Positions 1-64,000 of a stretch of DNA of 64,000 nt are shown here, in pieces (positions within the stretch are counted from its first letter, which is position 1; every line of letters starts with the position of its first letter). The notes beneath the pieces are model-generated. The model did not search any database. It saw nothing but the letters and a program-made list of their open reading frames with translations, and was not told the DNA's origin. The stretch spans positions 1,120,001 through 1,184,000 of the forward strand of contig JAKFCY010000002.1 of the NCBI GenBank assembly GCA_036676395.1, given 5' to 3'. Made by a program: the position numbers and the translations under genes. The DNA comes from Bdellovibrio sp. GTDB taxonomy: Bacteria > Bdellovibrionota > Bdellovibrionia > Bdellovibrionales > Bdellovibrionaceae.

Positions 1-1161
1 GCAGAGCTTAAAAAAATCATCATGGAAGACCTGCCATACTTCAAAAAAGACGGCGTTTTTCAGTCTGATCTTTACAAAGGTTTGTTAACTCAAAACAAAC
101 TAACTCCTAGTGAATTCGAAAAGAGCTTACGCGCCCAAGCTAAAACTCAGCGTATTCGCCAGTTGTTTGAATTGGGTTTATCCTCTAACCGTTTAGAAAA
201 AGACTTAGAAAGCGAACTTAAATCTAAAAAAATCAATGTAGCGTTTGTTAAATTAAACGCTGAAGAACTTAAAAAATCAAATTTAGTGTCAGCTGCCGAA
301 GTTAGCAAAAAATTAGCTGACCCTGATTTTGCTAAAAAAGTTCAAGACTATTACACCAACACTAAGGGTGAATTTGAAACACCTGAACAAGTTAAGGCGT
401 CTCACATCTTAATCCGTACAACAGAAGGCAATGCCGATTCTGATGCTTTAGCAAAAGCTAAAATGGAAAACATCGTCAAACGTTTAGCTAAAGAAGACTT
501 TGCTAAAGTTGCCGGTCAGGTTTCTGAAGATCCGGGTTCTAAAGCTAAAAACGGTGATTTGGGTTACTTCTCAAAAGGCCGTATGGTTAAAGAATTTGAA
601 GACGTGGCGTTTGTAACTCCAGTGGGTAAAGTATCTGAAGTGATCAAAACTCCGTTTGGTTACCATATCCTAAAAGTAATGGATAAAAAACCTGCGCAAA
701 CGACTTCTTTTGAAGCTGCTAAAACTGGTATTGCTTCTAAATTATTAGCTGACGAAAAAAACACTGAAATCTCTAAACAATTAGAAGAGCTAGTTGTTAA
801 AGGTGATGTGGCTGCGGTTAATGAATTCGTAGCTAAACATGGTCTTAAATGGACTGAGTCTGGTTACTTTGATTTAACTTCTGAAAACTTACCTGGATCA
901 ACTTCGGCTGAGTTATTTAAAGCCAGCCTTGAATTAAGTAAGGCTAATCCTGTAAGCAAAGCTTTAATCCGCGAAGGTGATGCTCAGTTTTTATTAAAAC
1001 TGGTTGATGCTAAGACTATGGCTACTGATGTTGTCGTTAAAGATGCGGCTGCAGAGACGGCAGAGAAGCAAAAATCACTTGGTGGTTACGCTAAATGGGT
1101 TTCTGAATTACGTAAATCTTCGAAAGTGACTACGAACCAAGCTATTATGGAAATGCAGTAG
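1..1161 (+). CDS. Parvulin-type peptidyl-prolyl isomerase / periplasmic chaperone (PpiD/SurA-like), 5'-truncated by window edge
   Basis: Rotamase motifs ASHILI, SEDPGSK..GDLGYF..G.MVKEFE, TPFGYHILKV; frame is open from base 1. Confidence 0.85.
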   Translation, partial: AELKKIIMEDLPYFKKDGVFQSDLYKGLLTQNKLTPSEFEKSLRAQAKTQRIRQLFELGLSSNRLEKDLESELKSKKINVAFVKLNAEELKKSNLVSAAEVSKKLADPDFAKKVQDYYTNTKGEFETPEQVKASHILIRTTEGNADSDALAKAKMENIVKRLAKEDFAKVAGQVSEDPGSKAKNGDLGYFSKGRMVKEFEDVAFVTPVGKVSEVIKTPFGYHILKVMDKKPAQTTSFEAAKTGIASKLLADEKNTEISKQLEELVVKGDVAAVNEFVAKHGLKWTESGYFDLTSENLPGSTSAELFKASLELSKANPVSKALIREGDAQFLLKLVDAKTMATDVVVKDAAAETAEKQKSLGGYAKWVSELRKSSKVTTNQAIMEMQ

Positions 1162-1162
1162 T

Positions 1163-1597
1163 TTATTTAAATAAATGTTCTGGCTCGAAAGCAAACGGGA
1201 AAAGCTCTGAAAATTTGAGAGCTTTTTCTTTTTGTGAGGTGTTTGTTAAGATCACCGTCGTATCTGCTTTGGCGAACTCAGCTAATACTTGTCTGCAAAA
1301 TCCGCAGGGTGGCCATGGGCTTTCTTCAGCGCTCGCTACAGCTACGTGAGTGATGTGAATTGGCTTTTTGTTCTCGCTATAGGCTTTCCAGATTGCCACG
1401 CGTTCTGCGCACACTGTGCCGCCGTAGCTTGCGTTCTCGATATTGCAACCAGAGTAAATCTTGCCGTTACTTAATCTGATCGCTGAACCGATCTTTTTTG
1501 TTGAATACGGAGAGTGTGAAAACTCCATGGCTTTGATCGCTAAATCTTTTAGCTCTGTTTGTAATTCTTTTTCTTTACTGATTGGTGAAGAGCTCAT
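1163..1597 (-). CDS. cdd: Cytidine deaminase
   Basis: SPYS, GCNIENASYG, CAERVA and PPCGFCRQVL zinc motifs of homotetrameric CDA. Confidence 0.93.
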   Translation of the reverse strand: MSSSPISKEKELQTELKDLAIKAMEFSHSPYSTKKIGSAIRLSNGKIYSGCNIENASYGGTVCAERVAIWKAYSENKKPIHITHVAVASAEESPWPPCGFCRQVLAEFAKADTTVILTNTSQKEKALKFSELFPFAFEPEHLFK

Positions 1598-2174
1598 AGC
1601 CGATCTCCTTAAGTTTTTGGCTGATCCACATCATGGGTAAGCCTTGGATTGCTGAAAAATCATCTGTTTCTATTTTTTCGAATAAACATATGCCACTGCG
1701 TTCGATTTTATAACTGCCGGCACAGTCTAATGGCAAATCCATACGCAGGTAATTTTCGATTTCTTGGGGAGTTAACTTTTTCATTTTCATTTTTGAAATA
1801 TGATTTAGCGTCCACTTTTGGTCTTCGTGTAAAATGGCAATTGCAGTAATTAAATTGTGTGTGCGTCCTGACATGGCTTGCAGTTGTTCTTTGGCTTTAT
1901 CGAAGGTTTTACTTTTACCGATGATATGGCCGTCAAAATCCACTAACTGATCACCGCCGATAACTACGGCCTGTTTGAATTCTTTATTGAGTGAGGCGGC
2001 TTTGGCTAAGGCTAAGCCTTCAGCGACTTCAAGAGGGGTTTTGTTTTGCGTGAGCAGAGCTTTTTTTAGACTGTCTTCATCACAACTTGGTTTCATGGTT
2101 TCAAATGGGATACCCAGTTTTAACATTAATTCTTTTCGATAAACCGAGGTGCTGCCAAGAATAAGTTTTTTCAT
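1575..2174 (-). CDS. maf: Maf-family nucleoside triphosphate pyrophosphatase
   Basis: LILGSTSVYRKELM, GGDQ, DCAGSYKIE, IQGLP motifs. Confidence 0.9.
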   Translation of the reverse strand: MKKLILGSTSVYRKELMLKLGIPFETMKPSCDEDSLKKALLTQNKTPLEVAEGLALAKAASLNKEFKQAVVIGGDQLVDFDGHIIGKSKTFDKAKEQLQAMSGRTHNLITAIAILHEDQKWTLNHISKMKMKKLTPQEIENYLRMDLPLDCAGSYKIERSGICLFEKIETDDFSAIQGLPMMWISQKLKEIGYELFTNQ

Positions 2175-3910
2175 GTTTTTGAAGCCTTAATGCGGTGGTA
2201 AATGTCGATCAGCTTATTGATGTTAAATTCCGCTTTATATTTTAACAGAGCTAATTCGAAATCCATATTCGAGAAAATATATTTTACTTTGCGAGTTTGT
2301 AGCCTAGATACCTGAATGTTATCTAAAAATGATCCAGAACGAATATATAAAATAAATTTTTCATTTTCAGGTAAATATAAATTCACATCAAACGGCAATT
2401 CTTTATTTGGCTGTAAGAACTCAATCGGTAGTTCTAACATGTCATGCGCGGGGTGAACTGAATTAATCACTTCAAACGGACTAAATGAGAAAAAACCAAT
2501 CATGGTTTTTTTGCCTTCGTAGTCAACGCCTTTGAAAAATTCTGATTTATAGCTGCAGAAATTAGCGAAATCCACTTTCGGCACATGAATTTCAAATAAG
2601 ACAGCATCCGGTAATTCGTTATGATCGGGATCTTGTTGGTCAATTTGTTCAACGCGAATCATTTGTTTGATCCAGTTATTCAGAATAACTTGCGCAGAAG
2701 CGACATCCAGATAATTTTCTGAAGCCACTGTCAGATAGCCTGTCCACTCTAATTCTTGCACGACAAGCACATACATTTGCGTGGTTTTTGTTAAATCAAC
2801 TTGATCAGTTTTTTGATCAGAATAATTTTCAATCACATCAAGTATTTCAGGTTTAACCGTGTCGTTGAAGGATTGATCTAAAAACATGATTTGGCCCGAG
2901 CTTAAGCTTTTGCTTTCACGGGATAAAAGGTTAGACATTGGCTCAGCGCCTGAAGATAAATCAATGCCTTCGCCGATACTTAATTTAGGTGCGCCATTAC
3001 CTATGTCGGTTTCAGTGGTGGCCAGTGCTTTAGCTAATTCAGCTTCCATTAAAGCGATCAGGTTGCCTGCAGTTTGTTTTTGATCAATTTCAGAAAGTTC
3101 ACTCATGTTGCCGATTTCTTCTTCGATCGCTCTAAGTAATTTTCCTGAAGCCCCATCATTGCCAAAATCATTTTGAAGGGCTCTCATTAATTTGGCCTTG
3201 GTCGCTTCTTTTTGAGCGGCAGATAAAACGCCAAGCTTGCCAATTTGTTCTTCAATGGCGTGCTTCATCTTGGCTCTGATGCCTTCTTGCACAGCAAAAG
3301 GCATAGTTTGGGCAGTTCTTTTTCTTTGTTTGGGCATGAACATGTTTAATTTGCTACGACTGCGGTTCGTAACCGTTTTACGTTCGTTATCTGCATGAGT
3401 ATTGGATTTTTTAAGATTGATTTCGGGGCCGTCATCATTGTCTTGTGTAAAAAAAGATTTAACCTTGATCATGTCAGATTCTTTTTTTGCATTGGCTGCT
3501 TTTGTTGTATTTATTTGATCAAAGATTTGATTTTTCTTTTCGTATTTTGAAATCACCCGAATAATGCCAGGGCCTGATAGTGGCGGGTACAATTTATTTT
3601 CAAAACCGCTGGATTCAATTTGAATAATTTGATCACGTTGAGTCGACATAATAAACGGCACCACAGAACCCGTACATGACTGGTAAATTGTCTTTGGCAT
3701 CATACGAATATTTTCGTTTTTATGATCCCAGGCTAAGAAAATGTATTCTGGATTTTCTTCTAAAATGCGATCTATGGCGGCTTTGACATCGGTTTCGACA
3801 ACCACGGTGTATCCGCGTTTTTTTAAGAATTTTTCTACCGGTGTAAACTGGTGGCTTATATTCTTCACAAAAAACAATGTGGCTGGTTTAGTGTCGTTTT
3901 TTTCGTTCAT
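2171..3910 (-). CDS. Hypothetical protein with degenerate N-terminal receiver-like domain
   Basis: 579-aa ORF; N-terminus resembles a REC fold (FLKKRGYTV...AIDRILEENPEYIFLAWD); clear sigma70-like promoter upstream. Confidence 0.6.
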   Translation of the reverse strand: MNEKNDTKPATLFFVKNISHQFTPVEKFLKKRGYTVVVETDVKAAIDRILEENPEYIFLAWDHKNENIRMMPKTIYQSCTGSVVPFIMSTQRDQIIQIESSGFENKLYPPLSGPGIIRVISKYEKKNQIFDQINTTKAANAKKESDMIKVKSFFTQDNDDGPEINLKKSNTHADNERKTVTNRSRSKLNMFMPKQRKRTAQTMPFAVQEGIRAKMKHAIEEQIGKLGVLSAAQKEATKAKLMRALQNDFGNDGASGKLLRAIEEEIGNMSELSEIDQKQTAGNLIALMEAELAKALATTETDIGNGAPKLSIGEGIDLSSGAEPMSNLLSRESKSLSSGQIMFLDQSFNDTVKPEILDVIENYSDQKTDQVDLTKTTQMYVLVVQELEWTGYLTVASENYLDVASAQVILNNWIKQMIRVEQIDQQDPDHNELPDAVLFEIHVPKVDFANFCSYKSEFFKGVDYEGKKTMIGFFSFSPFEVINSVHPAHDMLELPIEFLQPNKELPFDVNLYLPENEKFILYIRSGSFLDNIQVSRLQTRKVKYIFSNMDFELALLKYKAEFNINKLIDIYHRIKASKT

Positions 3911-3919
3911 CTATGTAAA

Positions 3920-3948
3920 ATTATAAGCTTTTCTAGAGTGTGATTCAA
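3920..3948 (-). promoter_or_regulatory. Sigma70-type promoter TTGAAT-N17-TATAAT, 9 nt before the ATG at 3910
   Basis: Reverse complement reads ttgaat cacactctagaaaagct tataat tttacatag ATG. Confidence 0.7.
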
Positions 3949-4040
3949 ACACGCCCCGACCTTGGGCTTAGGCGCTAAATTTACCCCAGGGTAATCTTCG
4001 CTTGAAAAGGCTAGCCAGTTCGACTAGATTGCAGCTCAAG

Positions 4041-4925
4041 ATGATCAGCGACATTAAATCAGACATTATGATTCAGAAACTGCAAGACCTTCAATCTTTG
4101 GATTGGGTCGGTATGCAGCGTATTCAGTCATCGATTCGTCACCACGAAAATCTGATTCCCTGTGATTTGTCATTAGGAGTAAATCTTAAAGAGGGTCACC
4201 GCGGAATTCACATGTCGCGTTTGTATTCTTTAATGATGGATCATCTTTTACAGCAAGAACTAACAACTCAAGGTTTAGATCTGCTTTTGCAAAAAGCCAT
4301 CACTTCACAAGAAGGTTTATCAACACACGCAAGCTTAACTTTGACATATAAACTTCCGGTAAAAACCCAAGCTTTGAAAAGTGGTAAAGAGGGTTTTCGC
4401 AATTACGATGTTTCAGTTTCTGCTTTAAAAACTGAAGGTACGGGTTTGAAAATCTGGCTTAAATTCGCGGTTATTTATTCAAGCACTTGCCCGCAATCAG
4501 CGGCTTTATCAGTTGAAACCTTCAATGCGCAACCTGTGCAAAAAGCTATGCTTGATCGCTTACCGGCTACGCCGCACGCGCAACGAAGTGTGATGGATTG
4601 TGAATTATTGCTTCAAGATAAAGATCATTTTGACGTGAATGATTTAATGAAGTCTTTTATTCAAATTATTGAAAACACTTTAAAAACTCCGGTACAAACC
4701 GCAGTTAAAAAAGCTGACGAGATGGCCTTTGCAATTTTGAATTCTGAGAACTTAATGTTCTGTGAAGACGCTGTCAGAAGAGTCGATCTTGAGTTAAAAG
4801 CTCGTATCCAGCACAAGCCTGTAGAATTATTAGGCTACCGCATTAAGACCCGCCACGAAGAAAGCTTGCATCCTCATGATGCTGTCAGTCAGAAGAGCTT
4901 CAACTTCGTGATTTTTCCGAACTAG
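4041..4925 (+). CDS. folE2: GTP cyclohydrolase I type B (FolE2)
   Basis: RGIHMSRLY, YSSTCPQS, ATPHAQRS, NLMFCEDA, HEESLHPHDA motifs; start probably 4041 or 4068 because TTGAAA-N17-TAGATT occupies 4002-4030. Confidence 0.9.
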   Translation: MISDIKSDIMIQKLQDLQSLDWVGMQRIQSSIRHHENLIPCDLSLGVNLKEGHRGIHMSRLYSLMMDHLLQQELTTQGLDLLLQKAITSQEGLSTHASLTLTYKLPVKTQALKSGKEGFRNYDVSVSALKTEGTGLKIWLKFAVIYSSTCPQSAALSVETFNAQPVQKAMLDRLPATPHAQRSVMDCELLLQDKDHFDVNDLMKSFIQIIENTLKTPVQTAVKKADEMAFAILNSENLMFCEDAVRRVDLELKARIQHKPVELLGYRIKTRHEESLHPHDAVSQKSFNFVIFPN

Positions 4926-4942
4926 ATTGTAAACATAAGTCT

Positions 4943-7303
4943 ATGTTTAACTTCTTCATTAAGTTTTCATTTGTCGTACTATTTTTGTGTCTTAATTCAG
5001 CTTTTGCAAAAGAGCACAACACCTACCTTGTCACTGCCGAAAACTTTGAAAAATCCTTAAATGAAGTGATTGAAAATGCAGAACCCGGTTCTGAAATCAT
5101 CATGCCTGTGGGTAAGTTTGCACTAAAATCAGAAGTCGTTATTATCAAGCACGGCATTAAATTACGTGGTCAGGGAATGGATAAAACCATTCTATCTTTT
5201 AAGAATCAAAAAGTTGGAGCGCAAGGAGTGTTTGGCAGTGCCAATGCTTTGGTGTTTGAAGACTTTGCTGTTGAAGATAGCGCTGGCAATGCCGTCAAAG
5301 TCGTTTCAGCAAAATCAGTAACGTTTAGACGATTAAGAGTTTCGTGGACGGCAGGGCCGCGCCGTGAAAACGGAGCTTATGGTTTATATCCGGTCAGCAG
5401 TCGCGATGTGCTTGTTGAAAATTGTGATGTGTCTGATTCTTCAGATGCGGGTATTTATGTGGGCCAGTCTGAAAACATTATTGTTCGTAATAATAAGGCT
5501 CACCATAACGTAGCGGGTATCGAAATTGAAAATTCTCGTTATGCTGATGTTTATAATAACGAAGTTTATGAAAACACGGCGGGTATTTTAGTTTTTAATT
5601 TACCGAATCTTCCGGTTAAGGGCGGTCGTCAAACTCGTGTTTTTGAAAATCATGTTTTTAATAATAATTTAAAAAACTTTTCTACTGAAGGAAGCATTAT
5701 TAATTTAGTTCCGGATGGCTTGGGCATTTTTATTATGGCCAACAGCGAAGTTGAAATTTTTAAGAATAAAATTATTGATAATAAATTGTCAGGCGTAGCC
5801 ATTACCCATTTTGCGATCAGTGAACGTCAACATAGCGATGCTAATTATGATCCGATGCCGCGTCGTATTTCGATTCGTGATAATATTTTTACTAAAAGTG
5901 AATACAAATTTCCGCTTTATTCAAGAATGACTGTGATCATTAAATTATTAGGCGGGTTTAATACTCCTGAAATTATTTATGATGGTATTCAAGATGGCAC
6001 GTACTCTGGGCCAAAACTTTCTGAGCGTGACCGCATTTGTGTTGGTCAAAATAAAACCACCGAAGGCGACGCTGTTAGATATGCCAATTTACATTTAGAT
6101 AACAGTCGTTGGTGGGTGCCATACCCGGGCGGCCCTGCAACGATTGAAGATGCTGCGCAAGACTGTGTGTTTGAATCTTTTCCTGAGATAGTTTTGGGCG
6201 CAGTGCCTGCGGTTCCAGAAAGTCAGATAAAACCCAGTGCAGAAACGATAGTAAAAATCTGCCAGCAAAAAACTAAAGGTATTAACTGGGCCGCTATTGA
6301 ATACGATTGTCCGCAATTATCGAATTATAATTTGTTCACTCAGAAAAACGATGCCACGCAAAAGCCAAATGATCGTGGTTTTAAATATTTATTGAATAAC
6401 GAATTATTCACAGATTACGCCGAAAAAGACCGTTTTATTTTTTTACCGCCGAACACTTCGATGAAATATAATGAAAATTCAGTTTTTGATTTTCCGGTGG
6501 GTACTGTAATTACAAAAACTTTTTCTTTGTTTTTACAAAATTCTAAAGACGTTAAACCTCGTGCGATAGAAACACGTTTATTGGTTAAACGTAAATCGGG
6601 GTGGCAAGCTATCGAGTATGTCTGGGATCACTCTAAAGAAGAGGCCTTTTTATATTTAGGTGGCAGTGTCGATAGTTATGATATTTTAGCGCACAATGAA
6701 AAAGCGCTTAAGATTGATTACGTTATTCCGAATCGTCGCCAGTGTTCTTCGTGTCATGTGACCGATACGGCTAACGGTTCACTTCAACCGATTGGTCCAA
6801 AAGCCAAATTTTTAAATTGGACATTCGCCGCGAACGAAGACGGAAGCACAGAAAATCAATTAATATATTTCGCACGCCGTGCGTATTTGAACGGTTTACC
6901 AAAAGACATCAAGCAAGTTCCAAGTGTTGCAATGTGGTCGTTGCCTGAAAGTGGTCCGATCGACAAACGAGCGCAGGCGTATTTAGAAATTAACTGTGCT
7001 CATTGCCATAATCCGCGAGGCCCAGCGCAGAATACCGGTCTTTATTTGGTGACCGAGTTAGATTCAAAAGACATTAGTTATGGTTTTTGCAAACGCCCCG
7101 TAGCTGCAGGCTTAGGGTCGGGTGGACGATCATTTGATATCAATCCTGAGGGCGCAGATAAGTCGATTGTTTATTACCGCATGCAGAACGACCACTTAGA
7201 AGTCAAAATGCCACAGCTTGGAAGATCGGTCGCGCATAGCGAAGCTCTTAAAGTGATCGAAGAGTGGAATAATAGTTTAAAAGGTAAGTGTCCTTTAAAA
7301 TAA
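4943..7303 (+). CDS. Secreted parallel beta-helix protein fused to a diheme c-type cytochrome domain
   Basis: Signal peptide; NGAYGLYPV, DAGIYVGQS, NVAGIEIENS, GILVFNLP; C-half LFTDYAEKDRF, FPVGTVITKTF, CSSCH and CAHCH heme motifs, MPQLGRS. Confidence 0.8.
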   Translation: MFNFFIKFSFVVLFLCLNSAFAKEHNTYLVTAENFEKSLNEVIENAEPGSEIIMPVGKFALKSEVVIIKHGIKLRGQGMDKTILSFKNQKVGAQGVFGSANALVFEDFAVEDSAGNAVKVVSAKSVTFRRLRVSWTAGPRRENGAYGLYPVSSRDVLVENCDVSDSSDAGIYVGQSENIIVRNNKAHHNVAGIEIENSRYADVYNNEVYENTAGILVFNLPNLPVKGGRQTRVFENHVFNNNLKNFSTEGSIINLVPDGLGIFIMANSEVEIFKNKIIDNKLSGVAITHFAISERQHSDANYDPMPRRISIRDNIFTKSEYKFPLYSRMTVIIKLLGGFNTPEIIYDGIQDGTYSGPKLSERDRICVGQNKTTEGDAVRYANLHLDNSRWWVPYPGGPATIEDAAQDCVFESFPEIVLGAVPAVPESQIKPSAETIVKICQQKTKGINWAAIEYDCPQLSNYNLFTQKNDATQKPNDRGFKYLLNNELFTDYAEKDRFIFLPPNTSMKYNENSVFDFPVGTVITKTFSLFLQNSKDVKPRAIETRLLVKRKSGWQAIEYVWDHSKEEAFLYLGGSVDSYDILAHNEKALKIDYVIPNRRQCSSCHVTDTANGSLQPIGPKAKFLNWTFAANEDGSTENQLIYFARRAYLNGLPKDIKQVPSVAMWSLPESGPIDKRAQAYLEINCAHCHNPRGPAQNTGLYLVTELDSKDISYGFCKRPVAAGLGSGGRSFDINPEGADKSIVYYRMQNDHLEVKMPQLGRSVAHSEALKVIEEWNNSLKGKCPLK

Positions 7304-7308
7304 CCCTT

Positions 7309-7327
7309 GCAAATGAAAATCATTATC
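7309..7327 (+). promoter_or_regulatory. Fur box upstream of fur
   Basis: GCAAATGAAAATCATTATC matches consensus GATAATGATAATCATTATC at 16 of 19 positions; overlaps a TTGCAA -35-like hexamer. Confidence 0.7.
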
Positions 7328-7342
7328 AGTATCACTTTATCT

Positions 7343-7849
7343 ATGAAGAATACTGATAACTCTATTGTTTTACCTGTCCACCAAACTTCTGAAACTGTAC
7401 GTAAAGCTGAACGTTACCAAATCGATGATTTTAAAAAAATGATCCGTTCGATGAATTTAAAAATCACCGATCAACGGTTGTTAATCCTTTCTTCATTGCA
7501 CGATGGCGATAAAAAATCGGGCGAACGCCATGTGACGGCCCAGGAGCTTTTCGAAAAAGTATCGGTGCGTGATTCTTCTGTGGGTTTTGCGACTGTTTAT
7601 CGTTTTTTACGTGACTTGGCTGCGAACGAATTGGTTACCGAAGTTCGTATGGGCGGTCATGCCTCACGTTATGAATTGACTCCCAAAGAGCATCACGATC
7701 ACTTAACTTGCACAAAATGCGGCAAGATTTGTGAGTTCGAAAACGAAAAAATCGAAGAATTGCAATCACAAGTGGCAAAACACTTTGGATTCCATTTGAC
7801 GGGGCACGTTCTAGAGCTGTTTGGAGTATGTTCGGACTGCCAAAAGTAA
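7343..7849 (+). CDS. fur: Fur-family transcriptional regulator
   Basis: ITDQR, HVTAQEL, ATVYRFL, HHDHLTCTKCG, CSDC; ATG 7343 preferred over TTG 7307, which lies in the promoter/Fur box. Confidence 0.88.
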   Translation: MKNTDNSIVLPVHQTSETVRKAERYQIDDFKKMIRSMNLKITDQRLLILSSLHDGDKKSGERHVTAQELFEKVSVRDSSVGFATVYRFLRDLAANELVTEVRMGGHASRYELTPKEHHDHLTCTKCGKICEFENEKIEELQSQVAKHFGFHLTGHVLELFGVCSDCQK

Positions 7850-7864
7850 TATTATAACGGCCAT

Positions 7865-10486
7865 ATGTCCGATGATATTGTAGTAAAAGGGGCTAGAGAG
7901 CATAACCTAAAAAATGTCTCTCTGACTATCCCACGAAATAAGATCACAGTTTTTACTGGGCTATCAGGTTCAGGAAAATCTTCATTAGCTTTTGATACGG
8001 TGTACGCTGAAGGCCAGCGCCGTTATGTCGAAAGTTTATCGGCTTACGCGCGAAACTTTTTAGAGCAATTAAAAAAACCAGAAGTTGATTCGATCACAGG
8101 TCTTTCACCCGCGATTGCCATTGATCAAAAATCAGTGGGCTTAAATCCACGTTCAACAGTTGGAACGATCACTGAAATTTATGATTACATGCGCCTGTTG
8201 TACGCCAAAGTGGGAACACCTTGTTGTCCGATTCATCATATTCCGGTCAGTTCACAAACCCCGCAAGCCATCGTGACCGAGATTATGAAAAAACCTCAGG
8301 GCACAAAATTTTATGTGTTAGCGCCAATGGCCCAGGGTAAAAAAGGTGAGTTCATGGCTGAATTCACGAAATGGCTTAAAAAAGGTTTTGTGAAAGCCAA
8401 AGTCGATGGCAAGTTTATCGATTTAGAAAAAGCCACGAAGCTTGCGAAAACCAAATCACATGATATCGATCTTGTGGTTGATCAATTAATTTTAAAAGAT
8501 TCTATCAAACCCCGCTTAAGTGAAAGTGTGAATACCGCAATTTCTTTAGCCGCTGGTAGATTAGTGATTGAAATCATTAAACCCAATGGTGAGAATGAAC
8601 GTCAAAGTTTTTCAATTCATTCAGCTTGTCCAGAATGCGGATTCAGTTTTCCTGAATTAGAGCCACGTTTATTTAGTTTTAATAACCCGCGCGGCGCTTG
8701 TGAATCTTGTCACGGCCTAGGTACATTGGATTTAGTCGAAGAAGAACAATTTTCTGATTCTGATGTTGGCGGTAAAAAACTTGAAGCTGTTAAATACACC
8801 TACAAAGGTAAAAAAGCTTCAGGCGAAGAAGATGACGAAGAAGAAGAAATGGTTCTATCGTCGTGCCCCAGTTGCAAAGGTTCGCGCTTAAAAGCTGAAG
8901 CTTTAAATGTTTTAATCAACGATAAAAACATCTCCCAGCTTTCAGACACTTCGATCACTGAGTTAAATCAGTTTTTCAAAAAAGCAAAATGGACAGATAA
9001 GCAAAAATTTATTGCCGAAAAAATCGTAAAACAAATTGCTGATCGCCTAAGTTATTTAGAACGTGTTGGAACTTCGTATTTAAGTTTGTCTCGTCCGGCC
9101 AGAACTCTATCGGGTGGTGAAGCGCAGCGTATTCGTTTAGCGACACAGGTAGGTTCGGCACTTATCGGCTGTATGTATATCATGGATGAGCCAAGCATTG
9201 GTTTACATCCGCGTGATCATCACAGATTACTAGAAATTATTGGTGAATTAAAAGATCGTGGTAACACGATCATCTTAGTTGAACATGATGAAGACACGAT
9301 TCGTTTTGCAGATTATGTTGTCGATCTTGGCCCTCGCGCCGGAAAACTTGGCGGAGAATTAATTGCCGAAGGTACGCCTGAACAGTTAATGAAAAATCCA
9401 AAATCAATCACTGGTCAATACTTGTCGGGTAAACGCCGAATTCCAGTTCCTAAAACGCGCCGTAAAGGTAATGGTTTATCCATTAAACTTTTAGGTGCTA
9501 CCGGCAACAACTTACAAAATGTAGATCTAGAAATTCCGTTAGGCACATACACCTGTGTGACGGGCGTATCTGGCAGCGGAAAATCAACATTGATCGTTGA
9601 TACGTTATATAAAATCTTAGCTAAAGAATTCTATAAAGCACATGCTGTTGCTTCGCCTTACAAATCAATCTCAGGTCTAGAGCACATTGATAAAGTGATC
9701 GACATCAATCAACGTCCGATTGGTCGCACGCCCAGATCAACACCTGCAACTTATGTAGGATTGCTGCCGATGATTCGCGATCTGTACGCGACACTTCCTG
9801 ATTCAAAACTTCGTGGTTTTGAACCCGGCCGCTTTAGTTTTAACGTTAAAGGTGGCCGATGCGAAACCTGCATGGGCCACGGGCAGATCCGTATGGAAAT
9901 GCACTTTTTATCAGACGTGTTTGTGTTATGCGATACCTGTCAGGGAAAACGCTATAACCGCGAAACGTTGCAGATTAAATATAAAGAAAAAAATATCGCC
10001 GACGTTCTCGCAATGAATGTTGAAGAGGCCTGCGAGTTTTTTAAAAACCATTCGCAAATTTATCGTAAATTAGAAACACTTCATAAAGTGGGCCTTGATT
10101 ATATGACCTTAGGTCAATCTTCAACGACACTTTCTGGCGGCGAAGCCCAGCGCGTGAAATTATCAAAAGAGCTTTCACGTCGTGGTACGGGTAAAACCTT
10201 GTATATCCTTGATGAACCTACAACCGGGCTTCATTTTGATGATATCAGAAAATTAATTGAATTAATGCAAGAACTCACAGAGCAAGGAAACACAGTTCTC
10301 GTGATCGAGCATAATTTAGAAGTGATGAAATGCGCAGATCATATTATTGATCTAGGCCCAGACGGAGGAATTTACGGCGGAGAAATCGTCGTCAAAGGTA
10401 CGCCTGAAGCCGTTGCCAAATCAGCACGAAGTGAAACAGCAAAATTTTTGAAACCGCTACTAGAAAAGGAAAAGCAGCATGTTTAA
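7865..10486 (+). CDS. uvrA: Excinuclease ABC subunit A
   Basis: GAREHNLKN, GLSGSGKSS, two LSGGEAQR signatures, GVSGSGKST, zinc-binding CxxC pairs. Confidence 0.97.
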   Translation: MSDDIVVKGAREHNLKNVSLTIPRNKITVFTGLSGSGKSSLAFDTVYAEGQRRYVESLSAYARNFLEQLKKPEVDSITGLSPAIAIDQKSVGLNPRSTVGTITEIYDYMRLLYAKVGTPCCPIHHIPVSSQTPQAIVTEIMKKPQGTKFYVLAPMAQGKKGEFMAEFTKWLKKGFVKAKVDGKFIDLEKATKLAKTKSHDIDLVVDQLILKDSIKPRLSESVNTAISLAAGRLVIEIIKPNGENERQSFSIHSACPECGFSFPELEPRLFSFNNPRGACESCHGLGTLDLVEEEQFSDSDVGGKKLEAVKYTYKGKKASGEEDDEEEEMVLSSCPSCKGSRLKAEALNVLINDKNISQLSDTSITELNQFFKKAKWTDKQKFIAEKIVKQIADRLSYLERVGTSYLSLSRPARTLSGGEAQRIRLATQVGSALIGCMYIMDEPSIGLHPRDHHRLLEIIGELKDRGNTIILVEHDEDTIRFADYVVDLGPRAGKLGGELIAEGTPEQLMKNPKSITGQYLSGKRRIPVPKTRRKGNGLSIKLLGATGNNLQNVDLEIPLGTYTCVTGVSGSGKSTLIVDTLYKILAKEFYKAHAVASPYKSISGLEHIDKVIDINQRPIGRTPRSTPATYVGLLPMIRDLYATLPDSKLRGFEPGRFSFNVKGGRCETCMGHGQIRMEMHFLSDVFVLCDTCQGKRYNRETLQIKYKEKNIADVLAMNVEEACEFFKNHSQIYRKLETLHKVGLDYMTLGQSSTTLSGGEAQRVKLSKELSRRGTGKTLYILDEPTTGLHFDDIRKLIELMQELTEQGNTVLVIEHNLEVMKCADHIIDLGPDGGIYGGEIVVKGTPEAVAKSARSETAKFLKPLLEKEKQHV

Positions 10487-11531
10487 GTACATAAGAGGAT
10501 CGTTAATTATAGCCGCTATTGGTTTAGCCTTAGCCATGGGCTTTGAATGGTACCAAACCGGTTCAACATCTCACGTTTTACAGGCGGGGTTAACCGCACT
10601 GATTTTAGCGGTCTTAGAGATTTCATTGTCATTTGATAATGCCGTGGTCAATGCCACAGTGATTAAAAAAATGGATGCCGTTTGGAAACGTCGGTTCTTA
10701 ACTTGGGGTATTTTAATCGCCGTATTCGGCATGCGTTTAATTTTCCCGTTAGCGATCGTTGGTATTATTGCCCACATTAATCCGTGGGAGGCGTTAATGT
10801 TGTCATTAAATAATCCAGCTAAATATGCCGAGATCATGACTTCAGTGCATCTAACTGTATCAGCCTTCGGTGGAATGTTCTTATACATGGTGTTCCTACA
10901 CTTTTTCATGAACGAAGATAAAGAAGATCACTGGATTCATGTCATCGAAAAACCTTTAGTGCTAGTTTCTCAGTACAAGGGTGTCGAGATCATCGTGGCA
11001 CTAGTGACATTACTATCAATCACAAGCTTGATGGCCGGCCCAGATCAAATTCGTTTTTTAATTCCAGGTCTATGGGGGATGATCACGTACTTAATCGTGC
11101 ACAGTTTCTCTGATTTCTTAGAAAGTATGGAATTAACTCGTGATGCGAATCTAATGGCTAAAAAAACAATGATGTCTGCAGGTTTTGGTATGTTCATGTA
11201 CCTTGAAGTCTTAGATGCCTCATTCAGTTTTGACGGTGTTATCGGTGCTTTTGCGATCACACAAAATTTAATTCAAATCATGATCGGTCTAAGCATCGGT
11301 GCTTTTTTTGTACGTAGCTTAACTTTATACTTAGTTGAAAAAGACACTCTGGCGCAGATTCGCTTTTTAGAGCATGGGGCCTTTTATGCCTTAGGTGCTT
11401 TATCACTGTTTATGTTATTAGGTTATTTCTTTCATGTTCCCGAATGGTTAACAGGTCTTTCAGGTGCTGTGATCTTAGGATTGAGTATTCTGTGGTCGTT
11501 CTATGAAGACCGTAAGCGCCGAAATACTTAA
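10479..11531 (+). CDS. DUF475 / TerC-like integral membrane protein
   Basis: LEISLSFDNAVVNA, FLTWGILIAVFGMR, YLEVLDASFSFDGVIGAFA, LEHGAFYA. Confidence 0.88.
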   Translation: MFKYIRGSLIIAAIGLALAMGFEWYQTGSTSHVLQAGLTALILAVLEISLSFDNAVVNATVIKKMDAVWKRRFLTWGILIAVFGMRLIFPLAIVGIIAHINPWEALMLSLNNPAKYAEIMTSVHLTVSAFGGMFLYMVFLHFFMNEDKEDHWIHVIEKPLVLVSQYKGVEIIVALVTLLSITSLMAGPDQIRFLIPGLWGMITYLIVHSFSDFLESMELTRDANLMAKKTMMSAGFGMFMYLEVLDASFSFDGVIGAFAITQNLIQIMIGLSIGAFFVRSLTLYLVEKDTLAQIRFLEHGAFYALGALSLFMLLGYFFHVPEWLTGLSGAVILGLSILWSFYEDRKRRNT

Positions 11532-12401
11532 GATAATAATGGCTCCGACCAATTGGATCGGAGTCAGTTTTTCGCCCAATAAAGCCGAAGCAAATAAAAA
11601 CGAGTAGGGCGCCTCTAATAAACACAGCATACTGGCCGTGGTTGTTGATAAAACTTTTTGCGCCCGCACTTGCAAGTAAAACGCACCCAATGTCACTAAA
11701 ATCGCAAGCCCTACAACTGAAGAGATCGACCAATAAGTCGTGATATTTGGAGTTAGTGGAATTTCTTTAGCCGAAACATCATAAATTAAAAATGGCACTA
11801 AGAACATCAAGGCCCAAAATGTTTGTGCGGTATTAAAGCGAAAACCGCTTTTCATTTTTTTTGCAGCACTGGCTACAGCCATAATATGAATCGCTGAAGT
11901 TACAGCAACCATCAACGTGAAAATGTCTCCGCTGTGCATACGAAAGCCATTGGTCGGAAGATCTAATAATAAACCCATTCCTAAAAAGGCCACAAAACTT
12001 AAAGCAAAGTGGTACCAATGCACTTTAGATTTCAACACAAAATAATTCGCAAACGGAATCAACACCACATAAAGCGAAGTGATAAAGCTAGAATTTGTCG
12101 CTGTCGTTGTTTGTAAACCAATCGTTTGAAAAATTAATGAAAGCCCCAGGCCCAGACCTGCAATCAAACTAATTTTATAATCAGAGTGAGTTTTTTTAAA
12201 ACCTTCGCGATCAAAAATAAAATAAAAAGACTCTGCTAAAATGATCGCAAAAACAAAACGCCAAAAAACCAATGTCGTCGGACTAAAATCAACTAGCGCC
12301 CATTTTACAAAAGTAAACGAAATCCCCCATAACATTCCCGCGAAGAACAATTCTAAGACGGCGCGGTGATAGGTGGGGATAGACGCTAAGGCTTTTCTCA
12401 C
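11475..12401 (-). CDS. DMT/EamA-family transporter
   Basis: About ten hydrophobic segments, LWGISF, GLQTTTATNSSFITSLYV, LLGEKLT. Confidence 0.85.
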   Translation of the reverse strand: MRKALASIPTYHRAVLELFFAGMLWGISFTFVKWALVDFSPTTLVFWRFVFAIILAESFYFIFDREGFKKTHSDYKISLIAGLGLGLSLIFQTIGLQTTTATNSSFITSLYVVLIPFANYFVLKSKVHWYHFALSFVAFLGMGLLLDLPTNGFRMHSGDIFTLMVAVTSAIHIMAVASAAKKMKSGFRFNTAQTFWALMFLVPFLIYDVSAKEIPLTPNITTYWSISSVVGLAILVTLGAFYLQVRAQKVLSTTTASMLCLLEAPYSFLFASALLGEKLTPIQLVGAIIILSISALTVFIERPQNTQS

Positions 12402-13132
12402 TAATCAAACGCCTCGGCCCAGAAGCGAGTTTTATCAAAACCATCAATTTCAAGAACTTGATGTTTCACATCTTTAATCATGGCGCCATTGCCGCAAAGA
12501 TAGAAAGTCGTCGGCGTATTTTTGTAATCAATTTCTGGCAAGAAATTTTGAATGTAGCCTTTTTTGCCAGTCCATTTATCTGTCGGACGGCTAAGAACGT
12601 AATGGTATTCAAAATTTGGAAGTTTAGCTTTTAAAGCTTCTAATTCCTCGCGGTAATAAATGTCTTCTTCATAACGTAGGCCGAAATAAAGTTTGTATTT
12701 TAATTCAGGATACTGCGCCATTTTAGATTCAAGATAGCTATAGTGCTGCGAGATACCGCTGCCGGTATTTAAAAATACGATTTGTTCTGTTGGCGGCTCT
12801 TGAAAGAACACTTTACCAAAGGGCCCTGTGAAGTTAACGATCTCATCACCTTTTAAACCCCAAACATATTTTGAAGCTACGCCGTTATCGACGAATTTAA
12901 AGATTAAGCGAAATTTTTGTAAATCATGTTCAGTGGTAGCAATTGAATAAGCACGAAGTGCGGCCTTCATTGGTTGGCCTTGCTCATCAGTTTGGGGCAC
13001 ATGTAACATTACGAATTGGCCAGCTCTGAACTTAAATTCAGGGTGGCTAATGATTTGTAAATCCAGTTCGCGGATTTGTTTGGTGTGATCAGTGATTTTA
13101 TTGATTTTGTAATTATAAATAATACGGCTCAT
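12401..13132 (-). CDS. FAD/NAD(P)-binding oxidoreductase (ferredoxin-NADP reductase family)
   Basis: FRAGQF, RAYSIA, GVAS, GPFG, TGSGI, FYLCG, C-terminal EAF. Confidence 0.85.
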   Translation of the reverse strand: MSRIIYNYKINKITDHTKQIRELDLQIISHPEFKFRAGQFVMLHVPQTDEQGQPMKAALRAYSIATTEHDLQKFRLIFKFVDNGVASKYVWGLKGDEIVNFTGPFGKVFFQEPPTEQIVFLNTGSGISQHYSYLESKMAQYPELKYKLYFGLRYEEDIYYREELEALKAKLPNFEYHYVLSRPTDKWTGKKGYIQNFLPEIDYKNTPTTFYLCGNGAMIKDVKHQVLEIDGFDKTRFWAEAFD

Positions 13133-13243
13133 AGCCCGTATATTCGTTATTAGCGCCTAAATTGTCAAAGTAAACCTAAATAATTTTCAAGCTGAAGCTT
13201 AGCCCTTGAATGAGCAAATCCCTCGGCGGTAAAACCCTAGCAG

Positions 13244-14578
13244 ATGTTTAAAAAACCACTTCTATTAAGCTTAGTATTCGTGATCTTTGGCCTTGGCTGT
13301 ACACCGAGCTCTAATACATCTAATGTCGGTATCGCGGTTTATACGCCTAAAAAAGAAGACCTGATTCAAGCAAAGCCTGCAGCTCCAGCAACTCGTACGC
13401 TACTTTATAAAAATGATCCAACTGTAAGCTATTGCGAATCTTCGCTGGATGGTACACAGAATTACAGTGGCTACCGTGATACAAAGCTTTATCCATCAGC
13501 CTCTGTATCTAAAGTGTTTTTAACGGCCTTTGCCTTAAGTAAGCTTGGAACAGATTATAAATTTATCCATGAATGGCGTGTGCGTAAGAATGCCAATGGC
13601 ACTTACGATGCCTATTTAAATTCAAACTTTGATCCGGTATTTAATATCGAAAAAGTTCTTTATACAATGTCGCACTTAAAACGTTATGGTGTAACTCAAA
13701 TCAGAAACTTATATATCGCTAAATCAACACGCGTATATTTATCAGTACTAAATAACCCACATATCGAACTTGATTCTGTGCCTGTCAGTCTGAATCAATC
13801 TATTGATAACCTGAAATTAATCTTTAATTCGAATAACTGGGGTTCACAAACCGAGCTAGCCCGTAAAAATGTTGTTGAGCACTTTGAGCTTCAAGGTAAA
13901 ACCATTGATTTGCCATCTTCATATTCAGTGCAAAACGTAGTTTTGGATAATGATGGCCAAGCGGCAACCAGTTTTGCCAATGCGACAGCTATAAACATTC
14001 AATCAACGTCGTTATTTCGCTATTTAAAAGAGATTAATTTAAATTCGAATAATTATATGTCTGATGCACTCTTTACCTTATTGGGCGCAGAAGCGGGCTT
14101 TCGCCAATTTCAAAAGGATAAACTGGGTTTAGGGTTAGACTCTTTAATTATGAAAACAGGATCTGGGCTTCCGGTTGAAATCAATGGTGACCGTGTTGAT
14201 AATAAAGCCTCTTGTTTTTCGATTTTAAAAGTCATGCACTTTGTTAAGCTGATCGCTGATCAAGCTAATTTAGATTTAGGTTATATTCTGTTAACGGCAG
14301 GTCTGGATCGCGGAACGTATGAGACTGATTTAGTGATTAATAAATCAGTGGTGTTAAAGACGGGCCGTTTATATGATGTTCCCACATTAAATTTAGCAGG
14401 TATTGTGTCGACACAAAAAGGCCTGATGGTGTTTGGATTCTTAGGTCATGATTTTTCTAATGAAGACGAAAAAGATATGATTGATAAACGCGATCACCTT
14501 TTACAAGACCTTTTAAACTTCTATAAAGAAAAACCACTGTTTAAAACTCTGTCTCAAAATGATATTTTCTTTCTTTAA
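13244..14578 (+). CDS. Peptidase S13 / DacB (PBP4)-like DD-peptidase, probable lipoprotein
   Basis: SVSK (SxxK), SNN (SxN), GSGL, KTG; lipobox-like LGC. Confidence 0.8.
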   Translation: MFKKPLLLSLVFVIFGLGCTPSSNTSNVGIAVYTPKKEDLIQAKPAAPATRTLLYKNDPTVSYCESSLDGTQNYSGYRDTKLYPSASVSKVFLTAFALSKLGTDYKFIHEWRVRKNANGTYDAYLNSNFDPVFNIEKVLYTMSHLKRYGVTQIRNLYIAKSTRVYLSVLNNPHIELDSVPVSLNQSIDNLKLIFNSNNWGSQTELARKNVVEHFELQGKTIDLPSSYSVQNVVLDNDGQAATSFANATAINIQSTSLFRYLKEINLNSNNYMSDALFTLLGAEAGFRQFQKDKLGLGLDSLIMKTGSGLPVEINGDRVDNKASCFSILKVMHFVKLIADQANLDLGYILLTAGLDRGTYETDLVINKSVVLKTGRLYDVPTLNLAGIVSTQKGLMVFGFLGHDFSNEDEKDMIDKRDHLLQDLLNFYKEKPLFKTLSQNDIFFL

Positions 14579-14603
14579 TTAAATCTCACTCTGAAACACT
14601 AAG

Positions 14604-14620
14604 TTGGCCCCTCGTTAGCT
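14604..14620 (+). promoter_or_regulatory. Sigma54-type -24/-12 promoter
   Basis: TTGGCCCCTCGTTAGCT: GG-N10-GC spacing, 25 nt before ATG 14646. Confidence 0.6.
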
Positions 14621-14645
14621 CTATATAAAGTTATCGAGGTGAACC

Positions 14646-17600
14646 ATGAATTTCAAAATTCAAACTGCATTAGCCGTGTTTTTAATCGCAACAACTACTT
14701 TCGCCCACGAAGGTATTGTTCGTATCCCACTAAAAACATTCATGAAACCAGCCGGAAACTTAGTATCACAAAATGGTAAAAAACTAAGTTATGCAGATGT
14801 GGCAAAATTAAATGACTCACGCGTCGACTTGTCTAAGCTTCAGCCAGTTGAAGACAAATACTGGCAGAACAAAAAATACTCGGCGATTGATACTCAAGTT
14901 CATGCTGAGATGCCTCAAGCTGAGACGGGCGTTACGATTGACTCTTATTTAGGAGCGAATCGCGAATTAGGTTTTTATACTATTATTGTAAAGCCATCGA
15001 GCGGTAAATCAGAGCGTTACGGTTTAACTTTAGGTCTGCAAGTTCATGCTTCATTATTAAAGTCTGCTTTGTTACGTAAATTAGGTTACTTTCAACATTC
15101 GCCAAAACATTACGACAAGATCAAATTAAACTTCGCGAACAAAGAAGAAAAAGAATTGTTCGTAAAACGTGCGTTCTGTGAACAAGGCCCGGATGCAGTT
15201 TCTATCGATTGTTTATCTATTGCTCCATTTAAAACTGAAACAGACAAGCGTGAATTTTTATCTGAAGCGGGTGCTACATCTTTATATGTACACGGTGCTT
15301 ATTTAGAAAAAATGGATAGCGAAATTCCAAGTTTATTTGATGGTTTAACTCCGGCCAATGTAGATTCAATCCCATACTTTGCGACTGATCGCCAATTTCG
15401 TGCGCTTTTAGTTCCATTTGTTATCGGTGATGTTCAAGAATCATTAGGCCGAGTGGCTCCAGAATCAGTTTTAGTTCGTGATGGTTACGCTTATATCAAC
15501 TTTGCTTTCAGTGATTATTTTTCTCAAACCAGTGGCGATGATGTGAAGTGGATGTTACGTCGCGTGGCTTTATTAACAGATAAAGACTGGGATGAAATCG
15601 TTGAAGCCGGTCATTATCCGCAAAGCTTAAATCAATTAGCAAAAGCTGCGATTATGTCTAGAGCCAAAAACATGATGCACTGGTTTTTTGACCACGAAGG
15701 CAAAGACATGATGCAGGCTCGTATTCCTGATTTTAAATACACATCGGCTGATGGTCTAGTTGTTGATGGTCGTATTACCCAAGAATATATTCCAGGTGAG
15801 CCACACCGTTTTACTCACGGTGAGCGCCAATCGCCATTTGAGCGTGGTGATTTTTTAAGATACATGGTGATTAAATCACAGTCTTCAGCCATTGGTTTAG
15901 CGATCACTAAGCTTTCTGAAAAATTAGATTTAGAAAAAAAAGAAATTACATCTACAAAAATGAACGGCTACAGAGTTCGTCCAGATGGCAAGCTTGCGCC
16001 TGTTGGTTATGCTGATGGCCGCCAGTTCGGCATTAACTTCGGTGCTTCTCGTATCGTGACGACCGGAACATACTACGGTTCACAAGCTGCCGTTCAATTA
16101 GTCGATAACGTTCGTCTAAGTGCTGGCCTTGGATTTTTTCGTATGATCGAAGACTTCAGCGGTATTAGTTCAATGTTTGGTGGTAACGTAAGTTATAATC
16201 GTGATTTCACTCACGTTGTGCCGTTACAAACAATGAAAGAAACTAAAGAGATCGACTGGAAAGATCTTTATGTTCCTTCGCGTTTAGCTAAAATTGCATC
16301 ACCGTTAAAAGACGGTAAACTTGCTGAGTTTTTTCAAAACTTTAAAAATGGCGAAGTTTTCACAATCACTGAATCTGTCGGTGCCGGTGGATCAGTTGGT
16401 TATATGTACGCTTTAGATGCTTTAATCGGTTTTACTGCGCAAACAGTTCCAAGTATTGGTTTATCTGGCGGAGCAAATGCGGTTTTATTACGTCAAACGC
16501 AAATCACTAAAACTGAAGCTGGCTTTCAGGTGTTTATCCGTAACCAAAACACAAAAGCTTTTCAAGTTACGTTTGATGTGAATTACTTCATTAACTTATT
16601 AAAAGTAAAACATGAATCAACATTTACTGATCTTCACACAGATGCATATATCTTAAATGCAAACACTGACTTCATCACGCAAGTCGATGCAGCTATTGAA
16701 GAAGTTAAAAAAGAAGCTCTAGATAGTAAAGAAGACCCTGTTGTAGCTGTTGAAGCTTATTTTGCTGACAATGAAGAGTTAGCAAAACGTTATAAATCAC
16801 AAAAAGGTTTTGCTGATAAAATGTCTGGTGCTTTACGAGCCCTTATTTTTCAATCTAGCACAGATCAATTAGAAACAAACTTTAGAAAACAAGTTTTTCA
16901 AATTGACCATGATATCAATACCAAAGAATTAAAAACTAAGTTCTTATGGTGGAGAAAATCAAAACTTACAGAAGAGCACTTATTAAAAATCTATAAACCA
17001 GAAGTAACAGCTGTTGATTCTGGCGAAGTCGAAAATAAGCCGATCGAAGTTGTAACTTATCGTAAAGGTAAACTTACAGGTAAAGACGTTTTAGGTTTTG
17101 GCTTAAACGTTCTTGATTACGGTATTAAAAAATTAAGTCCAGAATATGCTCCGATGTTATCGCAAGATGCGCAAAATCCATCGCAAATGCCTTTTGGTAA
17201 AGCGCAATGGCATATCGTTCGTACTGATACTGAATTAACTAAACGTCAGGGTTCTTTGCCGACTGTTGCTGTTCTGCAAAACGTGTGGGGTGGTTGGTCA
17301 TTAAAGAAAAAAGACCTTGATAAGATTCTTGCTGCCTTACGTGCGAAATTCAACACGTCAGAATTTGTTGGCACTGAATTTCAAACAAAAGAATTAATTC
17401 CTGATGCTCGTTTTCAACAAGTTAAAAAGATCGATTTCTTCCGTATTACAGAAAATCTATCTTTGCTTCCGACAGCTATTGATAAAATCAAAGCGATGTT
17501 AATTACTCCGGATATTACCGGAATTAAATTAGACAAGGCCAGCTTCATCACTAGGCTTTTTAAAAAGGTTAATGAAGATGGAACTTCGAAAAGTGCGCGT

Positions 17601-18137
17601 GCAGAAGATAAAGCCATATTTAAAAACTTAATGACAGTGATCGGCGGCGGCAATGAATCGGCAGGTTACGCTCATTACATGGAACAATGTAAAGCTAAAA
17701 AAGAAGACGCTGCATACGCAGGTAATGGCAAGGGTGGTGGTCATGCCCCCACAAATACAACAGCCTGGTTAAAAGGCTCTAAGTATGAATGTTTAGAAGA
17801 CTGGGTTGATGATATCATCATGTTAGCGCGTGAATACGTGAAAAGTGATGCGCGTGAACAAAACCGCTTAATGACCGAACTCATCTATGTTTTAGAAGAA
17901 AACATTCCATTGCCAGTGTTATTAAAAGTATTAGGTAAAGAAAATTACTTATACTTCGTAGAAATCACGGGTTTCAGAAAAGGTGACGAAAATGCTGATG
18001 AGGCGTTCTCGGTATCTAACGTATTAGGTGAGCCTGCGAAAAAACATCCTTACTCTAATGGTTTAATCAGTATCTTTGCAGAAAAAACAAAAATTATTCC
18101 TATTGAACTAGATCGTTCTCAAGGGAGCTTCCAATGA
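14646..18137 (+). CDS. Large secreted hypothetical protein
   Basis: 1163-aa ORF, GAGG RBS, Sec signal peptide (TTTFA-H); stop overlaps next start (ATGA). Confidence 0.75.
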   Translation: MNFKIQTALAVFLIATTTFAHEGIVRIPLKTFMKPAGNLVSQNGKKLSYADVAKLNDSRVDLSKLQPVEDKYWQNKKYSAIDTQVHAEMPQAETGVTIDSYLGANRELGFYTIIVKPSSGKSERYGLTLGLQVHASLLKSALLRKLGYFQHSPKHYDKIKLNFANKEEKELFVKRAFCEQGPDAVSIDCLSIAPFKTETDKREFLSEAGATSLYVHGAYLEKMDSEIPSLFDGLTPANVDSIPYFATDRQFRALLVPFVIGDVQESLGRVAPESVLVRDGYAYINFAFSDYFSQTSGDDVKWMLRRVALLTDKDWDEIVEAGHYPQSLNQLAKAAIMSRAKNMMHWFFDHEGKDMMQARIPDFKYTSADGLVVDGRITQEYIPGEPHRFTHGERQSPFERGDFLRYMVIKSQSSAIGLAITKLSEKLDLEKKEITSTKMNGYRVRPDGKLAPVGYADGRQFGINFGASRIVTTGTYYGSQAAVQLVDNVRLSAGLGFFRMIEDFSGISSMFGGNVSYNRDFTHVVPLQTMKETKEIDWKDLYVPSRLAKIASPLKDGKLAEFFQNFKNGEVFTITESVGAGGSVGYMYALDALIGFTAQTVPSIGLSGGANAVLLRQTQITKTEAGFQVFIRNQNTKAFQVTFDVNYFINLLKVKHESTFTDLHTDAYILNANTDFITQVDAAIEEVKKEALDSKEDPVVAVEAYFADNEELAKRYKSQKGFADKMSGALRALIFQSSTDQLETNFRKQVFQIDHDINTKELKTKFLWWRKSKLTEEHLLKIYKPEVTAVDSGEVENKPIEVVTYRKGKLTGKDVLGFGLNVLDYGIKKLSPEYAPMLSQDAQNPSQMPFGKAQWHIVRTDTELTKRQGSLPTVAVLQNVWGGWSLKKKDLDKILAALRAKFNTSEFVGTEFQTKELIPDARFQQVKKIDFFRITENLSLLPTAIDKIKAMLITPDITGIKLDKASFITRLFKKVNEDGTSKSARAEDKAIFKNLMTVIGGGNESAGYAHYMEQCKAKKEDAAYAGNGKGGGHAPTNTTAWLKGSKYECLEDWVDDIIMLAREYVKSDAREQNRLMTELIYVLEENIPLPVLLKVLGKENYLYFVEITGFRKGDENADEAFSVSNVLGEPAKKHPYSNGLISIFAEKTKIIPIELDRSQGSFQ

Positions 18138-21100
18138 TTAATTTAAAGAAGTTATCACTACTTGGCCTTTTGATTCCAGTCATCGCAATGGCCGGAACTG
18201 AAAAAGAATATAAAGCGATCATTGCTAAGTCTTGGGCGCTTAAAAATACCGGAGTTAGTCAGTTGTTTGACTTAGATCCGTTACAAACATACCGCTTGCA
18301 GGCTAAAGCCGGTGAAGATTTACATTTACTGCCGCCAGTGGCGTCTCCGGTCGCTTTGAAAAAAATCAAAGTTGCAGTTCTTGATACCGGAGTAGATGTA
18401 ACTCACCCGTATTTAAAAAATCGTATCGCACGTAACGAAAAAGAGTGTGCAAATTACGATAAATTTGAATCTTGCTTAGCCACTGAATCTGAAACGGTGA
18501 AGTCTTGCACTGATAAATACTTAATTTCAGATGAAGACGGCAACGGCTATCCAGCAGACTGCGTCGGCTGGAGTATTTTTGGCGATCCAACTTCAACTAA
18601 TATTATCGGAACTCCTGATGTCGCTGATACAATCGGTCACGGAACTCACGTGGCGGGTCTTGTGGCTTCGGTATCTGATAATGTTGAAATTATTCCGGTG
18701 CAAGTTATTGCTGACGCACCAAATGAGCCAGTTAAACCTTTCAGTATTGATTTAGAACCAAACGAAGACGGTCGCGGTGGATTAAATCCAAACGGTGCTT
18801 TTGAAAATGCTGAGCGCACAGCGCGTGGAATAATTTACGCAATGAATGCTGGTGCGCAAATCATTACAATGTCTATCGGCTGGCCTGAAATGAATGACAC
18901 TGAATTATTAAAAATGGCCGTTAAAGAAGCCCAAAGCCGCGGAATTATCGTCTTAGCTGCTGCAGGAAACGATTCTACTCAAAGTCTATTACGCCCATGT
19001 CAATATGCTGGTGTAATTTGTGTGGGAGCATCTCGTCCAGACGGCGCGATGGCGCATTTTTCTAACTATGGTTATGGTGTTGATATCGCTGCTCCGGGCA
19101 CTGGTTTAGTTTCAACGATTCCAATGACTCACAGATCAATCCGTTTACCTGGATTTATCGGCGTCGATATTTTAAATGGTACTTCGCAAGCAACTCCACT
19201 TGTTGCTGGTGTTATCGCTGATATGCTAGCTCGCGGAATTCCGGCTGAAGAAATTTACCCACGTCTTATTTTAGGCGCACGTAAAACAAGTCCAGAATTA
19301 CCAGTGTTAGTTGGGCCAGTTCAAGCTAAAGGAACTGCTGCTTTACCAAGTAAGTCTTATGATCGTTACACTTTAGCAGGTCTTATTGATGCTAAGGGTG
19401 CTGTGAACGTTAAAGCTAAGTCTTTAATTTTAAGCGCGAATAAAGACATCCAAGTGATCGAATGGAACAGAACATCGCGTGAATTATCATTTAAATTTGC
19501 GGTTAAGAACTACTGGTCGGATGTAGCATCTGTAGATGTGACCTTAGATATTGTTTCAAGAAACAAATCTCGTTATTACCCATCGGTTGTAAAATCTGAA
19601 ATTTTACACGACGGCGATGATATGTGGGAAATGGGCGAAGAGCGTTTAGTGCAAGTGGATTTAGAAATCACAGACACAGATGATGCAGCTCTTTCTCAAG
19701 TAGCCAGTGATTTATCGTTTATAGTAAGCCCTACAGTAAATGGCGAAAAAGCGATGGCTTTTGAAACTCGTGCTGAAATTCAGGTTAAATTAACAAAAGA
19801 TGCCGTCGGCAGTGATTTGTCTTCGATTCCAATCGTGGGTCAATTAGCCCGCGGTATGAAGTTATTCTTAGTCGATGAAGTTTACGATAACAGCTTGCAA
19901 AACCGTGATTACATGGCCTTAAAGCAAGGTGAAACTACTTTTGATGTGCAACTCGTAAGATTTAAAAATAATTCTTACACCTTTGAAGCGATCAAAACGA
20001 TCACTCTTGATGGTAACGTTAAGCAAACTCGTCCGGTGCAGCGTGTGCGTATGGATATCGACGGTGACGGGGTTTCTGAGTATGTTTTAGTGATTCAAGA
20101 ATTTAAAGAAAAAGGCGGTCTATATAATCAAGGCGATTATATCCTTCATTTTTATATCTTCGATACGAATATGAATATTAAAAAACAATATTCATTCTAT
20201 GATCAACGCGCGGTTATGCCTGTGAACTATAGCTGGTTAAAAGTGGGTAATGAATTGCGTCCAGCGTGGGTCATTACCGGTAAAGCGGTTATCAAAAAAT
20301 GGGATGTTACTGATTTATGGCAAACTGATGAAGACGCAAAACCTAATATGGGTGGAACAGACATCCGTTTATACTTCTTAAATAAAGATTATAAACTAGA
20401 TGAAATCCAACCGCCGAAAGACGCGCGTATCGTGGATATTATCCAGCCGACACTTAAACAAGTGCAGTCGGGTGTACTTCCGGTATTGATTGCTAAAAAT
20501 TTAGGAACTGAAATCAAACCTTCATACTTGTACCAATTTTCCCTAGCGTATGTACAAAATGGACAAGTGACGGGCGAGAAAGTTATCGAAAATTTAAGTG
20601 CAGCAAAAAATTATCGTAACTTATTAGATACTCGTGTTGATAAAATTTTAAATTTACATTCAGCAAATGATGAGTACCGCGGAACTTTTTGGTTTGGTGC
20701 TGATGCTCATAAAAAACAACGTGTAACTGCGATTGATTTTAACACCAACAAAATGCATGACCGTTTGTTAGAGTCGATCACGACGATTTATGATGCTCCA
20801 TTATTAGTGCGCTCGGCTTATATGGGTAAAAAAACACAGGGTGTGTTTTTAATCACGAACAGCGAGATCGAATATCATGACTTCAAAGGTGGATCTGCTG
20901 TGCAAACCAGCTTAAATAAGTACACTTTCATGGGCGATGATTTAACAGTAAATTTACAATTTCCAATTACGATTAATAATCGTAAGTCGGGTGATAAATT
21001 TCCTGCGCTATTTAATGTGGCAGGAACTGCGATCAGCCGTGGTGTCAAAATGATTACTCCAGTTTACAACAAAGCTGGCAAGGTGGAGCAAATTATCGCA

Positions 21101-21232
21101 CCAGCAAGATTGCATATGCAAACACCACAAGGCTGTCGTCCGCAAGATGCACCACTCTATTTGGGAACTAGTGGCTATGCTCTAGATTTTTATTGCGGTG
21201 ATAAGTTTTTACGTCTTCAATTGACATACTAA
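18134..21232 (+). CDS. Secreted S8 (subtilisin-like) serine protease with large C-terminal extension
   Basis: Triad motifs VAVLDTGVD, HGTHVAG, GTSQATP; AAAGND oxyanion motif; FG-GAP-like DIDGDGVSE in C-half. Confidence 0.9.
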   Translation: MINLKKLSLLGLLIPVIAMAGTEKEYKAIIAKSWALKNTGVSQLFDLDPLQTYRLQAKAGEDLHLLPPVASPVALKKIKVAVLDTGVDVTHPYLKNRIARNEKECANYDKFESCLATESETVKSCTDKYLISDEDGNGYPADCVGWSIFGDPTSTNIIGTPDVADTIGHGTHVAGLVASVSDNVEIIPVQVIADAPNEPVKPFSIDLEPNEDGRGGLNPNGAFENAERTARGIIYAMNAGAQIITMSIGWPEMNDTELLKMAVKEAQSRGIIVLAAAGNDSTQSLLRPCQYAGVICVGASRPDGAMAHFSNYGYGVDIAAPGTGLVSTIPMTHRSIRLPGFIGVDILNGTSQATPLVAGVIADMLARGIPAEEIYPRLILGARKTSPELPVLVGPVQAKGTAALPSKSYDRYTLAGLIDAKGAVNVKAKSLILSANKDIQVIEWNRTSRELSFKFAVKNYWSDVASVDVTLDIVSRNKSRYYPSVVKSEILHDGDDMWEMGEERLVQVDLEITDTDDAALSQVASDLSFIVSPTVNGEKAMAFETRAEIQVKLTKDAVGSDLSSIPIVGQLARGMKLFLVDEVYDNSLQNRDYMALKQGETTFDVQLVRFKNNSYTFEAIKTITLDGNVKQTRPVQRVRMDIDGDGVSEYVLVIQEFKEKGGLYNQGDYILHFYIFDTNMNIKKQYSFYDQRAVMPVNYSWLKVGNELRPAWVITGKAVIKKWDVTDLWQTDEDAKPNMGGTDIRLYFLNKDYKLDEIQPPKDARIVDIIQPTLKQVQSGVLPVLIAKNLGTEIKPSYLYQFSLAYVQNGQVTGEKVIENLSAAKNYRNLLDTRVDKILNLHSANDEYRGTFWFGADAHKKQRVTAIDFNTNKMHDRLLESITTIYDAPLLVRSAYMGKKTQGVFLITNSEIEYHDFKGGSAVQTSLNKYTFMGDDLTVNLQFPITINNRKSGDKFPALFNVAGTAISRGVKMITPVYNKAGKVEQIIAPARLHMQTPQGCRPQDAPLYLGTSGYALDFYCGDKFLRLQLTY

Positions 21233-21268
21233 AGACACACTAGCTCTAGTTAAAATTGTTCTCACAAT

Positions 21269-21305
21269 AAAAATGCATGACTTTCAATCAGTCATGCATT
21301 TTTTT
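21269..21305 (+). terminator. Intrinsic terminator
   Basis: AAAAATGCATGACT-ttcaatc-AGTCATGCATTTTT stem with T tail. Confidence 0.75.
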
Positions 21306-21368
21306 CATTGCACACTCGCTCTAACCCCCGGCCATCTCTATTGAATCCCAGAACTGGTGTCAAAAAAG

Positions 21369-21385
21369 TTGGCCCATGTTTAGCA
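21369..21385 (+). promoter_or_regulatory. Sigma54-type -24/-12 promoter
   Basis: TTGGCCCATGTTTAGCA: GG-N10-GC; shares AAGTTGGCCC and TTAGC with the 14604 site. Confidence 0.6.
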
Positions 21386-21437
21386 TTGTTAACACCCGTA
21401 CTCGAAAAACCAAAAAAAACCAAACGGGGGAAAAACA

Positions 21438-22376
21438 ATGAAATTAACAAGTGCTTTATTATTAGTAGCTAGTATCGCGGTACTATCATCTTGCGGCGGT
21501 GGCGGCGGCGGCGGTAGCCCATCAACTTACAATCCAGGTCCAAATGATTCTGGCGACATCTTACAATATCCATACGAAACAGTATACGGCGATGCATGCC
21601 GTGGTTCTAATGAACCAACTCCAGGTTGTACTTTTGTTCGTGCAACTGGCCAACGTGCGACAGTTTCATCTGATCCAGATTATGATCAATATGGTTACGG
21701 TTCTGATGACCTTTGGTATGTTACCTTCGATTCATCTGGTAACGCTTCAGTATATAATGACTTAGGTGTGTTTCAATATTCAGCTAACATTAACAGCTTT
21801 GCTGGTTTCGTTGGTGGTACAACTATCGGTGTTGGAACAACTGGAACATTCTGGGAAAACGTAGCTGGTGGAACTTACTGGTTCGGCGATAACGGAGTAT
21901 TATACTCTGCTAACTCTAATTCATCTAACTACGGTCAAGCGATCAACAATAAAGGTGCTAAAAAAGCAACTGACACAAATTCAAAAGCGATCTCTTCTGA
22001 GCAAAATCAAAAGTTGATCAAAGCTGGTGCTGCGAAATTAGTTAAAGAATACAAATTAACTAACTCTAAAGCTATTGCTGTAGCATCTGCTTTAAACTCT
22101 TGGGCTGTAATGGGTGCTGAGCGTGGTAAAGTAACTACTGGTGACATGGATAAAACTTTTAAAACAGTTTTCGGTGTTAAGTTCAACGAAGCTTTATCAG
22201 CTGTAAATGCATTCCGTTCTGGTGGTGCTGATGCTGAAGACAAAGCACGTGATTTAACAAACCGTTCTGCAGCTACTTTAGGTTTAAAACCTGATCAAGC
22301 TAAAGAATTCATCAAAGGTATGTACAAAGGTGCTATCGAAGAAGCTGGTATGACTACTGACGATATCCAATGGTAA
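21438..22376 (+). CDS. Hypothetical lipoprotein
   Basis: Lipobox LSSC followed by a poly-Gly linker; GGGGG RBS; strong terminator downstream. Confidence 0.75.
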   Translation: MKLTSALLLVASIAVLSSCGGGGGGGSPSTYNPGPNDSGDILQYPYETVYGDACRGSNEPTPGCTFVRATGQRATVSSDPDYDQYGYGSDDLWYVTFDSSGNASVYNDLGVFQYSANINSFAGFVGGTTIGVGTTGTFWENVAGGTYWFGDNGVLYSANSNSSNYGQAINNKGAKKATDTNSKAISSEQNQKLIKAGAAKLVKEYKLTNSKAIAVASALNSWAVMGAERGKVTTGDMDKTFKTVFGVKFNEALSAVNAFRSGGADAEDKARDLTNRSAATLGLKPDQAKEFIKGMYKGAIEEAGMTTDDIQW

Positions 22377-22380
22377 TTCT

Positions 22381-22493
22381 TAGGTAGGCCGTCCCTTTTT
22401 CGGGAGCAGCGTACCATTAAAACCAAAAGCCAAGGCTAATCACCTTGGCTTTTTTTTAGGTATAGGTAGGCCGTTACTTTTTGGGGAGCAGCG
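22381..22493. repeat. Two 31-bp direct repeats (REP-like) flanking a terminator
   Basis: 22381-22411 taggtaggccgtccctttttcgggagcagcg vs 22463-22493 taggtaggccgttactttttggggagcagcg, 28/31 identical. Confidence 0.8.
22425..22457. terminator. Bidirectional intrinsic terminator
   Basis: AAAAGCCAAGG-ctaatca-CCTTGGCTTTTTTTT between convergent genes. Confidence 0.85.
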
Positions 22494-22497
22494 CTTC

Positions 22498-23175
22498 CTA
22501 GAAGTAAAATGTTAATAACATTTTACCGGCGAAACCTAAAACATTTGAAGACGTACTGCTTGTAGCGATTTTCTTTTGTTCGACTAAGCCTTCAAATCTC
22601 AAAGCCGTTGTTGAGCGCATTAAATACCAAGTTAGAAATCCACCAGCGCCCAATGCAAAAATTTGTGCACTTGAACCGTTGGTGAACTCGCGATTACCAC
22701 CAAAAGTTTGCGCGGTTAAACCATATACAGTGTCTTCGCTGACTACATTCGGTGTAATATTATAATCAAAATATCCGCCGACATAAAAATCAGTATTAAA
22801 GCCAGCGCCTTCATCTAATAAATTAATATGAATTAGCGGACCAATTTCGTAATCGCCGTAATTCCAGCCGTAACGGGCTTCGATGTCGATTTGATGTTCT
22901 TGTAAGTTATCAGATTTAAAAAACGAAGTATCGATTCCCGCAGAAAAAGAATTTTCGCGTGAGCGATTTGAACGGGAATAAGTCACATCTTCAGAAATTA
23001 ATCCAGATTGTTTGCTGGATTGGATCGTGTACGTTTCGCCCGGAATCAAAGGCACCGAACTTTCAATCACCGCCGAATTGCCCTTGGTTTTTTTAACCGT
23101 GAAAGTCGCAGCTAGCGCGGGTAACGAAATTAATGAAGAGATAATAATTGATAAAACTAAGTTGTGTTGCTTCAT
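22498..23175 (-). CDS. Probable outer-membrane beta-barrel protein
   Basis: Signal peptide (PALA-A), amphipathic beta strands, C-terminal LTFYF barrel signature. Confidence 0.6.
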   Translation of the reverse strand: MKQHNLVLSIIISSLISLPALAATFTVKKTKGNSAVIESSVPLIPGETYTIQSSKQSGLISEDVTYSRSNRSRENSFSAGIDTSFFKSDNLQEHQIDIEARYGWNYGDYEIGPLIHINLLDEGAGFNTDFYVGGYFDYNITPNVVSEDTVYGLTAQTFGGNREFTNGSSAQIFALGAGGFLTWYLMRSTTALRFEGLVEQKKIATSSTSSNVLGFAGKMLLTFYF

Positions 23176-23206
23176 TGTTTCATTATGAGATCTATCGAGC
23201 ATAGAC

Positions 23207-23234
23207 TCAAGTCCAGTTCAATCTTGACCGATAT
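23207..23234 (+). promoter_or_regulatory. Sigma28 (FliA)-type promoter
   Basis: TCAAG-N15-ACCGATAT, resembling the sigma28 consensus T(A/C)AAG...GCCGATAA. Confidence 0.55.
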
Positions 23235-23265
23235 TTGTTATAGACCTATTTCTACGGGGGAATGC

Positions 23266-23916
23266 GTGTCGGTTAAACTCATTTGGGGTAATATACCTAA
23301 TTGGGCCTATGACTCGGTCAAAGGCTTTCTTGAATGTTTAAAAACAGTTGAGCCATCTACTTACGAGCACTGCTTACGGGTGGGTGAATACTCCAGAAAA
23401 TTGGCGCGCGATATCGGACTCAACGAGTACGAACAAAAAGTCGCCGAATTTTCAGGCCTGCTTCACGACATCGGAAAAATCGGTATAGAAAAAGATATTC
23501 TTTTAAAGCCGGGTCGTCTTGATCCCAAAGAATTAGATATTATGCGAAATCATTCGACGATCAGTGAACAGATCGTAAAACCCTTAGCAACAAATCCCTT
23601 CTTCGCTCAACTTCTGCCAGGTATTCGCGGTCATCATGAGCGCATCGATGGTGAAGGTTATCCCGATAAAAAAATTGGTGACGAAATTTCATTATTCGCA
23701 AGAATTATTCTAGTCGTAGATACTTTCGATGCGATGACAGAAAACCGAGTTTACAGAAAAGGCCTGCCACCAGAAATCGCGTTCTCAGAATTAAAACGCT
23801 GTGGCGGATCACAATTCGATTCACAATTAGTAAAAGCATTTCTGCAAGCGCAGCCCTATTGGAACGCCGACAAAGATAAAGAAACAGAACATTTAATCGT
23901 TAAAAAGATCGCCTAA
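23266..23916 (+). CDS. Stand-alone HD-GYP cyclic dinucleotide phosphodiesterase
   Basis: EHCLRV, LLHDIGKI, HHERIDGEGYP, DTFDAMT.RVYR; GTG start at 23266 after GGGGGA RBS. Confidence 0.88.
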   Translation: MSVKLIWGNIPNWAYDSVKGFLECLKTVEPSTYEHCLRVGEYSRKLARDIGLNEYEQKVAEFSGLLHDIGKIGIEKDILLKPGRLDPKELDIMRNHSTISEQIVKPLATNPFFAQLLPGIRGHHERIDGEGYPDKKIGDEISLFARIILVVDTFDAMTENRVYRKGLPPEIAFSELKRCGGSQFDSQLVKAFLQAQPYWNADKDKETEHLIVKKIA

Positions 23917-23982
23917 TACGAAGCTCGCATCCTGCTGTAGCTTCTGACGGCGTCGTGCCGTCAGATCAATGGGATTTGGCTT

Positions 23983-24786
23983 TTAGTTTTGCTTATTCGT
24001 GCTTTCGAAAATCTTATCAGCGGATTTAGCGATAAAGCCCTGATAAAGTTTTCCGTTTGGAAGCGCATAGCGCTTTGCAAACTCATAGTAACAAGCTGGA
24101 ATTTTAAAAGTGCCATCTTTAAACTGCACAGGCTCTGCGTTAGCCATCGTTGAAGATTGCTCCAGTAATTCAGCCGGAGTTCCTTTAATTTCGCCACCAG
24201 AGGCATTTAGCTTAACGCCAAGGCCCTTAACAAAAACATTTAGATCCTGAATGTTTTCAAACTGATCTAATTGGTTAATGTTTACAGTGAAGTGATTCGG
24301 TCTAAAGCCCCAAGCGTAAACCCAAGAAGCATATTCGCTGACTTCAGCCAATTTTTCATAAACTGAATGTTCGATCGGCCAGTGCGTGCCAGAGAAAATA
24401 AAATCTTCAGAATCAATTTTACTTTGCGGAATTAATTCAACGATTTGATTAATTGTTTTTTGAACAAATTCAGGCATTTTTTCTAGCTCAAGTTCTGAGA
24501 TAAAAATTTTCGGCATATCAGGATTTGTCTGATGTTCGTAATGTTTTGCGTATAGTTTTTTTTCTACGAAAAAGTATTCACCAGAATCTTTGTAGCCATA
24601 CTTTTCAAAGTGTTTAGCTAAAGACTTGATCCCAAGCTTAGGGTGGTTAAACGTTCTTAATGCGATATGATCGTTTAAGACATGTTTATTGTTTTTTGAA
24701 AAAGCTTGATAAATTTGAGCAGCCTGCGGATTCATTTTGCAGTAATCGGCCCACATCGTGTCTAAAAGTTGATTCAGGTTATTCAT
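23983..24786 (-). CDS. DUF1338 family (HglS-like 2-oxoadipate dioxygenase/decarboxylase)
   Basis: NDHIALRTF, PKIFISEL, SEYASW, NHFTV, LLEQSST, YYEFAKRY, YQGF...ADKIFEST. Confidence 0.85.
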   Translation of the reverse strand: MNNLNQLLDTMWADYCKMNPQAAQIYQAFSKNNKHVLNDHIALRTFNHPKLGIKSLAKHFEKYGYKDSGEYFFVEKKLYAKHYEHQTNPDMPKIFISELELEKMPEFVQKTINQIVELIPQSKIDSEDFIFSGTHWPIEHSVYEKLAEVSEYASWVYAWGFRPNHFTVNINQLDQFENIQDLNVFVKGLGVKLNASGGEIKGTPAELLEQSSTMANAEPVQFKDGTFKIPACYYEFAKRYALPNGKLYQGFIAKSADKIFESTNKQN

Positions 24787-24954
24787 GCCCAAAAGTATAC
24801 TGAAACTTGCTTCATATTTGCAAGCCTGTCTAGATTATGAATAAATATGCGTTAATGAAGTTGTCGAAGATACGGTGCAACCGATGTGCTTTAGTGCAGA
24901 TCATCGGTTGTTGCCATTAGCAAAGTGTAATAATTAACTGGGATAAGAAATGTT

Positions 24955-24983
24955 AAAGGGCTCCATTTTGATGAGCCCTTTTT
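24955..24983. terminator. Intrinsic terminator-like hairpin
   Basis: AAAGGGCTC(C)AT-tttg-ATGAGCCCTTTTT, downstream of rpmG. Confidence 0.7.
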
Positions 24984-25043
24984 CCATAGATGCTAAAATT
25001 TCTTTATCTGTAAGATAATACTTAAAGAATTAACTTTCGTTAA

Positions 25044-25223
25044 TTACTTAGTTTCTCTGTGAACAGTGTGTTTTTGCATGTTTGGATTGTATTTTTTCTT
25101 TTCAAGACGACCAGGTGTTTTAGTTTTGTTTTTAGTCGTAGTGTAACGAGAAACTGGTTTGCCTGCACCTTTTGCTTCAGTACATTCTAAAGTTACGATA
25201 ATGCGTCCAGATTTTTTTGCCAT
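25044..25223 (-). CDS. rpmG: 50S ribosomal protein L33
   Basis: [10 protein letters not shown]...SRYTTTKNK...RLEKKKYNP...[15 protein letters not shown] before ATG 25223. Confidence 0.95.
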
Positions 25224-25300
25224 AGTAGTGCTCCATTTAAAATAACGAACGACTATATAAAAAGATTTACCCCGTAGAGTCAATCGAATATAAGTTTCTT

Positions 25301-26161
25301 ATGTCATTAAATACACTCCTCATAGCTATTATTTCGGTGATTCTGCCTCTAACTGCCTCAGCGCAGATCTATGACGGCTCAACAAATACTCAGATCGAAT
25401 TAAACCAAGTTATAGAGCAAATTAAGCCAGGGCACATCTTAGTCATCGGTGAATTGCACGGGCTAAAGCTAATCCATGATCAGCAAATGGGCATTTTGCA
25501 GGCTTTGCGTGAGCGTGGCCACAAGATCGCCGTTGGTATGGAGTTCTTCAATTATACAGATCAAGCTTTAATTAACGATTTCCGTGCTGGCCGCCTTTTA
25601 GAAGCCGACTTCAAAAAAGCCATCGGCTGGGGAGCTAATGATTTTAATCTTTATGGGCCACAGTTAATGTTCGGCGAAGCTGGTTTAGGGATTAATATTC
25701 CAAGAGCTGTGACAAGCCAGATTTCAAAAAACGGTCTTGCCTCGCTTACGCCAGAACAGCAACTTTTAATGCCGCCAGATTTTATGATGGGTAACGAAGC
25801 CTATAAGCGCCGATTCTTTGAAGTGATGGGCGGGCATGTGCCTCCAGAAAAATTTATCAACTACTTTGCGGCTCAATCGGTGTGGGATGAAACAATGGCT
25901 TGGCAGGCTTTAAACTTCGTTAAAGCAAATCCAGAATATACTTATGTAATTATCGTCGGCGAGTTTCACGTGGCTTATGGTGGCGGCCTTCCAGACCGTT
26001 TACGCTGGCGCCTGAATGAATCAAATATGTGTAGCCCCATTGAAATCAAAACGGTTTCGCAAGTCTACACTGAAGGATTAACCCCAGAAGAGATTCAAAA
26101 AGAAATTGCGCCATCAGAACTTGACGGCGCACGTGCGGATTTTATTTTCTTAAGTAAATAA
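25301..26161 (+). CDS. ChaN-family (EreA/ChaN-like) exported protein
   Basis: GELH, HDQQ, GMEFF, QSVWDETMA, GEFHVAYGGG, ADF; signal peptide. Confidence 0.8.
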   Translation: MSLNTLLIAIISVILPLTASAQIYDGSTNTQIELNQVIEQIKPGHILVIGELHGLKLIHDQQMGILQALRERGHKIAVGMEFFNYTDQALINDFRAGRLLEADFKKAIGWGANDFNLYGPQLMFGEAGLGINIPRAVTSQISKNGLASLTPEQQLLMPPDFMMGNEAYKRRFFEVMGGHVPPEKFINYFAAQSVWDETMAWQALNFVKANPEYTYVIIVGEFHVAYGGGLPDRLRWRLNESNMCSPIEIKTVSQVYTEGLTPEEIQKEIAPSELDGARADFIFLSK

Positions 26162-26162
26162 C

Positions 26163-27659
26163 TTATTCTTCGTCATGAGCGTGAGAGGTCTCGGGTTCAT
26201 TCGCCAGATTTTCGATTGGATCAGAAATTTTTTCTGAAACAGTTCCTAAACCTTCAACTTTATAAGTCGACCAGTCTAAAGGTTTTTTATCTTTGTTCAA
26301 TAAAACTGAACGTACAAATATTGTTGAACCTTTACCGTATTGTTTAATTAAATCGTCTTTAGAAATGGACGTTGTCTTTTGAGTCTGAAAGTTCACCTGC
26401 AGTTCGACAGAACCTTTGGTTAATTTCAACATTTTTACATCTTGTGGGTCGACGACAGCTTCAAAGGCTTTATCGCTTTGATCAAGGCGAACGCGTGCTA
26501 AAAAAGGAGCTGCGATATTTTTAATTGAGTTATCATCTTTTAATTTATCAAAGTTACCTGCACGGTACGCTTCATAAGTAGGTTGGTCTAAACTATCTAA
26601 CCAGTCGGCGTATTCAGTGTAGGTGACGCAGCGAACTTCTGGTCTGTTACAAACTAAGTTCGAGAACTCTTTCATCGCATCCCAATAAGCTGAACCATTC
26701 CATTTAGAAAAGTGGTGACCGATATGAACCGGAGCACGACCACCGAAGTAGTTCTCTTTGAAATAAAAATTATAACTGTCTAACATTTGTTGTTTAAAAC
26801 GAAGTCTTTCTTCTTCTGTTAATCCTGGTTTAGAAGCACCTGCAGAGTGATAAACTAACCAGTTAAAATCCATCGATAGAGTTGTTCTATTTGTTCCGGC
26901 AATTTTAATTCTGCCTAAAGGAAAATTCCAGCCGCCCCAGTTTTGTTTTTGTGGCCAATAATTCGGAGCTGAACTTTTTGAAGTGTCATATCTGAAACCA
27001 TGCTTTTGCAAAGTTGGCCATAAACCATCCGTATAAGCTAATAACGGGGCACGAAAGCCCACGATGTTTTCTGGCTTAAAGGCAAAACCACTTGGAGGGT
27101 ATTGTTTTGGCTGTGGCAGTTTATTTAAAGCAAAGATATTAAAAAACAAAGTGTTAAATTGGTTGAATTCAGAATCCCAGGCGTTGGCATCCCATGTGTT
27201 ACCAAACATCGGATCGCCTTTGTCGCGACCTGTTTGGTCACAGTGAGCATTGGCGTGCGAGCCGATTTCATGACCTTTTAAGTAGGCTGCATTCGTTAAA
27301 TTCACGCGTAGAGGAAGTTTTGCTTTGTCGGTTTCCCAACCGATGCAGCTGACCGACTTATTTAACATCGGCGTCGTGTAATTATGTTTTTCGCTTTGAT
27401 GAAGATAATAAACAGGATTTACAAAATAAGTAAAACGGACCAAATTATTTTTGGCTTGGTTATTAGTTTTTACAGTCTCGGCGAAGTCGATTGATTCTTT
27501 CCAGAAGTCATTTGATTTTGAACCATCAAAAGCTAAGAGCACAAACTGTGGCGGGCGTTCAACCGATGTCGGTTTTCTGCTTTGCTGTTTGTTTTTTTGG
27601 GCGTAAACAGTCGGAGTCGCTAAAAGCATAACTAAGGCAAAGTTGATCCAATTTTTCAT
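26163..27659 (-). CDS. Secreted polysaccharide deacetylase (CE4/NodB-like)
   Basis: PPQFVLLAFDG, GHEIGSHANAH, GFRAP, GHHF; signal peptide from Met at 27659. Confidence 0.8.
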   Translation of the reverse strand: MKNWINFALVMLLATPTVYAQKNKQQSRKPTSVERPPQFVLLAFDGSKSNDFWKESIDFAETVKTNNQAKNNLVRFTYFVNPVYYLHQSEKHNYTTPMLNKSVSCIGWETDKAKLPLRVNLTNAAYLKGHEIGSHANAHCDQTGRDKGDPMFGNTWDANAWDSEFNQFNTLFFNIFALNKLPQPKQYPPSGFAFKPENIVGFRAPLLAYTDGLWPTLQKHGFRYDTSKSSAPNYWPQKQNWGGWNFPLGRIKIAGTNRTTLSMDFNWLVYHSAGASKPGLTEEERLRFKQQMLDSYNFYFKENYFGGRAPVHIGHHFSKWNGSAYWDAMKEFSNLVCNRPEVRCVTYTEYADWLDSLDQPTYEAYRAGNFDKLKDDNSIKNIAAPFLARVRLDQSDKAFEAVVDPQDVKMLKLTKGSVELQVNFQTQKTTSISKDDLIKQYGKGSTIFVRSVLLNKDKKPLDWSTYKVEGLGTVSEKISDPIENLANEPETSHAHDEE

Positions 27660-27805
27660 GCGCAAAATCCAGTGTAAAAAGTTTTGACAGGAAATACCTT
27701 CACAAACGGGCTGTTTTAAAGAGTTTCTCCTCTGAAATTGTCGGTTTTTAGTCAGTGAAACTGAAGGCCATTGAGGAAATCTTGTCATTGTATTAAAATG
27801 AACCG

Positions 27806-28636
27806 GTGCAAATCACCGTAAAAATACTTAAAACTGCTGCAGCCCTAGTGGGACTTGTTTTTCTGAACGCCTGTGCAGAGAAACCTGCAGACCGTGGCTT
27901 TACAAATCAATTAGCCACGCCGGTCGAGCAAATCGTTGGCGGCACTGAAGTGACTAGTTCAAAGCTTGTCGATAGCTTATTTGTCTTACTTATTTCTGAT
28001 AACAACGGCGCACCGCAAGTTTGCACCGGTATGTTTATCACTAAAAAACATATTCTTACAGCTGCACATTGTGTGAACGATCTTGAAAGTTTAAGTTTGA
28101 TTACAGGAGTGAATCCGCTAGCCAGTGAAGACGGCCTAATGCTAACGCCAGTTCAAATTGATCGCCATGAGCACTACAACGAAAAATCAGTTATGGATCG
28201 AAACGATCTGGCTATCATCACTATTGCCGAAGAAGTTCAATTAGCTAAAAAAGATTTTCCGCAATTGCCTGATGAAAACATGATTCAAAAAATTGAAACG
28301 GCTGACAATATTGAATTTATGGCCGTGGGTTATGGCAAGACCACTTCAATTGTTAATCCAGAAGAACGTACTGAAGGTGTATTAAGAGCGGTGCGTTTAC
28401 AAACTACCAGCAAGAATTCAGCGGTGTTTATGGTGAATCAAACAAATGGCAAAGGTGTTTGTTACGGTGATTCTGGTGGGCCAGCTTTAAAGATTTATAA
28501 TGAAAACTTATATTTAATTGGGATAGCTTCCGGTATTTACGACGTTGATAACGTTAAAGTTGACGAATGTAAGCAGGGTTCACTTTATATGAACATCGCT
28601 TCGCACATCGCGTGGATTCGCACGATCATTAAGTAG
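27806..28636 (+). CDS. Trypsin-like S1 serine protease, lipoprotein
   Basis: IVGG, LTAAHC, NDLA, GDSGGP; lipobox LNAC. Confidence 0.9.
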   Translation: MQITVKILKTAAALVGLVFLNACAEKPADRGFTNQLATPVEQIVGGTEVTSSKLVDSLFVLLISDNNGAPQVCTGMFITKKHILTAAHCVNDLESLSLITGVNPLASEDGLMLTPVQIDRHEHYNEKSVMDRNDLAIITIAEEVQLAKKDFPQLPDENMIQKIETADNIEFMAVGYGKTTSIVNPEERTEGVLRAVRLQTTSKNSAVFMVNQTNGKGVCYGDSGGPALKIYNENLYLIGIASGIYDVDNVKVDECKQGSLYMNIASHIAWIRTIIK

Positions 28637-28637
28637 A

Positions 28638-29219
28638 CTATTTTTTAAAAAGTTCCATTTGCGTTAAGATATCAGCGACGATGTCTGTGGCTTTTTTCAT
28701 TTTTGTGAAAAAGTCATTTTCTGCTGTAATGATCTGACGGTTAGGGTGACCTTCCCAGCTTGAGCGCACCTTATCATTTAATAGATAGGCTTCATGAAAA
28801 GATTCTGTGCGAATGGCGTTGGTGGTGTCGTAACCGTCTTCAGTCGCGGTATCTAAGTGTAAAACCCAGTCGTACCTGGCAAGCTCTGCTTCGCGTGTAG
28901 AGTTGATGTTTTTAAAAAAGTGATCGGCATTATCTGGCCAGTAAGCTAATGAATCTAAAGATCCACGATCGCAAATAATCAGTGAATCCGGATGGCTATC
29001 AACTAATAGATCTTCGATATGGCGCAAAGTCGATACGATCGCTAATTGACCATGATAATAGCCAGCATAATTTTTAATACGTGGAAAACCACCTTTATAC
29101 AAAATTGAAGCAGCTTCGGGAGCTACTTGGATTTTGCTTCCGAATTCTTTTTTTAAGACTTCAATTAAAGTTGTTTTTCCGCCGGAAGGTCCGCCGGTGA
29201 TCGCTAGCTTTTTTGCCAT
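28638..29219 (-). CDS. AAA_28 / NadR-like P-loop NTPase
   Basis: ITGGPSGGKTT, PEAA, ICDRGSLD. Confidence 0.75.
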   Translation of the reverse strand: MAKKLAITGGPSGGKTTLIEVLKKEFGSKIQVAPEAASILYKGGFPRIKNYAGYYHGQLAIVSTLRHIEDLLVDSHPDSLIICDRGSLDSLAYWPDNADHFFKNINSTREAELARYDWVLHLDTATEDGYDTTNAIRTESFHEAYLLNDKVRSSWEGHPNRQIITAENDFFTKMKKATDIVADILTQMELFKK

Positions 29220-29220
29220 G

Positions 29221-30534
29221 TTATGCCTTAGGTATGCATTTGCTAACGATGTCATGACCGATCCAAGCAACAGGCTGCTGCGGCTTGAAGGCGTCATGAA
29301 GCATAATATAGCCACATGATTTAAAAATAATTTCGCTCAATATCGGGCTCATTAAAGCTTTTTCATCTTTATGAAACGCTACGATTTCATCAGAAAGAGC
29401 CAGCATAGTTTCCATTTGCTCTTTCGTTGAATGTTGCGGCCAAGTTGCGAAATCACTTGTGCCATGTTTTTCTGAAAAATTCATAAAATGATCGATCTTG
29501 GTAAACATTTGCTCCATCATTTGCGGTTCTTTTAAAACATTTTCGCAATCAGCAAATAGTTTCGCCGTGATCGGGTGGGTCGGTTGTTCACGTTTTAATG
29601 AGCGTAGCAGGTTGTATAAAGCAATTTCTACGCCTTGAAAAATAGAGCTCGAGTTCGTCAAAATTTCTGGACAGTTGTACACACAAGTTTGCACGCCTTG
29701 TTGAAACCATTTTTTAGAATAATTTTCTAAATCAATCTTAGCCCAGCCTTGAATGTAAGGCGCATAAGACTGCCAACGGTATTCGCTATCAATAATGACT
29801 TCAGTGCCGTGGTAACCATAAGCTACATACGACGCTGAAATGTTTTTAGCTTTAAGTTTTTCACGTAAGGCTGTTGATTCTTCAACTAATACATCAAAGG
29901 TTTCAGCAGTGACTGCATGAAAGTTAGCTTTTAAGTAATTGCCAATCGTGCTATTCCAGAATTCGCTAGAAGCTAACCAGCGATCGCCTGTGCCTTTGAA
30001 TACGCGATTCATTAACGGCAATACGATTTTAGCACGCGGAACACCGCCAGCCATTAAATGCGCAAAGTGCACATGATTGCCTGGTTGTAAGTTGGCTAAA
30101 ACGGTTTTTTCTAATTGGGTAACAAACTCAGCCGTTTGTTTTGCAAAACGAGCACGGCCTTTGGCTGCACATTCAGTTATTGTTTTTTCTGAAAGTTGAA
30201 TGTTTTGCCATTCGCTAAGTTTAACACCTTTTAGGTAATCATTTGGTGTTTGGCCCGAGCTATCAGTTTCTAAATCAAAACCAGCCTCTAAAGCCACATT
30301 AATGAAAGGCTTGGGAATATTTTTTGATTCTTCTTCAGTTAAAGCGCGAAGGTTATTATTTTCGTCACGACGACCAACCGTTGCACGAACGACAGTTAAG
30401 CCATGGTGTTCGGCTTCTTCAACTAATCCATTGGCATAACCACGGTTAAATAATTCACCGAATAAAACTAAAACATCACCTTTTTTAAAAGGCACTTCTT
30501 GGGGGCGTGTACGAATTGGCGTAAATTGTTTCAT
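29221..30534 (-). CDS. Probable FabMG-family enoyl-ACP reductase
   Basis: KGDVLVLFGELF.RGYANGL, INV.LEAGFD, MAGGVPRAK, YVAYGYHGTE, YNCPEILTNSS recalled as family motifs. Confidence 0.6.
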   Translation of the reverse strand: MKQFTPIRTRPQEVPFKKGDVLVLFGELFNRGYANGLVEEAEHHGLTVVRATVGRRDENNNLRALTEEESKNIPKPFINVALEAGFDLETDSSGQTPNDYLKGVKLSEWQNIQLSEKTITECAAKGRARFAKQTAEFVTQLEKTVLANLQPGNHVHFAHLMAGGVPRAKIVLPLMNRVFKGTGDRWLASSEFWNSTIGNYLKANFHAVTAETFDVLVEESTALREKLKAKNISASYVAYGYHGTEVIIDSEYRWQSYAPYIQGWAKIDLENYSKKWFQQGVQTCVYNCPEILTNSSSIFQGVEIALYNLLRSLKREQPTHPITAKLFADCENVLKEPQMMEQMFTKIDHFMNFSEKHGTSDFATWPQHSTKEQMETMLALSDEIVAFHKDEKALMSPILSEIIFKSCGYIMLHDAFKPQQPVAWIGHDIVSKCIPKA

Positions 30535-30598
30535 AAGGGCATCATTTTACACAATACAGCCCATGACTCAACGCTGTTTTTTGTGCTACCTTATTTCT

Positions 30599-31318
30599 AT
30601 GCGCGTCGTAAGTTTTGTACCCTCATGGACTGAAACATTAATCGCTTCTGGTGTAGAGGTCGTTGGCCGCACACGCTTTTGTATTCACCCTGAACGCGCT
30701 GTTAAAAGCATTGCTGTTGTCGGAGGTACAAAGAATATCCTGATTGATCAGGTGGTGGCATTGAAGCCAGATTTCGTGTTGTTTGATAAAGAAGAAAATA
30801 ATCAAGAGATGTATCAACTTTGCCTTGATCGCGGGCTAAATTGTTATGCGACGCATGTTACCGATCTTAAATCCTGTGGTGAAGAGCTTTTGCGGTTAGC
30901 TAAGCTAGTGAAAAACGATCAGCTCGCCGTTTGGGGTAATACCTATTTGTCTTTGCCACCACGTTCTTTAAGTCATTTTAAAAACTGTGTTTTAGACGGC
31001 GATTTTTTGCCGGCCGCAAGTTATTCATACGTGATTTGGAAAAATCCTTTCATGTGTGTTTCGCCAAACACCTTTATTGCTGATGTACTTAAACTTTTCG
31101 GCATCGAATTGCATCACAGTGAAGTAAAATATCCTGAAATCGCAGGTGAAGAGCTGAAAAAAACTTTTTGCCTTTTTTCATCAGAACCGTTTCCATTTGC
31201 GAAGCATTACGCTGAATTAAAAACTCAAGGCTTTAACGGCGTGCTGGTCGATGGTGAACATTTAAGTTGGTACGGAATTAGGACTTTAAAATTTCTGCAA
31301 TCGCCTGAACAGTCTTAA
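30599..31318 (+). CDS. Helical-backbone metal receptor (BtuF/TroA-like substrate-binding protein)
   Basis: MRVVSFVPSWTETL, VGRTRFCIHP, VGGTKN, KEEN, SSEPFPF, VDGE..SWYG.R. Confidence 0.8.
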   Translation: MRVVSFVPSWTETLIASGVEVVGRTRFCIHPERAVKSIAVVGGTKNILIDQVVALKPDFVLFDKEENNQEMYQLCLDRGLNCYATHVTDLKSCGEELLRLAKLVKNDQLAVWGNTYLSLPPRSLSHFKNCVLDGDFLPAASYSYVIWKNPFMCVSPNTFIADVLKLFGIELHHSEVKYPEIAGEELKKTFCLFSSEPFPFAKHYAELKTQGFNGVLVDGEHLSWYGIRTLKFLQSPEQS

Positions 31319-32489
31319 GGCTTCCGCCTTGTTTGCGTTCAGTGCGTTGTTTTAATTCTTTTAATTGATCTTGGTTGTTTTCAAAATAAGTAACAGCTTC
31401 AATAAATTCATGACCATTCGTTACAGTTTTAACCAGGCTCAACTTTTTAAAAGCAATGGCCTCAGGATTATTTTGATAATACGGACCGGTGATCACGAAG
31501 TTGCCGGCACATAAAGGCTCCATCACAGAATGCACTCGCGAGACAAACGAGCCACCAACAAAGCTAATTTTGGAATAACGGTAAAAATCAGCTAATACAC
31601 CAATGCGATCAATAACTAGAATATCAAATTCTTCATTCGGCTGATGAGCGGCCAGTTTAAGTACTTTGTGTGAAGGTAATTGCTTTTTGAGTTCTAAATA
31701 CAAGTCTTGCGCATAATTAATATCATGGGGTGCCCAGATCAAGGAAAAGCCTTTAGCTAAAAGATCTTTGGCGATGGGTTTAATAATCGCATCGTCTTTT
31801 GGCCAAGTAGAACCAAAAGTAATTCTTTTTGCATTTGAATCGAGTTGAATCAAAGTTTTTTGCTGTAGCCTGAAAAATACTTGGTCAAAACGGGTATCGG
31901 GAATATAAATCACTTTAGTTTTTGGCAGTAAATTTCGAATGTAGCTAACTTGGTCTTCTTCGACACAGCTAAAAAAACTAAAATTAGAGCAGCAAAATTT
32001 TAACCAAAAAGAATTAAAAAATGTTTTCTTAGGATTCGCCGCAATTGTTGCAAGTTTTAGGTGTTTGCTTTCAGCTAAGCGAATTAAATTAGGCCAGTAA
32101 TCAGTGCGCGAAAATATCAAAATATCAGGTTTAATAAAATTTAATAATTTTTCGTTATCAGTTGTAATATCCCAATTAAGTGGAAAAAACGCAGTCACTT
32201 CAGAGGTAATGCTTTTAAATAACAATGGTGCTGATAACGATGAATATGAAACAAAGATCTGACAATCAGGATTTATTTTTTTGTATTCGCGAATTAAGCT
32301 TTTTGCGTATTCAATTTCACCACTTGAGGCGTGAATCCAAATTTTTTGACCTGATGAATTAGCCTGAATTTTAAAAATATCTTTGTTATTGCGTAAATTA
32401 ATCCAAGATTGAGTCTTTTTGTCTAAAATAGGTTTAAGTAACAAAGCTAATCGTCGTAAAAAACTATAAATCAGATTATAAATAATCAT
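31278..32489 (-). CDS. waaA: 3-deoxy-D-manno-octulosonic acid (Kdo) transferase
   Basis: IWIHASSGE, DTRFD, GSTW, APH, IGVLADFY, FVGGSF, H.VMEP. Confidence 0.8.
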   Translation of the reverse strand: MIIYNLIYSFLRRLALLLKPILDKKTQSWINLRNNKDIFKIQANSSGQKIWIHASSGEIEYAKSLIREYKKINPDCQIFVSYSSLSAPLLFKSITSEVTAFFPLNWDITTDNEKLLNFIKPDILIFSRTDYWPNLIRLAESKHLKLATIAANPKKTFFNSFWLKFCCSNFSFFSCVEEDQVSYIRNLLPKTKVIYIPDTRFDQVFFRLQQKTLIQLDSNAKRITFGSTWPKDDAIIKPIAKDLLAKGFSLIWAPHDINYAQDLYLELKKQLPSHKVLKLAAHQPNEEFDILVIDRIGVLADFYRYSKISFVGGSFVSRVHSVMEPLCAGNFVITGPYYQNNPEAIAFKKLSLVKTVTNGHEFIEAVTYFENNQDQLKELKQRTERKQGGSLKTVQAIAEILKS

Positions 32490-33472
32490 AACCAGAGTCT
32501 TTCAAGATGCTCTTGCACCATCTCGGGAGTAAGAGCGGTCATACATTCATGAAAATTAGGATTCACGCAGGGCCCCTGGCCATGTTTGCTGCACGGACGG
32601 CAGTAAAGATTTTTTTCCATGATTACAGTACTCGGGCGAGATGGAAACCCAAAAGGAGCTGGCCCCATAAGGGCTATGGTTTTTTTGCCTAATTGTTCAG
32701 AAAAATGCAGCATACCCGTGTCGTTACTTACGATAACTTTGGCGTAGTTAATCACAGCCGCTGATTCTAGCAAGCTAGTTTTGCCCGTAAGATTAATGAC
32801 GTTTTTGTAAACTTCAAGTTCGGCAGTAAAAATATCAGTCGGGCCAGCAAGGACGACAATTTTTTTATCGCTATTGCGCTCAATCAGTTTTTTCCAGTGA
32901 CCGATTGGCCAGCGTTTTAAGGCATAGGCCGCAGACGGTACAATCACCAGATACTGATTTAATTCATAAGATTTTAATAACTCGTGAATTTTTTGATCAG
33001 TTGATTTGTCAAAAAATATCAACGGTGGTTGCGGCAAGCGAAAAGCAATGCCCATTTTTTCAAGCGGTTTTAATAAATCACGCTGCCCTGAAAATGGCTT
33101 TTCAAAAAGATTAATTTTAAATTTAATCAGTAAAAAACGTTTCAGGCGCGACATCGGTTTTACAATTTTACTTTTTGCAGAAACTAAATTGCGGATAAAA
33201 AATGAACGTAAATTATTGTGAGCATCATAGATCACATCAAATTTTTCTTGGCGCAGTTCTTGAGATATTTGAAAGATCTCAGTGAAGCCTTTTTTGCGGT
33301 CAATAGCCCATACTTTTTTAACTTGAGGATTGTTGTTCAATAGCAGCGTAAAATCTGAGCGGGTTAAGAAATGAATCTCAGCTTCTGGATGATTTTCTTT
33401 GATAAGCGCAGGAATGCTTAAACTTTGAGTTAAGTCTCCTATGCTTGAAAAGCGAATCACTAAAATCTTCAT
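32486..33472 (-). CDS. Glycosyltransferase family 9 (LPS heptosyltransferase-like)
   Basis: MKILVIRFSSIGD, KRWP, NLTGKTSL, SNDTGMLH, CRPCSKHG. Confidence 0.88.
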   Translation of the reverse strand: MKILVIRFSSIGDLTQSLSIPALIKENHPEAEIHFLTRSDFTLLLNNNPQVKKVWAIDRKKGFTEIFQISQELRQEKFDVIYDAHNNLRSFFIRNLVSAKSKIVKPMSRLKRFLLIKFKINLFEKPFSGQRDLLKPLEKMGIAFRLPQPPLIFFDKSTDQKIHELLKSYELNQYLVIVPSAAYALKRWPIGHWKKLIERNSDKKIVVLAGPTDIFTAELEVYKNVINLTGKTSLLESAAVINYAKVIVSNDTGMLHFSEQLGKKTIALMGPAPFGFPSRPSTVIMEKNLYCRPCSKHGQGPCVNPNFHECMTALTPEMVQEHLERLWL

Positions 33473-33564
33473 TCCTTTATGTAATTACAAAAAGGGTCAT
33501 CTGTCTATGATTTTGGCCCGAAATAGCTTGAACAAGAGGCCTGTTTTAGGGCATGACTGTCCAG

Positions 33565-34875
33565 ATGATAAACAAACTGTTTTTACTCCTGATTTGCATG
33601 TTCGTGGCCATGCCGGTGAACGCTGAAATTTCAAGCCAATTAGAGGTTTCAAATCTTAATTTTATTAGTTCAGATTACGCGGATGACCAAGAAAAAAGTT
33701 TTTTATTTCTTGGTGCTGAAATCAAATCTCATGATGCTGAAAACGATATTTTTAAAATTAACTTAAACGGTAAATACACCGCAAAGAATTCGGTTTTAAG
33801 TTATTTTAATTTAAAAGAGCTCTATTTCACAAACCAGATTAATCCATCGTCTAAACTTCATATCGGACGTAAATTACAATCTTGGTCGCAAGCTGATGAA
33901 AAATGGAATCTCGGATCGTATCAGCCTCAATTTCGCTGGAACCCGTTAGATATCGAAAGCCAAGGTCTTTTCGGTGTTTTTTATGAAAAAAACTTCGGCG
34001 CATGGACATTAAATTTATTCGGAACGCCAATTTATATTCCTGACCAAGGGCCAAATTACGAAGTTAAAGACGGGCAATTTGAAGCATCGAATCCTTACTT
34101 TACGCCTCCTCCGCAGAATATCATTTTTCAGAACATCGTGCTTCCGATTGATTATAATATTATTAAGCCCGAGGTTTCTGAAGTGGTTGAACAGCCAAGT
34201 TTTGGGTTTAAGCTGGATTATCAGAACGAAGTTTTTGAAGCCACTTTTGCTGGAGCTTATAAACCCGCAAATCAATTTGCTTTTGGTTATAAAGGTATTC
34301 TAGTCACCAATCGTGTGCGCGTTGATGTTCAACCCAAGACTTATTATGAAAAACTGACGAGCTTAGATTTGGCGACGAAATGGAAAAGTGGTAAAGCTGG
34401 CCTTGCGGTTATGTACGCAGAACCGGAAACTCCAGATTTTGATGCTAATTACAATTCTCCGCTGTTTCAAGCCAACACAACAGTGGTGCCATATATTCGC
34501 TTTGAATTCGAACCTATTGATGTAGAAATTGCAGCCCTAAATATCGAAGGCGGCGAGATCAAAGAAATTGGTCCGGATGCAAACCCGGACCGTCAGCCGT
34601 TAACGCAAAAATACCTCTATGCTCGAGCGTATCAGTTCTCGCTGACTTCGCGCTCACAATGGGGTGATAATTTGAAAATTCTATCTAGTTTGCAATGGCG
34701 AGAGGCCGAGAAAAATTTACTTCAAACCTTAAAATTGAAGAACATCTTTGATATAACTGGGCCTTGGAAAATGACTCTTGATCTATTCTTGGTTGAAACC
34801 AGCGAAGAAGCTTCTACGGTTTCAAATTATAGAAATTTAGATCAAGTGTGGTTGGGGGCTTCTTATGATTTCTAA
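33565..34875 (+). CDS. Hypothetical outer-membrane beta-barrel protein
   Basis: Signal peptide; LHIGRK..W...D..W.LG..QP; C-terminal ASYDF. Confidence 0.6.
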   Translation: MINKLFLLLICMFVAMPVNAEISSQLEVSNLNFISSDYADDQEKSFLFLGAEIKSHDAENDIFKINLNGKYTAKNSVLSYFNLKELYFTNQINPSSKLHIGRKLQSWSQADEKWNLGSYQPQFRWNPLDIESQGLFGVFYEKNFGAWTLNLFGTPIYIPDQGPNYEVKDGQFEASNPYFTPPPQNIIFQNIVLPIDYNIIKPEVSEVVEQPSFGFKLDYQNEVFEATFAGAYKPANQFAFGYKGILVTNRVRVDVQPKTYYEKLTSLDLATKWKSGKAGLAVMYAEPETPDFDANYNSPLFQANTTVVPYIRFEFEPIDVEIAALNIEGGEIKEIGPDANPDRQPLTQKYLYARAYQFSLTSRSQWGDNLKILSSLQWREAEKNLLQTLKLKNIFDITGPWKMTLDLFLVETSEEASTVSNYRNLDQVWLGASYDF

Positions 34876-37228
34876 TTCGGCTAAATTATTATTTTCAGCA
34901 GTCTTGTTTTTAGGGCTTGTTGGTTGCGACAAATTTTTAAAGGGTAAACCACAGCCTCCTAAGATTGTTGAAATTCAAGCTGGTGATCTTGATTGTGTTA
35001 AAAATGTTCAGGCTGATTTTAAAAAATTAGTTGAATCACAAGCAAGCGAACAGGATATCGACAATTCATTTTCATGTTTATACCGTACGTTAGATCAATT
35101 TAAGAACCGCGCTGAAGGAAGCCGTGATCCGAACGCATTTACGAATAGCGATCTATTTACCATCTTTGATACATTTTTTAAAGATGCCAAAGTTTCACAA
35201 CAAGCGACTGATAATTTGTTAATTCTGAAAAAGGCCTTATTGGGCGGCGTAGAAAATGAAATCTCTAAAACTGAATTAGATCTTTTAAAAGATTATCTTA
35301 AAGTTTTGCAAGTTGAAGTTAAAAACCTGTCTCCGTATATTAAAATCTTCACGTTCAAAAAAGAAGATGGCCCGTATGAACAAAAAACTTTAAATTTAGC
35401 TTTTTCGCAATTGCGCAGTTCTTTAAAAACACTTTTAACGGCTTCTAAAATTCCGCGTGCTGAATACAATTTCGAAGATGTAAAACAATTAACGACAAGC
35501 TTAAATATCGTTGAAGACCAAGAAGATCAAAAATTATTAGACCTGGTCGAAAACGTGGTTAATTTACTTGCTGGCGTTGAGCCGCTTAAAAGCCAGACTG
35601 AATATATTCAATCGATTGACAATTTCGTCGACTTAGCAGCTCTTTATGCCAATGTTCTTTACACAGATATTAAATTTGAAATCACAGAGAAAAACCAATT
35701 AAATAAAATATTAGATTTTGCCGGACGATTGATTGATGTGCTTGAGGCTTCTGTTCAATATCAAAAGTCTAAGCAAATTCCAGTTAAGTTCTTAGACCCC
35801 ATCGTTGCTGAAGTGTTAAAAGCAAAAGTGATTCCTGTTGAAGTGACTGAGTCTACATTTTTGCGTTTTTACAAAATGGCTTTAATTCGTATTTTCAATG
35901 ATCAAAAAAATATTGATGTTTTAAGTTTTGAATCACTTCGCCCGGTCAATATTAGAAATATTAAACGTGAATATCATATTTTTAGAATTTACCAAGAGAT
36001 GATTAACGGCATTGATTTTACCTCTAAAACTTATCTTGCGCCGCCGGTATTAGCTGCAAAAATTAAAGCTTATAATTTCGTGCCAGCTTTAACTAAAACG
36101 ATTCAGACAAAACATCTTGACCAGGCGTTAATAAAAGATATTTCGTTAGGGCTAGAAGAACTGCGTGCCGAAGCAGTTACTCGTTTGCCGATTTTGTACC
36201 GCGATAAAAAATATGTCGTGGCGACGTCGCAAAATACCGCTGAAGTAGATTGGGAAGACGTCAGTCGGGCTCATTACGTCAAAATGCTGGCGCGTGAACT
36301 AATGCTTGGCTGGGCGCAGTTAGACCCAAGCTTAAACCTTTATAAAAGCCACATGGTTAAAAAGAACTTTACGGATTGGTATGCAGACTTTAAAGAATTT
36401 GCCATCGAGACGAAGCTGTTTGATCCGCGCGCAACTGACAATGGGGCTGATAACTTCATGCAAGCTGATCTGTTTACCTATGCTGGTAACGGCGATAATC
36501 AATTAAGCTACCCCGAAGTGTTGCAGTTTGTGAACATGCTGTTATCGGGCGGTTCTGAGTTAACGACGCAGATTCAAGACGTGATGACTAAAGCGGGCTG
36601 CAGCTTACAGCAATTAGATATTTTTGGTAAACCTTGGTTTGATGAAAAATGCTTTTTAAAAAATATTAGATCAAATTCAACAGCTTTATTTTCACATATT
36701 TATTTATTCGGTAATTACGTGAAGTCTTTAAACGAACAAGAATACCTAGGTTTTTACACAGAACTAATGAGTGTAGCCCGTTTAAAAGCAGACACCGTTG
36801 GTCGTATTGAAACTGCAGATATTCGTGCATTTTCATTGTTATCGATGTTTATTGACTCATTATTTACAATCTATGATGTGCGTGCGCCATTTGGACAAGT
36901 AGATCCAGGCGAAATTCGCACTTCTTATCCGCGCTTCAAAGCCTTTGTTGCTGATTATATTAAAAAGCCTGATGTTGCTGAGAAGCTAAAAGATTGGGAT
37001 GCTTGGTATAATGTTTGTAAACTTTCGCACACCAAAGAAGAGTTCATTCAAGAAGCTTTTATTTTCTTGGTCTATAACGGTCGCATTCCCGAGCGCGCAG
37101 ATGTAAGTCTAACGTGCAATTTCGGCGACATTTTTAACTTTGAAGGTAACGTTGACCGCCGTGGGATTATTAGTACTTTTCAAATCTTAAAAGATGAAAT
37201 AGCCTTAGGAAATGCCGGCAAAAATTAA
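34865..37228 (+). CDS. Large hypothetical lipoprotein
   Basis: Lipobox LVGC; 787 aa, largely helical; overlaps upstream gene. Confidence 0.7.
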   Translation: MISNSAKLLFSAVLFLGLVGCDKFLKGKPQPPKIVEIQAGDLDCVKNVQADFKKLVESQASEQDIDNSFSCLYRTLDQFKNRAEGSRDPNAFTNSDLFTIFDTFFKDAKVSQQATDNLLILKKALLGGVENEISKTELDLLKDYLKVLQVEVKNLSPYIKIFTFKKEDGPYEQKTLNLAFSQLRSSLKTLLTASKIPRAEYNFEDVKQLTTSLNIVEDQEDQKLLDLVENVVNLLAGVEPLKSQTEYIQSIDNFVDLAALYANVLYTDIKFEITEKNQLNKILDFAGRLIDVLEASVQYQKSKQIPVKFLDPIVAEVLKAKVIPVEVTESTFLRFYKMALIRIFNDQKNIDVLSFESLRPVNIRNIKREYHIFRIYQEMINGIDFTSKTYLAPPVLAAKIKAYNFVPALTKTIQTKHLDQALIKDISLGLEELRAEAVTRLPILYRDKKYVVATSQNTAEVDWEDVSRAHYVKMLARELMLGWAQLDPSLNLYKSHMVKKNFTDWYADFKEFAIETKLFDPRATDNGADNFMQADLFTYAGNGDNQLSYPEVLQFVNMLLSGGSELTTQIQDVMTKAGCSLQQLDIFGKPWFDEKCFLKNIRSNSTALFSHIYLFGNYVKSLNEQEYLGFYTELMSVARLKADTVGRIETADIRAFSLLSMFIDSLFTIYDVRAPFGQVDPGEIRTSYPRFKAFVADYIKKPDVAEKLKDWDAWYNVCKLSHTKEEFIQEAFIFLVYNGRIPERADVSLTCNFGDIFNFEGNVDRRGIISTFQILKDEIALGNAGKN

Positions 37229-38372
37229 ACAGTCTCATTGGGCTCTCGTATTCGCTTTTGCAAGCTTGTTTACGCTGGGTCTTGCCGACAATATTCGGGG
37301 AACCTTATTTCCCGAAATATTAAATCAATTTAAAGTTTCAAATACGCTCGGTTCGTGGTTGTTTGCGGCCTCTTCTGGTGCAGCATTTGTGGCTGGTATC
37401 ACTTCAACGGCTTACTTGCGCCGATATAAAATATCATCATTGTTATTTACTGGGGTATTGCTCTTAGCTGTTGGCTTAGCCGTAATGGGCTTTGCAGTGA
37501 GCTTTAGCTGGTTAATCGCCGGCAGTCTATTTTTAGGGCTTGGTATCGGCTATATGGGAGTCGCTCAGAACTTATTAGTGGCTGAAGGTGTTGACCGTAA
37601 AGTGCGTTCGCGCGCTTTATCAGGTTTACATGGCATGTACGGTTTAGCCAGTTTTATCGCTCCAATGCTTGCCGCAGCTACAACGCAAACCTTTGGTAAA
37701 TGGAGTGGCGCTTTTTACGTTGTGGCCATCGTAAGTGTATTGTTTTTAGTGGCGCAGTTATTAATCGTACCGAATCCTACGTTTGTTGTGCATGCGCCGA
37801 TCGCCAGCACTGATGACATCGGTAAAAAAAGAATTTCTAAAAAAGCCTTAACGATGGTGAGTTTCTTTTTTGGCTTTTATGTCGTGGCTGAAATTTTAAT
37901 TTCTTCGCGCTTAGCCCTTTACATGCGCACTTATTATCAGATGGATCTTACGCAATCAGCCTGGTATGTGACTTTGTTTTTTTTATTTCTATTGATCGGT
38001 CGTGTCTCGTTTGCCTTTTTTCATTTGCCATTTGCATTAAAGTCGCAATTAAACGGGTTTTTAATTGGAACTCTAATTCTTCTTATCATGGGGCTGAAAT
38101 TGCACCCGATTTTTCTGGTGATGTCAGGTTTAACGATGGCTCCCTATTATCCATTATGCGTTTCATACATTTCAGAAATTTCAGGAGAGTTAAGTCGCAC
38201 GTTTTTATCAATCGCTATGAGTTTTCAAAGTTTAGCCGTTGTGGTCATGCATTTAGGTGTAGGCTACATGACGGATCAATATGGTTTGGCCTTTGCGCTA
38301 GGAGTAGGGTTATTATCCCTAATAATTTCAATAATATGTTTAAGCTTTCACCCACAAAAATTAACAGTTTAA
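37212..38372 (+). CDS. MFS transporter
   Basis: About twelve hydrophobic segments; LHGMYGLASFIAP, GYMTDQYG. Confidence 0.8.
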   Translation: MPAKIKQSHWALVFAFASLFTLGLADNIRGTLFPEILNQFKVSNTLGSWLFAASSGAAFVAGITSTAYLRRYKISSLLFTGVLLLAVGLAVMGFAVSFSWLIAGSLFLGLGIGYMGVAQNLLVAEGVDRKVRSRALSGLHGMYGLASFIAPMLAAATTQTFGKWSGAFYVVAIVSVLFLVAQLLIVPNPTFVVHAPIASTDDIGKKRISKKALTMVSFFFGFYVVAEILISSRLALYMRTYYQMDLTQSAWYVTLFFLFLLIGRVSFAFFHLPFALKSQLNGFLIGTLILLIMGLKLHPIFLVMSGLTMAPYYPLCVSYISEISGELSRTFLSIAMSFQSLAVVVMHLGVGYMTDQYGLAFALGVGLLSLIISIICLSFHPQKLTV

Positions 38373-39373
38373 TTTTATTCTTTTTATTTTTCGCTAATTT
38401 CTTGATCGCTGATCAAGTGCTTGCCCAGTTTTTATATTCGCGCGGTGCTGTCGTTAGCGGCTACATCGACGAACAGTATTTATCAGCAACAAGTGAAACC
38501 AACATGTGGGAAGTCGGCGAAATTTTGCCGATTATTTCACAGAATTCAAAAATCGGTGTATTTGCCTTTGTTGAAGTGCAAAATGTTAAAACTATTAAAT
38601 ATGGCCATTACGAATTGCGCTTAAAACTTTTACGCCAATCGCGAAAATATTTAATTCAAAAAGGCGATATTATCAAAAAACTAGATATGTCGACTTACAA
38701 CGAAGAATTCATCGGAACCACAGACCTGATCGTTAAAAAAAGTGAATTAAATATTTCTTCTAAATATCGTCCGCTTTTTTACCAAGGTCTCTCGATCGGT
38801 GAAACAGCACAGGCGCTTTATAAAAATGAATTTCTGATCAATTACATAGGTAATATGTATTTCGGAGCCACAGACTGGTTAACAGTAGGAACTTTTGCTC
38901 CGGGTAATTTAATCGACCGACCGAACGCCAACTTTAAGGGTCGTTTCTGGAATTCAGATTCGACGACTTTGGCCGCAGGTTTAAGTTACGTGGATTTACA
39001 AAAAGAAGAAGAAGCTACCCTGAATCTGAACTTCTGGTGGGATTCAACTTCATCAGATACGCTGATATCACATACTTTCTTAAGTTTAGGTTTAGTTAAA
39101 TGGGAAGGCGCCAAAGATGCCGCTGCTATTAAGGCCTTAGGTTCAAGTTCATTCCAGACCGGTTACGAAGTGATTCGTTCTGACTGGGATCGCGTATTGA
39201 TTGGTCCCAATTACAACTTTGAAAGAAAAGCCCTCGGGGGATTCTTATCTTATGTTTGGATTTATGACCGCTTTCATGCGCAAGTTTCAGTGAATGCGAC
39301 AGATATCACAAAATTTAAATTAGATCCGCGCGATGGTTATTACGGCTTTTTTGATTTTTACTGGAGATTTTAA
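38336..39373 (+). CDS. Hypothetical exported protein (possible beta-barrel)
   Basis: Signal-like N-terminus from Met 38336; C-terminal FYWRF. Confidence 0.6.
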   Translation: MFKLSPTKINSLILFFLFFANFLIADQVLAQFLYSRGAVVSGYIDEQYLSATSETNMWEVGEILPIISQNSKIGVFAFVEVQNVKTIKYGHYELRLKLLRQSRKYLIQKGDIIKKLDMSTYNEEFIGTTDLIVKKSELNISSKYRPLFYQGLSIGETAQALYKNEFLINYIGNMYFGATDWLTVGTFAPGNLIDRPNANFKGRFWNSDSTTLAAGLSYVDLQKEEEATLNLNFWWDSTSSDTLISHTFLSLGLVKWEGAKDAAAIKALGSSSFQTGYEVIRSDWDRVLIGPNYNFERKALGGFLSYVWIYDRFHAQVSVNATDITKFKLDPRDGYYGFFDFYWRF

Positions 39374-40536
39374 TGCCACGCTTTTTTATTTCGTGTCAGC
39401 CACAATTAGAGCAAGACCTGTTAAATGAAATCGAAAGCTTTTGGCATTTGCTTATTGATTTAGATGGTCTGCCAACACGCTCACGCCCAGAAGTTGTATA
39501 TGAAGATGTGGGTGGGATCGAAATCGAATGCGAAAGCCATTTAGGGTTTCAGATTAATCTATTTTCAAAATTAGCAAATCGCGTGTTATGGCGTGTTCAT
39601 CATTTTGAAGCCCGCTATTTTGATCAGTTTGAAAAAGAACTTAAAAAATTTGATCTTAAGAAATTTATCGGCGAGCAAAAATTTAATTTTCATATAGAGT
39701 CTTCAAAATCGAGACTGTTTCACGAAAGTAATTTAGAAGAATCGGCTCATAAGATTTTAAAAAATGCCGTACAAAAAACGGACGACAGCTTATTGTCGTT
39801 ATATGTGCGTATCTTCAAAGATAATGTGATCTTAAGTTTAGACACTTCAGGAAAACATTTACACAAACGCGGTTATCGCAAAGAACAGGGTGAAGCGCCC
39901 ATTCGTGAAACCTTAGCGGCAAAAATGTATAATTTTTTATTAAAAAATGCAGCTAATGGCGAAATTAAATATTCGCCCCAAGATACAAACACGACAATTC
40001 TTGATCCTTTCTGCGGGGCGGGGACTTTGTTATTTGAAGCGGCTAGTTTTTTTCAGCCGAACTTAGTCACTAAATTTGATTTCGAACGTTTTACGCAGCT
40101 GCCTGGGTTATTAAAGTCTGATTCTTGGAAAAAGAATTTTAAGATCGCAAATCCTGCAAAAAATTCTTTTTTTGGTATTGAATTAGATACTAAAACTTTT
40201 GAAAAATTACAGAACAATCAAAAACTTTTTAAAGAGTATTTTTCGCAAGTCGATAATGAATTTACGTTCGTGCAAGGGGATTCAAAAACCTGCGATCTAT
40301 CAAGCTTAGCTAATAAAGATGTCTATGTTATTGCTAATCCGCCTTATGGTGAACGCTTAAAGAACAACGATGCAGAAGCTGTATTAACATCGCTTGAACG
40401 CATTCCGAACCTAAAAGGCCTTGTGGTCGTTCATCCAGCGCAGTGGAAATTGAATTTTTCACAGTTAAAAAACAAACAAAGCGAGAATTTTAACAACCAA
40501 GGGTTGGATCTAAAACTCACTTTATTTGCATTATAA
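39373..40536 (+). CDS. THUMP-domain RNA methyltransferase (RlmL/YpsC-like)
   Basis: SLDTSG.HLHKRGYR, APIRETLAA, DPFCGAGT, NPPYGER. Confidence 0.85.
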   Translation: MPRFFISCQPQLEQDLLNEIESFWHLLIDLDGLPTRSRPEVVYEDVGGIEIECESHLGFQINLFSKLANRVLWRVHHFEARYFDQFEKELKKFDLKKFIGEQKFNFHIESSKSRLFHESNLEESAHKILKNAVQKTDDSLLSLYVRIFKDNVILSLDTSGKHLHKRGYRKEQGEAPIRETLAAKMYNFLLKNAANGEIKYSPQDTNTTILDPFCGAGTLLFEAASFFQPNLVTKFDFERFTQLPGLLKSDSWKKNFKIANPAKNSFFGIELDTKTFEKLQNNQKLFKEYFSQVDNEFTFVQGDSKTCDLSSLANKDVYVIANPPYGERLKNNDAEAVLTSLERIPNLKGLVVVHPAQWKLNFSQLKNKQSENFNNQGLDLKLTLFAL

Positions 40537-40681
40537 TCCAAAAATGCCCCTAAATTACATACCAAAAGTGTAAACCTGCCATTCGGAGTAAAAGCTCTAG
40601 ACTTTACACTGATTTTTGTGTTTTCTACGCCACGTAAAAAAAATAATAAAAAGTCGTGTCATTACACGCAAAGGAAAACAC

Positions 40682-41317
40682 ATGAAAGCTATCGTAGCAT
40701 CATTAGTATTATTAGTTGGTCTTAACTCACAAGCAGGTCTTTTAACTTTAACTGCAGGTAACAAACAAATCGAAGGCGTGACGCTAAATCAAGGCGCTCA
40801 AGTCACTGGCTCTGATGTTAAAATGACATTAGTTGGTGCTGGTTTACGCGCTAAAACAGTATTATTTGTTCCAGCAAAAGTTTACGTTGCAGAATTATTC
40901 ACAGTTGATGCAACTAAATATTCTCGCGATAACAACGCTTTAAAATCTTTAGAAAATGCTTCTGTAACTGCAGTTCGTTTAACTTTCTTACGTGGTGTTG
41001 ATGCGGCAACTGTAGCTTCTTCTTACCGTGAAGCTTTAGTAGCTAACTCTGTTAATTTAAAAGACGCAGCTATTTCTCAGTTTTTAACTAACGTTGAAAA
41101 AGGTGGCGATGCTTCTTCTGGTAAATCTTTTGTAATGCTTTTAATCCAAACTAAAGAAGGCGGAACAAACTTATATTACGAAGATACAAAAGACCAAGTT
41201 TCAGTAGTTCAAGGTCCTCGCGCATTACAACAACAAATTCTTTCTATCTGGTTAGGTCAGTCAGCTGACTCTGGTTTAGAAAAATTAAAAAAATCTTTAT
41301 TAAACCCAGTTTACTAA
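40682..41317 (+). CDS. Chalcone-isomerase-like exported protein
   Basis: LVGAGLRAK..LF...KVYVA.LF, LTFLR.V, SIWLG; AAGGA RBS; signal peptide. Confidence 0.75.
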   Translation: MKAIVASLVLLVGLNSQAGLLTLTAGNKQIEGVTLNQGAQVTGSDVKMTLVGAGLRAKTVLFVPAKVYVAELFTVDATKYSRDNNALKSLENASVTAVRLTFLRGVDAATVASSYREALVANSVNLKDAAISQFLTNVEKGGDASSGKSFVMLLIQTKEGGTNLYYEDTKDQVSVVQGPRALQQQILSIWLGQSADSGLEKLKKSLLNPVY

Positions 41318-41337
41318 TTTTAAAGGCGTATTAAAAA

Positions 41338-42237
41338 ATGAAAAATCTTTTATTAGTATTAGCAATCGTAGTAGCTTCAGTAGGTTGCGGTAAATTACAC
41401 CGTGTTTTAGATGCCGCTGAATCTATTCCAGGTAAAATGGATTCTTTAAACACAGGTATGGGCGAAACAAACGACTCTGTGCGTTTGCAAAAACTTGGCA
41501 TTTTCGAAGCTATGGTTTTGGAAACAGATAACTACGAAATGTTAGCTCCGTTTCCAGCTGATTTAATGACTGGTGGTAAATTCTTAGGTGAAGCTTTAAC
41601 TGATGAAGAAGCATTACACTGGGTATTTAAATCGATCAAAAAAATCAACACTTACGATATCAACAGCAATCCGTTATTAGATGCTGCTGATGCAAAAACA
41701 CAGGCTAAATTTGACCATGATAAATTAGGTCTATATATGGCTGTGACTATCGTATCTGGTTACTTACGTGACAGTGTTATCGAACAAATCATTCAGCGTA
41801 TTTATACGTCTGATCGTTTTTCTCAAACGGGTATCCAAATCTTAGCTTTACGCGCTAAATTTTATAGCGATGTAATGTTGGGTGGATCTTTATACAGTGA
41901 GAAATTCTCAACTTTAGGTCATACAAAAGAAGCGATTGATTACAACGCTAAGATCGAGCGTATTGCTGCATTACCTTATGCACAATCAATCAAAGTTGAT
42001 ATCGTTGGTATGTTGACTGCAGAAATGAATGAAGCCATGACAGTTCAATTCGACGCTTCAATTGTTGCAAAAAACTGGGCTAAAATTAAAACGTTAGCTG
42101 AAGCTGGTTTTGAAGTTAAACCTATGTCTGGCAACAGCGCTGCTGATGCTGCTGAAGCAAAAAGACAAAAAGATACTTTTGGAAATATGATTTCTTTCTT
42201 AAATCAAAAAATCCAACAAACGCAAATTTTGAACTAA
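41338..42237 (+). CDS. Hypothetical lipoprotein
   Basis: Lipobox SVGC; followed by terminator. Confidence 0.7.
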   Translation: MKNLLLVLAIVVASVGCGKLHRVLDAAESIPGKMDSLNTGMGETNDSVRLQKLGIFEAMVLETDNYEMLAPFPADLMTGGKFLGEALTDEEALHWVFKSIKKINTYDINSNPLLDAADAKTQAKFDHDKLGLYMAVTIVSGYLRDSVIEQIIQRIYTSDRFSQTGIQILALRAKFYSDVMLGGSLYSEKFSTLGHTKEAIDYNAKIERIAALPYAQSIKVDIVGMLTAEMNEAMTVQFDASIVAKNWAKIKTLAEAGFEVKPMSGNSAADAAEAKRQKDTFGNMISFLNQKIQQTQILN

Positions 42238-42261
42238 GTTTAAAGCTTAGGTTAAATTTCT

Positions 42262-42296
42262 AAAAGCCATCGTCTTCACTGACGGTGGCTTTTTTT
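42262..42296. terminator. Bidirectional intrinsic terminator
   Basis: AAAAGCCATCGTC-ttcact-GACGGTGGCTTTTTTT between convergent genes. Confidence 0.85.
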
Positions 42297-42299
42297 ATT

Positions 42300-43457
42300 T
42301 TAGAACATGTACCCATCAAGCCAAAGATTCTTAGAAATCTTGGCTTTAAGCGGTACTTCGCCGGCATCGATGGCTTCGGGCGTGCGTATTTCGTATAAAG
42401 CATACGGCGTTTCGCTGTGTATTGTGCCGATCGGTGGGCGGTGTGTGTACATCGATTGTTCGTAGGTGTAGATCAAAAATTCGTTTTGACGGGATTGATC
42501 GTACGAAAATTTAACCATCGACTGAAACACTTCAGGATGTTCAAAAAACAAGAAGTGTAAAAATTGAAAGTTAAGGGTCTGTTCTTTTTGTGTGCGCGAA
42601 AAAGGACGGGTTAGTTTTCTGCCGACTCCGAAAAAAGAGGCAAACTTTAAGAACTGGCGAAAGTTATCAGACTGCTGGTTGTAGCTTTGCGGAAAGTAGT
42701 CTTGTAATAACGAAGAGCTTAAAGGGTAACAAACACCTACGATATTATCTTTAGCATCGCGGGCGACAACAAAATTTCTAAATGAATAAATTAAAGATTC
42801 GTGAATGTACTTTTCTAAATCTTCAATCATCGCAGCCGGTGCTAAATCAAGAGTTTTCATCTTTTCACTTAAATAGCGGACAAATTTTTTCTGATCCTGC
42901 TTTTCTAGAAAGCCCACTTTGATGTAAGGGTTTACTTTAAATAAAAGCGGGTAAAATCCGTGAATTGAAACTAAATTAAATTTGCGAATTAATTCATAAA
43001 AAGGTTTGTTTGATCTTTTTTGTTTCGTGCGAATGAAGGCATTGATAACTTGTGAACTTTCTAAGTTGATCGAGGTGATAAAATGATTCACTTTTTCAGT
43101 GAAAATTAATTTTTGCAGCTGCGGCAAAAAATGGCGTGACCAATTCAGAATCGCTTTGCGCTGGTGTGAAATTCTTAGGTCAAAGGCGTAAGACGTAGTT
43201 AATCTGGTTTTACCAACTTGCGTTTCTTGTAAAAGAAAACTGGCGGTGCCCAGAATTTCGTTATTTTGAAAGTCATTGGTTTCTTCTAAGATATAATTAT
43301 GAAATTTAAGCTGTAATCTTCGGTAAAGCGAAAAAAAATCAATCTGACGGCGAACTTTAACATCAAGTAAAGCCTGGGTCGGGATTTCGTAGAAAAAATT
43401 TCCTAACTTTTCAGAATCAACAGGGGTTGATTCGCGTAATACTATTTTTTCTTCCAC
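42300..43457 (-). CDS. Hypothetical protein, possibly GNAT fold
   Basis: 385-aa ORF; ILGTAS...YAFDLRI..QRK segment loosely resembles GNAT motif A. Confidence 0.5.
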   Translation of the reverse strand: MEEKIVLRESTPVDSEKLGNFFYEIPTQALLDVKVRRQIDFFSLYRRLQLKFHNYILEETNDFQNNEILGTASFLLQETQVGKTRLTTSYAFDLRISHQRKAILNWSRHFLPQLQKLIFTEKVNHFITSINLESSQVINAFIRTKQKRSNKPFYELIRKFNLVSIHGFYPLLFKVNPYIKVGFLEKQDQKKFVRYLSEKMKTLDLAPAAMIEDLEKYIHESLIYSFRNFVVARDAKDNIVGVCYPLSSSLLQDYFPQSYNQQSDNFRQFLKFASFFGVGRKLTRPFSRTQKEQTLNFQFLHFLFFEHPEVFQSMVKFSYDQSRQNEFLIYTYEQSMYTHRPPIGTIHSETPYALYEIRTPEAIDAGEVPLKAKISKNLWLDGYMF

Positions 43458-44011
43458 AAAATATCCTGCGTGTTGTGACGGTGATTAACAAATCGGGCAG
43501 CCGTGAATAAAAAATCGCTTAAACGATTTAGATAAATAATCACTTGTTCGTAATGCGGTTCTTGATTGGCCACTTCAACCGTGCGACGTTCGCATCTTCG
43601 GCAAAGCGTGCGGGCAACATGTAAGTGCGAACTTAATACATGGCCTGTAGGCAGAATAAAGTTTTTCAAAGGTTCTAATTCTGCCGTCATGATGTCGATG
43701 CTTTGTTCGAGCTGAATTGTATCTGCAGGATCAAGCTGTGGAAGCTTTTTAAAGACTTCCAAGTCTTGTGTGGCTAGCAGGCTACCGATGGTAAACATAT
43801 TATTTTGCACATCAAAGAGCAGGCGGCGTAAGGAAGTGTTGCTGAAATTCAACTGTTCATTGTTTTCAAGTAAGCTGAAAATTAAACCAAGATAAGAATT
43901 AAGTTCATCGGCAGTTCCGTAAGCTTCAACACGCGGATTGAATTTTTCGACGCAAGTGCCATCAACCAGTCTAGTTGTTCCTTTATCTCCGGTTTTCGTA
44001 TATATTTTCAT
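43442..44011 (-). CDS. Cob(I)alamin adenosyltransferase (PduO type)
   Basis: MKIYTKTGDKGTT, EAYGT.DELNS, FILP.G, ARTLCRRCER, YLNRLSDFLF. Confidence 0.92.
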   Translation of the reverse strand: MKIYTKTGDKGTTRLVDGTCVEKFNPRVEAYGTADELNSYLGLIFSLLENNEQLNFSNTSLRRLLFDVQNNMFTIGSLLATQDLEVFKKLPQLDPADTIQLEQSIDIMTAELEPLKNFILPTGHVLSSHLHVARTLCRRCERRTVEVANQEPHYEQVIIYLNRLSDFLFTAARFVNHRHNTQDILWKKK

Positions 44012-44058
44012 ATGTTAATTAGCTAACGTCTTTTAGAGTTAGTCAAGTTTAGGGGTAT

Positions 44059-44871
44059 ATGTCTGAACCAGTAATTCCATTTTTTGTAACGATGCCGCAC
44101 TCGGGAGAAAAAGTTCCCGATGAATGCACTTGGTTGCAGAATCTCGATGAAAAAATCTTGATGTGTGATGTGGATCGCTACATTGATGTGATCTATGAAC
44201 CCTCATTAATTAAGATGCATGTGCCTTATCATAAAACTGACTGGCATCGTTATGCGGTTGATTTAAATCGTATTCCTCAAGACATTGATTGCGACTCAGT
44301 GATTGGGTGTGAAAATAAATCCGGTTCGAACAGCCGCGGTTTTCACTGGGTTGTTACAACTTTGAACACTCCTTTAATGCAAAGCCCCATTTCCAAAGAG
44401 TTGCATAATAAACTGACTGATCTAATTTATACCCCTTTTCATGATGGCGTAAAAAAACTTTATGCAGACTATATGAAGAAGGGATTTCAGCATGTTTTTC
44501 ATTTGGATGCCCACTCGATGCCCTCTTTGGGAACAAATCAGCATAAAGACCCAGGTCAATATCGTGCTGATATTGTAATCAGTGATAATCTGGGTGTGAG
44601 TTGTGATTCTCGCTATAAAGACTTAGTCATTGAAGCGTACAAAGCCGTCGGATTTTCGATCAGTTATAATTGGCCCTACATGGGCGGTCGTGTGACTCAG
44701 GAATACGGTAAGCCAGAAGTCGGACAGCAGGCTCTTCAAGTTGAGCTGAACCGCGCTTTATATATGGATGAAGTGACCAAAAAAATAAAACCAGATTATG
44801 TTGTGGTGCAAGAGCAAGTATTCAAGGCACTCGAACACATAAAAAGAGAACTTCCCAATTTGAAAATCTAG
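44059..44871 (+). CDS. N-formylglutamate amidohydrolase
   Basis: PHSG, DRYID, RYAVDLNR, DAHSMPS, NWPYMGG, LQVELNRALY. Confidence 0.88.
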   Translation: MSEPVIPFFVTMPHSGEKVPDECTWLQNLDEKILMCDVDRYIDVIYEPSLIKMHVPYHKTDWHRYAVDLNRIPQDIDCDSVIGCENKSGSNSRGFHWVVTTLNTPLMQSPISKELHNKLTDLIYTPFHDGVKKLYADYMKKGFQHVFHLDAHSMPSLGTNQHKDPGQYRADIVISDNLGVSCDSRYKDLVIEAYKAVGFSISYNWPYMGGRVTQEYGKPEVGQQALQVELNRALYMDEVTKKIKPDYVVVQEQVFKALEHIKRELPNLKI

Positions 44872-44886
44872 GGGTACTTTTTCCCT

Positions 44887-46293
44887 ATGCGATTTAAAAA
44901 TCCAATGGTGCAGAAGTTCTGGAGATTTTCTACATCATTTCAATTAGGTATTCCTATTCTTGTGTCATTAACGGTGCTTATCACCGCGGGCACTATTGTT
45001 GAATCAAAATTTGATGCTTTTGCCGCGCAAAAGTTAGTTTATCATAGCTGGTTGATGTACATCACCATGGGCTTATTGGTTTATAACTTAACTATTGTGA
45101 TGGTCGATCGTATGCCGTGGAAGCAGCGACATGCGCCGTTTATATTTGTTCATATCGGGATTGTTCTATTAGTCATTGGTGGTTTTGTAACCCAGAAGAT
45201 GGGCCTTGATGGTTCGATGCATTTGCCAATCAATGGTAAAAATAATTATGTGCAAGTCTCGCAAACTGATTTAGTGGTCTATGCCACGTTCGACGGTGAT
45301 CGCTACACGAAAGTGTACGAAAACGAAGTTGATTTTTTCTTAAATCCTCCCACTGAAGAAAAGCCTTTTATAGTTAATTTGGGCGACAATAAAATCATTA
45401 TCAAAAAATACTTAAAATATGCACGTGTTAGTAAAAAACTAAAAAAATCGACTGACGTGAATGTGGGTTCGTCAGTTAAATTTCAATTGCAAAATGCGAA
45501 CGTGCAGCAAGTTGAAACTTTAACTCAAGCCGCTAAAACGAAAACCGCTGATGTTAACTTTGGGCCACTTAAAGTGGTCTTAGGTCACGACGCAAAAGTA
45601 AACGGGCGCAAAGACCGCTCAACCAATGAAATTTATTTTAATGCTAAAAACGAAACTGAACTTTCTTACGAGCTTTATCGTAAAGAAGAAATGAAATCGT
45701 TTAAATCAGGCACAGTTAAAATCGGTGAAATGATTACGACGGGCTGGATGGGGTTAGAGCTTCGTTTGTTAGACTATCTTCCGCAAGCGACTGAAGAATG
45801 GGATGCGACTGAGGTTGCCTATCCGACGCCGCTAACGAGTCCGGCCTTATTGATTCAATTCGGTGATCGTACGCAGTGGTCACTGTTAAATGATGTAGTT
45901 AAGCTTTTTGGCGAAAGTGAAGCTTATCTTATTAGTTATCAAAATCGCCGTATTGATCTGGGGTTTCCGGTTTATTTAAAGAAATTCACGATGACTCATT
46001 ACGAAGGCACGCAAAAAGCCAAAACGTATTCAAGTGATATTGAAATTGTTCCGGCTGATGGCACAACACCTGTTTCTGGCTTGATTGAAATGAATGAGCC
46101 AATGAAGTTTGCTGGCTACACTTTTTATCAAGCCAGCTTTAATCAAGACGAAAAAACAGGCGAGCCTACGGCTTCGGTTCTTTCGGTAAACCTTGATCCG
46201 GGTCGTTGGGTTAAATATTTAGGTTCTTTAGTATTAACAATAGGTATTGTTTGGCTATTCGTGCAAACGCGCAGAAGAAAGACAGCACAATGA
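44887..46293 (+). CDS. Cytochrome c biogenesis protein ResB/CcsB (system II)
   Basis: GTIVES, three N-terminal TMs with His (FVHIGI), YSS, MNEP...GYTFYQAS, DPG + C-terminal TM. Confidence 0.85.
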   Translation: MRFKNPMVQKFWRFSTSFQLGIPILVSLTVLITAGTIVESKFDAFAAQKLVYHSWLMYITMGLLVYNLTIVMVDRMPWKQRHAPFIFVHIGIVLLVIGGFVTQKMGLDGSMHLPINGKNNYVQVSQTDLVVYATFDGDRYTKVYENEVDFFLNPPTEEKPFIVNLGDNKIIIKKYLKYARVSKKLKKSTDVNVGSSVKFQLQNANVQQVETLTQAAKTKTADVNFGPLKVVLGHDAKVNGRKDRSTNEIYFNAKNETELSYELYRKEEMKSFKSGTVKIGEMITTGWMGLELRLLDYLPQATEEWDATEVAYPTPLTSPALLIQFGDRTQWSLLNDVVKLFGESEAYLISYQNRRIDLGFPVYLKKFTMTHYEGTQKAKTYSSDIEIVPADGTTPVSGLIEMNEPMKFAGYTFYQASFNQDEKTGEPTASVLSVNLDPGRWVKYLGSLVLTIGIVWLFVQTRRRKTAQ

Positions 46294-47945
46294 TTCGTTT
46301 TTTATCGACAGTATTTTTACTTTTACAGGTTTCGTTATTTGCAAATAGCGCCCAAGCGGCTCCAAAGCTGGGTGAAGCTATCAGGTATTTACCAGTGCAA
46401 GATGGTGGTCGCATTAAGCCTTACGACACTTTTGCAAAAGAAGTTTTAGAAGTTGTCTATGGTAAAAGTAAATACAAAACCGAAGCTGGCGAAACAGCTC
46501 CTGCGTATTTGATTGTGTTAACTTGGATGTTGTCGCCAGATAGCTGGACAAATCGCCCACTTTTTGAAGTAAATCACTTTGATGTAAAAAATAAACTTGG
46601 TCTTGCAAAAGAACAAAAATACTTTTCTAGTAACGAGCTTTTTACCACTGATAAATTTCAAAATTTAATGCAAGAATTGGCCGACAAACGTCAAAGCCAG
46701 GAAAAATTAACTCCGTACTTTCAAGCCTTGCAGCGTTTGCAAAATCAAATGGTGTATTTTCGTGAATTAGCTGCGGGCCGCTTATTAAGAATTATGCCCA
46801 ATGCAGAATCTGACACATGGTTGTCTGTAGCTGAGTTGCCAGAAGCGCAGCAAGGCCTATTCATTAGTATCAGTCAAAGTGTTGCGGCGTACTTAGGTGC
46901 TTTGGCAGAACATCAAGATGTTGACGGTGCTAAAGCCACTTTGGATGCGGCGGTTATTGATTTTCAAAAAAGTATAGAGCAGGTCGTTCCGCAAAAATAC
47001 GCGGAGGCTCATAAAGTTGATACCGAAGTTTTTTACAATGATCTTCATCCGTTTCGCTGGACATATATCTTATATATTCTGGCATCGCTTATTTTATTAT
47101 TTATCTGGATTAGAAATTTACAATCGGGAATGACGCTTGTTTGGACAGTAACCTTTCTAGGTTTTTTCATTCACATTTTGGGATTCGCATTCAGAGTTTA
47201 TCTGGCTGAAAGACCACCTGTGACGAATATGTATGAAACTGTCGTGTGGGTTTCTTGGGGAATCATGGTCTTTTCGATGGTTTTAGAGAAGATCTATAAG
47301 TACCGTATCTTTTTATTAGCGGGTTTGCTGATGGGTTTTGTGTGTATGGTTATCGCCGACACAGCTCCTGCGGTTTTAGATCCAAGCATTCAGCCTCTAG
47401 AGGCCGTGCTTCGCAGCAGTTACTGGCTGATTGTTCACGTAATGACTATCACAATCAGTTATGCAGCCTTTGCGCTGGCTTTTGCTTTGGGTGATATCGG
47501 GCTTATTTATTATGCGATTGATAAAGAAAAGCATAAAGAAAAAATTCAGCACATTACAACTGGTGTTTATCGTTCGATGCAAATCGGAGTGGCATTTTTA
47601 GCGCCGGGGATTATCTTGGGCGGTATTTGGGCAGATGCTTCTTGGGGTAGATTCTGGGGTTGGGATCCGAAAGAGACTTGGGCCTTGATTGCTCTTTTGG
47701 GTTACATAATAATTCTACATGCTCGTTTAGTGAACTGGATTCAAAATTTTGGAACGCTAGTTGCCGGCATTTTAACTTTCATGCTTGTGATCATGGCTTG
47801 GTATGGAGTTAACTTTGTACTTGGAGCGGGGCTTCACTCATACGGATTCGGCGCTGGCGGCGTTGAGTACGTTTCAATTTTTGTACTTTTACACTTCATT
47901 TTTGTTGGTTACGTAGCCAGCGTAAAAAAACTTTCTAAGGTTTAG
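46290..47945 (+). CDS. ccsA: Cytochrome c biogenesis protein CcsA/ResC (system II)
   Basis: GRIKPYDT, PVTNMYE, WLIVHV, GGIWADASWGRFWGWDPKETW (WWD domain), GLHSYG. Confidence 0.92.
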   Translation: MIRFLSTVFLLLQVSLFANSAQAAPKLGEAIRYLPVQDGGRIKPYDTFAKEVLEVVYGKSKYKTEAGETAPAYLIVLTWMLSPDSWTNRPLFEVNHFDVKNKLGLAKEQKYFSSNELFTTDKFQNLMQELADKRQSQEKLTPYFQALQRLQNQMVYFRELAAGRLLRIMPNAESDTWLSVAELPEAQQGLFISISQSVAAYLGALAEHQDVDGAKATLDAAVIDFQKSIEQVVPQKYAEAHKVDTEVFYNDLHPFRWTYILYILASLILLFIWIRNLQSGMTLVWTVTFLGFFIHILGFAFRVYLAERPPVTNMYETVVWVSWGIMVFSMVLEKIYKYRIFLLAGLLMGFVCMVIADTAPAVLDPSIQPLEAVLRSSYWLIVHVMTITISYAAFALAFALGDIGLIYYAIDKEKHKEKIQHITTGVYRSMQIGVAFLAPGIILGGIWADASWGRFWGWDPKETWALIALLGYIIILHARLVNWIQNFGTLVAGILTFMLVIMAWYGVNFVLGAGLHSYGFGAGGVEYVSIFVLLHFIFVGYVASVKKLSKV

Positions 47946-47966
47946 TGCGCACTTTTAGCTACACTC

Positions 47967-48003
47967 GCGTGCTTTACTCTTAAGCACGCAACTTCTTGTT
48001 TTC
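47967..48003 (+). terminator. Possible terminator after ccsA
   Basis: GCGTGCTT/AAGCACGC stem followed by a T-rich but interrupted tail. Confidence 0.45.
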
Positions 48004-48086
48004 ACTCAGGGATTTTCATTTGATGATCAAAATCCCTCGTGACATTTGCCCCATGTTGCATTTTAATTACAATATTAAGAAGGGCA

Positions 48087-48677
48087 ATGATTATGCTTAC
48101 TAAATTTCGCAGCACTGTATGCGCGTCTATAGGTTTGTCGCTTACGGTATTTTTTCTTTCTGGTTGTTTGTTTCAAAATCCTGATGGCGGTGAACGCGCG
48201 GGAATTGGCTACAACAAAGGTTATGCGCCTGAACAGCCGATCGCGTTCAGCCACGAACTTCACGTTGGTACACACAAAATTCAGTGTCAGTACTGCCACA
48301 ACCAAGTTGAACGTTCGAAATCTTCGAACATTCCATCGTTAGCAACTTGTATGAACTGCCACCAACAGGTCGCAGGCAAGCCAGGACAAGAAACTGTTCC
48401 AGGTTATAAAGACTCTGATGAAATTAAAAAACTTCGCGATGCCTTCTCTGATGGTAAATCAATTGAATGGGTTCGCGTGCACATGCTTCCTGATCATGTG
48501 TCGTTCAATCACCAAGCGCACGTGGGTAAAGGCGTAAGCTGTCAAACATGCCATGGTGAAATTGAAAAGATGGCTAAAGTATTTCAGCACTCTGATTTGT
48601 CTATGGGCTGGTGTGTGAACTGTCACCGTCAACCAGAAAACAAAGCTCCACTTAACTGTACAACGTGTCACCAATAA
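48087..48677 (+). CDS. actA: Alternative complex III pentaheme cytochrome c subunit ActA
   Basis: PEQPIAFSHELH; five CxxCH (CQYCH, CMNCH, CQTCH, CVNCH, CTTCH); LPDHVSFNH. Confidence 0.9.
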   Translation: MIMLTKFRSTVCASIGLSLTVFFLSGCLFQNPDGGERAGIGYNKGYAPEQPIAFSHELHVGTHKIQCQYCHNQVERSKSSNIPSLATCMNCHQQVAGKPGQETVPGYKDSDEIKKLRDAFSDGKSIEWVRVHMLPDHVSFNHQAHVGKGVSCQTCHGEIEKMAKVFQHSDLSMGWCVNCHRQPENKAPLNCTTCHQ

Positions 48678-48690
48678 TCGAAGCGGGTTT

Positions 48691-51600
48691 GTGATGTCTA
48701 ATACTGAAAATAAAATTCAATCTGATAATGAAAATAGAAAAATTGAAAGAGACTCTACTTACTGGAGATCTTTCGAAGAGCTAAATAACACTCCTGAGTT
48801 TCAAAAGTCTTTACAGACTGAATTCATGTCTTCACCTTTGCGTGAAGAGTCTAAAGATGAAGGCGCAGAAACAGACGGCGTTGCTCGTCGTGATTTCTTA
48901 AAACTAATGGGAGCATCAATTGCCCTAACTTCGGCTGCAGGTTGCATCCGTCGTCCGGTGCAAAAAATTGTTCCTTACAATAAACAACCTGAAGAAGTTA
49001 CCGTTGGTGTTTCTAACTGGTACACATCATCTTACTTTGATGGCCAAGAGGGTTTAGGTTTATTGGTTAAATCACGCGAAGGTCGCCCGGTTCACATCTC
49101 GGGAAATCCAAAGTTTCCATTAAACGGAAACGGCGCTTCGGTTAAAGCTCAGGCTTCATTGCTTGGTTTGTACGAACCAAACCGTTTACAAAAACCTTTC
49201 AGAAATTTATTTAATGAAAAGCGCACCAACAAAGAAACTGTGGGTGTATCTTGGGAAGAATTAGACACTAAAGTTGTTGAATCTCTTCAAAAAGGTGGCG
49301 TTGCCATTTTATCTGGAAACATTTCTTCTCCTTCAACTAAAGCAGTTATTGGAGATTTTAAAGCTGGCTTTAATGCTGATCACTATGTGTGGGAGCCTTT
49401 AGCTGATGACGTTGTTGAAGCTCAAGCTTCTTCATACGGTGAAGCAGTTATGCCAGGATACAGATACGATAAAGCTCAAATGATTGTTTCAATCGATGCG
49501 GACTTCCTAGGTACTTGGGGTCCAACGATGACAAACAACAAACGTTTTGCTGACGGTCGTAGAAATATCGACAAGATGTCACGTTTAGTTTCGTTTGATT
49601 CAACTTACTCTTTAACTGGTGCGAATGCGGATATCCGTTTCAGAATTAAGCCCTCACAACAATTCGATATTGTTATGGGTTTAATCTCTGAAGTTCAAGG
49701 TAACGGTTCGGCTGGTGTCGCTGAAAAATTGGGTATCTCTGCTGAGGCTTTCAAAAAAGTAGCAACAGATTTAGCTAATAACAAAGGTGAATCAATCGTT
49801 GTAGCTGGTGGTATCCAAACTAAAACTAAAGATTCAATGGCGTTACAAGTTGCTGTGAATTACTTAAATTCTATTTTAGGTAACGACGGTAAAACAGTAG
49901 TGGCGGGTGCAGGTAATAAAAATTTAACCGCTTCGTTTGCGCAAATTAAAAATTTAATCGCCAAAATGAATGCTGGAGATGTGAAAACTCTTATCATCTA
50001 CAGATCAAACCCATTCTATAGCTTAAGTGCTGATCTTGGTTTTGCTGAAGCTCTTAAAAAAGTACCTACAGTTGTTTATTCAAGCGATAAAATGGATGAA
50101 ACAGCAGTTAATGCTCACTATGTGGCGACAGATAATCACGCTTTAGAAACTTGGGGTGATTCTGAATTTGCAACTGGTGTTTACGGCATTCACCAACCAC
50201 TTATCCGCACAATGTATGACACAAGATCATTTCAGTTATCTTTAATGACTTGGGCCTACATGGCTAAAGTTGGCCCTAAGCGTATTCAAGAATTTGAAAC
50301 TTATTACGACTATGTTCGTAATTTATGGAAAACAGAAATGGCCGTAAAAGTTGCCGGCGGAAAAGATTTCGAATCTTTCTGGAATGGGTTTTTACAAGAA
50401 GGTTTTGTTGGCGAATTAGCAGCAGCAGGATCTGCACGTACTTTCAAGGGTGATGTTTCATCTCTTAAAAAATCTCAAAGCAGCGATGCCACTTTTGAAT
50501 TAGCTTTATATCCAACAGTAAATATCGGTGATGGTACTTTGGCTAACATCGGTTGGTTACAAGAGTTACCAGATGTAGTGACTAAAATTGTTTGGGATAA
50601 CTACGCTTGTGTTTCAATTAAAACGGCCGAGGCGAACAAACTTCGCGAAGGTGATGTGATTGAATTAACAGTTGGTGGTAATAAATTATCTTTACCAACT
50701 CACATTCAACCAGGTTTACATGACCAAGTTGTAGCGGTAGCTGTTGGTTACGGACGCACTCACGCAGGTGATGTCGCAAAGGGAATCGGTCAAAATGCAT
50801 TTACACTGGCTCAAGGCGGGTTGTATGCGGGCTTACCGGTTGAATTTAAAAAGACTGGTCAAAAAATTGAATTAGTTACGACTCAAGGTCACGATTCAAT
50901 GGAAGGCCGTCAAATCGTTGTAACTGCAACTAATAAAGATATTCAAAAATCTAAAGACGCCAATATTCATAGACACCACACATGGAATATCTGGTCAGGT
51001 CACCAATACAACGGACACAAATGGGGTATGGCGATTGATCTAAATACTTGCACAGGTTGTTCGGCTTGTATGACAGCCTGCCAATCTGAAAACAACACTG
51101 CTGTTGTCGGTAAAAAATATGTTATGCAAGGTCGCGAAATGCACTGGATTCGTATCGATAGATACTACACTGGTGATGTTGAAAATGCGTCTGCGGTATT
51201 CCAACCGTTGATGTGCCAACACTGTGACAATGCTCCGTGTGAAACGGTTTGTCCGGTAGTTGCAACGGTGCATAGCTCAGAAGGTTTAAATGAACAGATT
51301 TACAACCGCTGCGTTGGTACTCGTTATTGTTCAAATAACTGTCCATACAAAGTTCGTCGTTTTAACTGGTTTAATTACGCTAAATTAATCGAAAAGCCGA
51401 TGCACATGGCTCTTAATCCTGAAGTATTAGTTCGTACACGCGGGGTTATGGAAAAATGTACTTTCTGCGTTCAACGCATTAAAGAAGGCAAAAACAAAGC
51501 TAAAATCGAAGAACGTCCATTAAAAGATGGCGATATCAAAGTAGCGTGTGAGGCAGCTTGTCCTACGCAAACTATCGTATTCGGTGACTTAAACGATGAA

Positions 51601-51747
51601 AATTCACGCGTAGCAAAAGTTTTTAAAGCTGAACCACGCGCTTACGAATTATTAGAAGAATGGTACGCAAAACCTTCGGTTCGCTACCAAACGAAAATTA
51701 AAAATAACGATCAAGTAACTCCTAAGAAAGGAGGCGGCCATGCTTAA
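48691..51747 (+). CDS. actB: Alternative complex III subunit ActB (molybdopterin-oxidoreductase-like + Fe-S domain)
   Basis: YWRS.EE, Tat motif [49 protein letters not shown]. Confidence 0.92.
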
Positions 51748-53107
51748 GCGTAATCCTCTTGTTTTAGGTAATAAAACTTTAAAAGATGTAACTGATGATA
51801 TCTGCGCTCCGATTGAACGTATTCCTTCAAAAGAATGGATGGGTTTATTTTTAGGTGCTAAAGGTTTATTTATATTTTACATCCTAACAATCGCTATGGT
51901 TATCTCGACTGGTATCGGTTTATTAGGGGTGAATCACCCGGTTGCCTGGGGAACGATGATTATCACGTTCGTATTCTGGGTAGGTATCGGTCATGCGGGA
52001 ACTTTAATTTCTGCGATCCTATTTTTATTCCGCCAAAAATGGAGAACTTCAGTAGCTCGTTCTGCTGAGGCGATGACAGTATTTGCGGTTGCAACGGCAG
52101 GTATCTTCCCGTTAATCCATACAGGTCGTCCTTGGTTAGATTTCTGGTTATTTCCGTACCCGAATCAACGGGGTCCACTATGGGTAAACTTCCGTTCTCC
52201 ATTGTTGTGGGACGTTTTCGCCGTATCAACATACGCGACGGTGTCTTCTGTGTTTTGGATCGTGGGTATGATTCCAGATTTAGCCACTGTTCGTGACAGA
52301 GCTAAAAATGCCATCCGTAAAAAAATCTACGGTGCTTTATCTTTCGGTTGGAGAGGCACAGCAAAACAATGGTCACACTTTGAAATGATTTACTTAGTGT
52401 TAGCAGGTCTTTCGACGCCGCTTGTATTATCAGTACATACAATCGTATCGTTCGACTTCGCGGTTTCACAATTACCGGGTTGGCATACGACGATCTTTCC
52501 TCCGTACTTCGTTGCGGGTGCGATCTTCTCGGGTTTCGCGATGGTTATTACGTTGATGACGTTAGTACGTATCGGTTTTCCAGAATTTAAAAATTACATC
52601 ACGATCGATCATATGGAAGTGATGAATAAAATCATCATGATGACAGGTTTGATGGTTGGTTACGCTTACGGAGCTGAGTTTTTAATTGCCTGGTACTCAG
52701 GTAATGATTACGAAAGATACGTATTTATGAATCGTGCGATGGGGCCATATGCTTGGTCATACTGGATCATGGTTTCTTGTAACGTATTAATCCCACAGCT
52801 TTTCTGGTTTAAAAAATTCCGTCGTTCGATTCCTATCATGTTCGTTGTTTCGATTTTCGTAAACATCGGTATGTGGTTTGAGCGTTTTGTGATTACGGTA
52901 ACATCGCTTCACCGCGATTTCTTACCATCAAACTGGGGTCAGTACGCTTGGTCGATTTACGATACAGCGATCTTAGTTGGATCGTTCGGTATGTTCTTCA
53001 CAATTTTCTTATTATATTTACGCGTTTTACCTGCGATTTCGATCGCCGAAGTTAAACCGGTATTAAATGTCGGCAAAGAAGACGAACATCATGGGAAAGG
53101 ACACTAA
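51740..53107 (+). CDS. actC: Alternative complex III subunit ActC (NrfD/PsrC family)
   Basis: [59 protein letters not shown]. Confidence 0.93.
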
Positions 53108-53109
53108 TC

Positions 53110-53637
53110 ATGGCTAAGAAAGCTATTGGCGGAATCGCCGGAATTTTTCTTGATGAAGCTACAACGGTCAACGCAGCAACTCGCGTGCGTGAAGCTGGAT
53201 TTACAAAATTTGATGCGTTATCGCCATACCCAATCCATGCGATGGAAGCAGCCTGCGGAATTAAACGTTCACCGATTCCATATGTCACTTTTGTTGCGGG
53301 ATGTGTGGGATTAATGGCTGCTCTAGCATTAACTTATTATACGTCTGCAGTTGATTGGGCGATTAACGTTGGTGGTAAACCGATGTTCTCGTTACCAGCA
53401 TTTGTGCCGATTATGTTTGAGTTAACGGTATTGTTCGCAGCTTTAAGTTCAGTGGGCGCTTTCTTTTACCTTTGTGGTATTCCAAGAATTGATCCACCAA
53501 TTATTGATAAAGACATCACTTGCCACAAGTTTGCGATTTTCATTCCTGAAAATGACGTAGGCTACAGCGCTGATCGCGCTGAAAAACTTTTAAAAGATTT
53601 AGGCGCTGTTGAAATCAAGAAAATGGCGGAGTACTAA
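53110..53637 (+). CDS. actD: Alternative complex III subunit ActD (DUF3341)
   Basis: SPYPIH, DWAINVGGKP, FVPIMFELTVLFA. Confidence 0.9.
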   Translation: MAKKAIGGIAGIFLDEATTVNAATRVREAGFTKFDALSPYPIHAMEAACGIKRSPIPYVTFVAGCVGLMAALALTYYTSAVDWAINVGGKPMFSLPAFVPIMFELTVLFAALSSVGAFFYLCGIPRIDPPIIDKDITCHKFAIFIPENDVGYSADRAEKLLKDLGAVEIKKMAEY

Positions 53638-53638
53638 G

Positions 53639-54205
53639 ATGAAAAGCTTAATTAATATTTCTATGACATTAGTTGCGGCATCTCTTGCAGCTACGGTATT
53701 TTCTGGCTGTGGCCCTTCGGGCAATCAACCCAATGTAGAGCTTATTCAGGATATGATGGAGTCTCCGGCGATCAAAGCGCAAGAGTATGACGAAGCCTCT
53801 CCGAATAAAGCAGGTATGCGCATTCCGCCAGAAGGCACTCAGCCGCAAGGTTTTGTTCCGTATAAATATTCTGATGCCATTGCGGCAGCAGCTAATCAAA
53901 ATCCATTAGCTGGTCAATACTCTGAAGAAGTTTTAAAAACCGGAACTAAATACTACACAATTCACTGTGCAGTTTGCCACGGTGCTAATGGTCAGGGCGG
54001 AGAACAAGCTTCTGTTGCTGAGACAATGGCTCTTAAGCCACCATCTTTAGTTTCTGATAAAGTTAAAGGTTGGACAGACGGCCAACTATATCACGTGATC
54101 ACTGCAGGGCAGGGTTTGATGGGTCCTTACGCGGCTCACATCCCACAAAAATACAGATGGCAAGTTGTTAATTATATTCGCCACTTACAGGGTAAAGGGA
54201 ACTAA
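53639..54205 (+). CDS. actE: Alternative complex III monoheme cytochrome c lipoprotein ActE
   Basis: Lipobox FSGC, DM, CAVCH, G.G.MG.YA, RWQVVNYIR. Confidence 0.88.
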   Translation: MKSLINISMTLVAASLAATVFSGCGPSGNQPNVELIQDMMESPAIKAQEYDEASPNKAGMRIPPEGTQPQGFVPYKYSDAIAAAANQNPLAGQYSEEVLKTGTKYYTIHCAVCHGANGQGGEQASVAETMALKPPSLVSDKVKGWTDGQLYHVITAGQGLMGPYAAHIPQKYRWQVVNYIRHLQGKGN

Positions 54206-54207
54206 TC

Positions 54208-55404
54208 ATGGGTTCATCGAATCATTCACATGAATTAAAATTAAGTAAATTCGAAGCGCCGCAACAGTTAAAAACTGCAATTTTTGCAGCGATGTTTATC
54301 GGTTTATTAGGATTAGTTTACGGGTTAATGAAGGCACCAGACCGCTTATGGACTTCTTACTTAGTGGCTTTTTTCTTTTTTGCAAGTTTGGCTTTAGGGG
54401 GAATGTTTTTTACTGCATTTAATCATGCAGCCAAAGCAGGTTGGTCAGCTTCAATTCGCCGTATTGCAGAAAGTTTTTCAAGCTTTTTACCGGCGATGTT
54501 AGTTGGAAGCTTTATCCTAATTTTAGGTTTTAAATATTTGTACCCTTGGGCTGATCCTGCACAAGCTCACAGATTAACGGGTGGCAAAGCATTATACTTA
54601 GCCCCGTGGTTTGTGATTTTGCGTTTAGTGATTTTTGGGGTAGGTTGCTTAATTTTCAAAAAGTTAATGGTTGGAAATTCACTGAAGCAAGATATCAATG
54701 GCGACCACTCGTTAACTCATAAAAACGTAGGAATTTCGATTGGTTTCATCGCTTTCTTTGCGATTTTCTTTACGTTGTTTACGATTGATTTATTGATGTC
54801 GTTATTGCCAAGTTGGTATTCAACGATCTTTGGAATCTACTTGTTAGGAGCTATGCTGCAATCAACAATGGCAGCATTAATTTTAATGATCATCTGGTTA
54901 CGCACTTCAAAATGGATGTCTGGTTACATCACTGAAGAGCATCAGCATGATGTGGGTAAATTCATGAAGGGCTTCACTGTTTTTTGGGCTTATATCGCGT
55001 TTTCTCAATTTATGTTAATTTGGTACGCTAATATTCCAGAAGAAACTGAGTTCTACTTAATGCGTTCACACAGTGGCTGGTTAGGCATTACGGTATCTTT
55101 ATTGATCTTTAGATTTGCTGTGCCATTCTTAGCATTATTACCTCGCGATGCTAAACGTAATAACTTTAACGTGGCGACTGTGGCTGTATTGGTTTTAGTT
55201 ATGCAATACGTGGATATTTACTGGTTAGTTTATCCGAATTTCTTTGATGGTGTGCCTCAGTTTGGGTTTCTTGAGATCAGCGTGTTCATCGGTTTTGCCG
55301 GCGTTTTCATGAAGTTAATGACTGGTTTTATGACTAAGAACAATCTTGTAGCGATTAAAGATCCTCGTATGCATGAGGCTTTGAATCACCACGTTACTTA
55401 CTAA
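54208..55404 (+). CDS. actF: Alternative complex III subunit ActF
   Basis: AGWS..IRR, MSL.P.WYSTIFG, HDVGKF, FWAYIAFSQFMLIWYANIPEET. Confidence 0.9.
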   Translation: MGSSNHSHELKLSKFEAPQQLKTAIFAAMFIGLLGLVYGLMKAPDRLWTSYLVAFFFFASLALGGMFFTAFNHAAKAGWSASIRRIAESFSSFLPAMLVGSFILILGFKYLYPWADPAQAHRLTGGKALYLAPWFVILRLVIFGVGCLIFKKLMVGNSLKQDINGDHSLTHKNVGISIGFIAFFAIFFTLFTIDLLMSLLPSWYSTIFGIYLLGAMLQSTMAALILMIIWLRTSKWMSGYITEEHQHDVGKFMKGFTVFWAYIAFSQFMLIWYANIPEETEFYLMRSHSGWLGITVSLLIFRFAVPFLALLPRDAKRNNFNVATVAVLVLVMQYVDIYWLVYPNFFDGVPQFGFLEISVFIGFAGVFMKLMTGFMTKNNLVAIKDPRMHEALNHHVTY

Positions 55405-55432
55405 AAATTAAAGTTATTTCATTAAGTTTATT

Positions 55433-55458
55433 AAAAGCTCGCTTAGGCGAGCTTTTTT
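55433..55458 (+). terminator. Intrinsic terminator ending the act operon
   Basis: AAAAGCTCGC-ttag-GCGAGCTTTTTT. Confidence 0.88.
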
Positions 55459-55564
55459 CGTTTTACGAGATCTCGAGTCGGTCGACGGATTGCGCTTGGC
55501 GCTAGAGCGAATCTATTAGTAATAGACTTGGCTGGAGTATTGAAACTTTAGAAGGCTTCGGATT

Positions 55565-55590
55565 TATAATGTATTTACATTGTAAATTAT
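55565..55590 (+). promoter_or_regulatory. TA promoter -10 with overlapping palindromic operators
   Basis: TATAAT (55565-55570) overlapped by AATGTA-tt-TACATT and ATTTACA-t-TGTAAAT. Confidence 0.55.
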
Positions 55591-55602
55591 TTGGGGTATT
55601 CT

Positions 55603-55896
55603 ATGAATCAGTTTGAATTCGAATGGGATGAAGGTAAGGCGACAGTTAACCTTAAAAAGCATCAAGTTGCATTTTCTGAAGCCATTTCTGTCTGGCTAGA
55701 TTCTATGTCGCTAGAGATTTTTGATTCGGAACACTCGAACGATGAAGAACGTTGGGTACGATTAGGATTGTCGGCTAGGGCAAAGGTGTTAACCGTGGTT
55801 TATTGCGAAATAGTTAGTGGTCATCGAATTCGGCTTATTTCTGCAAGAAGAGCAACTTTGCAAGAAACCAAACAATATTTTCGGGGAGGCGTATGA
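55603..55896 (+). CDS. brnT: BrnT-family ribonuclease toxin
   Basis: FEWDEGK..NLKKH.V.F.EA, EERW...G, RIRLISARRAT. Confidence 0.9.
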   Translation: MNQFEFEWDEGKATVNLKKHQVAFSEAISVWLDSMSLEIFDSEHSNDEERWVRLGLSARAKVLTVVYCEIVSGHRIRLISARRATLQETKQYFRGGV

Positions 55897-56144
55897 AAAA
55901 CGAGTACGATTTTTCTAAAGCTAAAAAAGGGAAAACGGCTAAAGATATTAAAGATCTGAAGGTTATTAAGACTATTCGATTGGATGCTGATGTACTTGCA
56001 TGGCTTGAAGTGGAAAGCGAAAAGCAAGGTATGGGATACCAAACTTATCTGAACTGGTTTTTGCGAAAATCAATGGAAGCCGGTGAGTCATTTGAAGAGC
56101 GTTTAGAAAAGCTTGAGAAGGCCGTCTTTAAGAAAAAATCTTAA
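55893..56144 (+). CDS. brnA: BrnA-family antitoxin
   Basis: MKNEYDFSKAKKG, TIRLDADVLAW, GYQTYLN; ATGA overlap with brnT. Confidence 0.88.
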   Translation: MKNEYDFSKAKKGKTAKDIKDLKVIKTIRLDADVLAWLEVESEKQGMGYQTYLNWFLRKSMEAGESFEERLEKLEKAVFKKKS

Positions 56145-56214
56145 TCACTGTAAAAGTCAGCCTCAAAACCCTTTAAAATGGCATCTTTACGGTTATTTTG
56201 GGGATTTTTGGGGC

Positions 56215-56243
56215 TTGAAATCGGCCTGAAATCGAAGCATACT
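56215..56243 (+). promoter_or_regulatory. Sigma70-type promoter of the thrS leader
   Basis: TTGAAA-N17-CATACT, 6 nt before ATG 56250. Confidence 0.65.
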
Positions 56244-56249
56244 TGATCC

Positions 56250-56282
56250 ATGCTATTTATAACTACGACCACCACATTTTAG
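56250..56282 (+). CDS. Putative Thr-rich leader peptide MLFITTTTTF
   Basis: ATG CTA TTT ATA ACT ACG ACC ACC ACA TTT TAG, 82 nt upstream of thrS. Confidence 0.75.
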   Translation: MLFITTTTTF

Positions 56283-56364
56283 TTCTCTTTCGAATGTCTA
56301 AAGCTCAATATCTTTCTATTATTAAAATTAAATACTACGCCATAAAAAATGGAAGCAGCTAAGA

Positions 56365-58344
56365 ATGTCGTCTCAAGAAATTAAAATTATATTACCTGAT
56401 AACTCTGTTAAAACTTTTGATCATGAACCTACTACTTTAGAAGTAGCGAACTCAATTGGTGCGCGCTTAGCTAAAGATACACTTGGGGCTAAGATCAATG
56501 GTTCATCTGATGTGATTGATTACCGTCTTCCATTAAAAGATGGAACTCGAGTTTCTATTGTTACAACTAAATCTCCTGAAGCTTTGGAAGTTGTTCGTCA
56601 CTCGGCGGCGCATTTGATGGCTCAGGCTGTTCAAGAGATTTGGCCTGAAGTTAAAGTGACTATTGGTCCTGTTGTTGAAAACGGATTTTATTACGACTTT
56701 GATTCTCCTTTTAATTTTACTGAAGAGCATTTTGAAAAAATTGAAAAGAAGATGGAAGAGATTCAGAAAAAAGATCTTCCGCTTGTTCGTGAGAACTGGC
56801 CAATCAATAAAGCGATTGAAGTGTTTCAATCTATGGGTGAGCGTTTTAAAGTTGAGTTGATTCAAGACTTGGCCTTAAAAGGTGAAACTGTTGTTGGTAT
56901 TTATCACCAAGGCACTTGGTTTGATCTTTGCCGTGGGCCTCACGTGCAATCGACGGGTCAAATTAAAGCTTTTAAATTGATGTCTGTTGCAGGAGCTTAT
57001 TGGAAGGGTGATCAAGCCAACCAAATGCTTCAACGTGTGTATGCGACTGCATTTCAAGATAAAAAAGAATTAGACGAATATTTAAAAAATATTGAAGAAG
57101 CTAAAAAGCGTGATCATCGTAAACTTGGTAAAGAGCTTGGAATGTTTACGTTCCATCCTTGGGCTCCGGGTTCTCCGTTTTTTACTGGTCGTGGTGCTGT
57201 GGTTTATAATGAACTGCAAAAGTACCTACGCGAATTATATTTTAAATATGGTTATAACGAAGTTATTACTCCGCAGATTTTTGATGCTGAGTTATTTAAA
57301 ACTTCAGGCCATTTAGCGAACTATAAAGATAATATGTTTTTCACGAAAGTGGATGAGCGTGATTTTGGTTCAAAGCCTATGAACTGCCCATCGCACTGTT
57401 TACTATTTGCTTCAGAAAAGTATTCATACCGTGATCTTCCGTATCGTATGGCTGATTTTGGTCGCTTGCACAGATATGAAGTATCAGGTGCATTATCTGG
57501 TTTAACTCGTGTTCGTACTTTCTGTCAGGATGATGGCCACATCTTCTGCACGAAAGAACAATTGCAAGGCGAGATTAAAGGTTTCGTGCAAATGTTAAAC
57601 GAGATCTATCAAAAATTAGGAATGAGTGAGTACAAAGTTTATCTTTCAACTCGTCCTGAAAAACGTATGGGAACTGAAGAAGACTGGGATAAAGCCGAAG
57701 GTGCGTTATCACAAGCTTTAGAAAGTTTAAGTATTCCTTATGAAATTAATCCTGGTGATGGCGCGTTCTACGGGCCAAAACTTGATATCATGTTCGTTGA
57801 TGCTCTTAAACGCCCTTGGCAATTAGGAACTATTCAGTGTGATCCGAATCTTCCGCAGAATTTTCATTTAAAATACACTGGCGAAGATAACACTGAACAC
57901 ACTCCATTGATGCTTCACCGTGCGGTGTTGGGTTCATTAGAGCGCTTTATCGGGGTTTACTTAGAGCACACGGCCGGGCATTTACCAGTGTGGTTAGCGC
58001 CGACTCAGGTAACTATCTTGAATGTGACTGATCGTGTGAATGAGTTTTGCGATAAAGTAAAAGCTCATCTTCGCGAAAGCCAGATTCGTGTAGAATTTGA
58101 TAAGCGTAACGAAAAATTGAACTTCAAGATCCGTGAAGCTCAGCTGATGAAAGTGCCGTACATGATTATTGTCGGTGATAAAGAAGCTGAAGCAGGAACT
58201 GTTTCAATTCGTTTAAGTGATGGAACTTTACATAATAACATCGCGTGGGAAAAAGCCTGCGAGATGATAATAAATAATAGAAATGATAGACAGCTGAAAG
58301 CATCAATAGATGCCGAAGCTACGGCTCAAACTTTAGGAGGCTAG
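56365..58344 (+). CDS. thrS: Threonine--tRNA ligase
   Basis: RHSAAHLMAQAV, DLCRGPHV, RDHRKLG, KPMNCP, GLTRVR, GAFYGPKLD, HRAVLGSLERF. Confidence 0.98.
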   Translation: MSSQEIKIILPDNSVKTFDHEPTTLEVANSIGARLAKDTLGAKINGSSDVIDYRLPLKDGTRVSIVTTKSPEALEVVRHSAAHLMAQAVQEIWPEVKVTIGPVVENGFYYDFDSPFNFTEEHFEKIEKKMEEIQKKDLPLVRENWPINKAIEVFQSMGERFKVELIQDLALKGETVVGIYHQGTWFDLCRGPHVQSTGQIKAFKLMSVAGAYWKGDQANQMLQRVYATAFQDKKELDEYLKNIEEAKKRDHRKLGKELGMFTFHPWAPGSPFFTGRGAVVYNELQKYLRELYFKYGYNEVITPQIFDAELFKTSGHLANYKDNMFFTKVDERDFGSKPMNCPSHCLLFASEKYSYRDLPYRMADFGRLHRYEVSGALSGLTRVRTFCQDDGHIFCTKEQLQGEIKGFVQMLNEIYQKLGMSEYKVYLSTRPEKRMGTEEDWDKAEGALSQALESLSIPYEINPGDGAFYGPKLDIMFVDALKRPWQLGTIQCDPNLPQNFHLKYTGEDNTEHTPLMLHRAVLGSLERFIGVYLEHTAGHLPVWLAPTQVTILNVTDRVNEFCDKVKAHLRESQIRVEFDKRNEKLNFKIREAQLMKVPYMIIVGDKEAEAGTVSIRLSDGTLHNNIAWEKACEMIINNRNDRQLKASIDAEATAQTLGG

Positions 58345-58346
58345 CC

Positions 58347-59084
58347 ATTAATCAGTTTAACAATAATCGTCCAGCAGGTGGTGGCGGAACAGGTAAACCC
58401 CCAGGTGGTCCAAAACCAGGTGGATTCAACCGTTTCGACAGAGATAAAAAACGTGGAGACAAAGATGGTCTTCGTGTAAATCGCGACATTCGCGCCCCAC
58501 AAATTCGTGTGATCGATGAACTCGGCGAAATGCTGGGAGTAATGACTGTGCCAGAAGGTCTTCGTATTGCTGAAGATCGTGGGTTAGACCTGATCGAGAT
58601 CGGGCCTACGGCTTCGCCTCCAACTTGTAAAATCATGGACTACGGCAAGTACAAATACGAAAACAAGAAAAAAGCCGCAGCTTCACGTAAAAAACAAGTG
58701 ATCGTTGTCATTAAAGAAATTCAGGTTCGTCCAAGAACTGATGTTCACGATTTCGAAACTAAAATGAAACATGCTCGCAGATTCTTGTTAGAAGGCGATA
58801 AAGTAAAAGTAAATTTACGTTTTATGGGTCGCGAAATGTCACATCAAGAGATGGGCTTAGAAGTTATTAATCGCGCGATTGATTTCGTAAAAGATTTAGC
58901 TCTAGTTGAATCTAATCCGAAAACAGAAGGTAAAAACATGTTCACCATGCTTGCGCCTGATCCAATGAAGATTAAAGAATACTTAAAAGCAAATCCACCT
59001 AAGGGCCAAAAAGAAGTTCTTCCAGAACTTTCTAAAGAGGACTTATCGTCAACTTCACACACTGAAGAACAAGACGAAGATTAG
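58347..59084 (+). CDS. infC: Translation initiation factor IF-3, ATT (AUU) start
   Basis: GGAGG at 58336-58340, in-frame ATT at 58347; RVNRDIRAPQIRVID, PPTCKIMDYGKYKYE, FLLEGDKVKV. Confidence 0.93.
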   Translation: MNQFNNNRPAGGGGTGKPPGGPKPGGFNRFDRDKKRGDKDGLRVNRDIRAPQIRVIDELGEMLGVMTVPEGLRIAEDRGLDLIEIGPTASPPTCKIMDYGKYKYENKKKAAASRKKQVIVVIKEIQVRPRTDVHDFETKMKHARRFLLEGDKVKVNLRFMGREMSHQEMGLEVINRAIDFVKDLALVESNPKTEGKNMFTMLAPDPMKIKEYLKANPPKGQKEVLPELSKEDLSSTSHTEEQDED

Positions 59085-59121
59085 TCGGTGGCGCCTAGCC
59101 ATCCGCAATTAGAAAATTAAG

Positions 59122-59155
59122 AAGGGCTGGTTGAAAAACCGGCCCTTTGTTTTTT
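59122..59155. terminator. Intrinsic terminator after infC
   Basis: AAGGGCTGGTT-gaaa-AACCGGCCCTT followed by TGTTTTTT. Confidence 0.8.
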
Positions 59156-59477
59156 AGTCTAAGTTATTTACTTCGTATTCTGAATACACGCCAATTAAGT
59201 AGCTTTTATAACGACATTTTTCCATATCGATCTGAACTGAACCAATACGGTCAACTGGTCCGCTTATGCCGCCATCACCATCTTTTATGATGATGTTTGT
59301 CGAACGAATATTTCCCATTAATAACGAATGGCTGATGCCCACTTTTTTAGAGTTATAAAGTCTGGCAATTTCTAAAACTTTTTTCTCGACGATAGAATCA
59401 GCAACATCGTCGCCGCATTCTGCAAAAGTGATGTTTGTGAATAAAAGAATACCTAACAATGAAATTAGAATTTTCAT
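59154..59477 (-). CDS. Small secreted hypothetical protein
   Basis: Signal peptide (ITFA-E), two Cys, GAGG RBS. Confidence 0.6.
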   Translation of the reverse strand: MKILISLLGILLFTNITFAECGDDVADSIVEKKVLEIARLYNSKKVGISHSLLMGNIRSTNIIIKDGDGGISGPVDRIGSVQIDMEKCRYKSYLIGVYSEYEVNNLD

Positions 59478-59537
59478 AAAACCTCGCTGAATTAATACTA
59501 AATTGAAATTTAATCATTCAGCAAGGATATAGAGTTA

Positions 59538-60158
59538 TTATTTAATTTTATTCATCTGAAACGGGACATGGTAATTCTGTAAAATAACGCGGTCTACACA
59601 ATTTATGCCTTCGCATTTTTGCACGATCACATCACAGTTTTGTTTTAGTGTTTGGCCAGCTGTATGGTCGATGGCTACTAAAGTTCCAGTTGTAATCATT
59701 TGCTCGACTTGTTCGTTTGCAAAAACTTGTTTTGCACTTCCAAGTGCACTTGTGGTTGCCTGGTTAAAAGTTAAAATCATATCTTGCGTATTTTCGTTAC
59801 CGATAGCGCGAATACCTTTAATTGTTTCGGGCATGTGTTCCCAAACCTTTAAATCATCAGACGTGTAAGAATGATTAATAGTCGTAGCTGGAACCAACTT
59901 AGCGGTTAGCAAATCATTACGACCAGTTTGTTGCCAGTTGGTGCGATCATTAACGTTATTTAAATTATTAAAGATACGGCTTTTATCAAAAGTCACAAAA
60001 CCCATGCGCCCAGCTTCTTGATTTTCGCCCTTGCATTGATATTGAATAGTTACAGAAACTTTAACTTGGGATTCTATTTTTTGCAGTTCTTTAAGATAAT
60101 CATTTGCAAAAGCTGCTTGAGAGGCCACTAATGAAATTGCGAATATAAGTTTTGTCAT
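59538..60158 (-). CDS. Secreted hypothetical protein
   Basis: AGGAG RBS before ATG 60158, signal peptide (AAFA-N), four Cys. Confidence 0.65.
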   Translation of the reverse strand: MTKLIFAISLVASQAAFANDYLKELQKIESQVKVSVTIQYQCKGENQEAGRMGFVTFDKSRIFNNLNNVNDRTNWQQTGRNDLLTAKLVPATTINHSYTSDDLKVWEHMPETIKGIRAIGNENTQDMILTFNQATTSALGSAKQVFANEQVEQMITTGTLVAIDHTAGQTLKQNCDVIVQKCEGINCVDRVILQNYHVPFQMNKIK

Positions 60159-60194
60159 TGAATTACTCCTGGTTAGTTCACTGAGCTGTGTTTT

Positions 60195-60210
60195 TGCAAA
60201 CGCAGGGCCT
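60195..60210 (-). promoter_or_regulatory. Sigma54-type -24/-12 promoter
   Basis: Minus strand AGGCCCTGCGTTTGCA: GG-N10-GC with TTGCA -12 element. Confidence 0.55.
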
Positions 60211-60295
60211 CGGCCAGAGAGGGTTATTTCGACTTGGAACATATAGTCTGTCTAGCATTTTGATAGAAGACTCGTTTTCGCGAGTTAACAGCGAT

Positions 60296-61009
60296 CTACT
60301 CGGGACAGATCAGTTTGGCTTCTTCGTCAGTGATTTTAATGTCATTGAATTTTTTAAATTTTTTCACTTTTTCGATAACGTGATTATATTCTTTGGTGTC
60401 GTTGCCATCAGTGTTTTTGCGCCAGTAGACTAAGGCTTTATCGTTGGACCAACTGCAGAATTGAATAAGGTTTATCACAGCCGCATAACCAGAAGCGTGC
60501 CAGCCATTCCAACAGTGTCCGTACATCGGCCCTGCGATTTCACCTTTGATGTGCTTGTGAACTTGCGTAAGTAGCGCATATTCGTTTCCGGATTTAAGAG
60601 AGGCTAATTGCAGGTAGTCGAGCTTTTGGTCTTTGCCACAAGTAATGATTTTTTCAGATTCGTCATAGTTGTCTTTATAAAAGTACATCGCTTCTGAAAA
60701 ACCCTGCTTGCAGAGGTTTTCTAGGCCTTCCAAAGGAAGGGGATTTTGGTTGTCGCGTTTTTTATTTTTATTAAATTTATTGTTAGCGCCACCGCGGTAA
60801 TAAATGCCATGAAGAACAGCGCGAAAATTACGAGTGCCGTAAAGTTCAGAATCGCCATTGCCTTTGTTGTCGGTTTGTTTTTTATAGACGTCATCAAGTG
60901 GGAAAAGCTTTTTGTATTTCGCTACTTGATCGCCTAAATTAAAAACCGGCTTGGTGTTGTTCGCCCAAGCCGGTAGAGAAAGAATCAGTATTAAGATAAA
61001 TCGCATCAT
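60296..61009 (-). CDS. Secreted PTP/dual-specificity-phosphatase-like protein with variant P-loop
   Basis: Signal peptide; NFRAVLHGIYYRGG and PMYGHCWNGWHASG. Confidence 0.55.
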   Translation of the reverse strand: MMRFILILILSLPAWANNTKPVFNLGDQVAKYKKLFPLDDVYKKQTDNKGNGDSELYGTRNFRAVLHGIYYRGGANNKFNKNKKRDNQNPLPLEGLENLCKQGFSEAMYFYKDNYDESEKIITCGKDQKLDYLQLASLKSGNEYALLTQVHKHIKGEIAGPMYGHCWNGWHASGYAAVINLIQFCSWSNDKALVYWRKNTDGNDTKEYNHVIEKVKKFKKFNDIKITDEEAKLICPE

Positions 61010-61031
61010 ACTGCGATTATATCAGTTTAAA

Positions 61032-62462
61032 TTACTGTTGTGCAGCTTGAATCACAGCGCGGCAGTCAGGAACTGCTTGGCCAGTGAAAGCTGAATCAAG
61101 GTCTAGATCAAGTGATAATTGACCTGCTTTACAAGTGTTAACTAACACGTTTACTGAGTGAGCCACGTTGGTTTTAAATGTATTGATATCAGTAGCCGTC
61201 ATACCAGTTTCTAATTTGAAGAAAGCTTGGCCTTCAGCTGTATTGATTAGCTTGTAAAGTTTTAAAAGTTTTTCGAAAGTCTCTGGGTTAAAGTGACGTA
61301 CACCTTCTAATAATTTACCGTTTTTAATATGGTTTTCTTTAGCTACGCCACAGTCGTTATCTTTCATCATCATCTTTTTAAGCATCAATGTACCAGCTGG
61401 GTAAGTTTTGCCAGCAGCGATGTCTTTTTTAGATAACGAATCTAATTTATCAACTTTAGTTTTGCCAGTAGTTGCATCTTTAACGATAGCGTAAGCTTCC
61501 ATTGTGTAATGTAAGTTACCTAAACGATCTTGTTGGCTTAACATAGTATCTAATAAAATCATATCAGCTACGTTTTGCATTTTTAATACTTCTTGAGCGT
61601 TATTTTGATTAAAGTTAGTTAAACCCTGACCGCTTAATGAAGCACCGTTAGCTAAACGAGCGTAAGTAGTATTTTTGGCTTTAAAGTTCGCAGTACGAGT
61701 TGGTTGATCAGAACCACCGTTAAACATTTCAGAGTATTTTTCTTCTTTTGAAGGATTCATTTGTAAAGCACCGAAGCTGTATTTGTAATCGTCAGTGAAA
61801 ATGTTTGTAGCTTTGGCGTGAGCAGAACCTTTAGTAAGGATACCTAAGATACCTTCCCAAGTTTGTTGGATTAAAGGTTTAACTGGAGCTGGTTTACCTT
61901 TAGCCGCAGCAGCTTTAACTAGTTTTTGATATTCAGCATCTAAGATGTTCCAAGTTTTAGTACCGATCGCTTTGTGAGTTGCAGCATCAACAGTTCTTAA
62001 AACTGCAGGGGGAACTTGATTGATATTACCTAAGAAACGAGAAACTTGATAATAAGATAATAATGACGGAGTGTAGCTGCAGCTAGTACTTTGTTTGTAC
62101 TTAGCTAATTTTTTAAATGTGTTGTCATCAGATGCACCACCTGGCTTTGGTACGAAACAGTTTTTAGCTTCGATTTGAGCGGCAGTCATGCCTTCTTCGA
62201 TTTTGAAAAATTCAACACCTGGGTTTGTACTTTCTATTTTACCGCAAACAGCTACGTTTTTAGAAATATTCATCGCGCAAAGATCTCTTTCGCGCTCTAA
62301 GTCTTTTTTAGAAAATTTTGAGCCTTCAAGACGGTTAGGGATAAAGCAAAGCTCACCGCGGTCTAAAGCGATTTTTTCAGCGCCACGACCTGGCATATTC
62401 GGCGTTAATGTAGCGTGTGCTAACATCGGGGCTAATAAGACCATAACTACTGTTTTTTTCAT
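61032..62462 (-). CDS. Secreted atypical kinase-like protein (Fam20C/Four-jointed/PI4K-like)
   Basis: Signal peptide; YQVSRFLG..QVPPAVLRTV, DMILLDTMLSQQDRLGN, MKDNDCG. Confidence 0.6.
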   Translation of the reverse strand: MKKTVVMVLLAPMLAHATLTPNMPGRGAEKIALDRGELCFIPNRLEGSKFSKKDLERERDLCAMNISKNVAVCGKIESTNPGVEFFKIEEGMTAAQIEAKNCFVPKPGGASDDNTFKKLAKYKQSTSCSYTPSLLSYYQVSRFLGNINQVPPAVLRTVDAATHKAIGTKTWNILDAEYQKLVKAAAAKGKPAPVKPLIQQTWEGILGILTKGSAHAKATNIFTDDYKYSFGALQMNPSKEEKYSEMFNGGSDQPTRTANFKAKNTTYARLANGASLSGQGLTNFNQNNAQEVLKMQNVADMILLDTMLSQQDRLGNLHYTMEAYAIVKDATTGKTKVDKLDSLSKKDIAAGKTYPAGTLMLKKMMMKDNDCGVAKENHIKNGKLLEGVRHFNPETFEKLLKLYKLINTAEGQAFFKLETGMTATDINTFKTNVAHSVNVLVNTCKAGQLSLDLDLDSAFTGQAVPDCRAVIQAAQQ

Positions 62463-62519
62463 AAAATCCTCTTTCTTTTTTATAAATATCTTTAAATCAA
62501 AAATCTAAAATTAATAAAT

Positions 62520-63950
62520 CTAGTCACCGTCATTTTTAATCAGCTCTGCCGCTGAAGCGCGTAAGTAATTAAACTTACCCGGGTGAAGAAGGCTCGTTAC
62601 AAACCCGTCATAAAGACTAACTACGTTTTCAATCACCGGGCGATCAAAGGGTTGGCTTTGTACCAGAGCGCGTGATTCTTTATCGCTGAATTTGACTCCC
62701 ATAACATCGACAACTAAGTTGATTGGTAATTTTAATTCTACGTGGCGGGCATCAGCATCGCCTGTGACTAAACGGCTATTGTTTTTTAATACGTAAGTTG
62801 GATCTTTTAAACCTTTTGCAGAATACATATTTCCTAAATAAACACCCTGGCTGCGATCAATCGTCGTTTGAAAGCCTGCTGTCGATTCAAAAGCACTGCG
62901 GTGATAAGCCGTCGCACCTTCAATTTGTAAGAAGTTTGGATTTCCAGCGATACCTTCGGCTAATACGGCAAAGATCGCTTTAGCGCGTGCTTCTAAAGCA
63001 GGGTCTTTAGCTATGATTTCTTGAGTTAATTTTTCAAGGCGAGCTTGTGATTCAGCTTGTCTTTCAGCTGCTGTTTTAGATTTTAACGTAGCAAACAACA
63101 TATCAACTTGGCTTTGAGATAAAGTGACATCAAGCTTTTGCACGTTATGATTGCCGTTTAAGTTTTTGTATTTCGGGCTTTGGATAATATCATCAAGAGC
63201 TGATTTGATTTCTAATTTGTATGATTTTCCGTGCGGGGCAAACATTTTAAAAGTAGTGCCAAAACGTGTTTGCATGTCAGCTAAGTTTAAAATCTTACTT
63301 TCGCCGTTTACATGAAGATCAAATAAGCCATCAGATTTTTTTGTAATCGTTACTTTAGAGCCATTCGCTAATGAACCAGCAACTGGAACATCCGCAGTCA
63401 TTTTTTCAAAGTTCACTTCGCGTAAGTAAGTTCTGATGCGCGGTTGGTGTTTAGCATTGCCATGGGCATCAATTAAAGGCTTAGTGTAATAAGTAAAGGT
63501 ACTGTCAGTAGCACCTTCTGGTGGTGGGGCATCACGCACGGTTAATTTATCATTAGTGTTTGTTTCGCCTTTAGTTTGTAGTTCGAACATACGCTGGTGA
63601 ACTTGGCGCGTAAAACCTTCAGATGTTGAATCTAAACCATCTAAAACCTTTTCTAAAGTTTCAGGCGATAAATTTTGTTTAATCAATTTGTTAACATAAT
63701 CATTTGAACGTTGAACTGATAATTTAGTTTTCCATTCACTGCGCCAAACTGTTGCAAGTTTTCCAGTTAAAGTCGCGCGTAAGTTTTTTAATAAAGTAAC
63801 ATAGCGGTTTTCTTCAACTTGAACTTTATCAACAATTCTGGTTGGCGGAGCCGCTTTGCCGGCGAACAAATCAACGCAGGCATTGGCAGCCACTGCATTT
63901 GCAGAATAAATTTGAGCGACTAAGATAAGTGGTAATAATTGTTTTTTCAT
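62520..63950 (-). CDS. Secreted VTC/CYTH (triphosphate tunnel metalloenzyme)-like protein
   Basis: Signal peptide; ENRY, TYYT, PRIRTY, KLEIK, YHRSAFE, TTIDR, VELK, GKF in VTC motif order. Confidence 0.55.
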   Translation of the reverse strand: MKKQLLPLILVAQIYSANAVAANACVDLFAGKAAPPTRIVDKVQVEENRYVTLLKNLRATLTGKLATVWRSEWKTKLSVQRSNDYVNKLIKQNLSPETLEKVLDGLDSTSEGFTRQVHQRMFELQTKGETNTNDKLTVRDAPPPEGATDSTFTYYTKPLIDAHGNAKHQPRIRTYLREVNFEKMTADVPVAGSLANGSKVTITKKSDGLFDLHVNGESKILNLADMQTRFGTTFKMFAPHGKSYKLEIKSALDDIIQSPKYKNLNGNHNVQKLDVTLSQSQVDMLFATLKSKTAAERQAESQARLEKLTQEIIAKDPALEARAKAIFAVLAEGIAGNPNFLQIEGATAYHRSAFESTAGFQTTIDRSQGVYLGNMYSAKGLKDPTYVLKNNSRLVTGDADARHVELKLPINLVVDVMGVKFSDKESRALVQSQPFDRPVIENVVSLYDGFVTSLLHPGKFNYLRASAAELIKNDGD

Positions 63951-64000
63951 AATTATTTAACCCCAGGGTGTGTAGTAGGAATTTTACCTTGATCTTTAAT

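Follow-up and report, generated by a model that had tools for sequence, protein, structure and literature searches.

Synthetase genes are well known to control their own expression through T-boxes, classical leader-peptide attenuators, and tRNA-mimic operators. The thrS genes of Firmicutes are controlled by a T-box, and the thrS gene of Escherichia coli is autoregulated by a tRNA-mimic operator. Amino-acid-rich leader peptides of the E. coli thrL type control biosynthetic operons, and the pheM leader controls a synthetase operon, pheST. A paused ribosome can also protect the mRNA on which it stands, as in the ermC-type 5' stabilisers.

The systems closest to the locus described here are found in Actinobacteria. 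According to Canestrari et al. (bioRxiv 10.1101/834739), the mycobacterial leaderless poly-Cys sORFs work by means of a stalled ribosome, which blocks the formation of a duplex that sequesters the next ribosome-binding site. The same article likens these sORFs to the translational attenuation of ermC and cat, in which a ribosome paused in the leader frees a paired downstream start. In Streptomyces lividans, Droste et al. (2021; PMC8079986) describe thrL, a leaderless ORF located directly 5' of thrS, without a clear Rho-independent terminator.

We have analyzed the region upstream of thrS in a stretch of 64,000 nucleotides from Bdellovibrio sp. (the window). Like Ms5788A and the "Cys ribulon" of mycobacteria (Canestrari et al., bioRxiv 10.1101/834739), this locus has as its first cistron a putative leaderless sORF, here named uORF1, that contains consecutive codons for one amino acid. 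It also lacks an intrinsic terminator, as do the mycobacterial poly-Cys sORFs, for which control at the translation level is proposed or demonstrated. The differences are that the repeated residue is Thr and not Cys, that the target is a synthetase gene and not a biosynthetic operon, and that the host belongs to the Bdellovibrionota and not to the Actinobacteria. Moreover, the downstream start has no Shine-Dalgarno and would be reached by a relay of mini-ORFs or through overlapping UAAUG codons, the duplex has few pairs, is rich in A and U, and in the window is weak, and a single locus of this type was found in the genome instead of a regulon. The S. lividans peptide, MKRVRPFLETTPGFVPAR, has only two Thr residues, neither of them at the C-terminal end, and it bears no sequence relation to uORF1. 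With the classical attenuators (E. coli thrL, Thr_leader RF00506; pheM of pheST) the locus shares a short leader with the cognate run a few codons before the stop, but it differs from them by the absence of a terminator/antiterminator and of any Rfam match, by its predicted leaderless start, and by its apparently translational link to the gene. It resembles ermC and cat in the proposed use of a pause to free a start, whereas tRNA charging, and not a drug, would cause the pause; its structures are also much weaker than theirs, and a Shine-Dalgarno plays no part. The literature searched contained no description of a Thr leader before thrS in this bacterial group.

The features of the region are collected in Table 1. 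The layout put forward in the original prediction, i.e., TTGAAA-N17-CATACT followed after 6 nt by the ATG of MLFITTTTTF with all four Thr codons, is exact in the sequence. The codons of uORF1 are ATG CTA TTT ATA ACT ACG ACC ACC ACA TTT TAG, so that Thr accounts for 5 of 10 codons, and the ORF lies 82 nt 5' of thrS. Its five consecutive Thr codons compare with the at least two consecutive codons for the sensed amino acid that characterize the mycobacterial poly-Cys sORFs, and it is a short leader ORF rich in cognate codons, as are the leaders of the thrL/pheM-type attenuators. No Shine-Dalgarno motif is present in the 6 nt 5' of the uORF1 ATG. The TGATCC located there was considered as a Shine-Dalgarno-like sequence and dropped, since it directly abuts the ATG (zero spacing) and varies among the relatives.

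Table 1. Coordinates of the features of the thrS-infC leader and transcription unit, counted from the first nucleotide of the window.
Feature	Positions	Strand	Basis and remarks
-35-like hexamer TTGAAA	56215..56220	+	Read from the sequence; followed by a 17-nt spacer
-10-like hexamer CATACT	56238..56243	+	Ends 6 nt (TGATCC) 5' of the uORF1 ATG
uORF1, putative leader ORF MLFITTTTTF*	56250..56282	+	Sequence; kept in relatives
Run of five Thr codons, ACT ACG ACC ACC ACA (candidate sensor codons)	56262..56276	+	Sequence
Weak hairpin across the uORF1 stop	56274..56297	+	5' arm ACATTT (56274-56279); 3' arm GAATGT (56292-56297)
uORF2, putative relay ORF (MSKAQYLSIIKIKYYAIKNGSS*)	56294..56362	+	Separated by 11 nt from the uORF1 stop and by 2 nt from the thrS ATG
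Weak Shine-Dalgarno-like GGAAG	56351..56355	+	Sequence reading; 9 nt before the thrS ATG, within uORF2
thrS, threonyl-tRNA synthetase (659 aa)	56365..58344	+	Pfam TGS, tRNA_SAD, tRNA-synt_2b, HGTP_anticodon
Shine-Dalgarno AGGAGG of infC	58335-58340	+	Followed by CTAGCC and ATT
infC (IF3)	58347..59084	+	Probable ATT start 2 nt after the thrS stop; Pfam IF3_N, IF3_C on 58509-59084
Terminator-like hairpin and T run ending the thrS-infC unit	59121..59148	+	12 pairs, 6 of them G-C, then GTTTTTTAGT

A run of at least four Thr codons is very rare in the non-coding DNA of this genome, where it occurs in only 4 of 10,821 mini-ORFs. Among these four, uORF1 is the only one that starts with ATG and the only one that adjoins a Thr-related gene; the other three have TTG starts and unrelated neighbours. 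By this census the MLFITTTTTF* mini-ORF is exceptional, and its conservation, described below, shows that it is not a chance ORF. The genome of the window also contains 73 uORFs with at least four copies of one residue in seven, and none of them appeared to be a cognate leader, as judged from the unannotated N-termini encoded downstream. By the same kind of N-termini, an apparent ileS lies 3' of a Phe/Val-rich uORF and an apparent argG lies 3' of an Ile-rich uORF.

A thrS match was present in every one of the 41 related genomes searched, and relatives of uORF1 have sequences such as MLFIITTTTF, MLFTITTTTF, MFNITTTTF, MFMTTTTPF, and MKLSTFVQI[M/L]TTTTTSF. Among 64 Bdellovibrionales loci, 31 carry an ATG-started uORF with at least three Thr in a six-codon window; the reverse complement yields 1 of 64, and dinucleotide shuffles give 0.86. 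When the threshold was raised to at least four Thr, 22 of the 64 loci were retained against 0.06 in dinucleotide shuffles, and the other four-fold codon boxes yielded 1 locus (TCN) or 0-1 (the rest) at that threshold. We also used an order-wide sample of 130 genomes from the same order as the window; since related genomes are not independent, each of the counts given here and below overstates its significance. A short uORF ends between -10 and +20 nt from the thrS ATG in 114 of the 130 genomes (38.9 in shuffles), compared with 138 of 422 other genes of the window's own genome. The uORF adjoining thrS has at least two Thr in its last six codons in 55 genomes (1.5 from shuffles; 7 of the 422 genes of the window's own genome), and at least three Thr in a six-codon window were found in 42 of 130 (2.0 expected). 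The Thr enrichment is absent from all the genomes of the families f12 (19/19), f3 (5/5), and f8 (3/3). The absence of a Thr-rich uORF from relatives, which would have refuted the original prediction, is clearly contradicted by the 31 of the 64 loci and the 55 of the 130 genomes, and, on these comparisons, the Thr leader ORF is conserved across most families of the predatory order.

The position of the Thr codons is also conserved. In the 54 Thr-rich leaders, each position from -2 to -6, counted back from the stop, is Thr in 48-70% of the leaders (35-70% when position -7 is included), and position -1 is never Thr and is Phe in 40 of 54. It is thus the stop codon, and not the 5' end, that fixes the place of the Thr run in these leaders. 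At the nucleotide level, 38 leaders show TTT in 37 cases, TAA in 31, and ACA before TTT in 20, and the base preceding ACA stays G while the codon to which it belongs alternates among ACG, ATG, and CTG. Such conservation agrees with a constitutive delivery of ribosomes, in which the uORF and the relay would load thrS without a Shine-Dalgarno and the Thr codons, instead of acting as a sensor, would arise incidentally from an RNA motif of the type ..ACG ACA UUU UAA UG... The coupled uORF in 114 of the 130 genomes, which include lineages without Thr enrichment, fits this explanation, as do the loci L020, L021, and L044, which keep a leaderless uORF with only 0-1 Thr, and PMC4833913 proposes that ribosomes reinitiating at leader peptides boost expression in general. 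Nevertheless, the enrichment is specific for Thr and extends past the paired arm, up to position -7, the runs are built from synonymous Thr codons that vary across lineages, no other gene of the window's genome has such a Thr leader, and the cognate match between Thr and thrS recurs in Streptomyces and, with classical attenuators, in unrelated phyla. Constitutive delivery is for these reasons a distinctly unlikely account of the locus. In Thermoanaerobaculia, in fact, Thr-rich leaders (8 Thr of 21) with classical terminators precede thrS, showing that thrS is a natural target of Thr-codon sensing. This comparison of sequences shows that putative Thr-codon leaders before thrS arose repeatedly with different outputs, e.g., the classical terminator of Thermoanaerobaculia.

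The promoter of the window is not significant when taken alone, since it matches 9 of 12 positions and 8 such sites occur in the 4.2 kb scanned, where 11.2 are expected. A -35-like TTG(A/T)A(A/T) is aligned in the close relatives of the window, and a -35-like hexamer is located 16-18 nt from a -10-like hexamer in 30 of the 38 uORF-carrying loci. The -10-like hexamer ends 6-7 nt before the uORF ATG in 24 of these loci and 8-11 nt before it in 6, and an adjacent promoter was not found in 8. The predominant distance of 6-7 nt predicts a leaderless transcript, and this conserved geometry places the most likely first nucleotide of the transcript at 56250, the A of the ATG, or 1 nt upstream of it. 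The RNA data, which come from one metatranscriptome run that covers little of the region, consist of a single 181-nt contig inside thrS (56799-56979) and of none over the leader.

A conserved leaderless geometry would also be compatible with mRNA stabilisation, in which a ribosome paused in the first 10 codons buries the 5' end and shields the AU-rich thrS-infC mRNA from 5'-end-dependent decay, so that the output of ThrRS would rise at low Thr-tRNA. The Thr run begins at codons 3-5 in short leaders, leader and spacer are AU-rich and unstructured, and the genome has an RNase E/G homologue, all of which would suit such a role. Against it, the Thr run is distant from the 5' end in the longer leaders (17-30 codons), the run is tied to the stop codon, and RNase J was not found in the genome with TIGR00649, making stabilisation very unlikely as the main function.

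The lack of a Shine-Dalgarno, a terminator, and a T-box asserted in the original prediction was borne out by the 6 nt before the ATG, the terminator scan, and the Rfam scan. No terminator-like site exists between 56144 and 56365, and none was seen by eye in the spacers of the relatives. The Rfam scan of 55000-59600 (E up to 10) detected no T-box (RF00230), Thr_leader (RF00506), or other family above noise, the best E being 0.13 and all the matches falling far under the gathering scores, and the scan of 12 related or other-phylum loci (E up to 0.01) found only tRNAs. The fold of 56245-56400 (-12.8 kcal/mol, z +0.87) is no better than that of shuffled sequences. No alternative antiterminator/terminator pairings overlap the leader; the sole consensus helix in the group of the window is the hairpin at the stop codon, 8 pairs (ACAUUU:AAAUGU) without covariation.

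Since no intrinsic terminator exists at the leader, a Rho-dependent attenuation similar to that of tnaC has to be considered: the G-poor leader and spacer would load Rho, and a paused ribosome would mask the site, allowing read-through into thrS. Rho is proposed for terminator-less leaders of Actinobacteria in PMC1262725, where pheST is also mentioned. The genome encodes Rho (PF07497, 118.8 bits, in a 613-aa open frame). Our recount of 56261-56340 gave the 18 C and 6 G originally reported, nearly every locus has a G-poor leader (G 0.07-0.16, C about 0.2), and the Thr codons of the leaders favour the C-rich ACC (73 of 149, compared with 16% genome-wide). However, the C content of 0.19 equals the background of the upstream regions of the genome (0.186), and the C-minus-G value of the window reaches only the 93rd percentile of these regions. 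In addition, 40 of the 54 Thr-rich loci have a spacer of -1 to 20 nt between the leader and thrS, which leaves no room there for the loading of Rho; where the spacer is long, relay ORFs keep it under translation, as detailed below, which is the opposite of an exposed loading site, and the spacer of the window is itself covered by uORF2. A paused ribosome would, moreover, leave thrS untranslated and exposed to Rho. The masking of a Rho utilisation site, which had been suggested for this locus, thus loses its footing as a conserved mechanism through the short spacers, the translated long spacers, and the background C content, and we regard Rho attenuation as unlikely.

Small ORFs connect the leader with thrS in most loci. 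An unbroken chain of them, with short hops from the leader to thrS, was found in 32 of 38 loci. Among the 16 loci with long spacers, 11 have a relay, compared with 0.74 after spacer shuffling, and none of 1000 shuffles reached 11. Relay ORFs of differing sequence occur in L004, L031, L070, L107, L008, L009, L034, L042, and L068, and a looser rule adds L010, L012, and L039. The GGAAG of the window is not kept in the relatives, in which the approach to the thrS start reads, for instance, ..CTCATAATACT ATG. Programmed frameshifting at UUUUAA, as read in L015, was also considered and dropped, since the +1 frame fails to join the thrS frame.

The 5' arm of the hairpin across the uORF1 stop is formed by the last Thr codon and the Phe codon, and its 3' arm holds the uORF2 ATG. 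In the window this hairpin is predicted at -2.1 kcal/mol and is no better than shuffles (z +0.37). At the level of the family, 22 of 37 loci have a predicted pairing between the next AUG and the final 18 nt of uORF1, compared with 9.46 ± 2.62 expected; none of 300 shuffles reached 22. In 32 of 37 loci the stop codon lies inside a predicted helix (mean z -0.61). The helix register differs between lineages and, for this reason, pairing was judged by native versus mismatched arms and by shuffles: leaders fold with their own downstream sequence at -4.33 kcal/mol and with that of other loci at -3.78 kcal/mol, and 90 of 5000 permutations were as good. The two arms vary jointly in some lineages, i.e., GACAU/AUGUC, ACAUCA/UGAUGU (L009), GACCA/UGGUC (L061), and ACGAC/GUCGU (L083).

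A small hairpin near the start region in many relatives could bring to mind the E. coli operator, of which PMC2965389 makes mention, with a hairpin at the leader end that mimics the anticodon arm of tRNA-Thr and whose binding by ThrRS blocks initiation. Its loops are UUUA, UUUUAA, or similar, without the U-NGU-AA pattern of an anticodon loop, whereas the tRNA-Thr anticodon loops of the genome are UUGGUAA and UUUGUAA, and the UGU sits in the stem, within AUG-UC. Mimicry of tRNA-Thr was rejected on account of these mismatched loops. An operator of this kind, which also leaves unexplained the conserved ATG, reading frame, stop codon, and promoter spacing, is hardly credible here.

The conservation and the Thr specificity of the leader, the spacing of its promoter, the relay of ORFs, and the anti-AUG pairing seen across the family together argue for a terminator-free sensor of charged tRNA-Thr, read by the ribosome at the translation level, at the 5' end of the thrS-infC transcript, an interpretation that we hold with somewhat more belief than doubt. 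It keeps the part of the original prediction that proposed the sensing of Thr-tRNA charging for thrS-infC with neither an intrinsic terminator nor a T-box, for which the conservation of the leader and of its promoter geometry is strong support, and discards the part on Rho. In this sensor, uORF1 would probably be translated as a leaderless ORF from the A of ATG 56250, and the five Thr codons before the terminal Phe and the stop would make the transit of the ribosome dependent on charged tRNA-Thr. The short distances that separate the uORF1 stop from uORF2 and the uORF2 stop from thrS (11 and 2 nt; Table 1) make it possible that ribosomes arrive at thrS by termination-reinitiation, from uORF1 to uORF2 and then to thrS. 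The next AUG can form pairs with the ACAUUU segment made up of the last Thr codon and the Phe codon; a ribosome held up in the Thr run by a shortage of Thr-tRNA would keep this anti-AUG segment single-stranded and would also halt the uORF traffic across the downstream start, where other ribosomes might then initiate, yielding more translation of thrS (and infC). By analogy with ermC and the mycobacterial poly-Cys sORFs, we infer both the induction on pausing and the way in which the pause is transduced.

Some observations count against induction by pausing. Only 6-25 nt separate the Thr run from the thrS ATG in many relatives, so that a ribosome paused at the last Thr codons would cover the start instead of freeing it. 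With a pure relay, the expectation at low Thr-tRNA would be less thrS and not more. In a stall simulation on the window transcript, a stall in the Thr run did not unmask the uORF2 or the thrS AUG: the unpaired fraction of the uORF2 AUG was 0.39 in the free transcript and 0.34 with a ribosome at Thr5 or Thr7, and that of the thrS AUG was 0.33 and 0.35 with the stalled ribosome. Only a ribosome at the stop codon opened the two AUGs in the simulation (0.68 and 0.57, respectively).

The element appears to accomplish the autoregulation of a synthetase gene with almost no RNA structure, by means of a leaderless mini-ORF, a cognate run that ends one codon before the stop, and a translational hand-over to the synthetase gene. 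If its direction and mechanism were confirmed, ribosome sensing by leaderless sORFs, an idea developed in Actinobacteria, would reach a distant phylum and include a synthetase gene, and the element, about 115 nt long, would constitute a compact natural part with which translation could be made to respond to an amino acid.

The identity of the second gene of the unit suggests one more explanation. IF3, the product of infC, disfavours initiation on leaderless mRNAs, as found in work with E. coli. The operon may therefore be controlled by a purely translational relay that reads two signals in one 5' mini-ORF, charged tRNA-Thr through the Thr run and the level of IF3 through the leaderless start. 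At the 5' end, 70S ribosomes would enter on the leaderless Thr-run mini-ORF, which would pass them on to thrS via UAAUG overlaps or hops of up to 15 nt across decoy mini-ORFs (MSIS*, MTF*, uORF2). We consider this double reading improbable; if true, it would provide feedback on both genes of the operon without a protein-binding operator or a structured riboswitch. As for infC itself, its frame is open upstream and the ATT at 58347 is preceded by AGGAGG-CTAGCC, suggesting that this ATT is the start codon of the gene.

Upstream of thrS, the window carries a leader mini-ORF (uORF1) and, between it and thrS, a second small ORF (uORF2). Re-reading of the sequence confirmed the layout of the original prediction, i.e., TTGAAA-N17-CATACT, 6 nt, and the ATG of MLFITTTTTF with its stop. 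uORF1 is exceptional among the mini-ORFs of its genome: the non-coding part of the 3.40-Mb sequence holds 10,821 of them, just 4 include a run of at least four Thr, and the three besides uORF1 begin with TTG and lie next to unrelated genes. tRNA-Thr(GGU) and tRNA-Thr(UGU) are each encoded once, and the RNA evidence found consists of a single metatranscriptome contig of 181 nt located within thrS. Since the apparent ATT start of infC comes after AGGAGG and the thrS stop, with its frame open upstream, thrS and infC are tightly linked. The stop and start of BrnT/BrnA overlap, and the pair sits between a terminator-like hairpin and the leader promoter. The 11-codon ORF that overlaps the thrS start is probably due to chance.

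Features of the leader locus and its neighbouring genes
Feature	Position	Strand	Remarks
Terminator-like hairpin	55433-55456		Belongs to gene upstream of BrnT/BrnA
BrnT (ribonuclease toxin, 101 aa)/BrnA (antitoxin, 83 aa)	55591-56144		Directly upstream of leader region
-35-like TTGAAA	56215-56220	+	Read from sequence
-10-like CATACT	56238-56243	+	17 nt after TTGAAA; then TGATCC (6 nt), then ATG 56250
uORF1, MLFITTTTTF	56250-56282	+	ATG CTA TTT ATA ACT ACG ACC ACC ACA TTT TAG
uORF2, MSKAQYLSIIKIKYYAIKNGSS	56294-56362	+	Starts 11 nt past uORF1 stop; ends 2 nt before thrS ATG
11-codon ORF	56349-56384		Other frame; ATG GAA GCA GCT AAG AAT GTC GTC TCA AGA AAT TAA
thrS, 659 aa	from 56365	+	Domains TGS, tRNA_SAD, class II core, anticodon-binding
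Shine-Dalgarno AGGAGG of infC	58335-58340	+	Inside thrS 3' end
infC, apparent ATT start	58347	+	2 nt past thrS stop (58342-58344); frame open upstream of listed GTG 58509
Terminator-like hairpin	59121-59148	+	Closes thrS-infC unit

The thrS gene was present in 41 of 41 related genomes searched, and Thr-rich mini-ORFs precede it in many relatives (MLFIITTTTF, MLFTITTTTF, MFNITTTTF, MFMTTTTPF, MKLSTFVQI[M/L]TTTTTSF, MIKSSSTTTLLTTSMTF, MYTTTLTF), also in other families (..SMTTTF, MQECLSYSITTMTF, MSITTF). Their absence would have refuted the original prediction. Thr was counted per six-codon window of ATG-started uORFs in 64 loci that had 150 nt or more of sequence before thrS. At least three Thr per six codons were found in 31/64 loci, vs. 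1/64 on the reverse complement and 0.86 in dinucleotide shuffles, and at least four in 22 of 64 vs. 0.06 expected; none of the other four-fold codon boxes was enriched in these leaders. Across the order (130 unique genomes, each with 150 nt or more before thrS), a short ATG-ORF ended -10 to +20 nt from the thrS ATG in 114 genomes (38.9 in shuffles; 138/422 other genes as own-genome control), with at least two Thr in its last six codons in 55 (1.5 in shuffles; 7/422 own-genome genes). At least three Thr per six codons appeared in 42/130 genomes vs. 2.0 expected, and at least four in 22/130 vs. 0.11, the significance of all these order-wide counts being overstated because related genomes are not independent. 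Despite this kinship, the Thr-leader signal covers many genera. It is strong in the window's genus (18/26) and is seen in the Bdellovibrionales families f2 (18/22, tail measure), f6 (13/29), f10 (4/4), and f5 (3/4); it is absent from f12 (0/19, window measure), f3 (0/5), f4 (0/2), and f8 (0/3). Among the 54 Thr-rich leaders of 149 unique loci, 48-70% have Thr at positions -2 to -6 counted from the stop, and position -1 is Phe in 40, Ser in 8, and Thr in none. All four Thr synonyms are used (ACC 73, ACA 36, ACG 27, ACT 13), with a preference for ACC, whose genome-wide share is 16%. uORF1 is a conserved regulatory leader.

Of the 38 loci with an F-stop Thr leader, 30 have a -35/-10 pair (spacing 16-18 nt) immediately 5' of the leader, and no adjacent pair was found in the other 8; the end of the -10-like element is 6-7 nt from the leader ATG in 24/38 loci and 8-11 nt in 6/38. 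From this fixed, conserved promoter geometry we infer that the transcript probably starts at the leader ATG, i.e., that it is leaderless. By itself, the promoter match at uORF1 does not exceed chance (the 4.2 kb scanned contained 8 sites of this kind vs. 11.2 expected). In many relatives the -35 TTGAAA is found inside the loop of a hairpin that has a T run after it and resembles a terminator for the gene upstream, so that in those loci one element seems to double as this terminator and as leader promoter. In the thrS upstream loci L013-L016, L020, L021, L047, L050, L053, and L056, the hairpin holding the -35 (e.g., GGCCTCTTGAAAAAGAGGCC) stands some 50 nt 5' of the uORF ATG.

The terminator scan detected no terminator-like site from the upstream gene to thrS, and the Rfam search gave no T-box, Thr_leader, or other credible match in 55000-59600, bearing out the predicted absence of terminator and T-box. 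The leader RNA fold of the window is not better than shuffles (z +0.87). A tRNA-mimic operator was rejected, since the hairpin loops do not carry an anticodon-loop pattern. The leader regions of relatives, judged by eye, contain no terminator. On the sequence evidence, it is translation that appears to join the leader to thrS. In 16 of 54 Thr-rich loci the leader stop and the thrS ATG overlap or are no more than 4 nt apart, and in other loci the stop overlaps a decoy ATG (TAATG) opening a mini-ORF that ends 3-7 nt before thrS, such as ATG TCG ATC TCA TAA (MSIS) or ATG ACC TTT TAA (MTF). The latter follows a longer Thr-rich uORF and lies 6 nt 5' of the thrS ATG in L017, L018, L048, L049, L054, L055, and L118; an M-T-F-stop ending also closes many f2 and f10 leaders, the L019 mini-ORF is ATG AAA TTT TAA, and the nearest one in L126 is MNF. 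In the Bdellovibrio genus (L059-L067, L071, L075, L132-L135) there is a different uORF, MQMH..SS..TT..S-stop, of 17-45 codons with 2-4 Thr, which starts near a TACTAAT-like -10, within a GUGAUG...CAUCAC hairpin, and at its end overlaps the start codon of thrS (TAATG).

The relay ORFs of relatives are unlike in sequence and arranged as uORF2. An unbroken relay, defined as an ORF chain with hops of at most 15 nt, was present in 32/38 loci, and a looser chain rule adds relays in L010, L012, and L039. Where the spacer is at least 60 nt, a relay was found in 11/16 loci vs. 0.74 after spacer shuffling (0/1000 shuffles gave 11). Across loci thrS mostly has no Shine-Dalgarno motif, the window having a weak GGAAG only; a crude count found the core word at 31% of the genes of its genome. 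Constitutive delivery of ribosomes to thrS would account for this uORF-thrS coupling, but it leaves the Thr specificity unexplained and is quite improbable. The spacers also bear on the original suggestion that a paused ribosome possibly masks a Rho utilisation site. The C-rich, G-poor composition of 56261-56340 was reproduced (18 C, 6 G), and the G-poor leader, the preference for ACC, and a rho gene in the genome fit this suggestion; however, C content equals background (C-over-G skew at the 93rd percentile), 40/54 Thr-rich loci show a spacer length of -1 to 20 nt, and long spacers are kept translated, leaving Rho masking poorly supported and unlikely.

We robustly infer that Thr-tRNA availability is sensed by a ribosome translating a leaderless mini-ORF, and that this translation is physically coupled to thrS; the leader is most likely a Thr sensor for thrS-infC that starts without a 5' leader, lacks a terminator, and is coupled through the relay. 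By analogy, we favour translational attenuation as the way in which the pause would be transduced: on pausing among the Thr codons, a ribosome would hold an anti-AUG segment and halt uORF traffic, the downstream start would then become available, and the relay would supply basal expression of thrS, an essential gene. Induction on pausing is assumed from the logic of known synthetase controls and from the Thermoanaerobaculia thrS leaders with terminator. Against this model, a ribosome pausing on the final Thr codons of the tightly coupled leaders of relatives would sit over the start of thrS, and a pure relay would lower, not raise, thrS on pausing. Stabilisation of the 5' end by the paused ribosome is very improbable; RNase E/G is present in the genome, and a search with TIGR00649 found no RNase J.

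The anti-AUG segment would consist of the last Thr codons and Phe (..G ACA UUU), which can pair with AAAUGU C.. of the next AUG so that the loop contains the stop codon. In minimum-energy folds of 51-nt segments, the final 18 nt of the leader paired with the next AUG in 22/37 unique loci, vs. 9.46 +/- 2.62 when these 18 nt were shuffled (0/300 shuffles gave 22). A predicted helix enclosed the stop codon in 32/37 (mean z -0.61). A locus's own downstream arm gave -4.33 kcal/mol vs. -3.78 with that of another locus (90/5000 permutations as good). Between lineages the two arms change in a matching manner (GACAU/AUGUC, ACAUCA/UGAUGU, GACCA/UGGUC, ACGAC/GUCGU), and the G before ACA is kept although its codon varies (ACG, ATG, CTG); no covariation was found in the helix within the window group. 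The predicted helix of the window, ACAUUU 56274-56279 with GAAUGU 56292-56297, is weak (-2.1 kcal/mol, z +0.37) and counts against the anti-AUG pairing. In a simulation on the window transcript, the uORF2 and thrS AUGs were predicted to be no more accessible with a ribosome stalled in the Thr run, and more accessible with one at the stop codon.

The closest systems are the leaderless poly-Cys sORFs of mycobacteria, for which translational attenuation by a stalled ribosome has been proposed or shown (10.1101/834739), and the leaderless thrL before thrS of Streptomyces lividans (PMC8079986). Attenuators of the classical thrL and pheM type have this sensor too and differ in output. Literature searches on thrS and synthetase leader peptides, leaderless attenuators, and Bdellovibrio transcription starts turned up no such element described in Bdellovibrionota.

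Other thrS leaders, none with an Rfam match, were observed in two further groups. In Thermoanaerobaculia (Acidobacteriota; L074, L076, L078, L079, L082), a leader ORF MRTSSTTATTRTTETPPPPCR with 8 Thr in 21 codons lies some 130-65 nt 5' of thrS; a strong hairpin and U tract come after it, and the arrangement resembles a classical Thr attenuator acting on a synthetase gene. The short Burkholderiales/Rhodanobacteraceae-type leader ORFs (L087, L091, L093, L097, L102, L106), i.e., MVMTPRTRRETN, MDTRTFHS, and MRTRIFHR, have a common ACGCGAA-like motif and terminator hairpins downstream, and several have a tRNA gene just 5'.
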